Below are positions 1 through 32,000 of a stretch of 32,000 bases of DNA, piece by piece (within the stretch, counting starts at the first letter, position 1; each line of letters begins with the position of its first letter). Under the pieces are notes generated by a model. It ran no database searches. It was not told the origin of the DNA and saw only the letters and a list, made by a program, of their open reading frames with translations. The position numbers and the translations under genes are program-made. The stretch is taken from the NCBI RefSeq assembly GCF_018398935.1, contig NZ_CP074694.1, positions 6,300,001 through 6,332,000 on the forward strand. The letters are read 5' to 3'. The DNA comes from Telmatocola sphagniphila (GTDB lineage Bacteria; Planctomycetota; Planctomycetia; Gemmatales; Gemmataceae).

Positions 1-376
1 TCTTCTCCATCGAGGCTTTGATCGGATTCATGAGGGTCGGGTTCATCGATACGCGAAGCACTTCGCCCATCAATCCGTTCAACGCCTCCTTCAAATCCTT
101 CTCGTATTTTGCCTGGAGGGCTTTATCCTCCTCCGGGGAAGGTTTCGCCATTGCTTTCATCTGATCCTGTAATTTGTTGACATCCGCAACGATACTGTCG
201 ATGCGGGAAACGGCCGCTTGCGAAGATTTTTCATCGGTGATGTTATGGAGAGCGGCAGTCAATTCTTTCATTTTCGCAATCGAATCTTTCATGAGAGATT
301 CGTGGGTCGGCTTGGAGCAGCCTGACGACACCAAGAGAAAAAAAGAGGCCGTGAGGCAGATCGAGAATCGAAGCAT
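1..376 (-). CDS. Putative lipoprotein; the N-terminal 125 codons are in the window and the 3' end runs off the left edge
   Basis: Absent from the ORF track because no stop lies in the window. The minus-strand frame is open from ATG (376..374) to position 1. Translation starts MLRFSICLTASFFLLVSSGCSKPTHESLMKDSIAKMKELTAALHNITDEK. It has a hydrophobic signal followed by a lipobox-like LVSS-GC. A GAAAGGA Shine-Dalgarno-like motif lies about 8 nt upstream. Confidence 0.55.
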   Translation of the reverse strand, partial: MLRFSICLTASFFLLVSSGCSKPTHESLMKDSIAKMKELTAALHNITDEKSSQAAVSRIDSIVADVNKLQDQMKAMAKPSPEEDKALQAKYEKDLKEALNGLMGEVLRVSMNPTLMNPIKASMEK

Positions 377-416
377 TGCAAAAATCCTTTCGGCCGCCCG
401 CAGACGACAAGTCGAA

Positions 417-641
417 CTAATGGTTATCCCTGGCGCAGAGAGTAACCGTTAGTCCCACCGGCGTCAAATTGAAAGGAGAATAAAACAGAACAATTCTCCG
501 ATTGCGACCTGTGACTTCTTCCATTCCTTCTCCCTGTTCTTCCAGCCAATCCGCTTAGATCAGTCTGAGCGCATCGTTAAACGGATCTTCGCAAATCTTG
601 CGAATGAATGCTGCACGCTCGGTATTCCGGAAATCACTCAT
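417..641 (-). pseudogene. Small TIGR02996-like (Gemmata-type repeat-companion N-terminal domain) ORF interrupted by one in-frame TAA
   Basis: Minus-strand ATG at 641..639 reads MSDFRNTERAAFIRKICEDPFNDALRLI, then TAA (557..555), then ADWLEEQGEGMEEVTGRNRRIVLFYSPFNLTPVGLTVTLCARDNH, then TAG (419..417), all in one frame. Across the stop, the sequence matches the remembered domain consensus (AFL.AI..DPDDD.PRLVYADWLEE.GD). The TAA sits where the conserved Tyr (TAY) is expected. Confidence 0.45.
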
Positions 642-689
642 AAGTAACATCTTATTTGATCGCCAATCCCTGGTGAAGCTAGAGTCTCC

Positions 690-1406
690 TCAACTCCCCT
701 TCAACTTCAAATAATAACCCCTGCGTTCCGGGCTCATTCGCTCGATCGCATATCTCAGCATCGTTCGCGGCATGATCCGGGCGTGCGCATCGAGAAAGCC
801 CTCCAGACTAGCGAGATCCCGCTTCCCCACCTCGCGCAGCATCCAGCCGGTCGCCTTGTGAATCAGGTCTTCCCGATCTTTTAACAGTACTTCGCAGATT
901 TTCAGAGTATCCGCACAGTCTTTCTTGCGAATCCAGGTGAATGTCGCCAGCACGGCGATCCGCCGTTCCCAGAGAATTTCAGATTGGGCCAATCTATGTA
1001 CCGGCTTGCGGTTCTTATCCAACAAGTAGTAACCGACCACACCTGGAGCCGAGCAATCGACCAGACCCCAACTGTTGATGCGGTGCGTGTTGGCCAGATA
1101 GAGTTCGTAGATTACTTTCTGAACTGAATCCGGGGCTTTCGGCATTTGAGTGACCCAGATGAGTACCGCCGTTAACCGGTCTTCATTAAAAGGAGATTGC
1201 AGCAATTTTACCACTTCGGGAATGCTCAATTCCCGGTGCTCTTTTACCGTCGCGTGGATCTGGGCCGCTCGAAGTCCCAGAAATCGATCTCCTTCGCCGT
1301 ATTCTCCTTTCCCTGTTTTGAAGTAACGTTGGGCACCCTCCGCCAGAACGGGGTCGGCCAGCTCCCGCAAGCGGGCTTGCACAATTTTCGATGTGAGAGT
1401 TTGCAT
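690..1406 (-). CDS. DNA alkylation repair protein (AlkD-like HEAT-repeat glycosylase family, PF08713-type)
   Basis: 238-aa ORF with an ATG start. Diagnostic family stretches are YFKTGKGEYGEGDRFLGLR, NSWGLVDCSAP, LWERRIAVLATF, KATGWMLREVGK and MPRTMLRYAIE. Confidence 0.8.
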   Translation of the reverse strand: MQTLTSKIVQARLRELADPVLAEGAQRYFKTGKGEYGEGDRFLGLRAAQIHATVKEHRELSIPEVVKLLQSPFNEDRLTAVLIWVTQMPKAPDSVQKVIYELYLANTHRINSWGLVDCSAPGVVGYYLLDKNRKPVHRLAQSEILWERRIAVLATFTWIRKKDCADTLKICEVLLKDREDLIHKATGWMLREVGKRDLASLEGFLDAHARIMPRTMLRYAIERMSPERRGYYLKLKGS

Positions 1407-1524
1407 GGGAAGGCTTCAGAATATTGCGATTGGGATTTAACAGTAAGTATACTATCCGGACGACTACATTCGGTGAACCTACCGGTCTCCGGACCATTTT
1501 TTACCTCTTCGCAAAGGGATACGC

Positions 1525-2256
1525 ATGTTTCGGCTCTTCCTCCTCACGCTCGGTTTAATCCTCGGCCTCCAAGCCTCCCCGGTTTCGGCGCAGTACGGCG
1601 ATCTCGGGGATTTGAAAATCCTCAAGACCGAAGACAAGAAGAATGTGGAAAGCACGCCTCCTCCCCAGAATGCCACGGTTTTATTCGATGGCAAGAGCCT
1701 GGATAAGTGGTTGAATCAGGATGGTAAAAAACCGGCCCAATGGAAACTGGTCGACGGCGGGGCCATGCAGGTTCTTTCGGGCGGCAACATCATCACCAAG
1801 GAAAAATTCGGCGGACATTTCAAACTGCACGTCGAATTCCGCGTTCCGTACGAACCGAAAAATAAAGGGCAGGGGCGCGGCAACAGCGGCGTTTACGTTC
1901 AAGGCCGATACGAAGTGCAAGTTCTGGACAGCTATGCTCTCGAGAGCAAAAAGAACGATTGCGGAGCAATTTACGAAGTGGCCGCACCCAAGGTGAATGC
2001 CTGCAAAGCTCCCAGTATCTGGCAGAGCTACGACATTGAATTCTGGGCACCGGTTTTCAAGGATGGCAAGAAAGTGGAACCGGCCAAGATCACCGTGTAT
2101 CAGAACGGCGTTCTCATCCATGAAGGCCAGACGATCCCGGTGGACAACACTACCGCCGGTCTGGGGGGCGATCCTTCCAAGCCGGGTCCCATTATGCTGC
2201 AGGACCACGGCAATCCCGTGCAGTTTCGCAATATCTGGATCGTGAAACTGGACTAA
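1525..2256 (+). CDS. Secreted DUF1080 (3-keto-disaccharide hydrolase domain) protein
   Basis: 243 aa with an N-terminal signal peptide ([23 protein letters not shown]). It has the typical DUF1080 C-terminal motif ([22 protein letters not shown]) and an internal [24 protein letters not shown] lies upstream of the ATG. Confidence 0.85.
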
Positions 2257-4211
2257 CGCTTCGTCAGCGCTTTTTCGATCGCCTGGTAGTCGTAAACGCA
2301 GCCGCCCCAGACACCACCGCTGGCATTCTGCAATAGAGCCCAGAGTTTGGTGTCGTCGGGCAGGTCAGGGTCAGCTTGTAAGTCGGACCGCATGGGCCGG
2401 GATGCAAGAGTTTTCGTTCCCCACTCCGCCCCAAAGTTGCCGGTCGCATCACCAATGAGATCGACCTTCCCCTCCAGCGTGGTGCGATTAATCTCAATCT
2501 GCACAATATCGCCGTCCCGCACTTTGCCAATGGGGCCACCCGCCAGAGCTTCCGGCGAAACGTGCCCGATACAGGCCCCGGTGGAAACGCCACTGAATCG
2601 TGCATCGGTCAGCACGGCCACATGCTTGCCCCAACTGATATGCTTGAGTGCACTGGTGACCTGATAGGTTTCCTCCATGCCGCTGCCCATCGGCCCGCGT
2701 GCACAAAGAATCAGCACATCCCCCTTCTCGATCTTGCGGGTACCTTGCCCCTTGATCGCGGCCACGGCATCCTTCTCCCGAATGAACACCTTGGCCGGTC
2801 CGACATGGCGATAGACGCCATCGGTACCGACCACGGAAGCATCAATGGAAGTGGATTTGATGACCGAACCGTCCGGGCAGAGATTGCCGCGCGGAAAAGT
2901 CAGCGAGGATGTGAAGCCCCGCTCCCGGGCTTTGGTGAAGCTCATGATCACGTTGTCGGGGTCTACGCCGTCCTGAGTGACCAGAAGATCTTTCAGTCGC
3001 TTTCGGCGTTCGGATTGCGCCCACCAATCGAGCACCTTGTCGAGTGGTTCGCCACTGGCGGTCAGACAGTTCAGGTCGAGTAAATTCGCATCCCGAAGGT
3101 GCAACATCACTTCCGGCACACCCCCGGCCAGAAATACCTGAATGGTCGGATGGCCGACGGGGCCGTTGGGTAGGGCATCGACAATCCGGGGAATTCGCCG
3201 ATTGATTTCCTGCCAATCTTCGAGTCGCGGCCGGGGCACACCGGCGGCAAATGCCACGGCCGGAACGTGCAAAAGCAAATTCGTGGAACCGCCGAAGGCC
3301 GCGTGTACCGTAATGGCGTTTCGGAAGGCCGCTTCGGTCAGAATGCGGCTGGTTGGAATTTTCTGGTGCGACAAATGGGCAAGCGCCCGAGCCGAACGGC
3401 GGGCCATATCCAGCCATATCAATTGGCCGGAGGGGGAAAGGGCCGAATGCGGCATGGACATCCCCAAGGCTTCGCCGACAACCTGTGAAGTCGCGGCCGT
3501 GCCCAAAAACTGACAGCCGCCGCCTGGTGAACCGCAGGTATGGCAGCCCTCCTCCGCCGCTTTTTCGAGGCTCAGTTCGCCGGCCGCGTAGCGTGCCCCA
3601 ATCGTTTGGACCTTCCCCGTATCCTCGTGGCCCTTTGTGGCCAGCATGACGCCGCCGGGCACCAGGACGGTGGGAATATGGTGCATCCCGGCCAGGGCCA
3701 TCATCATGGCGGGAAGGCCTTTATCGCAAGTCGCGACCCCCAGCACGCCGGAGCGATTGGGGAGCGAGCGCATCAAACGTCGTAGGACCATGGCCGCATC
3801 ATTGCGGAACGGCAGGCTATCGAACATGCCGATAGTGCCTTGCGTCCGGCCGTCACAGGGATCGGTTACCGCGCCTGCAAAGGGAATGAAGCCGAGTCGC
3901 TTGAATTCTTCCGCAGCCGCCTGCACTTGTAAACCGACTTCCCAGTGCCCGCTGTGATATCCCAAAGCGATCGGCTGGCCCTCCGGACCGCGTAAGCCGC
4001 CATGTGTCGAAAGGATCAGGAATTCCTTGCGACCCAGTTCAGCCGGTTGCCAGCCCATGCCGACATTCTGCGACCAGCCGAAGAGATCTCCGGAAGGTGC
4101 ATGCCGCAATAGCTCATCGGTCAGCGGCAGTTTCCCTTCCGGTCCGCGCGTGAAAGTCGCCAGCCGGTAAAGGTCGGGATCGTTATTTTCAACGAGTGCG
4201 AGAAATGACAT
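2253..4211 (-). CDS. yjhG: YjhG/YagF-family D-xylonate (sugar-acid) dehydratase, IlvD/Edd superfamily
   Basis: 652 aa, colinear along its whole length with E. coli YjhG as I remember it. Shared stretches include [86 protein letters not shown] and [28 protein letters not shown]. Confidence 0.85.
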
Positions 4212-4220
4212 GCCGTCTCT

Positions 4221-4526
4221 TTATACCAGGGAATCAAAAACGCGGACTTTCGCCCAGTTGTGCTTCTGCTCTTCGATGAATTTGATGTGAGTCGGATCGT
4301 CTTGGTAGGAATCGTGGGAAGCCTTGTCTTTGAAAATGAGGTGCAGGCCGACGTCCCAATCGAGATCGTTCACGTCGCGATTGAGTTCCTTGCAGACTTT
4401 ACCGGCGGCAAAAAAGACGATGCCGGGTTGAACGTTGAGATATTTTTTGCAGGCCGCCACCAATTCATCGACGCGGGCGGGCGATTGATCCTTGAGTTTG
4501 AAAAAGACATTGTGCGCCAGTTGCAT
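4221..4526 (-). CDS. Dabb (stress-responsive alpha/beta-barrel) domain protein
   Basis: The internal ATG (4526..4524) gives MQLAHNVFFKLKD...VGLHLIFKDKASHDSYQDDPTHIKFIEE, a typical Dabb layout. The longer track ORF (to 4655) would overlap the upstream gene, which ends at 4561. It lies 9 nt upstream of the dehydratase start on the same strand, so the two are probably co-transcribed. Confidence 0.7.
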   Translation of the reverse strand: MQLAHNVFFKLKDQSPARVDELVAACKKYLNVQPGIVFFAAGKVCKELNRDVNDLDWDVGLHLIFKDKASHDSYQDDPTHIKFIEEQKHNWAKVRVFDSLV

Positions 4527-4560
4527 GGTCAACCTTTCTATGGAGGTGAGAGACGGATCT

Positions 4561-4932
4561 TCAAACGGCTTCCCAGGAGAAGCGGGTCGCGGCAATATAG
4601 GCTTCGCTGTTGCGAAAATCGATGATTTTTGGGGGGCCATCCTCGGCAAACGCATCGAGGTTGAAGTAAAACACGCCGTCGAAATAGCCGAGGCGGACTT
4701 CCGTGAGTGCCTGTCGATCTACAAACGGACGGCGTTGAAACCGGTATTCCAACACTTCATCCAGCGCCAGTTTCAAACGGCATTTATCGCCCTGGGGGGT
4801 CTTGACCCGCAGGAGTAATAAGCCCTGGCTGCTGTTTTTTCGATTGAGGAGCTTCAGTGCCAGCAGTCGGCCGCCGCGGAAATTGAACCGTTTCATGAAC
4901 TGAACGATATGTCCGGGTTGTAGACTTTCCAT
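4561..4932 (-). CDS. Hypothetical protein
   Basis: The track ORF starts at a TTG (5004), only 17 nt from the divergent gene at 5021. The first ATG (4932) gives MESLQPGHIVQFMKRFNFRGGRLLALKL... I recognise no family. It has backbone-like codon usage and sits 34 nt upstream of the Dabb gene. Confidence 0.45.
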   Translation of the reverse strand: MESLQPGHIVQFMKRFNFRGGRLLALKLLNRKNSSQGLLLLRVKTPQGDKCRLKLALDEVLEYRFQRRPFVDRQALTEVRLGYFDGVFYFNLDAFAEDGPPKIIDFRNSEAYIAATRFSWEAV

Positions 4933-5020
4933 GACTTGTTTTCCATTCGCCACGTAACAGATATCATCATATGAGTCGGGAAGCCAAGATTCACAGGACT
5001 CCAAAGGCGGGATTCATCGC

Positions 5021-6259
5021 ATGCGTTTGATTTTAACCATTTGCCTGGCGTTAATCGCACAGAAAGTGAATGCCGAAGACTGGGCCGAGTTTCGCGGCCC
5101 GCAAGGCAAAGGCATTTATGCCGGTAAGTTGCCCACCGAGTGGGGCCCAAACACTAATGTGACTTGGAAAACCGAAATTCCCGGCCACGGCTGGTCGAGC
5201 CCGATCCTCTGGAAGGGCAAACTCTACCTGACCACGGCCACCGAGGGTGAGAAAAAAGATACCTATGCTCTGGAAGCCCTTTGCGTCGATGCCGCTACGG
5301 GCAATGTGGACTGGCGGAAAAAGGTCATCGATGACGATGGTTCTCTCAACGATCAAATCCACAAAAAGAATAGCCGGGCCAGCCCGACGCCGATCACCGA
5401 TGGTGAGAAAATTTACGTTCACTTCGGACCTTGGGGGACCGCCGCGCTGAATATGGACGGCAGCGTCTACTGGAAACAGACCGACCTGAAATTCAAGCCG
5501 CAGCATGGCAACGGCGGTTCGCCGATCCTCGTCGATAATCTCCTCGTTTTCACCTGCGATGGTACCGATCAGCAGTATCTGGCCGCCCTCGATAAAAAAA
5601 CGGGACAAGTGGCCTGGAAGACGCCGCGCAGCATCAAAGCTTCGCTCGGATTTTCCTTTAGCACGCCCGAATTGATCGATGTGAATGGCAAAAAGCAGAT
5701 TATTGCCCCGGGTAGTAATATCGCCGCCGGTTACGACCCGGCCACGGGAAAAGAACTCTGGCACGTCAAGTATGTCGGCTGGTCGCTTTGCCAACGGCCG
5801 ACCTATGCTCATGGATTGGTGTTCGTTTCCACCGGCTTCATGAGCCCTCAATTGTTTGCCATCAAACCGACCGGCAACGGGGATGTCACCGAGACGAACA
5901 TTGCCTGGAAGTCGAAGAAGCAAGTTTCCAACACGCCATCCTTCCTCGCCGTCGGGGATGAACTCTATTCGGTATCCGATAAGGGCTATCTCACCTGCTA
6001 CGATGCGAAGACCGGTCAGGAGCACTACAGTGAACGGATTCCCGGGCAGTACTCGGCCTCACCACTCTATGCCGATGGGAAGATTTACCTGACCAGCGAA
6101 GAAGGGATTGGTCTGCTCGTACCGGCCGGAAAAGAGTTCAAGATCCTCTACAAGACCGACATGAAGGAGAAGACTTTCGCCTCTTTCGTGCCCGGCGACG
6201 GGGCTCTGTACATTCGGACGGAAACCAAACTTTACAAGTTTGGACCGAAATCCAATTAA
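5021..6259 (+). CDS. Secreted PQQ-like beta-propeller repeat protein (BamB-like fold family)
   Basis: 412 aa with a signal peptide (MRLILTICLALIAQKVNAEDW). W/G-rich blade motifs recur (GHGWSSPILWKGKLY, GNVDWRK, GQVAWKT, GKELWH, GALYIRT), as is typical of abundant planctomycetal PQQ-like propellers. Confidence 0.8.
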   Translation: MRLILTICLALIAQKVNAEDWAEFRGPQGKGIYAGKLPTEWGPNTNVTWKTEIPGHGWSSPILWKGKLYLTTATEGEKKDTYALEALCVDAATGNVDWRKKVIDDDGSLNDQIHKKNSRASPTPITDGEKIYVHFGPWGTAALNMDGSVYWKQTDLKFKPQHGNGGSPILVDNLLVFTCDGTDQQYLAALDKKTGQVAWKTPRSIKASLGFSFSTPELIDVNGKKQIIAPGSNIAAGYDPATGKELWHVKYVGWSLCQRPTYAHGLVFVSTGFMSPQLFAIKPTGNGDVTETNIAWKSKKQVSNTPSFLAVGDELYSVSDKGYLTCYDAKTGQEHYSERIPGQYSASPLYADGKIYLTSEEGIGLLVPAGKEFKILYKTDMKEKTFASFVPGDGALYIRTETKLYKFGPKSN

Positions 6260-6501
6260 TTGGAGCGCGGGGAGCCCTTTTTTCGGTTTTCCGTCTCGGG
6301 AAATCGGGAAGTAGGAACCGGAGTAAGCCCCAGAACGGAATAAAATTCCGGGCGAATTAGAACATTCGCCTGTGCACCGAAATGTTATTTGCCAGAAGAC
6401 GGGGCTTTTCAGATTCCCTTCCGGGGTGCGCTGTATTCATTGCCTTCTCGACCTACAATTAAGAAGTCGAATTCATCGAAAATAGATAGGACGCGGAACG
6501 A

Positions 6502-9500
6502 ATGCAGAGCACGTTCGGCGATTTGAGTCAAAAGGTTCCCCCCGCTGGGCTGTTAGGGTATTTGAATTTTTCAGATGGACAGCCTAACGGGAAGTTCCAG
6601 CAGCAATTGAACGAAGCTTATCGGTTCCTGGCCGATCATGGGGATGTTACGCCCTGGCACAGTCTGAAAGTCTGGCTCCAGGATCAGGCCGCCACTCTCG
6701 AAGCTACCGGTTCCTCGGCCTTCAAAGATCTCATTCAAGCCCGGGCGGTCATACGATTTGCGTTCGACCGGGTTCTGGTCCACTACAAAGAATTCCATTC
6801 CGATCTACTGGCCAATCAAAAGGACTGTATTCTATTCTCGCCCTTCTTTCTGGTCCGCGTCTGTGAAGCGGTTTTGAATCAGGGCGGTCCCTGGAACGAG
6901 GATAGCCGGATTATCGCGGGGGCCGTGCAGAAGCTCAACGATTTCGTCGGCCATCGTCCCGTGGCCATTCTGGAAACCCGGGCCCAAACCGACTATTACA
7001 AGCATGAAAAAGTCCGGCCAATCCCTCTCTATATCCGGGGCAGCGGCGTCGGAGCCGGGCCTTATTCGAAAATTGTCGAAAAGGCTCTGGAGATTTTGAA
7101 TTCAACCCCGGAAGAGATCCTTCGGGAAGCCTGTTTCAATATTAACCGGCTCGACGAACTGGCGATGGATCCCCGCCCGTACGACCATACTCATCCTTCG
7201 AACCGCCGGCCCAATTACCTTTTTGGCGAGTGGGATCCCCACTGCATCGACGGCTCGGGCTACTACCGCCGGTTTGTCGTGCGGCCCAATATTCTTTCCG
7301 CACTGGCTCAATGGGCGACCGATCCCGGCGAAGATTCGGAAGGACGTCTTTTCGAATCGGCGGCCGTGCTGGCCGGGACTCTGCTGATGGCCTCCGGCAT
7401 CTCCGGGGATGGTCCCTCCTGCCACGATTCGGATAGCAAACTGGCCATTCTGGTGCCTCAGAATGCTCGCTATCGTGACGCCTTTTATGCGCAACTTCTG
7501 GACAAACAAAACGGCACGTTTGCCAAACGGCTTCAGAAGGAAGCCAAGAAGCTTCGTCAGCCTTTCGGCGGTATCCGCCAGCATCTCAATCACACTCTGG
7601 CTCGGGAACGCGCCGGCCAGTTGCAGGATCGGGAACTGGCACTGCTCTTCGCCGATATGGGCTATCCGCGCATCAGCCGGGATTATGCCGCCCGCATTCC
7701 CACGGCCTCGATCCGCATTCTCAGCGAAATCCGCATCCGTCAGACCGGTCTCGAATTTCAGATTCGCAATGGCCGTACCGCCGGGGCGCACCTGCTGATT
7801 TCCGAAATCGAGGATTTCATTCATCGCGGCATCGACTGCGGCGCCTTGCCCGATCCCTGGAATATTCTCGGTTTCCAAGGCTTATTCCCGCTTTTCCAGG
7901 CCCGTGAAGATTCGGTCTTCGATACCCGCCACGAAGAATTGATCGATGTCGTTCAACGTCAGTTGGCGATCTATTCTTCCGCTTTGGCCGTCACGGCGGC
8001 CAACGGCGATACCAGCCTGCAGTCGATGCTCGGTCGGGGCATCAAGAAATTTGCCGCCTGGTGGGATCAGTTCGCGGCCTACGAAGTGAGTGATCTGCCC
8101 GCGGTTAAGGGAGGCGACCGCTCGGAGGCCGCTTTACACGTCGCTTCCGCACTGGCTCTCTGGGCCGAGGAACGCCGGCAAACCGACAAGTTCGATCTAC
8201 CCAAGAAAACCCAAAATGCCCTCCGATTCTGGCGAAATCAGCGCGAACGGTTCAAATCGGCACCCGCCTACGTTCAGGTCATCGATGCCTTGATTCAGCA
8301 GCAGGACTGGTGGGCGTCCATGGGTCTGATGATGGCCTGGCTGAACGAAGCCGAAACGATGCCGCTAACCGACGGCGAACCCGACTTCTTCGAACTGGGC
8401 CACCGCTGGATGGCGGGTGTCTTGCGCATTAACGACGATGCCGCCCGCCGCTCCTTGATCGAACGCTTCTTCGAGATGCTCGAAGCCAATGCCGGCGATT
8501 ACTGGAATGTGCCTGATCTCGTCGTCTCTTCGACCCCTGTCGATAAAGAGGAGACTTACTCCTCGGCCTACGACGATGTCAGCTATAAAGATTCCACATC
8601 GGATGAAGACGACGGCGGAATTATCGGCGGCGGTGAGGACGATGACATCAGCCTGGAAACCTATCAGGTTCTCTTCGAAAGAAGGCTCGGCTTCCTGAAG
8701 ATGATGGGGGAACTCATCTGCAAAGCCATCCCCTATCACCACTGCAAGGATTGGCTCGACACGGCCTGGTACTGGCGCAAGAAACTCGAAGAATTGCTGG
8801 ATATTCTGCATGAAATTATGATCTCGCCCCCCAGCGGCGGAGTCGAAGACGTCATCGAGTACGATCGCAAAAAGGCGGAGAAAGACCAGCTGATCGAAAT
8901 GGCCATCGATACGACGGTGGCCGTGGGCGCGGGGGTGCAATTGCTGGCCGCCGCCGATCTGCCGGAAGATCCGCTCTCAACCTGTCTGGTGAGCAATGAC
9001 CCCCAGAAAATTCGGGCAGCTCTGCCAGGTCTGTTGGAAAAGCTCTCTGGCGAACCGCTGCTGTTTATCCCGCTGGTCGAAGGCGGCCATCCGAAACAGG
9101 TGCTCCGGGCCAAGCTGAATCTGCACCTGCTGGAAACTCTGCTTGATCGCATCCCCCGTTTTGGCCTGGTACGCGAAACCTTCCACCTGGTGCAGGTGGC
9201 CCGCTCCATGGAGCAGAACAGCCCGCCGGAAGGCCGCAAAATTTCCGAATTCGACCGGCTGTTTCGCATGGCCTTACGGGCAGTTTCGGAAACGCTGCTC
9301 GACGTCGCCGCCGAATCGGAAAAAGAATCGAAACTCTCCAATGTTCGCAATGTCAGTCAGCTACTGCGCAAAGTGGCCGATTCCTTCTTGCAGCTTTGGA
9401 TTTCGCATTCCCAGACGCTACGACTCTCGGCCATCGAGGGAGTGGAAGACTGGGTCGCTTTACGGTCCTTCATCAAGACCTACGGTCGGGAACTCTTCAC

Positions 9501-10299
9501 TCCCGCCTTCATGAACCACGGCAACCTGCGCGGCATCCTTCAACGGGGCGTCGAAAACTGGCTCGAATCGCTGGCCGAGAATGCCACGGAAAATCCGCCG
9601 GAAAAACTGCTGACCGATCTGGAACAAGGGGTGATTTCACGGCGTCGGGCCGGCCAGCATCTGGAGGTGGTTTTGCAGGCCGTGACGGAACATTTCGACG
9701 AGTTCCGCGATTACAACACGACGACGACGCAGTCTGATTACGGGGAAAATCTCCATGTTCTCATGGACTTTTTGCGGCTGAAAGTTGCCTACGATCGTTA
9801 TGCCTGGCGGATGCGGCCCCTGGTCATCGCCCATGAAGTGCTATGCCGTCGCGGCCAGGCCGAGTACGCCGAGCAATGGCGGGCGAATATTGAAGATTTC
9901 ACGCGGAAATTGGCCGATAATCTTCTGGAGGATCTGGCCCGGCTGGAAGCAGAGCACGTCATCCGCCTACGGACCATCCGGGATCGCCTGGAAGAACGCT
10001 TCCTGCTGCCGTTGCGACTGGATGAACTCTCGGCCCTGATAGAGCCCTGTATCGAGGAGGCACGTAACGAGTCGGGCTCCAAAGAGAAGATCAACGAGTT
10101 TCTGGAAAAGCTGCATCCGCTGGCAGAACGGCCGACCGGTGTGGGCCTCGAAGCGCCGGATTGGTTGATTGAGTTGCAGAATGAGGTTCGACGCTCCCGC
10201 GAAAGTGCGGCCATCGAACCGCCGCGACCGGAACGCTTCGCTCTGAACTGGAGCGATCTGCAAAGGCAGTTGTCGGAATGGGATAAGCCGATCGATTAA
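6502..10299 (+). CDS. Large (1265 aa) uncharacterised, apparently all-helical cytoplasmic protein
   Basis: One uninterrupted ORF with an ATG start and backbone-like codon usage. I see no signal peptide, TM segment or catalytic motif. An acidic low-complexity linker (SSAYDDVSYKDSTSDEDDGGIIGGGEDDDISLETY) is encoded near 8563-8655. All track ORFs overlapping it are shorter. Confidence 0.75.
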   Translation: MQSTFGDLSQKVPPAGLLGYLNFSDGQPNGKFQQQLNEAYRFLADHGDVTPWHSLKVWLQDQAATLEATGSSAFKDLIQARAVIRFAFDRVLVHYKEFHSDLLANQKDCILFSPFFLVRVCEAVLNQGGPWNEDSRIIAGAVQKLNDFVGHRPVAILETRAQTDYYKHEKVRPIPLYIRGSGVGAGPYSKIVEKALEILNSTPEEILREACFNINRLDELAMDPRPYDHTHPSNRRPNYLFGEWDPHCIDGSGYYRRFVVRPNILSALAQWATDPGEDSEGRLFESAAVLAGTLLMASGISGDGPSCHDSDSKLAILVPQNARYRDAFYAQLLDKQNGTFAKRLQKEAKKLRQPFGGIRQHLNHTLARERAGQLQDRELALLFADMGYPRISRDYAARIPTASIRILSEIRIRQTGLEFQIRNGRTAGAHLLISEIEDFIHRGIDCGALPDPWNILGFQGLFPLFQAREDSVFDTRHEELIDVVQRQLAIYSSALAVTAANGDTSLQSMLGRGIKKFAAWWDQFAAYEVSDLPAVKGGDRSEAALHVASALALWAEERRQTDKFDLPKKTQNALRFWRNQRERFKSAPAYVQVIDALIQQQDWWASMGLMMAWLNEAETMPLTDGEPDFFELGHRWMAGVLRINDDAARRSLIERFFEMLEANAGDYWNVPDLVVSSTPVDKEETYSSAYDDVSYKDSTSDEDDGGIIGGGEDDDISLETYQVLFERRLGFLKMMGELICKAIPYHHCKDWLDTAWYWRKKLEELLDILHEIMISPPSGGVEDVIEYDRKKAEKDQLIEMAIDTTVAVGAGVQLLAAADLPEDPLSTCLVSNDPQKIRAALPGLLEKLSGEPLLFIPLVEGGHPKQVLRAKLNLHLLETLLDRIPRFGLVRETFHLVQVARSMEQNSPPEGRKISEFDRLFRMALRAVSETLLDVAAESEKESKLSNVRNVSQLLRKVADSFLQLWISHSQTLRLSAIEGVEDWVALRSFIKTYGRELFTPAFMNHGNLRGILQRGVENWLESLAENATENPPEKLLTDLEQGVISRRRAGQHLEVVLQAVTEHFDEFRDYNTTTTQSDYGENLHVLMDFLRLKVAYDRYAWRMRPLVIAHEVLCRRGQAEYAEQWRANIEDFTRKLADNLLEDLARLEAEHVIRLRTIRDRLEERFLLPLRLDELSALIEPCIEEARNESGSKEKINEFLEKLHPLAERPTGVGLEAPDWLIELQNEVRRSRESAAIEPPRPERFALNWSDLQRQLSEWDKPID

Positions 10300-10604
10300 T
10301 CGAATTTCCTTTTATTGGGAAACGCCAATATGCTTGAAAATTACTCCCCCTACCAACAGAAGGTTATCAAGAATTACTACGCGAACATCGATAAGGTGAG
10401 TCTGCAACGGCTCTCCGAATTGGTGACGGAACTCTATCTGGCGGAAGGTAAGAAGAAGGACAAGCTCTGGCAAACCGCGGCCACGACCATGAAGAAGCTG
10501 GAGGTCCCGCAAAGCCGGATCGATCACATCACGTCAAAGGCCGACGTGACTCTGTTGGCCGGGCTGGTGAAGGAGCTGATGGGGAAGTGAGGAGGGGGAT
10601 TTTA
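10245..10604 (+). repeat. Direct repeat, left copy: last 18 codons of the 1265-aa gene, the 30-nt spacer and the 86-aa gene
   Basis: Aligns without gaps through the stop codon (10590 / 13815) to 13470..13834; homology decays (with indels) in the last ~15-20 nt. The 30-nt spacer tcgaatttccttttattgggaaacgccaat is identical in both copies. Confidence 0.9.
10330..10590 (+). CDS. Small (86 aa) conserved hypothetical protein, copy 1, partner of the 1265-aa gene
   Basis: The ATG at 10330 lies 30 nt after the stop of the 1265-aa gene; the track ORF starts at an upstream TTG (10315). Translation is MLENYSPYQQKVIKNYYANIDKVSLQRLSELVTELYLAEGKKKDKLWQTAATTMKKLEVPQSRIDHITSKADVTLLAGLVKELMGK. Coding status is supported by the synonymous-only divergence from copy 2. 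Confidence 0.75.
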   Translation: MLENYSPYQQKVIKNYYANIDKVSLQRLSELVTELYLAEGKKKDKLWQTAATTMKKLEVPQSRIDHITSKADVTLLAGLVKELMGK

Positions 10605-10718
10605 AGATCGTGGATATCTCAATTTATTTTTGGAACAAACGCCTCTTTGATCAACCACTCCAGGCTAATTGCGTTTAATATTTGTAGAGTTTCAAAAATG
10701 CCCGGATGAAAAACCACT

Positions 10719-10958
10719 TCATCGATTGCCGACGCTGGCGGCCAAGCGCTTCTTTGCCATATTCTCGTCACATCTGGTATTGTTCACTGTGCTCAAAGTA
10801 CGGCAATAAATCGTAGCTATATAGTTTGGTCCATGATTCACTCGCGTATGGCTCTCGCTATCGCTAATCGCCGCATACATGAGCCTGACCTCGAGATTCA
10901 TGTTCACGGCGTTGGATGCAGTAATCCGATGAGCGGAATAATTGCCGAAATGAGTCAC
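10719..10958 (-). CDS. Hypothetical 79-aa ORF (weak call)
   Basis: GTG start preceded by a strong CTGGAGGACACC Shine-Dalgarno context (GGAGG about 5 nt upstream). Its start lies 94 nt from the left end of palindromic element A. No family recognised, and the composition is N/S/T/A-rich. Confidence 0.3.
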   Translation of the reverse strand: MTHFGNYSAHRITASNAVNMNLEVRLMYAAISDSESHTRVNHGPNYIATIYCRTLSTVNNTRCDENMAKKRLAASVGNR

Positions 10959-11052
10959 GGTGTCCTCCAGGGATGTTGGTAGCGTGCATCAAGTGGAAAC
11001 AGCAAGAAGGGGGGTTAAAAGTGTCGCAGATAATGCAGAGCAATTGTTTCTT

Positions 11053-11121
11053 AGAGGCTCTAACAAAACCCCTTTTTGTAGCAGTATTCCATGAACAAAC
11101 TGAGGTTTTATTAGAGGTTCT
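11053..11121 (+). repeat. 69-bp palindromic (MITE-like / REP-like) element, copy A
   Basis: Sequence agaggctctaacaaaacccc-tttttgtagcagtattccatgaacaaactg-aggttttattagaggttct. The 20-nt arms pair at 16/20 Watson-Crick positions plus one G-T pair. The asymmetric centre sets the orientation, which matches copy C. Confidence 0.85.
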
Positions 11122-11389
11122 TATTCATTTGCCTGGCGTAAGCTCAAAGTTGAAAACCAAGGATGAGCTTGGAATTAGAGCAGGAGCAGTTGCGGTAAGT
11201 TAAATGCCTTAAGATAAGAAAAAAAATGAAAATATTTTTAAAATTGGCTTGACCGATGAATAAGGCAAAGTTAATTTGCATGCATGCTGAAGCCTTTCCC
11301 AGACAATTATCAGACTAAATAAGATTGCGGTTAAATCACATACAAAGAAGCAACAGTAGAAATATATGCCTTGATTTAAAAGATTGACC

Positions 11390-11554
11390 ATGAATAATCG
11401 CGATGAATCGTGCATGTCAGAATTTAATATGCTGAAGGCCGAATTGTGTTTTATTGCCACCACATACGAAAAAGCGCATGAAATCTATTCTTTGAAATCG
11501 AGTGCCGATCAAGGTTCGGACTTCGCCGGATTGCTTAGTTACGGCAGCAAATAA
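11390..11554 (+). CDS. Possible small ORF (54 aa) leading the AT-rich operon (very weak call)
   Basis: ATG at 11390, TAA at 11552-11554. Translation is MNNRDESCMSEFNMLKAELCFIATTYEKAHEIYSLKSSADQGSDFAGLLSYGSK. It ends 24 nt before the ATG of the next gene. It is below the ORF-track size cut-off, has no clear RBS and no recognised family. Confidence 0.2.
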   Translation: MNNRDESCMSEFNMLKAELCFIATTYEKAHEIYSLKSSADQGSDFAGLLSYGSK

Positions 11555-11578
11555 TAATCGTTGGCTGGAGTATTAGAT

Positions 11579-11989
11579 ATGAACTCGATTGCGAACTTGA
11601 TGGTGGTGCTTGGGGGGATAGGTCTCTTTTTTGCATTCGGGCCAAATAGTTTACTAAATGGTAAAACCGATGCGACAAGCCAGAGTGACTCTAGAGAGCT
11701 GGTGGTCTCAAAGATAGAATGCAAGAAGATTTCTGACCATTATGAAGCGGAAGTTTGTTTCGAGAACAAAACGCAGAATTCAGTCTCCATCATCGAAATT
11801 ATCCCTACCTGCAGCTGCGCGAGCGGGAGAATTGAAGATTCCATGGTTGATCCTGTAAGGGAAGGTAAGATACGACTCGAATTTAAGCCCGGAGCGAGCG
11901 ATACTCAACAGATCATGATTCTCTACGAGGGTGTATTCGGAGGTCGATACCCTATTGTCGTCAATCTTAAATTGGGTTCCAAATCTTAG
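11579..11989 (+). CDS. Membrane-anchored DUF1573-like (single Ig-like beta-sandwich) protein
   Basis: The ATG at 11579 gives MNSIANLMVVLGGIGLFFAFG (an N-terminal TM anchor), followed by a pattern that fits DUF1573: CFENKTQNSVSIIEIIPTCSCASGRIEDSMVDPVREGKIRLEFKP. The family SCGC motif appears here as TCSC. Codon usage is strongly AT-rich. Confidence 0.55.
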   Translation: MNSIANLMVVLGGIGLFFAFGPNSLLNGKTDATSQSDSRELVVSKIECKKISDHYEAEVCFENKTQNSVSIIEIIPTCSCASGRIEDSMVDPVREGKIRLEFKPGASDTQQIMILYEGVFGGRYPIVVNLKLGSKS

Positions 11990-12108
11990 CTCGTTGAACG
12001 GGAACGATCATAAAGCAATCTTTACTATATATAACTAATCCCATATTGAATTTACTTCGAATAGAATATTCGACTTGTGGGTGTAAATTTACAACTGAAA
12101 GTGTTTAT

Positions 12109-13203
12109 ATGAAAATATTTATTTGCTTAGCAGTTGCGTTATTGCTCGATTACAATTGCTGCCGGGCGGAAAGTAATAATGCCGAGGAGATTGCCAAACT
12201 TCAAAAAGCGGGACTCGAAGCTTTGGCCTACTTTAAATCCATCACTTATAGTGGCAGTGACTCCAGCTCGGAAATTCTGTCAATGCTCAAAAAAGACGCC
12301 GAACTAAAAAATATAGCATTTACCGATTGCAGTACCATGGACTACGATAGGTATGAAGTTTATAATAACGACAGTCAAAAATACAATCATAAATATAGTT
12401 TAAAACAGATTGTGGGGAAAGATTGTTTGTTTGAAAATAGCAGTCTGATATCTAAGCCGCAAGAAGTGTGGCAAACCAGCTACTATTTTGGAGGCAAATC
12501 TTTGCAATTTACGGGAAAGCGAATTGTGCATCGCATAACAAATACAGGGGATTGCGGCGCGATAAGATATTTGGATTTGCGATTTATTAGTTCCCTTAGT
12601 CAAACTTTAACTCGCGAATTTAAAGGCGATTCCACATATGCGGAATATCTTGAAATGATTGAAGATAGAATAAAGAATTCATTAAAATGTAAAATATATA
12701 AAACAGAGAAAGATGTATTTGCAAAAATAGAATCAAATAAAAAATTGGCTGACGTTTCTTTGTACCTTCGATTTGAAAAAACTAAATCCGAATTTCTTCT
12801 AGCCGAAGTTGCAATTGCGACACCTAGTACTCTTTTTTACAAAAAATCATCATATGATGTTGCATTTAATGAGTTTCTGCCTCGTGAGGTGTCCTGTTCG
12901 CAATATGATAACTCAATACTAATTGAACACAATTCGATCACAGTAAAAAATCTTGTTGTAGGTAACTGCAAATGCGAGCCGAAAGATATATCTTTCGATG
13001 GGTTAGGTGAAATTGCGTACGGTGATTTGGTCTATCCGGTATACAGTAAAAATTTCATCCAATCAATATTTTATGGCGAAAAAATTGTAAAAATTGCGAC
13101 AGAGCGAAATCCCAAATTATACCTCATTGTTACCTCATGTGCCTTTCTAGCACTGGGATTATTAATACATTTGAGAAAAAGAATACTTAAAATGAGTAAA
13201 TAG
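12109..13203 (+). CDS. Hypothetical Cys-rich extracytoplasmic protein with a signal peptide and a C-terminal TM anchor
   Basis: The ATG at 12109 gives MKIFICLAVALLLDYNCCRAES (signal-like). The C-terminus LYLIVTSCAFLALGLLIHLRKRILKMSK is a TM helix plus a basic tail. Cysteines are scattered through the protein. The track ORF begins at an upstream TTG (12046). The gene is very AT-rich and its stop lies 8 nt before element B. Confidence 0.6.
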   Translation: MKIFICLAVALLLDYNCCRAESNNAEEIAKLQKAGLEALAYFKSITYSGSDSSSEILSMLKKDAELKNIAFTDCSTMDYDRYEVYNNDSQKYNHKYSLKQIVGKDCLFENSSLISKPQEVWQTSYYFGGKSLQFTGKRIVHRITNTGDCGAIRYLDLRFISSLSQTLTREFKGDSTYAEYLEMIEDRIKNSLKCKIYKTEKDVFAKIESNKKLADVSLYLRFEKTKSEFLLAEVAIATPSTLFYKKSSYDVAFNEFLPREVSCSQYDNSILIEHNSITVKNLVVGNCKCEPKDISFDGLGEIAYGDLVYPVYSKNFIQSIFYGEKIVKIATERNPKLYLIVTSCAFLALGLLIHLRKRILKMSK

Positions 13204-13211
13204 AAATATTA

Positions 13212-13280
13212 AGAGGCTCTGACAAAACCCCATTTCGTCCATTGAATACTGCTACAAAGAGAGGTTTTGTTAGGGCTTCT
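13212..13280 (-). repeat. 69-bp palindromic (MITE-like / REP-like) element, copy B, inverted relative to A and C
   Basis: The reverse complement of B aligns ungapped to A at 56/69 positions by hand count. It shares an exact 13-mer (gtattcaatggac) with C. In direct orientation the centres do not align. Confidence 0.85.
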
Positions 13281-13310
13281 AAATATCAAAAAAATGGGCT
13301 TCTCAATGTT

Positions 13311-13469
13311 GTAACCGCCCACACCTCGTCTTGAGATTATCTGGAATTGCTCTTGCGCTGGGGAATTAATTATCTTATCTCGGGGATGGAGTCTATCAGC
13401 GAAGAGTGGCTTATTCGCCAAACGCCGGAAGTTCGGGCTGTGCTGCGGATTCTTTTGAACCGCATCGCC
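13311..13469 (+). mobile_element. Truncated 5' end of an IS66-family-like insertion sequence (terminal GTAA inverted repeat plus the first ~31 codons of the transposase)
   Basis: G+C rises abruptly at GTAACCGCCCACACC (13311); IS66-family ends typically begin GTAA. An ATG at 13386 encodes MESISEEWLIRQTPEVRAVLRILLNRIAELE.., resembling the N-terminal leucine-zipper region (DUF6444-type, ..PEVQ....L..RIAELEA.L) of IS66-like transposases as I remember them. The frame then runs out of frame into host-like sequence and stops at 13511. Confidence 0.4.
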
Positions 13470-13470
13470 G

Positions 13471-13524
13471 AACTGGAGCGATCTGCAAAAGCAGCTGTCG
13501 GAGTACGATAAGCCGATCGAATAA
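13471..13524 (+). pseudogene. Orphan 3'-terminal remnant (17 codons plus stop) homologous to the C-terminus of the 1265-aa gene
   Basis: Reads NWSDLQKQLSEYDKPIE-stop versus NWSDLQRQLSEWDKPID-stop at 10246-10299. An in-frame TGA lies just upstream (13456-13458), so there is no long ORF. Confidence 0.6.
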
Positions 13525-13554
13525 TCGAATTTCCTTTTATTGGGAAACGCCAAT

Positions 13555-13815
13555 ATGCTCGAAAATTACTCCCCCTACCAGCAGAAGGTTATCAAGAATT
13601 ACTACGCGAACATCGATAAGGTGAGTCTGCAACGGCTCTCCGAATTGGTGACGGAGCTCTATCTGGCGGAAGGTAAGAAGAAAGACAAGCTCTGGCAAAC
13701 GGCGGCCACGACGATGAAGAAGCTGGAGGTCCCGCAGAGCCGGATTGATCACATCACCTCGAAAGCGGATGTGACGCTATTGGCCGGGGTGGTGAAGGAG
13801 CTGATGGGGAAGTAG
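13555..13815 (+). CDS. Small (86 aa) conserved hypothetical protein, copy 2
   Basis: Identical in length to copy 1 with one amino-acid difference (L to V near the C-terminus). There are 15 synonymous third-position differences, and the stop is TAG instead of TGA. The upstream 30 nt are identical to copy 1. Confidence 0.7.
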   Translation: MLENYSPYQQKVIKNYYANIDKVSLQRLSELVTELYLAEGKKKDKLWQTAATTMKKLEVPQSRIDHITSKADVTLLAGVVKELMGK

Positions 13816-13865
13816 GGGGAGGAGGTGTTTTTTGCAGGCATATATATTCTTCGAATAAAAATCAA

Positions 13866-15638
13866 TTACACTATTGTTTTCTCTTTGGCATGTAAAGATG
13901 CTAAAAGAAGGCCAATATGAAATACGCAATCTGTGAGGTATGGATTTATTTCGTTCGGCAAAATATCGCCATGAAATAGTCTGTTTCGAACATTAAGACC
14001 TAATTGATCAGTAAGAATATATCGCATATAAAATATTTCATCTTCGCTTTTGAAGATATTTAACAAAATAGGATCTCTCAAAAGGTCATCAAGTATTCGG
14101 AGATGAAATGCTCCACTTCTCGATTTTTTTATAATATACCCGTCAGAAAATTTTATCAAAAGACGAATTGCAGATTCGAGCTGAGGAAGAAACAGATGTA
14201 ATGCTGAAATCCAATCGTTCTCTAGGTATGATTTGATTGCCCTTTCAGTTAGTAACTTTTTATTTTCGCTGAATAAATGATTTGAGTGTATATACTCTGA
14301 AAAGTTTTCTTTATTTATAAGATTTCGAGATATACAAGCTTCAATAATTTGTCTATAGAGAAAATATTTGACAGGTTGGGTTATGCTCCAATATGACTTT
14401 AAAGCGCCGCCCTCGTCATTTTCGGCACTTCCGATGCTCCCTTGCTCGCGGCCATCTCTCGCTATTAATTTTTTTGTGACAAGATTCTGTAAGGGAAATT
14501 GCGCGACTAATCCTTTGATGTCTTTTCGATCCTGCTCAAAATTGGGTAAGCCTTGTATAGCGAGGTTTGTAAACACATCGCCAGGTGCTTCGATGAAGTT
14601 TTTTATGATACATTCAATTTCGCCGTTAGGAATGTGGATCGAGCTAGTCAGAGGGTGTAGTTCCATAGACATTTTTTTTGCACACTCAGAATACATTTTT
14701 ATTGCTTCGGCTGCCAAATCGTTTAAATTATACTGTTGTAAGGTCTTATGAATCTCCTGCATCCAAGCTGTAGTTATGATGCCTTTTATATCATGATTTT
14801 TTATTTTTTCAATATAAGCATCGGCGTATACCTTCAAAACGCGTGTGACATCTGACGAAGTTGCTGCTTTATTGTAAAATTCTGCCAGCCGAGTTGCGGC
14901 GAATTTTACACCTTCGGGCTCACTAGAATATTCTTGAAAAAGATTCCTGTATTTCGCAAGATTATTTTCGAGATTATTTATTATTTCAATAATTGAATCA
15001 ATTGAAATTTTACTTTTACAAGAACTTTCCAAAAGTAGATCATATGGATTCTTCCAAACATAGTAGGTCTTCTCAGTGTCTTTTGATTTGTAAAATTCGA
15101 TAATTGTAGAGCATAATTCTTGTAGAAGGTCATCTTCTTTGGTCAGGATTGCGAGTTGAATGGATCGTTCGAATCGAGCATAAGTTGTGTGCAAATATAC
15201 GTCCAGATCCGATTTGGCGATATCTATCGCTGCTCGAATGGTTGTCTTTGTGACTCTATTATCTTTCATTTTAAGTCTGGGCATCATGTCCCATGCTATA
15301 TCCGAATATCTGTATTTGAATATCGGATGAGTAACATCTTCACTCCGTTTAATCCAATACGAAATCCATTTTTCATTTAAATCAATGATTGATGGGAACT
15401 GACTGTTTTCATACTCCGAAAAGGGTGTATAATAATGCTCTGATCCATATCTTGACAATTGCTTTCCAGTAATGGGCCGAACCCTGAAAGCGAAAATTTC
15501 TGCTTCGAGTTCAAAATCGGATTGAGTAGGATTTAGGTTGGGAATTAATTTGATTAATTCTTCTGCCAACTCGTCTTCGGTAAAATTTTTCTTAAATGTT
15601 TCAAACTTATGAATTATTTCATCAATATGAGCTTTCAT
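13866..15638 (-). CDS. 590-aa protein with a C-terminal HEPN-like R-x4-H domain (resembles the DUF4209 family)
   Basis: Uninterrupted AT-rich ORF with an ATG start. The C-terminal region LFLPQLESAIRLL...YILTDQLGLNVRNRLFHGDILP carries R-N-R-L-F-H, encoded at 13971-13988 on the minus strand. This fits the HEPN Rx4-6H signature and my memory of the DUF4209 motif G.NLRN..AHG. The N-terminal ~450 aa are helical with no recognised motif. Confidence 0.7.
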   Translation of the reverse strand: MKAHIDEIIHKFETFKKNFTEDELAEELIKLIPNLNPTQSDFELEAEIFAFRVRPITGKQLSRYGSEHYYTPFSEYENSQFPSIIDLNEKWISYWIKRSEDVTHPIFKYRYSDIAWDMMPRLKMKDNRVTKTTIRAAIDIAKSDLDVYLHTTYARFERSIQLAILTKEDDLLQELCSTIIEFYKSKDTEKTYYVWKNPYDLLLESSCKSKISIDSIIEIINNLENNLAKYRNLFQEYSSEPEGVKFAATRLAEFYNKAATSSDVTRVLKVYADAYIEKIKNHDIKGIITTAWMQEIHKTLQQYNLNDLAAEAIKMYSECAKKMSMELHPLTSSIHIPNGEIECIIKNFIEAPGDVFTNLAIQGLPNFEQDRKDIKGLVAQFPLQNLVTKKLIARDGREQGSIGSAENDEGGALKSYWSITQPVKYFLYRQIIEACISRNLINKENFSEYIHSNHLFSENKKLLTERAIKSYLENDWISALHLFLPQLESAIRLLIKFSDGYIIKKSRSGAFHLRILDDLLRDPILLNIFKSEDEIFYMRYILTDQLGLNVRNRLFHGDILPNEINPYLTDCVFHIGLLLASLHAKEKTIV

Positions 15639-15668
15639 TGCACTTGCACCAAATAAATCTTCTGAAAT

Positions 15669-15735
15669 AGAGGTATTAACAAAACCCCATTTTTGCGGTA
15701 TTCAATGGACAAATTGAGGTATTGTCAGAGTTTCT
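15669..15735 (+). repeat. 67-bp palindromic (MITE-like / REP-like) element, copy C (most degenerate)
   Basis: Sequence agaggtattaacaaaaccccatttttgcggtattcaatggacaaattgaggtattgtcagagtttct, in the same orientation as A. It lies 30 nt upstream of the ATG of the 590-aa gene and 36 nt beyond the stop of the esterase gene. It marks the composition shift back to the backbone. Confidence 0.8.
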
Positions 15736-15771
15736 TAGGGGCATTATTGTTCTTTCTGAGAAAAATGTCCC

Positions 15772-16662
15772 TCACTTCCCCTTCTCCCTCAGCTTCAACC
15801 CCGAGTGCTTCGCCACGAACTCTAGCAGTGCCTGCGTGGCGGGGTCCGATTCGCTCAACATCAGCCAGGCCATGATCGTAATATGATTCCGTTCCGGGAT
15901 CATTTGAACCGACACATCGACTTTGTGCTTCTTCAATTCCTCCGCAAAGTTCTTCGACATCACATCACAGGTTGGGAAGTCCTTGTCGGCATACAAAATC
16001 AAAAACGGCGGCTCCTTACCGGTTACCTGCTGGATCGGCGAAGCACTTTCGGCCGCTTCCTTCCCCTTCCCGATGATTGGCACAAACCGGTTCTCGTGGA
16101 AGTTGTAAATGCCGCTGATCGGCATCACTCCTTTGATATCTTTCAGGGAAAGCTTCTCCGCCTTCAAATAGCTTTCGTTTGTTCCCAATAGGGCCGCGAG
16201 ATGGCCGCCCGCCGATTGCCCGGTCACAAATATCTGATCGTTTTTTCCGTCATATTTGCCGATATTCTTATGCGTCCAGGCAAACGCTTTCGCCACATCT
16301 TCGATATGCCCCGGATGCTGGACCTGCGGCGTCAACCGATAGCTGAGCACCACCGTTCCGATCCCGTTCTTGGCGAATACATGGCCCACCGGGCCGTACA
16401 TCTTGCGGTCGCCGGTGGTCCAACCGCCGCCATGGATGAAGAACAGAACGGGGAAGTCCTTCTGGCCCTTGGGAATAAACAGATCGAGCTTGTGCTTGTT
16501 ATCTTCGCCCTCTTTGCCTTCCACGTAAGGAATATCCTTGTGAACCTCGACCTCGTACGGGCCCGCGATTTTGATCGGCTTTGTATCTTCGGCCTGTGCA
16601 CTCATTGAGAAACATCCGAGGGTGACAATCAAAGTTAGCAGGGTGTTCCAGTAATTCTTCAT
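15772..16662 (-). CDS. Secreted alpha/beta-hydrolase (esterase/lipase, HGGG-type)
   Basis: 296 aa with a signal peptide (MKNYWNTLLTLIVTLGCFSMSAQA). It has an oxyanion-hole motif (FIHGGGW) and a nucleophile elbow (GQSAGG). Confidence 0.8.
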   Translation of the reverse strand: MKNYWNTLLTLIVTLGCFSMSAQAEDTKPIKIAGPYEVEVHKDIPYVEGKEGEDNKHKLDLFIPKGQKDFPVLFFIHGGGWTTGDRKMYGPVGHVFAKNGIGTVVLSYRLTPQVQHPGHIEDVAKAFAWTHKNIGKYDGKNDQIFVTGQSAGGHLAALLGTNESYLKAEKLSLKDIKGVMPISGIYNFHENRFVPIIGKGKEAAESASPIQQVTGKEPPFLILYADKDFPTCDVMSKNFAEELKKHKVDVSVQMIPERNHITIMAWLMLSESDPATQALLEFVAKHSGLKLREKGK

Positions 16663-16843
16663 GGGTAAATCTCAAATTCTCAAAACGATTTCGCTCCAGC
16701 TATTTTACAGCAATTGCTGGCAGTTGCAGTTGTGCGGACACGGATAAACCGCCGGGTGGAAGAATTTTTCAAAATGATCTGGCATAACTGTAAAAGTGAA
16801 CATATAGTGTACGCATGTTTACTTGTGCGTCGGGAGGCCAACC

Positions 16844-18058
<1,215 letters not shown>

Positions 18059-18068
18059 ATGGGGGCAA

Positions 18069-19985
18069 TTACTTGAAAGTCCGCAGCGCGGCGGCCACAT
18101 TATTGTCGAAAGTTATTAGCTCATTCTTGAAGGCGTTCATAAGATCGAATCGTTTCAGCGTACTTTCGTCCTTGTTCGGCGTGTCGGTCAGCTTCTGAAT
18201 TTCATCGACCAGCAACTGTTCGAGTTCGGGGCCGATCTGGTTCAGCTTGGCCAGTCCGTATTTGTCGCCCGCATCCTTGCAGACATCGAAAGCTCGGCGA
18301 GCTTCCGGCAGCTTCGATTTCATATCATCGAACGACTGCACTTTAGCCCACGATTCATAGATGAATTTACGGGCCGCACTGTGCGCATCGCTCTTGGGCG
18401 TCCAGTTCTTCTTCAGTTCATCCCGCTTCTGCGTGAAAGCATCCTTCGCGGCGGTTTCGGTTCCCGCCGCCACAATTGCTTCGTCGTAGAGTTTCAACGC
18501 CTCTTCGATATTCACCTGCTGAATGGCCGAGTCGATTCGCAGCACAAATCCGTTCAGCTTCTTTTTCAGTTCCACGACTTCAGGAAGGTTCTGCTGCCGA
18601 CTGACTTCATCGAGTTGAGCAATATAGGAATCCAGTTGCCGGCGGGCATCGCGCAGGCTTTGTAGCTTTTCATCCAGAACATCTGTGAAGCCGGGAAGGG
18701 AGACTTTGGCGGCGATGGTCTGTTCTTTGAATTTCTGCAGATCGACGGTCAGCTCGCTGATATCGCCGTCGATGCGACTGAGCGTCTTTCGAGCGGAGTT
18801 ATCGGCCTGATCCACTTTCCCCTGTTTCACCAGTTGAGTAATATCTTTGAAGCACTGGGCCTGAATGCGGCGGGAGTCATTGACGCGATCCAGCCAGAAG
18901 CCGCGGCGGGCCACCAGTTGATCGCGGCTTTCCGCACCCGCTTCGATGTTTACCGTTCGCACTACCACCGCATCTCCGGTAATGGCCAGCGGAATGCGGG
19001 CAATTGCTCGCTCGCCCAGATCGATGCGGACGAAAGCGATATTCTTCATCGGATCGCGCGACGTGAACACATCTCGAAATAGCACACCCAGATCGCGTTC
19101 CTGATAACTCTCGGCGAAGCCGGAATCCTTGATGCGTACTTGCAGTCCGACCTGTCGAAGCGGGGCTCCCTTGGGATCGATGAGTTTCAATTTCAAGGGA
19201 GCGGTGACGGTTGCGAGTCGGATGCAGCGATAGCCGACAATGCTTCCGCGGGCGGGTGGCAATCGATCGGCGTACTGGCGGACCAACCGGCAGGTCGATT
19301 GGCCGTCTTTCATTTCATCGAGCACCTGCAACAGAACGTCATCGCAATCGGAAGTGGTGCCGCGCAGGCCGGTACCGTCTTTGCGAATTTGTACCACTTT
19401 CAACACATCTCCCGGCCGGACCCAATCGGCCAGCGCGAGGCCACGCCGTCCGGCTTTCCAGCTGACCGGGACATTATCGCCGGCAGGAATGAAAGAACCG
19501 GTGAAACCGAAGTCGCGTATCACCCAATCGGTAATCTGTTTCAAAATGGCGGAGCGATCCGAAAGTGTGGCTTCGCGAATCAGCGAATTGAAGCCGGTGC
19601 TGCCATCGTGTTGCCGGGCGCGAATGCGGATACCCTGTTCGCTGGCCTCGATCCAGAAAACGTGAAGTTTTTCGTTGCTCAGCGGGGCGGGGGCGTCGAG
19701 GGCGGTGGGGCCGGTTTTCAGGTAATTTCGCTCCTGTTCGGTCCAGTCCTTGTTCGGCTTCCGCATCAGGTCGATGATTTCGAACTCGGCCAAGTTGCCT
19801 AGCAGGCCCTGGAGCTTGTCCTCGATATCGGACTTCAAATTGAGCCGGTAGGTTTCGTTGAAGAGCGGATGCGCGCGGAAAAGCAAAACGATTTTAGTGG
19901 AGTAGGTTTGATCGCTATCCGTGGGCAGTTGAGCAGCGGCCGGGAACGCAAAAAGAAGTAGTGAACAGATCGCCACAAAACGCAT
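18069..19985 (-). CDS. Secreted hypothetical protein with a long C-terminal coiled-coil region
   Basis: The internal ATG (19985..19983) gives the signal peptide MRFVAICSLLLFAFPAAAQ. The track ORF's extra 58 N-terminal residues would overlap the divergent GT2 gene. The C-terminal half is heptad-like and rich in K, E, Q and L. No family recognised. Confidence 0.65.
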   Translation of the reverse strand: MRFVAICSLLLFAFPAAAQLPTDSDQTYSTKIVLLFRAHPLFNETYRLNLKSDIEDKLQGLLGNLAEFEIIDLMRKPNKDWTEQERNYLKTGPTALDAPAPLSNEKLHVFWIEASEQGIRIRARQHDGSTGFNSLIREATLSDRSAILKQITDWVIRDFGFTGSFIPAGDNVPVSWKAGRRGLALADWVRPGDVLKVVQIRKDGTGLRGTTSDCDDVLLQVLDEMKDGQSTCRLVRQYADRLPPARGSIVGYRCIRLATVTAPLKLKLIDPKGAPLRQVGLQVRIKDSGFAESYQERDLGVLFRDVFTSRDPMKNIAFVRIDLGERAIARIPLAITGDAVVVRTVNIEAGAESRDQLVARRGFWLDRVNDSRRIQAQCFKDITQLVKQGKVDQADNSARKTLSRIDGDISELTVDLQKFKEQTIAAKVSLPGFTDVLDEKLQSLRDARRQLDSYIAQLDEVSRQQNLPEVVELKKKLNGFVLRIDSAIQQVNIEEALKLYDEAIVAAGTETAAKDAFTQKRDELKKNWTPKSDAHSAARKFIYESWAKVQSFDDMKSKLPEARRAFDVCKDAGDKYGLAKLNQIGPELEQLLVDEIQKLTDTPNKDESTLKRFDLMNAFKNELITFDNNVAAALRTFK

Positions 19986-20142
19986 AGATGATCCTAAAAC
20001 CGGTAAATCGATCCTTCTTAGATAGTTTAATCGAAGATTATGGGGGAAACCACGTCGGAAATTGCCGAGATTTCGGGAATATTCGCGAGATTGCGGCATC
20101 TGAATTCTAAAATGGGAGAAATACTCTTCTTCGGGTTCGGAT

Positions 20143-20997
20143 ATGCCGTTGCTTCTCACTTCGCCGCCATTAAATCCAACGCACGAGATCTTTCACGTCG
20201 AACGGATTTTAGACCCAGATGAATCCGTACCCGCCCGACAGCATAAAATCATTGCGGTATTACCGGCCTACAACGCCGAGCGAACCTTGGCGGCGACGCT
20301 GGCCGATTTCCCTCCCGGCTCGGTCGATCAGATCCTTCTGGTCGACGATTGCAGCAAGGACCGCACGGTTGAGATCGCCCTTGAGATGGGATTGACGGTG
20401 ATTCAGCATCCCAAAAATAGGGGGTATGGGGGAAATCAGAAGACTTGCTACCAGTATGCTCTCGATCAGGGGGCCGATATCGTGGTGATGATCCATCCCG
20501 ATTATCAGTACGATGCCCGAGTGATACCGCATGCGATTGGAATGATCGAATTGGGAATCTGCGACATCGTGTTGGGCAGCCGGATTCGTTCCCGAAAAGA
20601 AGCTTTGCAGTGCGGAATGCCCTGGTGGAAGTATTTCGCCAACCGAGCACTGACGGCCTTCGAAAATATCTGTCTGGGCCAGAATTTAGGCGACTTTCAC
20701 AGTGGCTTCCGGGTCTATCGCCGGAACGTGCTGGAGAAGATCCCTTTCCAAAACAATTCGGACGACTTCGTCTTCGACACGCAGTTTCTGGCTCAGGCGG
20801 TACACTTCGGCTTCCGGCTGGGCGACATTCCGGTTCCGGTCCGCTACTTCAATGAAGCCAGCAGCATCAACTTTCGCCGCAGTTCGATCTACGGTATTCG
20901 AACAGTGCAGACGATGCTGGGCTTTCTCATGAATCGCCTGCGGCTCTGGCGATCCTCGCTCTATTCCACCACCCGACACCAGACCGCTTTAAGATAA
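20143..20997 (+). CDS. Family 2 glycosyltransferase (Dpm1-like)
   Basis: 284 aa. GT-A hallmarks are [25 protein letters not shown] and MIHPDYQYD (DxD-type). The 3' end overlaps the convergent rlmI-like gene by 37 nt. Confidence 0.8.
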
Positions 20998-22136
20998 CGG
21001 CCTTCCTGAGCCTGGGCATGGAAGGGATGATCCGCCGCGGCCCCGCTCAGGTTGAAGATCTGCACTGTTCGCTGCGCCTGCCAGGCCGCCCGGCGAATGC
21101 TTTCGAGAAAATCAGTCTCGCTGACTAGACCCGTACAGGAACAAGTCAGGAAGATGCCGCCGGGGCTAACGACGTTTAGAGCGACCCGGTTCATATCGCA
21201 ATATTTCTTCAGGGCCGTTTCCACTTCTTCGCGATCCCGGGTCATCTTGGCTGGGTCTAAAATGACCACATCGTACTTCTGACCGGAAGGATAAATGTCC
21301 CGCAACCAGCTGAAGATGTCGGCCTGAATGAACTTGATGCGGGCCTGATTCAAGTTGGCGTTCTGCGCGGCCAGAGCGATGACCTGTTCGTCGAGATCGA
21401 CCCCTACCACCTCGGCCGCTTTACCGATGGTCTTGGCATAAACGGCGAAACCGCCGGTGTTGCAGCAGAGGTCGAGTACTTTCTTGCCGTTGCAAAATGT
21501 CGACATCAACCTGCGATTGTCTCGCTGATCGCAGAAAAAGCCGGTTTTGTGCTTACTGCCCGGTGCCACGCGGAAACGCACGCCGTTTTCGGTGATGGTC
21601 CCCGGCGGCGGAGCATCGGGCGGCCGGCAGTCGAACGACTCCTGCTTACCGACATGCTCCTCGGCGAAGAAATAGAATTTCGAATCGGGGAATTCGTCCC
21701 GAAAGATTGAAATGATCAGATCGCGCTGTTTGAACATCCCGGCCGAGAAAAATTCGATCACAATCGTCTGGCCGTAGCGATCCACCACCAGCCCGCTGAG
21801 TTCATCGGCCTCAGAATGCACTAAGCGGTAGGCGTTTGTGGTTTCATCGAGCCGCAGGGTCTCCCGGCGGAAGCGAATCGCGCGTTTGATGCGCTCCCGG
21901 AAGAAGTCTTCGTTGACGAGTTGATCTTGCTTGGAGGTCAGCACCCGTAAGGTAATGCGGGAATGGCCGTTGTAGAAGCCTCGGCCGACCCATTGGCCGG
22001 CGCGATCCTGGATTTCCACGATCGTACCGGGTGGTATCCGTTCGGTCGGCTTTTCGACCATCTTCTGGAAGATCCAGGGATGGCTCGAACGGCGTTCGAT
22101 TTTCAGTTTAACGAGGGGCAATGCTGGTGCAGTCAT
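20961..22136 (-). CDS. rlmI: RlmI-like class I SAM-dependent rRNA (cytosine-C5) methyltransferase with a PUA-like N-terminal domain
   Basis: 391 aa, colinear with E. coli RlmI as I remember it. Shared stretches include [62 protein letters not shown] and ADHP. Confidence 0.75.
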
Positions 22137-22152
22137 CTAGGAATTGTATGCC

Positions 22153-22443
22153 TTAAGCCGTGGTCAAACCGCCCGGAGCGACAAACACGGTCTTCCAGGG
22201 CCGAATGGTCCAGCGAACAAAGATGCCTTCGGAGTGGAACGGGTCGCCCTTCAGGATCGCTTCAGCCTCTTCGGGAGTCGCGGCCTCGTAAACGATCAAG
22301 GCGCCATAGTTGTCGAGAAAGGGCCCGGCACATGCGAGTTTGCCCTGTTCCAGCAAGCTCGTGAGATACTCGCGATGCCGAGGACGCACGGCATTCACCC
22401 GGTCCACATCCGGAATATATTCAATCACAGCGGCATACTTCAT
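22153..22443 (-). CDS. YciI-family protein
   Basis: The internal ATG (22443..22441) gives MKYAAVIEYIPDVDRVNAVRPRHREYLTSLLEQGKLACAGPF...GDPFHSEGI, a typical YciI pattern. The longer track ORF would overlap the upstream gene, which ends at 22469. Confidence 0.7.
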   Translation of the reverse strand: MKYAAVIEYIPDVDRVNAVRPRHREYLTSLLEQGKLACAGPFLDNYGALIVYEAATPEEAEAILKGDPFHSEGIFVRWTIRPWKTVFVAPGGLTTA

Positions 22444-22468
22444 CGGCCAACTCTCCAACACTGGCGAA

Positions 22469-23515
22469 CTAGAATTCCCAGCCGATCCCCGGTTTTTCCG
22501 GCGCCAAAATCTGGCCCTTTTCAATCTTCAGCGTCTGGAACGGCTCCGACCAGTCGAGCAGATTCATATTGGCGATTCCGCAGGCCAGGTGAATAGCCAG
22601 GTCGGGCAAACCTTTAATCACGCAGGGAACGTGATAGGCATCGGCCATCGCGATCACTCGCAAAAGCGGCGTCAAACCGCCCAGGCGAATCGGATCGGGA
22701 CGGAGGATTCGAACCGTACCGCGAGCCAGCCAGTCGCGAAATTCCTCAACGGAATCGATCCCGGGTCCGACGCATAAGGGCGCCTCGAAATGCAGCGATA
22801 AGCGTTCGTATCCCGCCACATCGCTGGTGGCAATAGGCGATTCGAACCAGTCGATGCCGATTTCCTCATCGAAGAAACGGGCAAAGGCCATGGCGGTGCC
22901 GAGGTCGTAGCGTCCCTCGGCCGTAATGCCGAGCCAGGCTTCATCGCCGATGCCATTGCGGATGTCGTGAACGCGGTCGGCATCTTTCTGAATATCGTCG
23001 GTGCCGATCTTCACGAGTAAACCGAGCGGTTGATTCGCGGCGTACTTCTTCCAGGTCGATAGCACGGTAGCGGTGTCTATCCCTAGTGGAGCGATATCAC
23101 CCAGGAAGTAGGGGGCCGAAGCGCGAGCAGAGCCGAAGTAGCGGTGCAGCGGCTCACGGAAAGACTTGCCCTTGATGTCCCACAAAGCCAGATCGATGGC
23201 CGCATAAACGCGCGGCAGAATTCCCGACCAGCCTAGCGAACTGCCGTAGCCGCGGGCTTTGGCCCAGAGCTTCTCGGTGGCTAGCGGATCTTCGCCGACC
23301 ACCAGCGGAATTAGCTCCTCCAGAATGGCTTTCCCGGCGGTCAATCCCGATGGGCCAAAACTGGTAACGCCGAAGCCGGAGATCCCGGAATCGGTGTCGA
23401 TTCGTACGATCAGATAATTCGTACTGGAGGGGGCGTTGGAACCGCTGTTCAACGAGATTCGGCCCGCGGAGGAGTCGACTCGCTTTTCGGAGACTTTGAC
23501 AGAATGAATTTTCAT
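22469..23515 (-). CDS. Enolase-superfamily enzyme (mandelate racemase / muconate lactonizing enzyme family), substrate unknown
   Basis: 348 aa. Family-level pattern: an N-terminal capping domain, then barrel motifs AIDLALWDIKGK, WFESP and LRPDPIRLGG. Its start lies 9 nt downstream of the livF stop on the same strand. Confidence 0.7.
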   Translation of the reverse strand: MKIHSVKVSEKRVDSSAGRISLNSGSNAPSSTNYLIVRIDTDSGISGFGVTSFGPSGLTAGKAILEELIPLVVGEDPLATEKLWAKARGYGSSLGWSGILPRVYAAIDLALWDIKGKSFREPLHRYFGSARASAPYFLGDIAPLGIDTATVLSTWKKYAANQPLGLLVKIGTDDIQKDADRVHDIRNGIGDEAWLGITAEGRYDLGTAMAFARFFDEEIGIDWFESPIATSDVAGYERLSLHFEAPLCVGPGIDSVEEFRDWLARGTVRILRPDPIRLGGLTPLLRVIAMADAYHVPCVIKGLPDLAIHLACGIANMNLLDWSEPFQTLKIEKGQILAPEKPGIGWEF

Positions 23516-23524
23516 GCGGGAATT

Positions 23525-24241
23525 CTATTCACCCAGATAGGCGGCCTGAATGCGCGGATCGTTCAGAAGCTCGGTGCCGGGTCCGCTCATGGTGATGGTG
23601 CCGGTTTCCATAACGTAGCCGCGATGCGCCAGTTTCAAGGCTAAACGGGCATTTTGCTCGACGAGAAGAACCGACATCCCTGCCTGATTCAATTCGCGAA
23701 TAACTTCAAAAATTCTCAGAACGATCATCGGAGCGAGGCCAAGCGACGGCTCATCGAGCAGGAGCAATTTGGGCCGGGCCATCAGTGCCCGGGCGATGGC
23801 CAGCATCTGCTGCTCGCCGCCGGAGAGGGTGCCGCCGAGTTGTTTCATCCGCTGTTTCAGGATGGGGAAGTAATGGTAGGATTTTTCGATATCTTCCTGA
23901 ATTCCCGCGTGATCTTTGCGGGTGAAGGCCCCCATTTGGAGGTTTTCCAGCACCGTCAGACGCGGGAAAATTTTGCGTCCTTCGGGCGACTGAGCCAGCC
24001 CCCTTGGCACGATTTTGTAATCGGGCACGCGCGAGATATCCTCGCCTTCGAACATGATTCGGCCGCCGCGGGTTTTCACCACGCCGGAGATGGTTTGGAG
24101 CGTCGTCGTCTTCCCGGCCCCGTTCGCACCAATAACCGTGACGATTTCCCCCGGGTTGACGGTCAGCGAGATGCCCTGCAGCACCTTGATCTGCCCGTAG
24201 CCCGCTTCCAGATTTTCGACGCTGAGAATCGGAGAACTCAC
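23525..24241 (-). CDS. livF: Branched-chain-amino-acid-type ABC transporter ATP-binding protein LivF
   Basis: 238 aa with a GTG start in a GTGA overlap with the livG stop (24238-24241). It has Walker A (GANGAGKTT), the signature LSGGEQQML and Walker B (LLLLDEP). Confidence 0.85.
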   Translation of the reverse strand: MSSPILSVENLEAGYGQIKVLQGISLTVNPGEIVTVIGANGAGKTTTLQTISGVVKTRGGRIMFEGEDISRVPDYKIVPRGLAQSPEGRKIFPRLTVLENLQMGAFTRKDHAGIQEDIEKSYHYFPILKQRMKQLGGTLSGGEQQMLAIARALMARPKLLLLDEPSLGLAPMIVLRIFEVIRELNQAGMSVLLVEQNARLALKLAHRGYVMETGTITMSGPGTELLNDPRIQAAYLGE

Positions 24242-25587
24242 GTCACTTCCTCTTTGCCCAGATAAGCTTCGATGACCTTCGGATTTTGGCGAACTTCTTC
24301 CGGAGTGCCTTCGGCAATTTTCACGCCGTAATCGAGAACGGAAATTCGATCGGAGATCCCCATCACCAGATTCATGTGATGCTCGATCAGAAGGACAGTA
24401 ATGCCCCGATCGCGAATCTTGCGAATCAGTTCCATCAGATCGACCGTTTCCCGGGGATTCATACCGGCCGCCGGTTCGTCGAGGAGCAGCAATTTCGGTT
24501 CGCAGGCCATGGCTCGGGCGATTTCCAGACGGCGCTGATCGCCGTAGGGCAAGTTTTTGGCCAAATTGTTCCTGGCTTTTTCGAGACCCATGAACTTCAG
24601 CAGTTCGAGGGCTTTCGCCTCGGCCTCTTTTTCTTCGCGTTTTAAGCCGGGAGTGTGCAGGGCCATTCGAACGGGATTGCTCCCCAGCGAGCGGTCTTTG
24701 CCGATCAGCACGTTTTCCAGCACTGTCATATTCTGGAAGAGTCGAATGTTTTGGAAGGTTCGGGCAATGCCACCCAAAGCGATGTAATCGGTCGTTCGTC
24801 GGCTGCGACGCCAGACGACAAAGGAACCGATAGTACCAACAATAAAACCGGCCAGAAGTGCAATCAGACCGTTTCGGAGTCGTGCGGTGCGTGATTCCTG
24901 GAAATCGTTCAACGTCTCTTTCAGGTCGGTGCAGTCGGCCTCGGAACCGGTATAAGCCGGCTCGGGCACGCCTTCCAGATAGAGCGAAAACTCCTCGGCA
25001 TTCTTGCGGACTTCCGGCTTCTTCTTGGTGTTGATCGCTTGGTAAATCTTCTGCGCTTTTTCCTCATTGGGGATGTTGCCGATCAAAGTCTCATCGCTGG
25101 AAGACATGACCTGCCAACGGCGCCCGTTGCGGGTTTTCTGCAAAACGGGATTGCTGGCGATATAGCGATTCATGTCGCTCCAAAGAGTCTGGAAGCTGAA
25201 TGGAGCTGGCAGTGGTTTCTCTGGACTCTCTTCACGGCCGAACAGATACATCCGAGTCGAGGGCTGCTTCTTGATCGTCGAAGCCCAGAAACTGTCGATG
25301 TTGACGGCCAGTATTCCGGCGAGGAGCGCGACGGTCAGACCGACGAAAATAAACCCGATTAATGTGCGAACTGTCAGCGGCCGGATTTGATTGTGGCCGT
25401 CGAAGGTTACTGCACCTTCAGTCGGGTTGTAGATGCCGGTGATCGCGTTGAAGAAAGTGGTTTTGCCCGCTCCGTTGGGACCGATGATCGAATAGATCTG
25501 TCCTTTTTCGACGGTGACATCGACGGCATTGACGGCCGTTAAGCCGCCAAATCGCATCGTCACTTTTTCAGCTTTCAACAACGACAC
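24238..25587 (-). CDS. livG: LivG-type ABC transporter ATP-binding protein carrying a ~195-aa insertion
   Basis: 449 aa with a GTG start preceded by GAGAGG. It has Walker A (GPNGAGKTT, aa 36-44), the Q-loop region (GIARTFQNIRLF, aa 273-284), the LivG-type signature LPYGDQRRLEIARA and Walker B (LLLLDEP). An extra segment between Walker A and the Q-loop holds two hydrophobic stretches. Confidence 0.8.
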   Translation of the reverse strand: MSLLKAEKVTMRFGGLTAVNAVDVTVEKGQIYSIIGPNGAGKTTFFNAITGIYNPTEGAVTFDGHNQIRPLTVRTLIGFIFVGLTVALLAGILAVNIDSFWASTIKKQPSTRMYLFGREESPEKPLPAPFSFQTLWSDMNRYIASNPVLQKTRNGRRWQVMSSSDETLIGNIPNEEKAQKIYQAINTKKKPEVRKNAEEFSLYLEGVPEPAYTGSEADCTDLKETLNDFQESRTARLRNGLIALLAGFIVGTIGSFVVWRRSRRTTDYIALGGIARTFQNIRLFQNMTVLENVLIGKDRSLGSNPVRMALHTPGLKREEKEAEAKALELLKFMGLEKARNNLAKNLPYGDQRRLEIARAMACEPKLLLLDEPAAGMNPRETVDLMELIRKIRDRGITVLLIEHHMNLVMGISDRISVLDYGVKIAEGTPEEVRQNPKVIEAYLGKEEVT

Positions 25588-25610
25588 AGAAAACCTCTCG
25601 GGTAGAATCG

Positions 25611-26756
25611 TTATTTATCGCGCCGGGCCGGGAACAAGCCGTGGGGTCGGAATCGCATGACCAGAATCAGAACCATTCCGAAGATCATCAATCGCCAACC
25701 GGAGAAGGTTAAATAAGGTGCGCCTTCATTACCCAGATTTATACCCGCCAACCGAACATCCTGTTTCGTGTCGACATGTTTGCGGATCCAATCCTGAATA
25801 CCAGAATCGAGTGCCGGTGAAATAATGTTTTCGTAACCGATGATCAGCAGAACGCCGATGATGACCCCTTTTCGATTACCGAGGCCACCGAGGATCAAAC
25901 AACACAGGACAATAACAGAGTTATTGAATCCGTAGGTGTCGGGGTCGGCCGTATTGCTTTGACGATAGGCATAAAGTGCACCCGCGAGCCCGGCGAGTCC
26001 GGCCCCGATAGCGAATGCCGCCAATTTCAAACGGGCGGTGTTCAACCCCATACAGGCCGCCGCCAGCTCATCTTCTCGAATCGCCACCCAGCCGCGACCC
26101 AGTCGCGAACGCTCCAGATTGCGAAGCAGGATCACTACGATTACTAGAAAAAACAAGGTCAGAAAGTACCAGTAGCGATAGTCGCCAGACCAATCCAGAG
26201 GGCCCCCTTCACTTAATTCCTTGGCCCCGGGAATAAACTTCAGAAATCCCGCAATAGTCTTGATTAAAGAGTCGAAAAGGGTCGGTGAAGGAACTGGTTT
26301 AATACCTTTGGTTCCATTGGTAATCTGTTCGAGATTTCGCAGAGTAAATCGCAAAACTTCCCCGAAACCCAGTGTCACCAGGGCCAGATAATCTCCGCGC
26401 AATCGAAGCACCGGAGCTGACAGCATGACGCTGAGAGCAGCCGCACCCAAAATCGAAATGAGAACCGCCAGTGGAAAACTCAATTGGAACGGGTAATCGG
26501 CAACGGTCAGAATGCCGGTCAGGTAGGCCCCCACGCCGAAGAACGCGCCGATTCCCAGGTGCAACAGCCCGGCATAGCCGATCACCACATTCAGACCCAG
26601 GGCCAGGATCGCGAAGATAAATAGAGTGGGAAGCTGATTACCTACCGGCTGACCGATTTTGGAGAAAACGAAATCATTCACCGGCGGATAAATGGGATAC
26701 GCAACTGCCAGGGCCAGCAGCAAGAGCATCCACGGAAAGCGATTAAGTAGTGACAT
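25611..26756 (-). CDS. livM: LivM-type ABC transporter permease
   Basis: The ATG at 26756..26754 shares one nucleotide with the livH TAA (a TAATG overlap), giving MSLLNRFPWMLLLLALAVAYP. The protein is polytopic and hydrophobic with LGLNVVIGYAGLLHLG. The track ORF's 31-aa extension lies inside livH. Confidence 0.8.
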   Translation of the reverse strand: MSLLNRFPWMLLLLALAVAYPIYPPVNDFVFSKIGQPVGNQLPTLFIFAILALGLNVVIGYAGLLHLGIGAFFGVGAYLTGILTVADYPFQLSFPLAVLISILGAAALSVMLSAPVLRLRGDYLALVTLGFGEVLRFTLRNLEQITNGTKGIKPVPSPTLFDSLIKTIAGFLKFIPGAKELSEGGPLDWSGDYRYWYFLTLFFLVIVVILLRNLERSRLGRGWVAIREDELAAACMGLNTARLKLAAFAIGAGLAGLAGALYAYRQSNTADPDTYGFNNSVIVLCCLILGGLGNRKGVIIGVLLIIGYENIISPALDSGIQDWIRKHVDTKQDVRLAGINLGNEGAPYLTFSGWRLMIFGMVLILVMRFRPHGLFPARRDK

Positions 26757-27847
26757 TACACTTTCTCCCGCGTTCGGGAGCCGAGCAATCCGGTGGGGCG
26801 GAAAACGAGGATCAGAATCAGAATCGCGAAGACGAAAGCACTGGTCCACTTTTCATCGATGTAGGCACTCCCCAGCGATCGTACCAAACCGATGATAATA
26901 CCGCCGAGTACCGCGCCGGGGATATTGCCAATTCCCCCCAGCACCGCTGCCGTGAAAGCATAGAGACCATTCTGAAAGCCAACTTGATAACTGGTGGTAT
27001 TGATGTAGAGGGCATAAGTAACGCTCCCTACGCCCCCGAGCGCTCCGCCGATCAGGAATGTCGTTGCAATGACGCGATCCACATTGATACCCATCAGGCG
27101 GGCCGCCGTGGGATTCTGAGCCGTTGCCCGCATTGCCTTACCCGTTTGAGTGAATTTCACAAACCAGGTGAGAAATATCATGCTGGGTATGGTCACGGCA
27201 ATGACCATGGCATCTTTCCAGGTGATTCGAAATTTGGATTCTTCTTTGGCTTTGATGGTAGGCTTGGACTTGGAATCTTTAGCAGAATCTGATTTGTCTG
27301 ACTTCGCGGTGGTTACCGCCTCTTCTACCGGACTGGACCGCTCCAGAATATTTTCGTTACTGACAATATTGGGGAAGGCTCTCTGCGAAGCCGCCGGAAC
27401 CGCTCGGCCATCCTCATAGACCGCGGCGTTCCAGAACAACCCGATGTTCATGAAGCAGAAGGATACCCCAATGGCGGATACCAGAGGCGCCAACTTAGGG
27501 GCCGATCTTAGTGGCCGGTATACCACTTTATCGACCGCCACGTTTAAGGTGGCACAGAAAAGCGGGACCACAATCATCATCACTGCAATGGCCAGCGCGG
27601 CCTTGGAGGTGGAAATCTCGCCGGCCGTACTCACTGAAATCCCCATCAGGGAAAGCAGTGTCAGGGCCATGAAAGTGCCGAGCATGAACAGATCGCCGTG
27701 GGCGAAGTTGATGAGCTCGACGATCCCGTATACCATCGTGTAGCCCAGCGCGATGAGCGCGTAAAGCATGCCGATGATCAGACCACCCAGACAGTATTGA
27801 AAAAACATCTGTAGGCCGCCGGAATCCGAGGCGGCAAACAGTGTCAT
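26756..27847 (-). CDS. livH: LivH-type ABC transporter permease
   Basis: It has the LivH hallmark ALIALGYTMVYGIVELINFAHGD. I chose the ATG at 27847; the track ORF starts 5 codons upstream at a TTG (27862). It contains a K/S/D-rich hydrophilic loop. Confidence 0.8.
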   Translation of the reverse strand: MTLFAASDSGGLQMFFQYCLGGLIIGMLYALIALGYTMVYGIVELINFAHGDLFMLGTFMALTLLSLMGISVSTAGEISTSKAALAIAVMMIVVPLFCATLNVAVDKVVYRPLRSAPKLAPLVSAIGVSFCFMNIGLFWNAAVYEDGRAVPAASQRAFPNIVSNENILERSSPVEEAVTTAKSDKSDSAKDSKSKPTIKAKEESKFRITWKDAMVIAVTIPSMIFLTWFVKFTQTGKAMRATAQNPTAARLMGINVDRVIATTFLIGGALGGVGSVTYALYINTTSYQVGFQNGLYAFTAAVLGGIGNIPGAVLGGIIIGLVRSLGSAYIDEKWTSAFVFAILILILVFRPTGLLGSRTREKV

Positions 27848-27911
27848 CGAGTCGAGAATCAAAGGCGGAAACTCCGCTAGGAAGGTAGGGATCCCTGGAG
27901 AGAGGGGAGAC

Positions 27912-29240
27912 TTATTTTTGTAGTTCCAGTAGTTTTACGAAATCGAAGTCCATCGTTCCCTTGGCATTCGGTTTTATGGTACTGATGCTCAGAGTCGTGG
28001 AGGTTGTGTCGCCGTTCTTGTCGAACGACCAGGTTCCCAAAGCCCCATCTTTGAAGTCCTTGATACTCAAAGCGGCCTGAGTGATCGCGGCCCGATCCTT
28101 CTTGCCCGCTTTTTTGATGGCTTCCAGAGCCACTTTGCCGCATTCGTAACCGTAAACGGCATAACCTTCGGGATCGGCATTGAAACGCTTCTTGTAGTTG
28201 GCAACGAATTCGGCGCCTTTACCCTTCAACTGATCGGGAGGCATGCCACCGAAAGTGCAGTAGCAGGTCAGTTTCTTGAAAACGTCAGCTCCGGCGGCCT
28301 GAATGAACGCCGCTTCGTAGCAGCCATCCGGAATGATCAGGATGGTCTTTTCCAGGCCTTCCGCAACCATATCTTTGGCGATCTGGCCGGCCCCGGTTTG
28401 CGATGTGCCACCAAAGTAAATGCAGTCCGGATTGAACTGATTCTTGATGCGTTTCATCAGAGTCCGGAAGTCGGACTGCTTGTAGTCGATGCTTTCCTGC
28501 TTGCCAAGGACCTTCAATTGGATTTCTTCGCAGCGATCTTTGAAAATCGTGGCCAGTCCTTTGCCGTAAACTTCATTGTCGTCGAGAATGCAGACGGTTT
28601 TGACACCTTTCGATTTCGCAAAATCCGCCGCAACGGGCCCTTGGATATCGTCCGCCGGTACCACGCGGGTGAAGTTAATGGTTCCCGCGGGTCGGTATTT
28701 TTCTGGTTCACCCGGTTCCGCGCCTTCTTTTTTGGTCAAGCCAATGGCGGTGCAGGCGGGAGATACCATGAGCAGGCTGGCCTTGTTGAGAATCGGCATC
28801 GAAGTGCTGGCCGCTCCCGAGTTGTAAGGCCCTAGGAAAATCATCACGTCGGGATCTTGAATCGCCTTGTTCGCGTTAGCGGTTTCTCGTTCCGGCGTCC
28901 ACTTCCCATCCGCAGCCGTGGCATCGTCGAGATCTTCATATTCAATCTTGAAACTGCCGACTTTATTACCGGCCTCTTCGAAGGCCATCCGGATTCCGTT
29001 GACGATGGTATCGGTCTGGCCTTTAGCACTGCCAGTTCGAGGCAGGCTCGAAACGATTTTGATGACGTCGGGATTGCCCAAGCCGCTGGGATTCACGGCT
29101 TCGGCAGTCGAAGGCGTGGAAGCTTTGGTGGCTGCGCTCGGCTTACTTCCGCCGCTGTCGCACCCGGTAATCAGGACCGACAGTGTCAGGCAAATTCCCA
29201 ATGCAGAGAAAATCTGCCAGTTCGGTTTTTTGACCGTCAT
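27912..29240 (-). CDS. ABC transporter substrate-binding lipoprotein (LivK/LivJ-like, Peripla_BP_6-type)
   Basis: 442 aa with an ATG start preceded by GAGG. It has a signal peptide plus lipobox (LSVLITGCDSGG) and an S/T/A/P-rich linker. The type I periplasmic-binding fold pattern includes IKIVSSLPRTGSAKGQ and GPYNSGAA. Confidence 0.8.
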   Translation of the reverse strand: MTVKKPNWQIFSALGICLTLSVLITGCDSGGSKPSAATKASTPSTAEAVNPSGLGNPDVIKIVSSLPRTGSAKGQTDTIVNGIRMAFEEAGNKVGSFKIEYEDLDDATAADGKWTPERETANANKAIQDPDVMIFLGPYNSGAASTSMPILNKASLLMVSPACTAIGLTKKEGAEPGEPEKYRPAGTINFTRVVPADDIQGPVAADFAKSKGVKTVCILDDNEVYGKGLATIFKDRCEEIQLKVLGKQESIDYKQSDFRTLMKRIKNQFNPDCIYFGGTSQTGAGQIAKDMVAEGLEKTILIIPDGCYEAAFIQAAGADVFKKLTCYCTFGGMPPDQLKGKGAEFVANYKKRFNADPEGYAVYGYECGKVALEAIKKAGKKDRAAITQAALSIKDFKDGALGTWSFDKNGDTTSTTLSISTIKPNAKGTMDFDFVKLLELQK

Positions 29241-29964
29241 GGATGCCTCAGGATCGAAAATACGTTTAAAATTCAGAAAATTCCGTTCACTGCGATGTTA
29301 AAGATTTGAGTAGAGCGCGTCAACGAAAATGCTTCGATAATGCGTGGAGCCCTGCTTGGAACAACCGCGATAGCGATATTCTCGTTTCGGTTTACACTCT
29401 ATTTGGCGAAATAGCGGGCTGTTCTGGGGGCGATATTCCGCTAGTCACTTCTTTCAGGGAAGACATTTCATCGAAAAGTGCCTCGAGAATACTCTAGTAG
29501 AAGAAGCAAGCCCCCACAGTGATCGCGAAGAAACAAAGAAATTGGGTACTGGCTCTGCCGATGATCTCTCGACGGAGACAATCAACGATTTTCTCCATGC
29601 TTTTCTGGAGGTTTCTGATTTTTGGAGATGTACAGGCTCTCAGGTTTGGAGAAAAAAGGTGATGCGGCCGTGCAGAAGGGTAAATTTTCGGTCCGGAAAA
29701 GGGAAATCGACGTTTTTCTTGGAAAAACGCAGAAAAGACCCTTCAAAATTGTCAGTTTAATACCGGGAAGGTCATCAAATTGCTGTTTTCCACTATATGA
29801 AAATTGATGATCTGATGACCTCTCTAGAGAAAACCCGTACACCGAACGGTTTTTTCCCTATCGAATTTTGTGAGGATTATGTGCTTTTCCATTTCTCATC
29901 TTGCCGACCTTCCTCTGGCGCCACATAATTTTCAAATACACTATATGGGCAAAAGTTGTATGAT

Positions 29965-29991
29965 CGTTCGACTAAAAGCAGGTGTCGAACG
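29965..29991 (+). promoter_or_regulatory. Stem-loop in the rpsO 5' leader (candidate S15 autoregulatory element)
   Basis: CGTTCGAC-taaaagcaggt-GTCGAACG forms a perfect 8-bp stem with an 11-nt loop. It ends 27 nt upstream of the rpsO ATG. Confidence 0.25.
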
Positions 29992-30018
29992 CGGAAGTAT
30001 TGAAGGACAAAAGCGAAA

Positions 30019-30285
30019 ATGATCACGAAGGAACGCAAAAGCGGAATTATTGGTGATTTCAAACGAGCCGAGACAGACACGGGTTCACCCGAAGTGCAAG
30101 TGGCTCTTTTGACCGCTCGAATCAATGAATTGACCGAGCACATGCGAGCTCACACGAAGGATCACGCGAGCCGACGTGGGTTGCTCAAGATGGTCAGCAA
30201 GCGAGCCGACCTGTTGAAGTATTTGCAGAATACGGACCGGAATCGGTATCTGGCCGTGATTGGTAAACTGGGACTGCGAAAATAG
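30019..30285 (+). CDS. rpsO: 30S ribosomal protein S15
   Basis: 88 aa: [69 protein letters not shown], the canonical S15 sequence pattern. Confidence 0.95.
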
Positions 30286-30294
30286 TCTTCGCTT

Positions 30295-30325
30295 GCCCGT
30301 CGGTCGAAACCGGCGGGCATTTTTC
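30295..30325 (+). terminator. Rho-independent terminator/attenuator hairpin between rpsO and pnp
   Basis: GCCCGTCGG-tcgaaa-CCGGCGGGC forms a 9-bp stem including one G-U pair, followed by ATTTTTC. It starts 9 nt after the rpsO stop. Confidence 0.65.
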
Positions 30326-30476
30326 ATAAACGGGGGAGAGGTCCTTTTCCCTCGACTCTTCCGAGTGCTGCTTTGGCGATCTCTCGGGTTCTCGACCTGA
30401 ATATCCAACCTGTCGGGTTCCTACCGCGACAATCGCCGGGAAATACCTGCTTAACATCTAAAAGAGGATTGCACCT

Positions 30477-32000
30477 GTGACGGTGACACGTGTTGAATGC
30501 GCTTTAGGCGCTGGTACTTTGATTCTGGAAACGGGAAAATTAGCAAAACAAGCTCACGGATCGGTGGTCGTTCGATACGGCGACACGATGACTCTGGTAG
30601 CCGCGGTGGCCGGCAAGTTGGATCCCACTCGGGATTTCTTTCCCCTGACCGTCGATTATCGAGAAAAACCCCAGGCGGCGGGTAAATTCCCCGGTGGCTA
30701 CATCAAGCGGGAAGGCCGACCTACCACCAAGGAAATTCTGACTGCCCGACTTATCGACCGTCCTATCCGCCCCCTGTTCCCCGCCGATTATTTCAACGAA
30801 GTTCAGGTGATGTGTCAGGTCATCTCCGCCGATCGTGAAAACGATCCGGATATCCTGTCCATGATCGGTGCTTCGGCCGCGCTTTACGCTTCACCGATCC
30901 CGTTCCAGAAGCCGACCGGTGCTGTGCGCGTCGGTCGGGTGAACGGCGAATTCGTGGTGATGCCGAGCCATCACCAGATGGAAGAAAGCGATCTCGATCT
31001 GATCGTCTCCGGCACCAAGGAAGCCGTGGCGATGATCGAAGGTTTCTCCCGGGAACTCTCGGAAGAAGTCATGGGCGATGCCGTGATGTTCGGTCACAAG
31101 TACATCGTTCAAATCTGCGAATTGATCGAAGAACTCCGCGAAAAAGCCGGGATGGGCACCAAACCGGCCGTCGCGGCTTCTCCGGCCAATCCGCTCATCA
31201 AAGAGATGTACGACAAGTTCGCCAAGGAACTGCGGGCTCGCAAACTGACGGTGGCCAAACTGGAACGCTACGAAAAAGTGGCGGCCCTCAAAGACGAGAT
31301 GAAAAAGCATTATTTCCCGGAAGGAGCCACGACTCCTCCCGAATATTCGCCCGGCCAGTTCGCGCAGGCCTGGGCCCTCCTGGAAGAGAAAGTCTTCCGC
31401 GATATCGTGCTCGACGGCGGTCGTATTGATGGCCGGGGTTTCAAGCAGATTCGGGCGCTGCATTGCGAAGTCAGCCTGCTGCCGCGCACGCACGGCTCGG
31501 CCTTGTTTACTCGCGGAGAAACGCAAGCTCTCGTGACCGCAACCCTCGGCACCGCCGCGGATGAGCAGCGGATTGAAGGGCTGGAAGGCGAGTATGTCAA
31601 GAAGTTCATGCTCGACTACAACTTCCCGCCGTTCTCGGTCGGAGAATGCAAGCCGTTACGCGGCCCCGGTCGACGGGAAATCGGCCACGGGATGCTGGCC
31701 GAGCGTTCGCTGAAGGCCGTGATGCCGCTGCCAGGCAAGTTCCCTTATACCGTTCGACTGGTATCCGATATTCTCGAATCGAACGGCTCTTCCAGCATGG
31801 CTTCGGTCTGCGGTGGAACGCTCGCGCTGATGGATGCTGGAGTGCCGATTCAAAATCCGGTGGCAGGCATTTCCATCGGGCTAGTGAAGGAAGCCGATAA
31901 GTTCATCCTCTTTACCGATATCCAGGGCGATGAAGACCACTATGGCGATATGGACTTCAAGGTCGCCGGGACGCAGCGTGGCATCACCGGGATTCAGCTC
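30477..32000 (+). CDS. pnp: Polynucleotide phosphorylase; the N-terminal 508 codons are in the window and the 3' end runs off the right edge
   Basis: Absent from the ORF track because there is no stop in the window. The GTG at 30477 follows AAGAGG (30462-30467), and an in-frame TAA lies at 30459. Translation is VTVTRVECALGAGTLILETGKLAKQAHGSVVVRYGDT...FPLTVDYREKPQAAGKFPGGYIKREGRPTTKEIL...GDMDFKVAGTQRGITGIQL, a classic PNPase. Length to the window end is exactly 508 codons. Confidence 0.9.
   Translation, partial: MTVTRVECALGAGTLILETGKLAKQAHGSVVVRYGDTMTLVAAVAGKLDPTRDFFPLTVDYREKPQAAGKFPGGYIKREGRPTTKEILTARLIDRPIRPLFPADYFNEVQVMCQVISADRENDPDILSMIGASAALYASPIPFQKPTGAVRVGRVNGEFVVMPSHHQMEESDLDLIVSGTKEAVAMIEGFSRELSEEVMGDAVMFGHKYIVQICELIEELREKAGMGTKPAVAASPANPLIKEMYDKFAKELRARKLTVAKLERYEKVAALKDEMKKHYFPEGATTPPEYSPGQFAQAWALLEEKVFRDIVLDGGRIDGRGFKQIRALHCEVSLLPRTHGSALFTRGETQALVTATLGTAADEQRIEGLEGEYVKKFMLDYNFPPFSVGECKPLRGPGRREIGHGMLAERSLKAVMPLPGKFPYTVRLVSDILESNGSSSMASVCGGTLALMDAGVPIQNPVAGISIGLVKEADKFILFTDIQGDEDHYGDMDFKVAGTQRGITGIQL

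Follow-up and report, generated by a model that had tools for sequence, protein, structure and literature searches.

Two A+T-rich gene blocks in Telmatocola sphagniphila, separated by the duplicate of a conserved small gene, with a candidate HEPN-type defence gene

Introduction

The DUF4209 domain has been placed in the HEPN RNase superfamily and is seen in restriction-modification contexts (PMC3710099). The closest known family to the 590-aa protein described here is the PADLOC family PDC-S39, made up of bacterial DUF7380+DUF4209 proteins, a C6orf70/ERMARD-type HEPN family (Anantharaman et al. 2013, PMC3710099). It is a candidate family only, and no phenotype, biochemistry, RNase assay or transcript data were found in the literature for its members or for the 590-aa protein. 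Common to both are a length of about 590 aa, a C-terminal DUF4209 domain with an invariant RNxxxH motif, and occurrence as a solo gene in accessory DNA. The 590-aa protein differs in that its nearest relative among 1.84 billion cluster representatives is 31% identical, that it is the sole member turned up by a word search, and that its gene, of 35% G+C, lies in a planctomycete genome of 55% G+C. The Abi_2 (AbiD/AbiF-type) genes are likewise single-gene, predicted HEPN-type RNases in A+T-rich inserts, but the 590-aa protein has no Abi_2 match, is double the length and has a different N-terminal region.

The locus also carries three palindromes (elements A, B and C), which we take to resemble bacterial MITEs of the IS5 superfamily with 3-bp TNA/TWA target duplications. 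Such IS5-type MITEs are comparable to the eukaryotic Tourist/PIF-Harbinger MITEs. Small size, terminal inverted repeats, intergenic position and a lack of coding capacity are shared; the elements differ in that no parent IS is seen within the 32-kb window, and their assignment to an IS family is putative. Across organisms they preserve their length and ends but have wholly different central ~29 nt, as in REPIN-type repeats, and the Correia elements of Neisseria are a functional analogue.

In enterobacterial and Vibrio genomes, conserved core genes are known to anchor defence or variable-gene hotspots. This locus has in common with them a core gene flanked by lineage-specific accessory cargo (DUF4209 here, Abi_2 at the related locus L017). 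Unlike them, it has a defence-type gene in only 2 of about 8 contexts, with no integrase or satellite machinery, and the sample is too small for calling the locus a hotspot.

Composition and layout of the region

The window is the whole stretch of 32,000 nt that was analysed, from the chromosome of Telmatocola sphagniphila (Gemmataceae); the region under study spans positions 10591-15771. Its G+C content is 38.6%, against 54.8% in the remaining window. From about 11000 to 15750, G+C in the 500-nt and 200-nt profiles is 0.28-0.45, down from 0.52-0.60. All 1-kb intervals of the region also deviate from the backbone in tetranucleotide use, with distances of up to z=6-13 against |z|<1.6 in the flanks. 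Both measures bear out the A+T-rich shift claimed in the original prediction, whose hand counts are exact (18.3% at 12661-12720, 33.3% at 14041-14100, 58.3% at 9001-9060). The predicted contrast between A/T-ending and G/C-ending codons is also present: GC3 is 0.32 in the 590-aa gene, 0.33 in the 364-aa gene and 0.50 in the DUF1573 gene, against 0.61-0.71 in the backbone (13 genes) and 0.77-0.79 in both copies of an 86-aa gene. The proposed edges hold, the right one being abrupt (~15740-15771) and the left one stepped, with 46% G+C at 10601-11050 and the true fall from 11051.

The region consists of two A+T-rich blocks parted by a backbone-type copy of the 86-aa gene, and the single island first proposed gives way to at least two such blocks with this copy, held under purifying selection, between them. 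Block 1 is itself mixed, with 46%, 37%, 45%, 35% and 48% G+C along its segments, while block 2 is essentially one gene (590 aa) plus 30-50 nt on each side. The estimate of four to six A+T-rich ORFs is approximately right, the NCBI annotation giving four genes (46, 136, 364 and 590 aa). The segments without an assigned gene and the right flank are as follows.

10601-11050, no strand: 450 nt of 46% G+C without a credible gene
11124-11413, no strand: A+T-rich non-coding DNA upstream of the block-1 genes
13283-13469, no strand: segment joining element B to repeat R2, no gene assigned
15772-16662, minus strand: 296-aa BD-FAE/alpha-beta hydrolase esterase, right backbone flank, GC3 0.71

The ORFs of 10601-11050 have no Pfam, NCBIfam or PHROG match and are absent from the protein collection, and the segment is similar to none of the comparison loci. 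The segment 11124-11413 (37% G+C over 11124-11578) has no Rfam match, its ORFs also being absent from the protein collection. The segment 13283-13469 (48% G+C over 13290-13455) has no family match and resembles neither the 1265-aa gene nor any of the comparison loci. An IS fragment had been predicted, yet neither 10591-11050 nor 13283-13469 gives any match to Pfam, NCBIfam or PHROGs. The two 86-aa genes and the 46-, 136- and 364-aa genes carry consecutive locus tags (KIH39_25240 to KIH39_25260, in steps of 5), a series into which no annotated pseudogene would fit between the 86-aa genes. A search confirms that the region holds no tRNA, and an integrase or transposase domain is absent from every ORF tested; since no intact mobility gene is present, the description of the DNA as decayed or mobilised in trans is fair.

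A direct repeat brackets block 1

10245-10600, plus strand: repeat R1, with the last ~55 nt of the 1265-aa gene, a spacer, 86-aa copy 1 and ~10 nt past its stop
10330-10590, plus strand: 86-aa copy 1 (KIH39_25240), protein 100% identical to P0002
11414-11554, plus strand: 46-aa hypothetical ORF (KIH39_25245), by exact look-up a cluster of one
11579-11989, plus strand: 136-aa DUF1573 protein (QVL32103.1), assigned by Pfam, G+C 0.45, GC3 0.50
12109-13203, plus strand: 364-aa protein (KIH39_25255), G+C 0.35, GC3 0.33, relatives not detected
13470-13825, plus strand: repeat R2, with the dead 3' tail of a 1265-aa-type gene, a spacer and 86-aa copy 2
13555-13815, plus strand: 86-aa copy 2 (KIH39_25260), within R2

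The backbone-like duplication of 360 bp noted earlier is a direct repeat (10245-10600 and 13470-13825) of 356 nt with backbone-type composition and 94% identity over 300 nt, and is counted as real because independent short-read assemblies break within it. In R2, the tail of the 1265-aa-type gene has an in-frame stop and just 21 codons left. The two 86-aa copies differ by 15 synonymous changes and 1 non-synonymous change (dS 0.32, dN/dS 0.015), which indicates purifying selection on both, the second copy being maintained under strong selection of this kind. Its family comprises 1348 proteins at 65-85% identity, and nothing in the protein collection is more than 85% identical. The repeat contains a low-divergence tract with 3 differences in 149 nt, compared with 26 in 207 nt (Fisher p=2.6e-4), and the R1 and R2 tails show mixed ancestral states relative to locus L046, the R2 tail retaining K and the terminal E as in L046. 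The repeat may go back to an ancient segmental duplication or to the import of a related copy, later perhaps partly homogenised by gene conversion along the tract 10282-10430, and its copies could serve as homology arms for the gain or loss of block 1.

Between the repeats, block 1 codes for three small envelope-type proteins. The 136-aa protein matches DUF1573 at 27.2 bits (Pfam cut-off 26.1) and has an N-terminal membrane anchor (hydrophobic segment 1-26); with its intermediate GC3 of 0.50, its gene may be older or native. The 364-aa protein has a C-terminal membrane anchor (hydrophobic segment 335-357) and an N-terminus that, on visual inspection, looks like a signal peptide. It matches only itself among 5.8 billion proteins and has no family match. 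The probability of an ORF of such length staying open by chance is ~2e-13. The cargo is a small envelope-protein set giving no hint of a system.

The repeat raises an alternative in which block 1 (10601-13469) and one repeat copy form a single decayed integrative element whose integrase has since been lost, with R1 and R2 as the left and right attachment repeats and entry at the 86-aa gene by a Campbell-type single crossover or by site-specific insertion at the 3' end of the 1265-aa/86-aa unit. The repeat brackets exactly block 1 and begins in a gene 3' end, as in elements that restore their target gene, and its 6-8% divergence would fit a donor from a related lineage, R2 keeping ancestral residues that R1 has lost. 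However, integrase, excisionase and replication genes are lacking, the repeats greatly exceed typical att sites in both length and divergence, and the substitution pattern of the 86-aa copies points to long independent upkeep of two working genes and not to a recent scar. The mixed composition of block 1 also speaks against a single element, and block 2, lying beyond the repeats, needs an event of its own in any case. An integrative origin is accordingly regarded as unlikely.

Three MITE-like palindromes

11051-11123, plus strand: element A (67-nt core 11054-11120), flanks TTA and TTA
13210-13282, minus strand: element B (67-nt core 13213-13279), flanks TAA and TAA, starting 6 nt past the 364-aa stop
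15667-15737, plus strand: element C (degraded 65-nt core 15670-15734), flanks ATA and TTA

The three predicted palindromic copies are confirmed, with no others in the window and 0 expected by chance. They are 65-67 nt long, have terminal inverted repeats of 19-22 nt and lie in intergenic A+T-rich DNA, element B being inverted relative to A and C. Elements A and B fold into hairpins of -11.6 kcal/mol (z=-3.2) and -12.2 kcal/mol (z=-3.1), while element C, located between the esterase stop and the start of the 590-aa gene, no longer folds (z=+0.7). The same ends are found in six soil-metagenome contigs of up to 4.8 kb, with different loops and one copy per contig. As in IS5-type MITEs, the flanking trinucleotides match (TTA/TTA or TAA/TAA) in 5 of 8 copies, all being T-rich and TWA-like, and they could belong to a conserved motif rather than represent target duplications. 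The MITE-like character, mixed orientation and single occurrence in unrelated metagenome contigs contradict the proposed role of the palindromes as island borders. They would be non-autonomous transposable elements that depend on a transposase supplied in trans from another part of the genome. They may prefer TWA targets and would therefore land in A+T-rich DNA, probably later than the cargo.

It is very unlikely that the palindromes are instead integron attC sites and the region a CALIN (cassettes without an integrase) carrying the 364-aa and 590-aa genes. The length of 65-67 nt, conserved ends and variable centres would suit attC sites, as would the consensus CTCTAAC...GTTAGAG, which we take to resemble the core sites RYYYAAC and GTTRRRY, the A+T-rich cargo that lacks relatives or is of toxin type, and the position of element B 6 nt past an ORF stop. 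Against this, the paired arms show neither bulges nor an unpaired spacer at the centre, the palindrome runs 4-7 nt past the putative core sites, and GTT is replaced by ATT in A and GTC in C. The orientation is not uniform, the 590-aa gene has its element at the 5' end and not at the 3' end, the metagenome copies are single per contig, and an integron integrase is absent in the 32 kb.

The 590-aa gene of block 2

13866-15638, minus strand: 590-aa DUF7380+DUF4209 (HEPN) candidate defence RNase, G+C 0.35, GC3 0.32

The 590-aa protein matches Pfam DUF4209 at 53 bits and both PADLOC PDC-S39 models (E=1e-27 and 1e-26), the best match (E=1.4e-27) covering residues 43-563, nearly the full length. At E<=1e-3 it has 2158 homologues among the cluster representatives, mostly of similar length. 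DUF4209 is matched by 40/40 aligned family members and DUF7380 by 22/40, and the RNxxxH motif (R551, N552 and H556) is invariant, as is E488. The structure model has a pLDDT of 89, a membrane segment was looked for and not found, and the protein is predicted to be all-helical and cytoplasmic. Its relatives are solo genes next to HicB-type antitoxin or recombinase genes, located on plasmids and, in a few cases, in viral contigs. The region had been named the most likely location of an undescribed system, but the chief gene it carries is a member of a candidate defence family already described (DUF4209 HEPN / PADLOC PDC-S39).

The protein may act as a stand-alone abortive-infection or stress-triggered RNase, in which the C-terminal HEPN domain would cleave RNA and the large N-terminal helical region would either restrain the enzyme or detect a phage cue. 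Its promoter could lie in or beside element C, or expression could come from read-through of the esterase gene.

The convergent arrangement of the 590-aa gene and 86-aa copy 2 could also be read as a functional pair, with the small protein as regulator or antitoxin, which would explain retention of the duplicate. Copy 2 is indeed under strong purifying selection right beside the HEPN gene, and L017 has a similar layout, with a convergent HEPN-type Abi_2 gene (43% G+C, flanks 54-57%) that lies 13 nt beyond an 87-aa homologue and is equivalent in position and orientation to the 590-aa gene. Such a pairing is nevertheless highly improbable: the genes are convergent and so not an operon, their compositions indicate different origins, the relatives of the 590-aa protein are solo without such a partner, and in four relatives the gene of the very conserved 86-aa family lies among housekeeping genes (dtd / 86-aa / methyltransferase) and has no HEPN gene beside it.

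Related loci

L046 is the nearest comparator available. It keeps the 1265-aa/86-aa pair, its large protein being 79% identical over the last 209 aa of the 1265-aa protein, and has one 86-aa gene with no A+T-rich DNA behind it. Because its right flank differs, it is not a true empty site. Elsewhere, the conserved 86-aa-type gene is accompanied by other cargo in different lineages, including NHL, HisKA or methyltransferase genes.

Discussion

The original prediction stands in part: the region is accessory and most likely acquired, as indicated by its deviant composition and codons, the 364-aa protein that matches only itself, the distant relatives of the 590-aa protein and the absence of the region from L046, whereas the single island, the palindromic borders, the IS fragment and the undescribed system are not upheld. 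That the region is ancestral, with its low G+C arising from local constraints (envelope genes, low expression, regulatory DNA), is scarcely credible: the DUF1573 gene has intermediate GC3, its domain is common in Planctomycetes and no close relative is at hand for a strict presence/absence comparison, but the gap amounts to 16 points of G+C and 30-40 points of GC3 with tetranucleotide z up to 13, and the 590-aa family is scattered across plasmids, prophages and many phyla.

In conclusion, positions 10591-15771 are, with moderate confidence, a variable site that follows a conserved small gene and where foreign A+T-rich DNA has entered in at least two separate events without mobility machinery of its own. 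The region is acquired accessory DNA of known kinds, an ordinary patchwork of two gene blocks, three palindromes and a second copy of a host gene.

Composition and organisation of the probably acquired DNA

Between the 86-aa gene that follows the 1265-aa gene (6502-10299) and the minus-strand BD-FAE esterase gene, positions 10591-15771 have a G+C content of 0.386, against 0.548 in the rest of the window. Along the profile, G+C is 0.52-0.60 on both flanks; from about 11000 to 15750 it falls to 0.28-0.45. The tetranucleotide distance to the backbone reaches z=6-13 in every 1-kb window inside the region, compared with |z|<1.6 alongside. At third codon positions, G+C is 0.33 in the 364-aa gene, 0.32 in the 590-aa gene and 0.50 in the DUF1573 gene; the backbone genes range from 0.61 to 0.71 (13 genes) and the two copies of the 86-aa gene from 0.77 to 0.79. 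The A+T-rich composition put forward in the original prediction is thus borne out by both sliding G+C and tetranucleotide deviation, and the three 60-nt lines counted there by hand (18.3%, 33.3% and 58.3% G+C) are exact. Rather than the single island that was proposed, the region comprises two A+T-rich blocks, block 1 at 11051-13282 and block 2 at 13826-15771, with backbone-type DNA between them.

Features of the region in order along the forward strand (window positions)
10245-10600: R1, first copy of a direct repeat, made up of the 3'-terminal ~55 nt of the 1265-aa gene, a spacer, the 86-aa gene (10330-10590) and ~10 nt
Between R1 and element A: 450-nt segment, 46% G+C
11054-11120: palindromic element A (core)
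Between element A and the 46-aa ORF: A+T-rich non-coding DNA, ~290 nt
11414-11554: 46-aa ORF, KIH39_25245
11579-11989: 136-aa DUF1573 protein (Pfam match and NCBI annotation)
12109-13203: 364-aa protein, KIH39_25255
13213-13279: palindromic element B (core), starting 6 nt past the stop of the 364-aa gene
13283-13469: stretch of ~190 nt, ~48% G+C
13470-13825: R2, second copy of the direct repeat, including the other copy of the 86-aa gene (13555-13815)
13866-15638, minus strand: 590-aa gene
15670-15734: palindromic element C (core)
15772, minus strand: stop of the backbone BD-FAE esterase gene

The 590-aa protein, the 364-aa protein and both 86-aa proteins (KIH39_25240 and KIH39_25260) are 100% identical to T. 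sphagniphila proteins at NCBI.

No integrase, recombinase or transposase domain is found in the tested ORFs of 10300-16700 (Pfam, NCBIfam, PHROGs, PADLOC), and no integrase or transposase among the called genes of the 10 kb flanking the region on each side. ARAGORN detects neither a tRNA nor a tmRNA gene in the 32 kb. These results agree with the earlier statement that a tRNA and an intact integrase or transposase are lacking. A search of 9500-17000 against Rfam at E<=1 returns only a chance match to a eukaryotic lncRNA, and the DNA has no similarity to any of 72,556 plasmids. The original observation is confirmed as a whole with one exception, a supposed IS fragment. In a six-frame translation of 10591-11560 and 13285-13530, ORFs of at least 25 aa scanned against Pfam, NCBIfam, PHROGs and PADLOC have no family match; the candidate segments match neither the loci compared nor the rest of the window (tblastx, blastn), and the consecutive NCBI locus tags include no annotated pseudogene at this place.

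The DUF4209 protein of block 2

Block 2 is best read as a clean insert of one gene, which encodes a candidate defence RNase. Residues 487-575 of its 590-aa product match Pfam DUF4209 with 53.0 bits (cut-off 22.3), and the N-terminal part gives a weak DUF7380 match of 19.9 bits, short of the cut-off of 27. Two PADLOC profiles of PDC-S39 match nearly the entire protein: PDLC05011 at E=1.4e-27, aligning residues 43-563 to positions 50-561 of the 595 in the profile, and PDLC05012 at E=2.5e-26. A word-indexed search recovers the protein itself only, and HMMER against 1.84 billion cluster representatives recovers 2158 relatives at E<=1e-3, 423 of them at E<=1e-30. The closest relative in the HMMER scan is 31% identical, and most relatives among the matches listed are ~570-630 aa long.

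In an alignment of 40 sequences (22-28% identity), E488, R551, N552, H556 and G557 are invariant, and R551-N552-x3-H556 constitutes the Rx4-6H motif of HEPN proteins. DUF4209 is detected in all 40 aligned relatives and DUF7380 in 22 of them at E<=1e-3. The structure model (pLDDT 89) is all-helical. Since a Foldseek search of the model against the PDB gives helical-repeat noise only, and the PDB holds no sequence relative, the HEPN fold is assigned from sequence. According to Anantharaman et al. (PMC3710099), DUF4209, also known as the C6orf70/ERMARD family, is a predicted active member of the HEPN RNase superfamily and occurs in restriction-modification contexts. Relatives of the 590-aa protein occur as solo genes, one beside a HicB-type antitoxin gene, another on a plasmid of Agrobacterium with a tyrosine recombinase as its neighbour; relatives also lie on five viral contigs. 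A search of the literature for the function of DUF7380, PDC-S39 and DUF4209 yielded nothing experimental, and the mechanism is therefore modelled on other HEPN abortive-infection proteins. By this analogy, the 590-aa protein would be a stand-alone, cue-activated RNase, whose helical N-terminal two-thirds may sense or restrain while the C-terminal HEPN domain would cut RNA.

The duplicated 86-aa gene and block 1

The repeat copies R1 and R2 share 94% identity across 300 nt. The whole 356-nt repeat (92-94% identity) brackets block 1 only, leaving block 2 outside, and its homology breaks off sharply at ~10245/13470 and ~10598/13823. Independent short-read assemblies of the same strain end within the repeat on both sides, so the repeat did not arise as an artefact of assembly. 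Logan assemblies SRR14506984 and SRR14506983 both break within the 356 nt, and protein look-up did not recover the contig with block 1. Short-read metagenome-assembled genomes (MAGs) would therefore probably miss the region.

The two 86-aa genes differ in 16 codons, comprising 15 synonymous changes and L79V, with a dS of 0.32 and a dN/dS of 0.015. These values indicate that both copies have long been kept functional by strong purifying selection, and the repeat is not a fresh duplication scar: its divergence is old. The R2 copy of the tail of the 1265-aa gene is dead, with an in-frame stop and 21 codons left. It retains a K and the terminal E that are common to the outgroup L046, a relative with the 1265-aa/86-aa pair, and both are changed in R1; a W is kept in the R1 tail and changed in R2. 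This mixture of retained residues indicates that both copies derive from an older common sequence. The differences between R1 and R2 are unevenly distributed, with 3 in 149 nt (10282-10430 versus 13507-13655) and 26 in the 207 nt outside (Fisher p=2.6e-4), so that the DNA flanking the tract is ~13% diverged. The 149-nt tract looks like the trace of a later gene conversion between the copies.

The small-protein family that includes the 86-aa protein is very conserved yet unnamed. It counts 1348 proteins at 65-85% identity, has 16 invariant residues in an alignment of 53 sequences, and matches no Pfam family. The structure model (pLDDT 95) is a five-helix bundle, for which Foldseek finds only matches of E>1 in the PDB and no significant neighbour; among these, a weak likeness to ribosomal protein bS20 was discounted.

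Within block 1, the 136-aa protein scores 27.2 bits with Pfam PF07610 (DUF1573), above the cut-off of 26.1, over residues 51-116 of a 142-aa reading; it is named DUF1573 by NCBI as well and has an N-terminal hydrophobic anchor. The 364-aa protein has an N-terminus that resembles a signal peptide by eye and a C-terminal membrane segment at residues 335-357. It has no family match and finds itself only among 5.8 billion proteins. Block 1 is best read as a small set of envelope-type proteins.

In the main rival account of this part of the locus, block 1 together with one repeat would be the decayed form of an integrative element whose attachment repeats are R1 and R2. The geometry fits, in that the repeats bracket block 1. 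The repeats are old and selectively maintained, block 1 is mixed in composition, and no recombinase is found, all of which argues against an integrative element.

Palindromic elements A, B and C

The three elements are 65-67 nt long, carry the ends GAGGCTCTAACAAAACC(CC) and its reverse complement, and have no coding capacity. The 32-kb window contains three copies of the element (GAGGCTCTRACAAAACC...GGTTTTGTYAGAGCCTC) against 0 expected by chance, all in the A+T-rich region. They share a similar centre of 25-30 nt and are oriented A+, B- and C+. Elements A and B fold as long hairpins (z about -3), and C is degraded and has no fold. The flanking trinucleotides are TTA/TTA for A, TAA/TAA for B and ATA/TTA for C.

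The same ends, over 19-22 nt, occur in six soil metagenome contigs of 51-68% G+C (L021, L023, L027, L029, L031 and L032). Each contig carries one palindrome of 63-67 nt in a short intergenic gap, and the centres are unrelated. The metagenome copies are flanked by TAA/TAA (three), TTA/TAA (one) and TCA/TAG (one). Matches to the ends in viral contigs proved to be single chance matches in coding sequence with no partner repeat and were set aside.

We read the palindromes as MITE-like non-autonomous elements that probably target TWA, and such targeting would explain why they lie in A+T-rich DNA. A 3-bp TNA/TWA duplication presumably points to the IS5 superfamily; a literature search for the needed statement on the target duplication of IS1031 did not find it. 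The flanking trinucleotides could also be part of a conserved motif rather than target duplications. Fixed ends and length with a free loop are unusual for a MITE family, and REPIN-like repeats show the same. REPIN-type repeats, which combine conserved arms with a variable loop as these palindromes do, are one alternative to MITE-like elements.

A third explanation, in which the palindromes are integron attC sites and the region is a CALIN cassette cluster, is put low. The R''/R' cores of attC sites have the consensus RYYYAAC and GTTRRRY, which the palindrome consensus CTCTAAC...GTTAGAG resembles, with one mismatch to each core as generally given; the individual elements vary here (ATTAGAG in A, CTCTGAC in B, GTCAGAG in C). 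Against attC, the arms align gap-free with no bulged bases or unpaired spacer, and the folds contain symmetric 1x1 mismatches only or an uninterrupted 18-bp stem. Moreover, the orientation is mixed, element C sits upstream of the 590-aa gene, the metagenome contigs carry single copies, and the window has no integrase.

Neighbourhood of the 86-aa gene in relatives

The 1265-aa protein (6502-10299) belongs to no Pfam, NCBIfam, PADLOC or PHROG family. A scan of species-representative genomes finds homologues at 11 loci (37-58% identity), nearly all in MAGs labelled Planctomycetota, and neither the 86-aa gene nor the esterase lies beside the homologue at any of the 11. The pair is therefore confined to the lineage of Telmatocola and L046. 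In L046, a gene homologous to that for the 1265-aa protein (79% identity in the C-terminal 209 aa of the product) is followed by a single 86-aa gene and then by high-G+C genes for a sensor kinase, a response regulator and a sigma factor, with no A+T-rich DNA and no duplicate. Of the loci compared, L046 comes nearest to an empty site, with a right flank that is not the esterase. A recent move of the 86-aa gene to its place beside the 1265-aa gene was considered and rejected, as the adjacency is common to the L046 lineage; any such move predates the acquired DNA.

The best homologue of the 86-aa protein is 85% identical, and no closer relative is found. In four more distant relatives, an ABC transporter, dtd, the 86-aa gene and a methyltransferase lie in a row. 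In closer relatives the order is OEP, 86-aa gene and NHL (L015), or deacetylase, 87-aa gene and Abi_2 (L017, a metagenomic relative). An apparent tandem of 86-aa genes in L018 was dismissed, the second being an overlapping spurious call, with one copy seen by tblastn. The ABC-transporter block that neighbours dtd, the 86-aa gene and the methyltransferase in the four relatives is also present in this window. As dtd and the 86-aa gene sit beside its binding-protein gene in those relatives, the ancestral neighbourhood was broken at 29241-30018.

This interval is a gene-less stretch of 778 nt between the binding-protein gene of the ABC transporter and rpsO. G+C is 0.43 in the 500-nt window 29501-30000 and 0.475 in the 1-kb window 29501-30500, where the tetranucleotide z is 3.2. 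The interval 29241-30018 has no repeats, no MITE and no similarity to the acquired region.

In L017 (Ga0654469_0064121), the Abi_2 gene at 1273-2178 has 43% G+C against 54-57% in its flanks. It is convergent and lies 13 nt behind the 87-aa homologue, matching the DUF4209 gene of the window in both position and orientation. Another defence-type gene set near the 86-aa gene occurs in L019, where a pair of Type ISP restriction-modification genes (domains N6_Mtase, Eco57I and Type_ISP_C; 6369-9836) lies 4-7 kb downstream.

Interpretation of the locus

These data best support a reading of the region as a variable spot downstream of a small, conserved gene, where foreign A+T-rich DNA would have been taken up at least twice, small palindromic elements would have colonised the spot later, and mobility genes of its own are lacking. 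Of the original interpretation, the accessory and most likely acquired nature of the DNA is retained; the single island, the palindromes as its borders and an undescribed kind of system are given up.

A bolder proposal is that, in Gemmataceae, the 3' flank of the 86-aa gene would repeatedly receive A+T-rich abortive-infection genes of the HEPN type, with the duplicate providing homology arms for integrase-free exchange of cargo. The locus would then be a planctomycete-specific defence hotspot anchored on a core gene and carrying a very divergent predicted HEPN effector. We consider this combination improbable. The DUF4209 gene of T. sphagniphila and the Abi_2 gene of L017 are each convergent with the small gene, their distance to its stop being within 13-50 nt. 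A HEPN-type gene in two of about eight contexts is suggestive of a hotspot and is not proof.

Every component of the variable spot is of a known kind, and the locus is a divergent new member of these kinds from a little-studied phylum. For annotation, its value lies in the limits of the acquired DNA, the real ORFs and the nature of the palindromes. In conclusion, mobile DNA and anti-phage defence have been little explored in Planctomycetes, and the locus provides a family of small palindromic repeats also present in soil metagenomes, a small, conserved gene with different neighbours in different lineages, and a divergent member (<=31% identity) of the candidate defence family DUF4209 HEPN/PDC-S39, which makes the 590-aa protein a candidate for experimental work on DUF4209 proteins.

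Follow-up and report, generated by a model that had tools for sequence, protein, structure and literature searches.

The three short palindromic repeats in a small AT-rich island of foreign DNA in this planctomycete genome have the appearance of relics left by a miniature transposable element that was brought in with the island. Copies A, B and C are read here as a decaying, MITE-like palindromic repeat with TA/TWA target duplication, native to AT-rich donor DNA, a reading to which we give about an even chance. They were studied in a window of 32,000 nt, i.e., the whole stretch of DNA analysed, where they occupy three intergenic gaps of an island with 36% GC inside a genome of 55% GC. The features concerned are:

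11054-11120, plus strand: copy A, 67 nt, GAGGCTCTAAC...GTTC, flanks TTA (11051-11053) and TTA (11121-11123)
11122-13211, plus strand: low-GC block of 2.09 kb, 37% GC, bracketed by A and B
11561/11579-11989, plus strand: DUF1573 protein, inside the A-B block
12109-13203, plus strand: 364-aa ORFan, inside the A-B block
13213-13279, minus strand: copy B, 67 nt, flanks TAA (13210-13212) and TAA (13280-13282)
13866-15638, minus strand: 590-aa gene in 35%-GC DNA, C-terminal DUF4209 (ERMARD/C6orf70-type HEPN), PADLOC PDC-S39 match
15670-15734, plus strand: copy C, 65 nt with a 2-nt deletion, flanks ATA (15667-15669) and TTA (15735-15737)

The three copies that the original prediction had placed at 11053-11121, 13212-13280 and 15669-15735 were borne out with ends refined by 1 nt, the palindrome unit proper being GAGG...YTTC of 65-67 nt. 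Each copy is built of terminal inverted arms of about 20 bp, an inner stem of 5 bp and an asymmetric loop of 15 nt, and the palindrome is imperfect, with 80-90% complementarity of the arms. Pairwise identity among the copies amounts to 76-81% (about 80% for A and B), C is the most decayed, and the 13-mer GTATTCAATGGAC is indeed common to C and inverted B. A covariance model made from the three copies scored A at 95.9, B at 97 and C at 82 bits (E 1e-20 to 1e-24), and the next-best match in a scan of 67 kb reached 16 bits. The element ends are sharp: the flanks are unrelated and similarity is gone within a few bases of each copy. TA brackets every copy on both sides, as had been claimed; the 3-nt flanks are direct, not inverted, with 8 of 9 positions equal and TA at 6/6 ends, a pattern in which target duplication and conserved element termini are indistinguishable without an empty site. 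All copies are intergenic and contain only incidental open frames, and their GC content of 36-44% is island-like (35-37%) and unlike that of the host (55%). A 76-aa ORF spanning A, compared with 1.84 billion representative proteins, returned repetitive eukaryotic proteins only, through summed weak matches.

Several readings had been put forward for the repeat, of which a MITE-type element with TA duplication fits best on account of its terminal inverted repeats, the direct TA/TWA flanks at all three copies, the small size, the lack of coding capacity and the neutral-looking decay, whereas the others are unsupported. A MITE is defined as a core enclosed by terminal inverted repeats and by direct-repeat target duplications, shorter than 200 bp, lacking a transposase and forming a long RNA stem-loop (PMC3184786). 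The anatomy of the element matches this definition and thereby supports the MITE-like reading, as terminal inverted repeats enclose a short non-coding core (65-67 bp in all, within the <200-400 bp expected) with no transposase, and a long RNA stem-loop is predicted for A and B. According to this reading, a small non-autonomous transposable element of 67 bp with inverted repeats of about 20 bp would have multiplied by transposition and inserted into intergenic DNA of one or more AT-rich donor genomes, and A, B and C would be copies of it that are old and have diverged. They would have entered the planctomycete along with the island, as its passengers, or else have transposed soon after its arrival, and would now be decaying neutrally. 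A current function is probably absent, and any effect exerted today, e.g., by hairpin formation at the 3' terminus of the 364-aa mRNA or within the 5' leader of the 590-aa defence gene, would be incidental.

The covariance model found no further copy in the unique source DNA searched, about 45 kb out of a 6.59-Mb genome, and a parent insertion sequence with matching ends was not seen there either; recombinase, integrase and transposase genes are missing within about 55 kb. The element was likewise not found in the GTDB representatives (one genome for each of 185,579 species), in JGI metagenomes, IMG/VR, and plasmid and phage collections, in scans that needed an exact pattern of 18-19 bases and could miss diverged members. 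Matches to the arm-plus-loop pattern (15 in IMG/VR, 32 in GTDB species representatives and 38 in JGI metagenomes) were all chance matches, none of which extended past the pattern; aligned to the consensus, chance matches scored at most 27 and the true copy C in L001/L002 50. The esterase gene beside C was found on the same two contigs only. An arms-only scan of IMG/VR led to unrelated phage hairpins, BLASTN of the island and of the element consensus against plasmids and phages gave no match, and Rfam, which includes no attC family, yielded nothing at E<=1 over 9-18 kb and nothing at gathering thresholds over the whole window. As the island genes comprise an ORFan and a defence candidate lacking relatives, the donor lineage is probably unsampled, which would explain why no other copies were found. 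It counts against the MITE-like reading that the three known copies are all confined to 4.7 kb, which is unusual for a dispersed repeat, that evidence of mobility (an empty site, a parent insertion sequence, a further copy) was missing in the approximately 45 kb, and that all copies lie at edges of low-GC blocks, as a recombination-site model would predict. Moreover, tabulated sizes of bacterial MITEs start at about 104 bp (PMC3184786), and 67 bp falls below.

Besides the ORFan and the DUF1573 gene, the island carries a candidate defence gene of HEPN type (PADLOC PDC-S39), whose DUF4209/HEPN assignment follows the literature (PMC3710099). No relatives of the 364-aa and 590-aa proteins were found by word-index search, and hence the palindrome is not traceable to other loci via its neighbours. 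Copy A lies in a long non-coding stretch upstream of the DUF1573/364-aa block, 94 nt from the GTG of a minus-strand 79-aa ORF; this ORF has no family match and is absent among the called genes on record. B lies 8 nt past the TAG of the 364-aa gene if counted from 13212, and 9 nt from the refined start 13213. C occupies the gap that separates the host esterase gene (stop at 15772) from the 590-aa gene (ATG at 15638), on the right-hand margin of the low-GC DNA; it lies 30 nt from this ATG, 36 nt from the esterase stop and within 36 nt of the island/host junction. The distances of 94, 8 and 30 nt had been given correctly in the original prediction, while the “IS end” supposed beside B (13310) is unsupported, with Pfam, NCBIfam and plasmid BLAST all negative; the other sequence matching it, at 1028, falls within a DNA-alkylation repair gene and shows no extension. 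The 459 nt between a duplication and A have no similarity to any sequence compared, and an empty site was not obtained, the closest relatives of the 91-aa gene carrying different downstream genes. Each copy stands at the edge of a low-GC block, and the 2.09-kb block fits exactly between A and B. The idea that the copies partition the island into modules is right insofar as they fill three of the few intergenic gaps, but nothing indicates that the modules arose through them.

That the elements function as cis-acting transcript hairpins, whether as stabilisers or insulators of mRNA 3' ends (B for the 364-aa gene, C for the esterase gene) and/or, in the case of C, as a regulatory structure in the 5' leader of the 590-aa HEPN gene, seems unlikely to us. 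In this case they would persist by controlling foreign, possibly toxic genes. Predicted RNA folds of A (-21 to -26 kcal/mol) and B (-23 to -27 kcal/mol) are far better than those of shuffled sequences (z -3.3 to -5.0), and the positions of B and C, 8 and 36 nt past stop codons, and of C 30 nt before an ATG, would suit such a role. In addition, a promoter-like GGGACA-17-AATAAT (15771-15743, minus strand) just upstream of C would place C in the 590-aa leader, and Correia elements and other MITEs are known sources of promoters and processing hairpins (PMC3184786). However, it is C, adjoining the only well-supported gene start, that no longer folds: its plus strand is no better than shuffles (z -0.2) and its minus strand weak, the predicted fold having presumably been lost through decay. 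Compensatory arm changes, which the original prediction had proposed to look for with a covariance model, occur in none of the 26 stem pairs; 11/26 pairs are variable, four by one-sided changes to wobble and seven only by unpaired cells. Pairing across the three copies is no better than in shuffles, stem and loop vary at equal rates (about 27% of columns), and counts of G.U versus A.C (6 vs 7) favour neither strand, i.e., a strand-specific RNA signal is lacking. There is thus no sign of selection on pairing, and judged from the three sequences the pattern of divergence looks neutral. Nor do the elements resemble intrinsic (Rho-independent) terminators, the stems being A+T-rich with no T-run after them; a terminator scan gave 7 terminator-like sites against 5.9 expected, of which one partially overlapped B, a match at chance level, and Rfam holds no match either. 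An outward sigma-70 promoter in the elements was unsupported by the promoter scan. The motif TTGAAT-17-TTGTTA pointed out in C is present, but TTGTTA fits TATAAT at 1/6 positions and the scan did not list it.

A still lower probability is given to the possibility that the hairpins are recombination or insertion sites, serving as joints of mobile cassettes in the manner of attC sites or CALIN arrays but differing in structure and served by a recombinase that is unlinked or unknown; through them, ORFan and defence genes would have accumulated next to the conserved 91-aa gene. In integrons, attC sites are imperfect palindromes of 57-141 bp between promoterless ORFan/defence cassettes, with the R''/R' consensus RYYYAAC/GTTRRRY. 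The likeness to attC/CALIN arrays lies in imperfect palindromes between ORFan and defence genes and in outer boxes resembling this consensus, which the arms CTCTAAC...GTTAGAG come near. Cassette arrays typically carry such cargo as the ORFan and the candidate defence gene found here, and the copies edge low-GC blocks, with exact bracketing by A and B and with C at most 36 nt from the island/host junction. Furthermore, from the duplication it seems that two acquisitions took place independently downstream of the 91-aa gene, both with an element. However, the attC-like character that had been proposed for the sites found no support in structure, sequence or arrangement. Folded as RNA and DNA on both strands, the elements show only symmetric 1x1 or 2x2 mismatches, lacking the extrahelical bases and the unpaired central spacer recognised by IntI; the would-be spacer AAAAC/GTTTT is fully paired, and the palindrome extends 4-6 bp beyond the would-be R boxes. 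These boxes (CTCTAAC/CTCTGAC/TATTAAC and ATTAGAG/GTTAGGG/GTCAGAG) reach 5-6/7 matches, and in no orientation do all copies retain AAC as well as GTT. The array is not co-oriented (loops +,-,+), an element 3' of the 590-aa gene is missing, the covariance model revealed no degraded copy at other block edges, and neither intI nor any other integrase or recombinase gene occurs in about 55 kb. Finally, the copies are decaying, and the 3-nt direct flanks match copy by copy, pointing to separate insertions. Very improbable is the proposal that the palindromes are joints of a cassette system without linked integrase, structurally unlike attC, that would feed ORFan and HEPN-type defence genes next to a conserved small Planctomycetota gene, with the flipped loop of B as a trace of hairpin extrusion. 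If the elements marked entry and exit points of cassettes, they would represent a second hairpin-based cassette system besides integrons; such a reading is required by no result here.

Copy B had been described as inverted, which applies to its 15-nt loop (13/15 positions identical to A inverted, 3/15 direct) but not to its outer arms, which are closer to A in direct (36/40) than in inverted orientation (32/40). Two asymmetric arm mismatches, G.T in column 6 and C.A in column 21, have the same polarity in B as in A and C. The arms are therefore a mosaic, and the orientation of B is mosaic, not a clean whole-element inversion, even though the terminal extra base and column 12 favour a simple inversion of the whole element. 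Hairpin-promoted minute inversions of 4-50 bp are described from chloroplast DNA, where, as in B, a short hairpin loop is found in either orientation (PMC12371153). By analogy, the B loop could be a case of minute inversion relative to A and C; however, the chloroplast examples are orthologous sites, whereas paralogous copies are compared here, and most features of B are explained equally well or better by inversion of the whole element. Least credible of all is a phase-variable switch, in which recombination between A and B or B and C flips 2-kb modules or the 15-nt loop flips in vivo: the A/B and B/C loops are inverted repeats, the B loop is inverted while the two arm mismatches keep the A/C polarity, which would fit a loop-only minute inversion, and a Logan contig of the same strain begins exactly at the first base of the A loop, but the longest exact runs common to two copies (15 nt inverted, 14 nt direct; range 10-15 nt) fall short of what homologous recombination needs, the neighbourhood lacks an invertase or tyrosine recombinase and no recombinase of any kind lies in about 55 kb, flipping the modules would move no recognisable promoter, the terminal base and column 12 speak for whole-element inversion, the contig break is off the k=31 branch point that a loop flip would give, and the assembled contigs of both runs are 100% equal to the window across B and C, showing the window orientation only. 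Module flipping between the copies, as suggested originally, is thus unsupported.

In comparison with known systems, the repeats recall REP/BIME sequences as extragenic palindromic repeats possibly forming RNA or DNA hairpins. REPs, however, comprise 20-40 bp, bear GTAG or CGTC as a tag at one palindrome end, are present in high copy number and are mobilised by RAYTs (PMC3733652), whereas the 67-bp element has GAGG/YTTC termini, contains GTAG in the loop alone and has no RAYT/Y1 transposase nearby. Inspection for dif/pdif-type Xer sites disclosed no 11-6-11 layout with inner ATAA/TTAT-type loop symmetry. In MITE-flanked units, such as the integron mobilisation unit and MITE-bracketed integrons, two copies bracket a short block like A and B do (PMC3184786), but those copies are identical and duplicated only at the outer ends, while A and B share about 80% identity and are bordered by matching triplets of their own (TTA/TTA for A, TAA/TAA for B), which point to separate insertions. 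The repeats are a minor curiosity and not a new kind of system. If the MITE-like reading is true, they constitute a new family of palindromic repeats of very small size, stemming from an AT-rich lineage not yet sampled; their main use would be as a marker of the origin of island DNA, with repeats travelling along with defence islands. Correia-type MITEs measure about 104-157 bp and are dispersed by the hundreds, in contrast to 67 bp and three clustered copies here; they also differ in that the present element has no detectable sequence homology in the databases and, by eye, no match to the IHF site WATCAANNNNTTR in the loop. The arm motif TAACAAAA presumably also occurs in the Correia repeat, which we take as a lead only. 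Correia elements and similar bacterial MITEs have terminal inverted repeats of 20-26 bp and a TA duplication and often lie just 5' of genes (PMC3184786), and it is with the Correia elements (CREE/NEMIS) of Neisseria, RUP, ERIC and Nezha that A, B and C share their small size, non-coding and intergenic nature, terminal inverted repeats, long stem-loop and TA flanks.

The three copies of the palindromic element (A, B and C) lie in an island of roughly 10.6-15.77 kb of the window with a GC content of ~35-47%, compared with ~55% in the genome (contig of 6.59 Mb), and the genes flanking this island encode DUF1559/N-methyl-motif proteins, which, like the family of the 91-aa protein, indicate a planctomycete (Planctomycetota) background. 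All three were confirmed in the sequence where the original prediction had placed them, and gene order is as follows:

6502-10299, 1265-aa gene
10315-10590, conserved 91-aa gene (called as 86-aa)
10594-11052, 459 nt of DNA without identifiable content, 45.5% GC
11054-11120, copy A, 67 nt
11122-13211, 2.09-kb block of 37% GC with the genes of a DUF1573 protein and a 364-aa ORFan
13213-13279, copy B, 67 nt
after B, stretch of ~190 nt named 'IS end' in the original prediction
13468-13818, second copy of the 3' end (55 nt) of the 1265-aa gene together with the complete 91-aa gene
13866-15638, minus strand, 590-aa gene, 35% GC
15670-15734, copy C, 65 nt
beyond C, 36-nt spacer, stop of a host esterase gene, then a DinB-type polymerase gene

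Neither an integrase nor an invertase or transposase was encoded in the window and in a further 3 kb and 10 kb on either side, and no tRNAs and no Rfam matches were found. The DNA at 10594-11052, between the first copy of the 91-aa gene and A, contains no ORFs but short ones, of 79, 59 and 76 aa; nothing compared resembled it, not even the DNA that follows the 91-aa gene in relatives.

Trimmed to the palindrome, GAGG...YTTC, the element measures 67 nt in A and B and 65 nt in C, with 3-nt flanks of TTA/TTA (A), TAA/TAA (B) and ATA/TTA (C) and pairwise identities of 76-81%. Its outer stem of ~20 bp is separated by a 2x2 internal loop from an inner stem of 5 bp (TTTGT/ACAAA), which closes the 15-nt loop AGCAGTATTCAATGG. 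The repeat is far beyond chance, since a covariance model built from A, B and C gave these copies 82-97 bits, while in 67 kb scanned with the filters turned off no other match exceeded 16 bits, and 0.65 Mb of further DNA, although pre-selected for a partial element match, had none above 20.5 bits. The best match outside the family (29763-29827, plus strand, 16 bits, E 0.13) was an unrelated hairpin of ~65 nt, GGTCATCAAATTG...TGATGATCTGATGACC, situated where GC drops locally, ~190 nt before the gene for ribosomal protein S15; it had no Rfam match and is possibly part of the rpsO leader.

Set against the definition of MITEs used for comparison (PMC3184786), A, B and C have, in our judgement of their sequence features, about an even chance of being copies of a MITE-like element, and this option of the original prediction stands as the best fit by repeats, flanks, size, position and decay. 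The copies are tiny, non-coding and intergenic; they have terminal inverted repeats, and each one is flanked by a matching pair of direct repeats of its own. Their composition is that of the foreign DNA, and their decay looks neutral. The donor lineage of the element would be an unsampled one, as the island genes without sampled relatives suggest, and this could be why no further copies were seen. Weak points are that there is no sign of mobility and no parent IS and that all known copies are clustered; another is their position at the edges of low-GC blocks, which is partly trivial because these edges are the only intergenic gaps of the island. If the element is a MITE, a parent IS of the IS630/mariner or IS5 type would be expected with ends GAGGCTCTAACAAAACC.

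Further copies were sought with a pattern of the invariant left arm and loop, TAACAAAACC, 8-14 nt, GTATTCNATG, which is exact at 18-19 positions and thus misses diverged members, in collections that exclude the source genome. It matched 32 times in one representative genome each of 185,579 species and 38 times in JGI metagenomes, and an 18-base version matched 15 times in IMG/VR; these numbers are close to chance expectation, and no match in the three collections reached past the pattern. An arms-only pattern found unrelated hairpins alone in IMG/VR, BLASTN gave no match in plasmids and phages for either the island or the element consensus, and a protein search with the ORF reading through A returned nothing relevant.

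The alternative that A, B and C are selected transcript hairpins is improbable, though it fares best among the rivals. As RNA, A and B still fold well, but C is decayed and does not fold, a T-run is absent, and covariation is absent as well: among the 26 stem pairs, 15 are invariant, four changed one-sidedly to wobble, seven differ by unpaired cells alone and none changed on both sides. Observed pairing (85.5%) was not above that of shuffles, variable columns were equally frequent in the loop (4/15) and elsewhere (16/58), G.U versus A.C mismatches favoured neither strand, and as single-stranded DNA all copies fold weakly (-4 to -11 kcal/mol). Although three sequences give low power, the pattern is that of neutral decay and not one in which an RNA or DNA structure was maintained or a binding site protected. 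Nor does the proposal of an outward promoter stand.

Orientations of plus, minus and plus for A, B and C are seen when the copies are aligned on the asymmetric centre. The predicted inversion of B clearly holds for its loop (13/15 identical to A inverted, 3/15 direct); its outer arms fit A better directly (36/40) than inverted (32/40). The asymmetric mismatches G.T in column 6 and C.A in column 21 of the alignment keep one polarity on the window strand throughout A, B and C, whereas the terminal extra base (TA-GAGG versus TAA-GAGG) and column 12 go with the loop. Two models would accommodate this. In the first, roughly favoured, B is inverted as a whole with a TA duplication, and columns 6 and 21 owe their polarities either to independent hits or to gene conversion from one neighbouring copy to another. 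In the second, the duplication is TWA, every arm is direct, and B's loop alone would have flipped, by analogy with the hairpin-promoted inversions of 4-50 bp in chloroplast DNA (PMC12371153).

Hairpin recombination or cassette sites, among them the attC-like sites offered in the original prediction, are a still less probable explanation: the structure defining attC is absent, a recombinase is missing from the window and its flanks, and each copy has a putative flank duplication of its own. An invertible switch is very unlikely; again no recombinase was found in the window and the flanks obtained, and exact runs common to any two copies are 10-15 nt, too short under either model of B for homologous recombination to invert the modules or remove them. 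The remaining probability goes to something else.

The direct duplication (10243-10593 and 13468-13818) comprises 351 nt at a spacing of 3225 and an identity of 92.6%, spanning the final 55 nt of the 1265-aa gene and the entire 91-aa gene. Between the two 91-aa coding sequences there are 18 differences, 15 of which fall on third codon positions, and a single residue (L to V) distinguishes the proteins; in the second copy, the truncated 1265-aa tail shows conservative changes and keeps its frame. These third-position and conservative changes point to divergence under purifying selection, probably in different lineages. Campbell-type integration of a circle of ~3.2 kb that carried a xenologous gene copy, its cargo being A, B and the 2-kb block between them, would fit this arrangement.

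Neither Pfam nor NCBIfam nor plasmid BLAST supported the 'IS end' (13310-13467, TGTAACCGCC...); an open frame in it runs into the duplicated gene tail, and the only other similar 19-mer (1028-1046, three mismatches) lies inside a DNA-alkylation repair gene. A Logan contig of the same strain (SRR14506984_837), 100% identical to 11080-13372, has its start precisely at the base that opens the 15-nt loop of A; its other end lies 62 nt inside this putative IS fragment. The break at 11080, for which the window holds no explanatory exact repeat of at least 31 nt, could be a hairpin artefact, a coverage artefact or heterogeneity at A; that at 13372 hints that part of 13310-13467 is repeated elsewhere in the genome.

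The 590-aa gene is a lone candidate for an RNase-type defence gene: its protein matches the PADLOC candidate defence family PDC-S39 (E 1e-27) and has, besides a weak DUF7380 match, a C-terminal DUF4209, which is the HEPN domain of the C6orf70/ERMARD family (PMC3710099). The 364-aa ORFan (12109-13203, plus strand), downstream of the DUF1573 protein gene, has a hydrophobic N-terminal segment and no Pfam, NCBIfam or PADLOC match. For both proteins, a word-index search of 5.8 billion proteins yielded no relatives.

Compared with known systems, the element does not qualify as an attC site, a REP or an intrinsic terminator on the defining features that were tested. Correia-type MITEs are closest to it in their workings, although it is half their size and unrelated to them in sequence, and it is probably a new member of the small palindromic MITE-like repeats.

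Follow-up and report, generated by a model that had tools for sequence, protein, structure and literature searches.

A divergent DUF4209 (HEPN) protein of the phage defence candidate family PDC-S39 in a low-GC island of Telmatocola sphagniphila

In a 32,000-nucleotide stretch of the Telmatocola sphagniphila genome (the window), we identified an intact, horizontally acquired gene that encodes a new, divergent representative of the known DUF7380-DUF4209 protein family PDC-S39. The initial annotation of the gene as a candidate stand-alone abortive-infection or defence RNase was right, yet the find is not new, because the family is already listed as an anti-phage defence candidate. We propose, with a probability of about 0.55, that the product is a soluble single-chain sensor-effector of this family, whose C-terminal HEPN ribonuclease domain, with R551-x4-H556 intact, would act by an abortive-infection mechanism.

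The gene (Table 1) starts with ATG and encodes 590 aa, and its translation in the ORF list is exactly the one quoted in the initial annotation. The alignment with homologues begins at residues 3-5 of the window protein and we therefore consider the annotated start codon to be correct. Two independent assemblies encode the identical 590-aa protein. The gene had been called foreign by composition, and its GC content of 0.353 (GC3 0.318) indeed differs from that of the adjacent esterase gene (0.53, GC3 0.707) and of the whole window (0.522). No transmembrane segment was found in the protein (maximum 19-residue Kyte-Doolittle mean of 1.3). The promoter-like site listed in Table 1 was scored against the sigma-70 consensus only, which may not be the promoter type of the host.

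Table 1. Window coordinates of the HEPN gene, its mapped domains and motifs, and other elements of the surrounding island.
Feature	Position	Strand	Remarks
HEPN gene	13866..15638	-	complete; DUF7380-like + TPR-like + DUF4209 (HEPN); distant PDC-S39 member
DUF7380-like module	15129..15365	-	aa 92-170; conserved W95, R98, P105, R110, Y111
Beta-hairpin + loop	14406..14474	-	aa 389-411; near-invariant G396, G403, D408, G411; outside Pfam domain
C-terminal HEPN domain	13893..14273	-	aa ~456-582; from domain model and Foldseek; most conserved family region
P485-Q-L-E488-S-A-I-R492 motif	14163..14186	-	first long HEPN helix (476-497 in model)
HEPN Rx4H motif R551-N-R-L-F-H556	13971..13988	-	R551 to H556 read 13988 to 13971; from residue conservation in 150 representatives
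Promoter-like site	15743..15771	-	GGGACA-17-AATAAT, 9/12, weak; sole sigma-70-like match upstream of start codon
MITE copy 1	11054..11120		67 bp; TTA/TTA target-site duplication
MITE copy 2	13213..13279		67 bp; TAA/TAA target-site duplication; core inverted relative to copies 1 and 3
MITE copy 3	15670..15734		degenerate; flanks ATA/TTA; between promoter-like site and start codon
Duplicated host-like segment, copy 2	13457..13823	+	~370 bp; first copy 10231-10599; convergent with HEPN gene
Other low-GC module	11561..13203	+	GC3 0.316, as in HEPN gene

The HEPN assignment is carried by a match of the C-terminal region to the Pfam profile DUF4209 (PF13910), which scored 53 bits against a gathering cutoff of 22.3 (E = 3.6e-14) and spans aa 487-575 and profile positions 1-85 of 89. 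The initial annotation had read R-N-R-L-F-H on the minus strand as an Rx4-6H signature and as fitting the DUF4209 motif. Both readings stand: the motif lies where it had been placed, and the G-x-N-x-R-N-x3-H-G motif of DUF4209 holds the HEPN R and H. An R-x4-H pattern alone is expected about 0.5 times by chance in 590 aa (a rough estimate) and is not significant; here it becomes so because it lies inside an above-cutoff DUF4209 match and because all of the family representatives (150/150) carry R551 and H556. The conservation counts were made in 150 representatives out of 2158 clusters; E488 is likewise invariant, and the asparagines close to R551 (N552, 149/150; N549, 148/150) as well as P485 and R492 of the first HEPN helix (149/150 each) are nearly so.

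The AlphaFold2 model of the full-length protein is confident throughout (pLDDT 91.3), and the C-terminal domain was modelled separately with a pLDDT of 95.3 and a pTM of 0.87. When this domain was compared with the PDB by Foldseek, every match at TM >= 0.45 was a HEPN protein (TM 0.45-0.57: 2hsb, 0.57; 1ufb, 0.52; 2q00, 0.51, with the top probability of 0.97; 1wol, 0.50; Csm6, 0.49; 8xeh, 0.46-0.50), at E-values that are weak (0.16-5, none <= 0.001). The predicted fold is thus consistent with the helical bundle suspected earlier. Of the three outcomes that the initial annotation had named as refuting its reading, namely a missing HEPN/DUF4209 profile hit, R and H that vary among homologues, and an unrelated fold, none occurred. 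The isolated domain was needed for this result, as the full-length query against PDB and BFVD did not retrieve HEPN; its matches were all weak and of the TPR/Sel1/alpha-solenoid kind, with no E-value <= 0.001. Profile searches of PDB sequences found no relative with a solved structure. A consensus R98-A-x4-H104-P hinted that the N-terminus might hold another, degenerate HEPN domain, but we rejected this. Only 94/150 representatives have H at position 104 (47 have N), and when the N-terminal and middle parts of the protein were aligned to its HEPN region by hhalign, the probabilities were about 1% or less (0.1%, 0.2% and 1.0%), which leaves a single HEPN domain per chain.

The N-terminal region had been described as lacking any recognisable motif, which did not hold up. 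It contains a DUF7380-type module (PF24098), matched in the window protein with 19.9 bits, under the cutoff of 27, and in 45 of 66 relatives, followed by a TPR-like helical repeat. Further downstream, strands at residues 389-392 and 398-402 of the model form the hairpin listed in Table 1. G396 and D408 of this hairpin and loop are each conserved in 145/150 representatives, and tblastn matches to the prophage relatives start at residue 395.

An exhaustive protein search, the sole source of our homologues, yielded 2158 family clusters (50% identity), nearly all of about 590 aa, with 142 of the 150 top representatives being 560-640 aa long. Word-indexed protein searches with the single sequence or a 66-sequence profile only gave back the query itself. 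The family alignment covers the window protein over its full length without truncation; its closest homologue is 31% identical, and it is the most divergent member that we have seen. PDC-S39 was the only PADLOC system whose models matched the protein (PDLC05011, E = 1.4e-27, aa 43-563, model positions 50-561 of 595; PDLC05012, E = 2.5e-26), as judged by HMM E-values and bits. It scores 95 bits, compared with 344-408 for the proteobacterial/prophage core clade, and belongs to a distant sister group whose members score 88-144 bits. Three near-invariant residues are replaced in the window protein, by L546 (R in 143/150), C571 (R in 138/150) and Y183 (E in 126/150), while E488, R492, N549, R551, N552, H556, G396 and D408 are kept. 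The distribution of the family is patchy, across many bacterial phyla. The core clade occurs on 30 IMG/VR contigs. Among E. coli genomes, 148/5426 (about 3%) carry it, in a lambdoid prophage accessory region.

DUF4209 was assigned to the HEPN superfamily by Anantharaman et al. 2013 (PMC3710099) as the "C6orf70/DUF4209" family; the bacterial versions were predicted to be active and were seen in R-M-related operons, and for eukaryotic C6orf70, with its presumed TM anchor, RNA degradation at the ER membrane was predicted. Payne et al. 2024 (10.1101/2024.01.29.577857) listed PDC-S39 as a single-gene phage defence candidate, given as untested. Such PDCs were nominated for lying within or beside known defence systems and are described as "untested" or "unvalidated" (10.1101/2024.01.29.577857; 10.1101/2025.01.08.631726). 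PDC-S39 itself being a candidate only, membership confers no demonstrated function on the window protein. A literature search found no paper characterising DUF4209 or PDC-S39, and the supplements of key defence preprints held no entry for either. The initial statement that this architecture has no characterised function therefore stands as far as characterisation is concerned, but the architecture had already been catalogued in both sources.

All-vs-all clustering (blastp) of 496 flanking proteins from 59 homologue loci revealed no neighbour family present in more than 3 of them, in agreement with a stand-alone gene. The claim that an adjacent antitoxin-like partner is missing was borne out as well: MNT nucleotidyltransferases were found neither among the window neighbours nor in the 25 most frequent homologue-neighbour families. 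The convergent 91-aa ORF was dismissed as a partner or antitoxin, since it is duplicated, resembles host genes in composition (GC3 0.78) and is not family-wide. Many genes immediately next to the homologues match defence models strongly; neighbours there include AriA, SAVED-TIR, a CBASS effector, ThsB and DarT, an SNF2 helicase that matches DrmD/DrmA/BrxH/HmaA models, ZorB, a type I S subunit, PD-Lambda-4 and PDC-S06/S13/S33/S71, besides DUF4145 proteins (three homologues), integrases, ParE and HokD. Among ten large homologue neighbours six match PADLOC, a count from the 59 sampled loci that comes without a background rate; around the window gene, none of the 10 genes or ORFs scanned did. The typical defence-island context that had been claimed thus appears to apply to the family, but not to the window copy.

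Three copies of a 66-67-bp MITE lie in the low-GC island around the gene, the third of them at the foreign/host junction. In place of the mobile-element debris noted initially, we found no transposase debris but these MITE copies and a duplicated, partly decayed host segment; no transposase or integrase was matched by Pfam in any window ORF tested. The two copies of the duplicated segment are 94% identical. The second 91-aa ORF (13540-13815) lies inside copy 2, and the two ORF copies differ by 16 synonymous codon changes and 1 non-synonymous change. What is left of the C-terminal end of a paralogue of the 1265-aa gene, now frameshifted, lies in the small ORF at 13347-13511 (remnant at 13390-13511). 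The other low-GC module encodes a DUF1573 protein (11561-11989) together with a 385-aa product of unassigned function (12046-13203). Integron attC sites were rejected as an explanation of the ~70-nt palindromes, given their alternating core orientation, the lack of an integrase in the window and the TWA target-site duplications, which are typical of transposition. We likewise rejected the idea that the MITE marks the terminus of a complete IS, since the long-range arm pairs found in L101, L111 and L080 span Ser/Thr kinases, which are ordinary genes, and no transposase, and the idea that it carries cargo modules, since its metagenome copies are not at GC boundaries. No known RNA family was found in the island.

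The mechanism that we propose is modelled on other HEPN defence RNases (Cas13, Csm6, RnlA, HEPN-MNT toxins, HEC-08 and DS-11). By this analogy, the protein would be kept inactive in the uninfected cell, and its large N-terminal helical (TPR-like) region would sense an infection cue. Sensing may then lead two HEPN domains to pair, presumably by dimerisation, into a composite active site that would cut cellular and/or phage RNA without metal ions, whereupon translation would stop and the infection would be aborted.

The closest resemblance is to PDC-S39 itself, with a full-length HMM match, the ~590-aa DUF7380 + DUF4209 architecture and a single gene without a partner, the lower score setting the window protein apart from the core clade. 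Among experimentally validated systems, HEC-08 (DUF3644 HEPN + Zn fingers), DS-11 (CBS + HEPN) and DS-38 / PD-T7-4 (HEPN + Zn finger) likewise combine a HEPN Rx4-6H RNase domain and a non-catalytic putative sensor or regulatory domain in one polypeptide. Their defence depends on their HEPN catalytic residues, and mutants of the histidine or catalytic residues abolish defence in such single-protein HEPN systems (10.1101/2024.01.29.577857; 10.1101/2025.01.08.631726). By analogy we expect the window protein to work like them, although they belong to other HEPN families with other accessory domains, their PADLOC models do not match here, and the accessory part of the window protein is instead a ~450-aa helical repeat N-terminal to HEPN. 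HEPN-MNT type II/VII TA modules (8xeh, 8yuf) share the minimal HEPN fold, but their toxins measure only ~120-130 aa, and a neighbouring MNT neutralises them; no such partner was found in the window or recurring in the homologue loci. Stand-alone abortive-infection genes of the Abi type also carry HEPN domains, and the DUF4145 genes adjoin three homologues; the window protein, however, has no Pfam or PADLOC match to any Abi family and differs in size and N-terminal architecture. C6orf70/ERMARD shares the DUF4209 domain and its motif, but has a predicted ER TM anchor, whereas the window protein is without a TM segment and has a DUF7380/TPR-like N-terminus.

An active HEPN RNase could also act in conflict or stress without being directed at phages: it might stabilise the island as a self-limiting toxin, counter plasmids, discriminate kin, or arrest growth when induced by stress. 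The intact catalytic motif, the position of the window copy in a horizontally acquired island without defence neighbours, the ParE and HokD toxins next to relatives and the additional use of HEPN domains as toxins of TA systems (PMC3710099) would all suit such a role. We nevertheless consider it unlikely, as the 59 loci show no conserved antitoxin-like partner, whether MNT or other, the family is rare on plasmids (4/72,556), and relatives repeatedly adjoin dedicated anti-phage systems and sit in prophage accessory regions. A housekeeping or regulatory RNA-processing enzyme outside genetic conflict, the bacterial counterpart of the predicted C6orf70/ERMARD role, appears very improbable. Such an enzyme would fit the DUF4209 domain held in common with eukaryotic C6orf70, for which RNA breakdown at the ER membrane was predicted (PMC3710099), and the EF-G and Mur ligase genes that are also found among homologue neighbours, but it is at odds with the patchy, cross-phylum distribution, the occurrence in only 148/5426 E. 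coli genomes and there within a prophage, the foreign composition, the lack of a conserved operon partner and the lack of the TM anchor predicted for eukaryotic C6orf70.

Alternatively, the window copy may be decaying or inactive, an intact frame left from an old transfer whose RNase function is no longer selected. The replacement of near-invariant charged residues (R546L, R571C and E183Y), two of them inside the HEPN domain, where position 546 precedes the catalytic R by five residues, would be in keeping with decay, as would the status of the copy as the most divergent member seen (<=31% identity), the MITE between the sole promoter-like site and the start codon, and an island that is itself decaying, the frameshifted remnant at 13390-13511 being one example. 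Against this, a 1773-nt ORF has stayed open in DNA of 35% GC, where stops arise easily, and aligns with the family over its full length; the strictly invariant E488, R551 and H556 are retained together with R492, N549, N552, G396 and D408; the AF2 model is confident throughout, and the identical protein recurs in two independent assemblies. We therefore regard decay as quite unlikely and favour the sensor-effector proposed above.

A more specific version of the sensor-effector reading, which we put forward tentatively and hold as doubtful, is that the DUF7380/TPR-like region binds a phage protein directly, as a receptor without an ATPase, and that ligand binding would license HEPN dimerisation. 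This would amount to Avs-like pattern recognition in a ~590-aa chain without an NTPase switch, and the triggers of the environmental sister clade, to which the window gene belongs, may differ from those of the enterobacterial prophage clade. If true, such a receptor would give, via a prokaryotic relative, the first experimental handle on the predicted RNase function of C6orf70/ERMARD.

With the HEPN assignment dating from 2013 and the listing as a defence candidate from 2024, the locus adds an example and not a concept. If the prediction holds, PDC-S39/DUF4209 would be a widespread single-gene immune RNase, with more than 2000 clusters and a presence in ~3% of complete E. coli genomes. The E. 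coli prophage homologue (WP_073544235.1) offers a more tractable experimental entry than the window gene. These bacterial proteins are also related to human C6orf70/ERMARD, for which a biochemical activity has only been predicted. The window protein would then mark the divergent edge of the family and help to define its indispensable residues, since E488, R492, N549, R551, N552, H556, G396 and D408 survive there and R546, R571 and E183 do not.

In the initial annotation, the HEPN gene had been read as encoding a candidate stand-alone abortive-infection or defence RNase with a C-terminal HEPN-type motif. The translated ORF is identical to the 590-aa protein quoted there, the sequence R-N-R-L-F-H occupies residues 551-556 as claimed, and membership of the DUF4209/HEPN family was confirmed, upholding both the observation and its interpretation. 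Pfam DUF4209 (PF13910) matches residues 487-575 (E=3.6e-14, 53 bits; cutoff 22.3 bits), and a DUF7380 match at residues 92-170 is sub-threshold (19.9 bits vs. a cutoff of 27). Both models of PDC-S39, a single-gene phage defence candidate in PADLOC, match residues 43-563 at full length (E=1.4e-27 and 2.5e-26). A search of NCBIfam gave nothing significant (best E=0.031, 14 bits vs. a cutoff of 191), a PDB sequence search reached only E=0.66, and a word-indexed protein search returned the query alone in two runs.

Exhaustive searching of 1.84 billion representatives with HMMER yielded 2158 clusters at E<=1e-3, of which 423 reached E<=1e-30. Among the best 150 of the 2158 clusters, alignment was nearly always end to end, the length was 560-640 aa in 142, and identity to the window protein was 31% or less in every one. 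DUF4209 was present in 66/66 aligned members and DUF7380 in 45. Therefore, we conclude that the DUF7380-DUF4209 family is large, old and diverse with a fixed two-module architecture, and that the window protein is an outlier: an unusually divergent new member of a family for which a HEPN assignment and a defence-candidate entry already exist. We are nearly certain that it belongs to this family and to HEPN.

In the 150-sequence family alignment (residue numbers of the window protein), R551, H556 and E488 are conserved in all 150 sequences, R492, N552 and P485 in 149, N549 in 148 and G547 in 147. The family consensus of the catalytic motif is TDxRGWNLRNxVCHG, corresponding to TDQLGLNVRNRLFHG in the window protein. 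Outside the Pfam domain, conservation includes a G396/G403/D408/G411 loop around a predicted beta-hairpin and an N-terminal cluster (W95, R98, P105, R110, Y111).

AlphaFold2 with a 66-sequence alignment gave a confident, nearly all-helical model of the full-length protein (pLDDT 91.3, pTM 0.82). Foldseek comparison of this model with PDB and BFVD retrieved nothing but TPR, Sel1 and alpha-solenoid proteins, all weakly matched and none at E<=0.001; the N-terminal ~450 residues are thus predicted to be a helical-repeat scaffold. A separate model of the C-terminal 136 residues reached a pLDDT of 95.3 and a pTM of 0.87. All PDB matches of this model with a query-normalised TM>=0.45 are HEPN proteins, although E-values are only 0.16-5: 2hsb (0.57), 1ufb (0.52), 2q00 (0.51; probability 0.97), 1wol (0.50), the Csm6 structures 6tug (0.49) and 5yjc (0.45), and the HEPN-MNT toxin 8xeh (0.46). 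The modelled domain therefore agrees with HEPN at fold level, short of statistical proof. No transmembrane segment was found in the window protein. A second HEPN domain in its N-terminal part was considered and rejected by residue conservation and profile comparison.

Full-length relatives were found on 30 IMG/VR contigs. These score 344-408 bits against PDC-S39 and so represent the clade from which the model was built; the window protein scores 95 and its nearest relatives 88-144. The core clade occurs in 148 of 5426 complete E. coli genomes, chromosomally every time, and its genes carry the sole annotation 'DUF4209 domain-containing protein'. In E. coli strain D2 (NZ_CP010137.1, 2488782-2490569), the gene is part of a lambdoid prophage's accessory region, between hokD, rem, ydfU and Q on one side and DUF977, YdaT and Cro/CI on the other, and runs opposite to its neighbours. 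Such prophage positions are common sites of prophage-borne defence genes. In one E. coli strain (NZ_CP025842.1), an IS1203 insertion splits the gene, and its two parts are annotated as distinct 'DUF7380' and 'DUF4209' proteins. Plasmids (4/72,556) and deposited phage genomes hardly ever carry the family.

The HEPN gene is horizontally mobile. It lies in a trough of ~35-43% GC between ~10.6 and 15.7 kb, the rest of the window having 52-60%, and GC3 is 0.707 in the adjacent esterase gene and 0.783 in the neighbouring 91-aa ORF. The mosaic island described in the initial annotation was borne out, but the defence-island context expected of it was not: PADLOC matched 0/10 nearby genes or ORFs, and the window ORFs tested include no integrase or transposase. 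Two low-GC modules of equal GC3 (~0.32) are separated by the second copy of a directly duplicated, host-like segment of ~370 bp. In the first module, the 385-aa protein appears, judged by eye from its translation, to have a signal segment at the N-terminus and a hydrophobic one at the C-terminus.

Features of the island and of neighbouring ORFs, in window positions
Feature	Position	Strand	Remarks
HEPN gene (low-GC module 2)	13866..15638	-	ATG start, 590 aa; GC 0.353 and GC3 0.318
R-N-R-L-F-H motif	13988-13971	-	
Low-GC module 1	11561-13203	+	DUF1573 protein and 385-aa protein; GC3 0.316
Duplicated host-like segment	10231-10599 and 13457-13823		94% identity
91-aa ORF within duplicated segment	10315-10590 and 13540-13815		two copies
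Frameshifted remnant	13390-13511		C-terminus of a paralogue of the 1265-aa gene; just upstream of second copy of the 91-aa ORF
MITE copy 1	11054-11120		
MITE copy 2	13213-13279		
MITE copy 3	15670-15734		
1265-aa ORF	6502-10299	+	sub-threshold DUF6428 only
696-aa ORF	18069-20159	-	

The unannotated 91-aa ORF had no Pfam or PADLOC match. Its copies differ by 16 synonymous and 1 non-synonymous codons, which marks it as a real gene that purifying selection maintains in both copies. The remnant ends in …NWSDLQKQLSEYDKPIE and the 1265-aa protein in …NWSDLQRQLSEWDKPID, and this suggests that a second copy of the 1265-aa gene was mostly replaced on arrival of the low-GC module at 11.1-13.3 kb. For the 1265-aa and 696-aa ORFs, Pfam and PADLOC gave nothing significant.

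Three of the four foreign/host junctions carry a 65-67-bp inverted-repeat element with conserved 19-bp termini (GAGGCTCTRACAAAACCCC / GGGGTTTTGTYAGAGCCTC) and a variable core of ~28 nt. An exact 20-mer of it occurs in 45 metagenome contigs from soil, peat and sediment. Of 17 complete copies, 15 lie between direct repeats (TAA/TAA or TTA/TTA), which represent a 3-bp TWA target-site duplication; the element is therefore a genuine MITE. Searches for a parent transposase and for an Rfam match found none, and outside the island the element shows no tie to GC boundaries. Copies 1 and 2, with mutually inverted cores, bracket the DUF1573/385-aa module. Two short-read Logan assemblies, SRR14506984 and SRR14506983, encode a protein identical to that of the window; their contigs end within ~240 bp and ~25 bp, respectively, past the gene, as would be expected if the assembly had collapsed at the MITE or at the duplicated segment. 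In such assemblies the HEPN gene would appear as a contig-end orphan.

Among HEPN domains, DUF4209 has been described as the 'C6orf70 family', traceable to LECA, with bacterial versions that are predicted to be catalytically active and are found in R-M-related operons (Anantharaman et al. 2013, PMC3710099). Genes lying within BREX, DISARM and type I R-M systems were the source of 145 'untested phage defence candidates', which were added to PADLOC (Payne et al. 2024, 10.1101/2024.01.29.577857). PDC-S39 is part of this PDC series; PDCs were left out of DefensePredictor as unvalidated. The papers that name PDC-S39 survey the genomes of P. aeruginosa PAO1 and an E. coli O157:H7 strain and do no more than list it, and our literature search found no paper characterising a DUF4209 protein.

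Judging from HEPN defence RNases already characterised, the DUF7380/TPR-like N-terminal region would hold the enzyme off and sense infection; two HEPN domains would then come together in a composite site for metal-independent RNA cleavage, leading to abortive infection. We assign this full mechanism a probability of about 0.55. HEC-08 and DS-11 are likewise single-chain HEPN proteins with accessory domains, and their demonstrated defence needs the HEPN catalytic residues. Immediate neighbours of relatives are heterogeneous, with strong matches to PARIS AriA, SAVED-TIR, a CBASS peptidase effector, ThsB, DarT, ZorB, a type I S subunit, PD-Lambda-4_A, several other PDC candidates and a SNF2 helicase fitting DrmD/DrmA/BrxH/HmaA/DpdE models. 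DUF4145, integrases, AbiEii-like ATPases and ParE also adjoin relatives. This association, observed without a background control, is suggestive and not a measured enrichment. Across 496 flanking proteins from 59 loci (own ORF calling, all-vs-all BLAST), no neighbour family recurred in more than 3 loci; therefore the gene stands alone.

A role in non-phage conflict or as a toxin is conceivable but unlikely. We consider it rather improbable that the window copy is decaying, a reading compatible with the others. In favour of decay, the protein has L546 in place of an R shared by 143/150, C571 in place of an R shared by 138/150 and Y183 in place of an E shared by 126/150, all near-invariant, and MITE copy 3 sits between the gene's only promoter-like match and its start codon; against it, the invariant catalytic residues are retained. 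Housekeeping genes, too, are found among the relatives' immediate neighbours; that the protein itself is a housekeeping RNase is very improbable.

At one genome per species, a scan recovered 71 loci with family members, spanning Bacteroidota, Gammaproteobacteria, Planctomycetota, Cyanobacteria, Chloroflexota, Nitrospirota, Lentisphaerae and others, and one Promethearchaeota MAG (WJKO01000219.1). In the latter, binned as an Asgard archaeon, a contig of 2.7 kb encodes a full-length member that shares 36% identity with the query used. Unless it stems from a binning error, this member would be of interest given the proposed transfer of DUF4209 from bacteria to eukaryotes.
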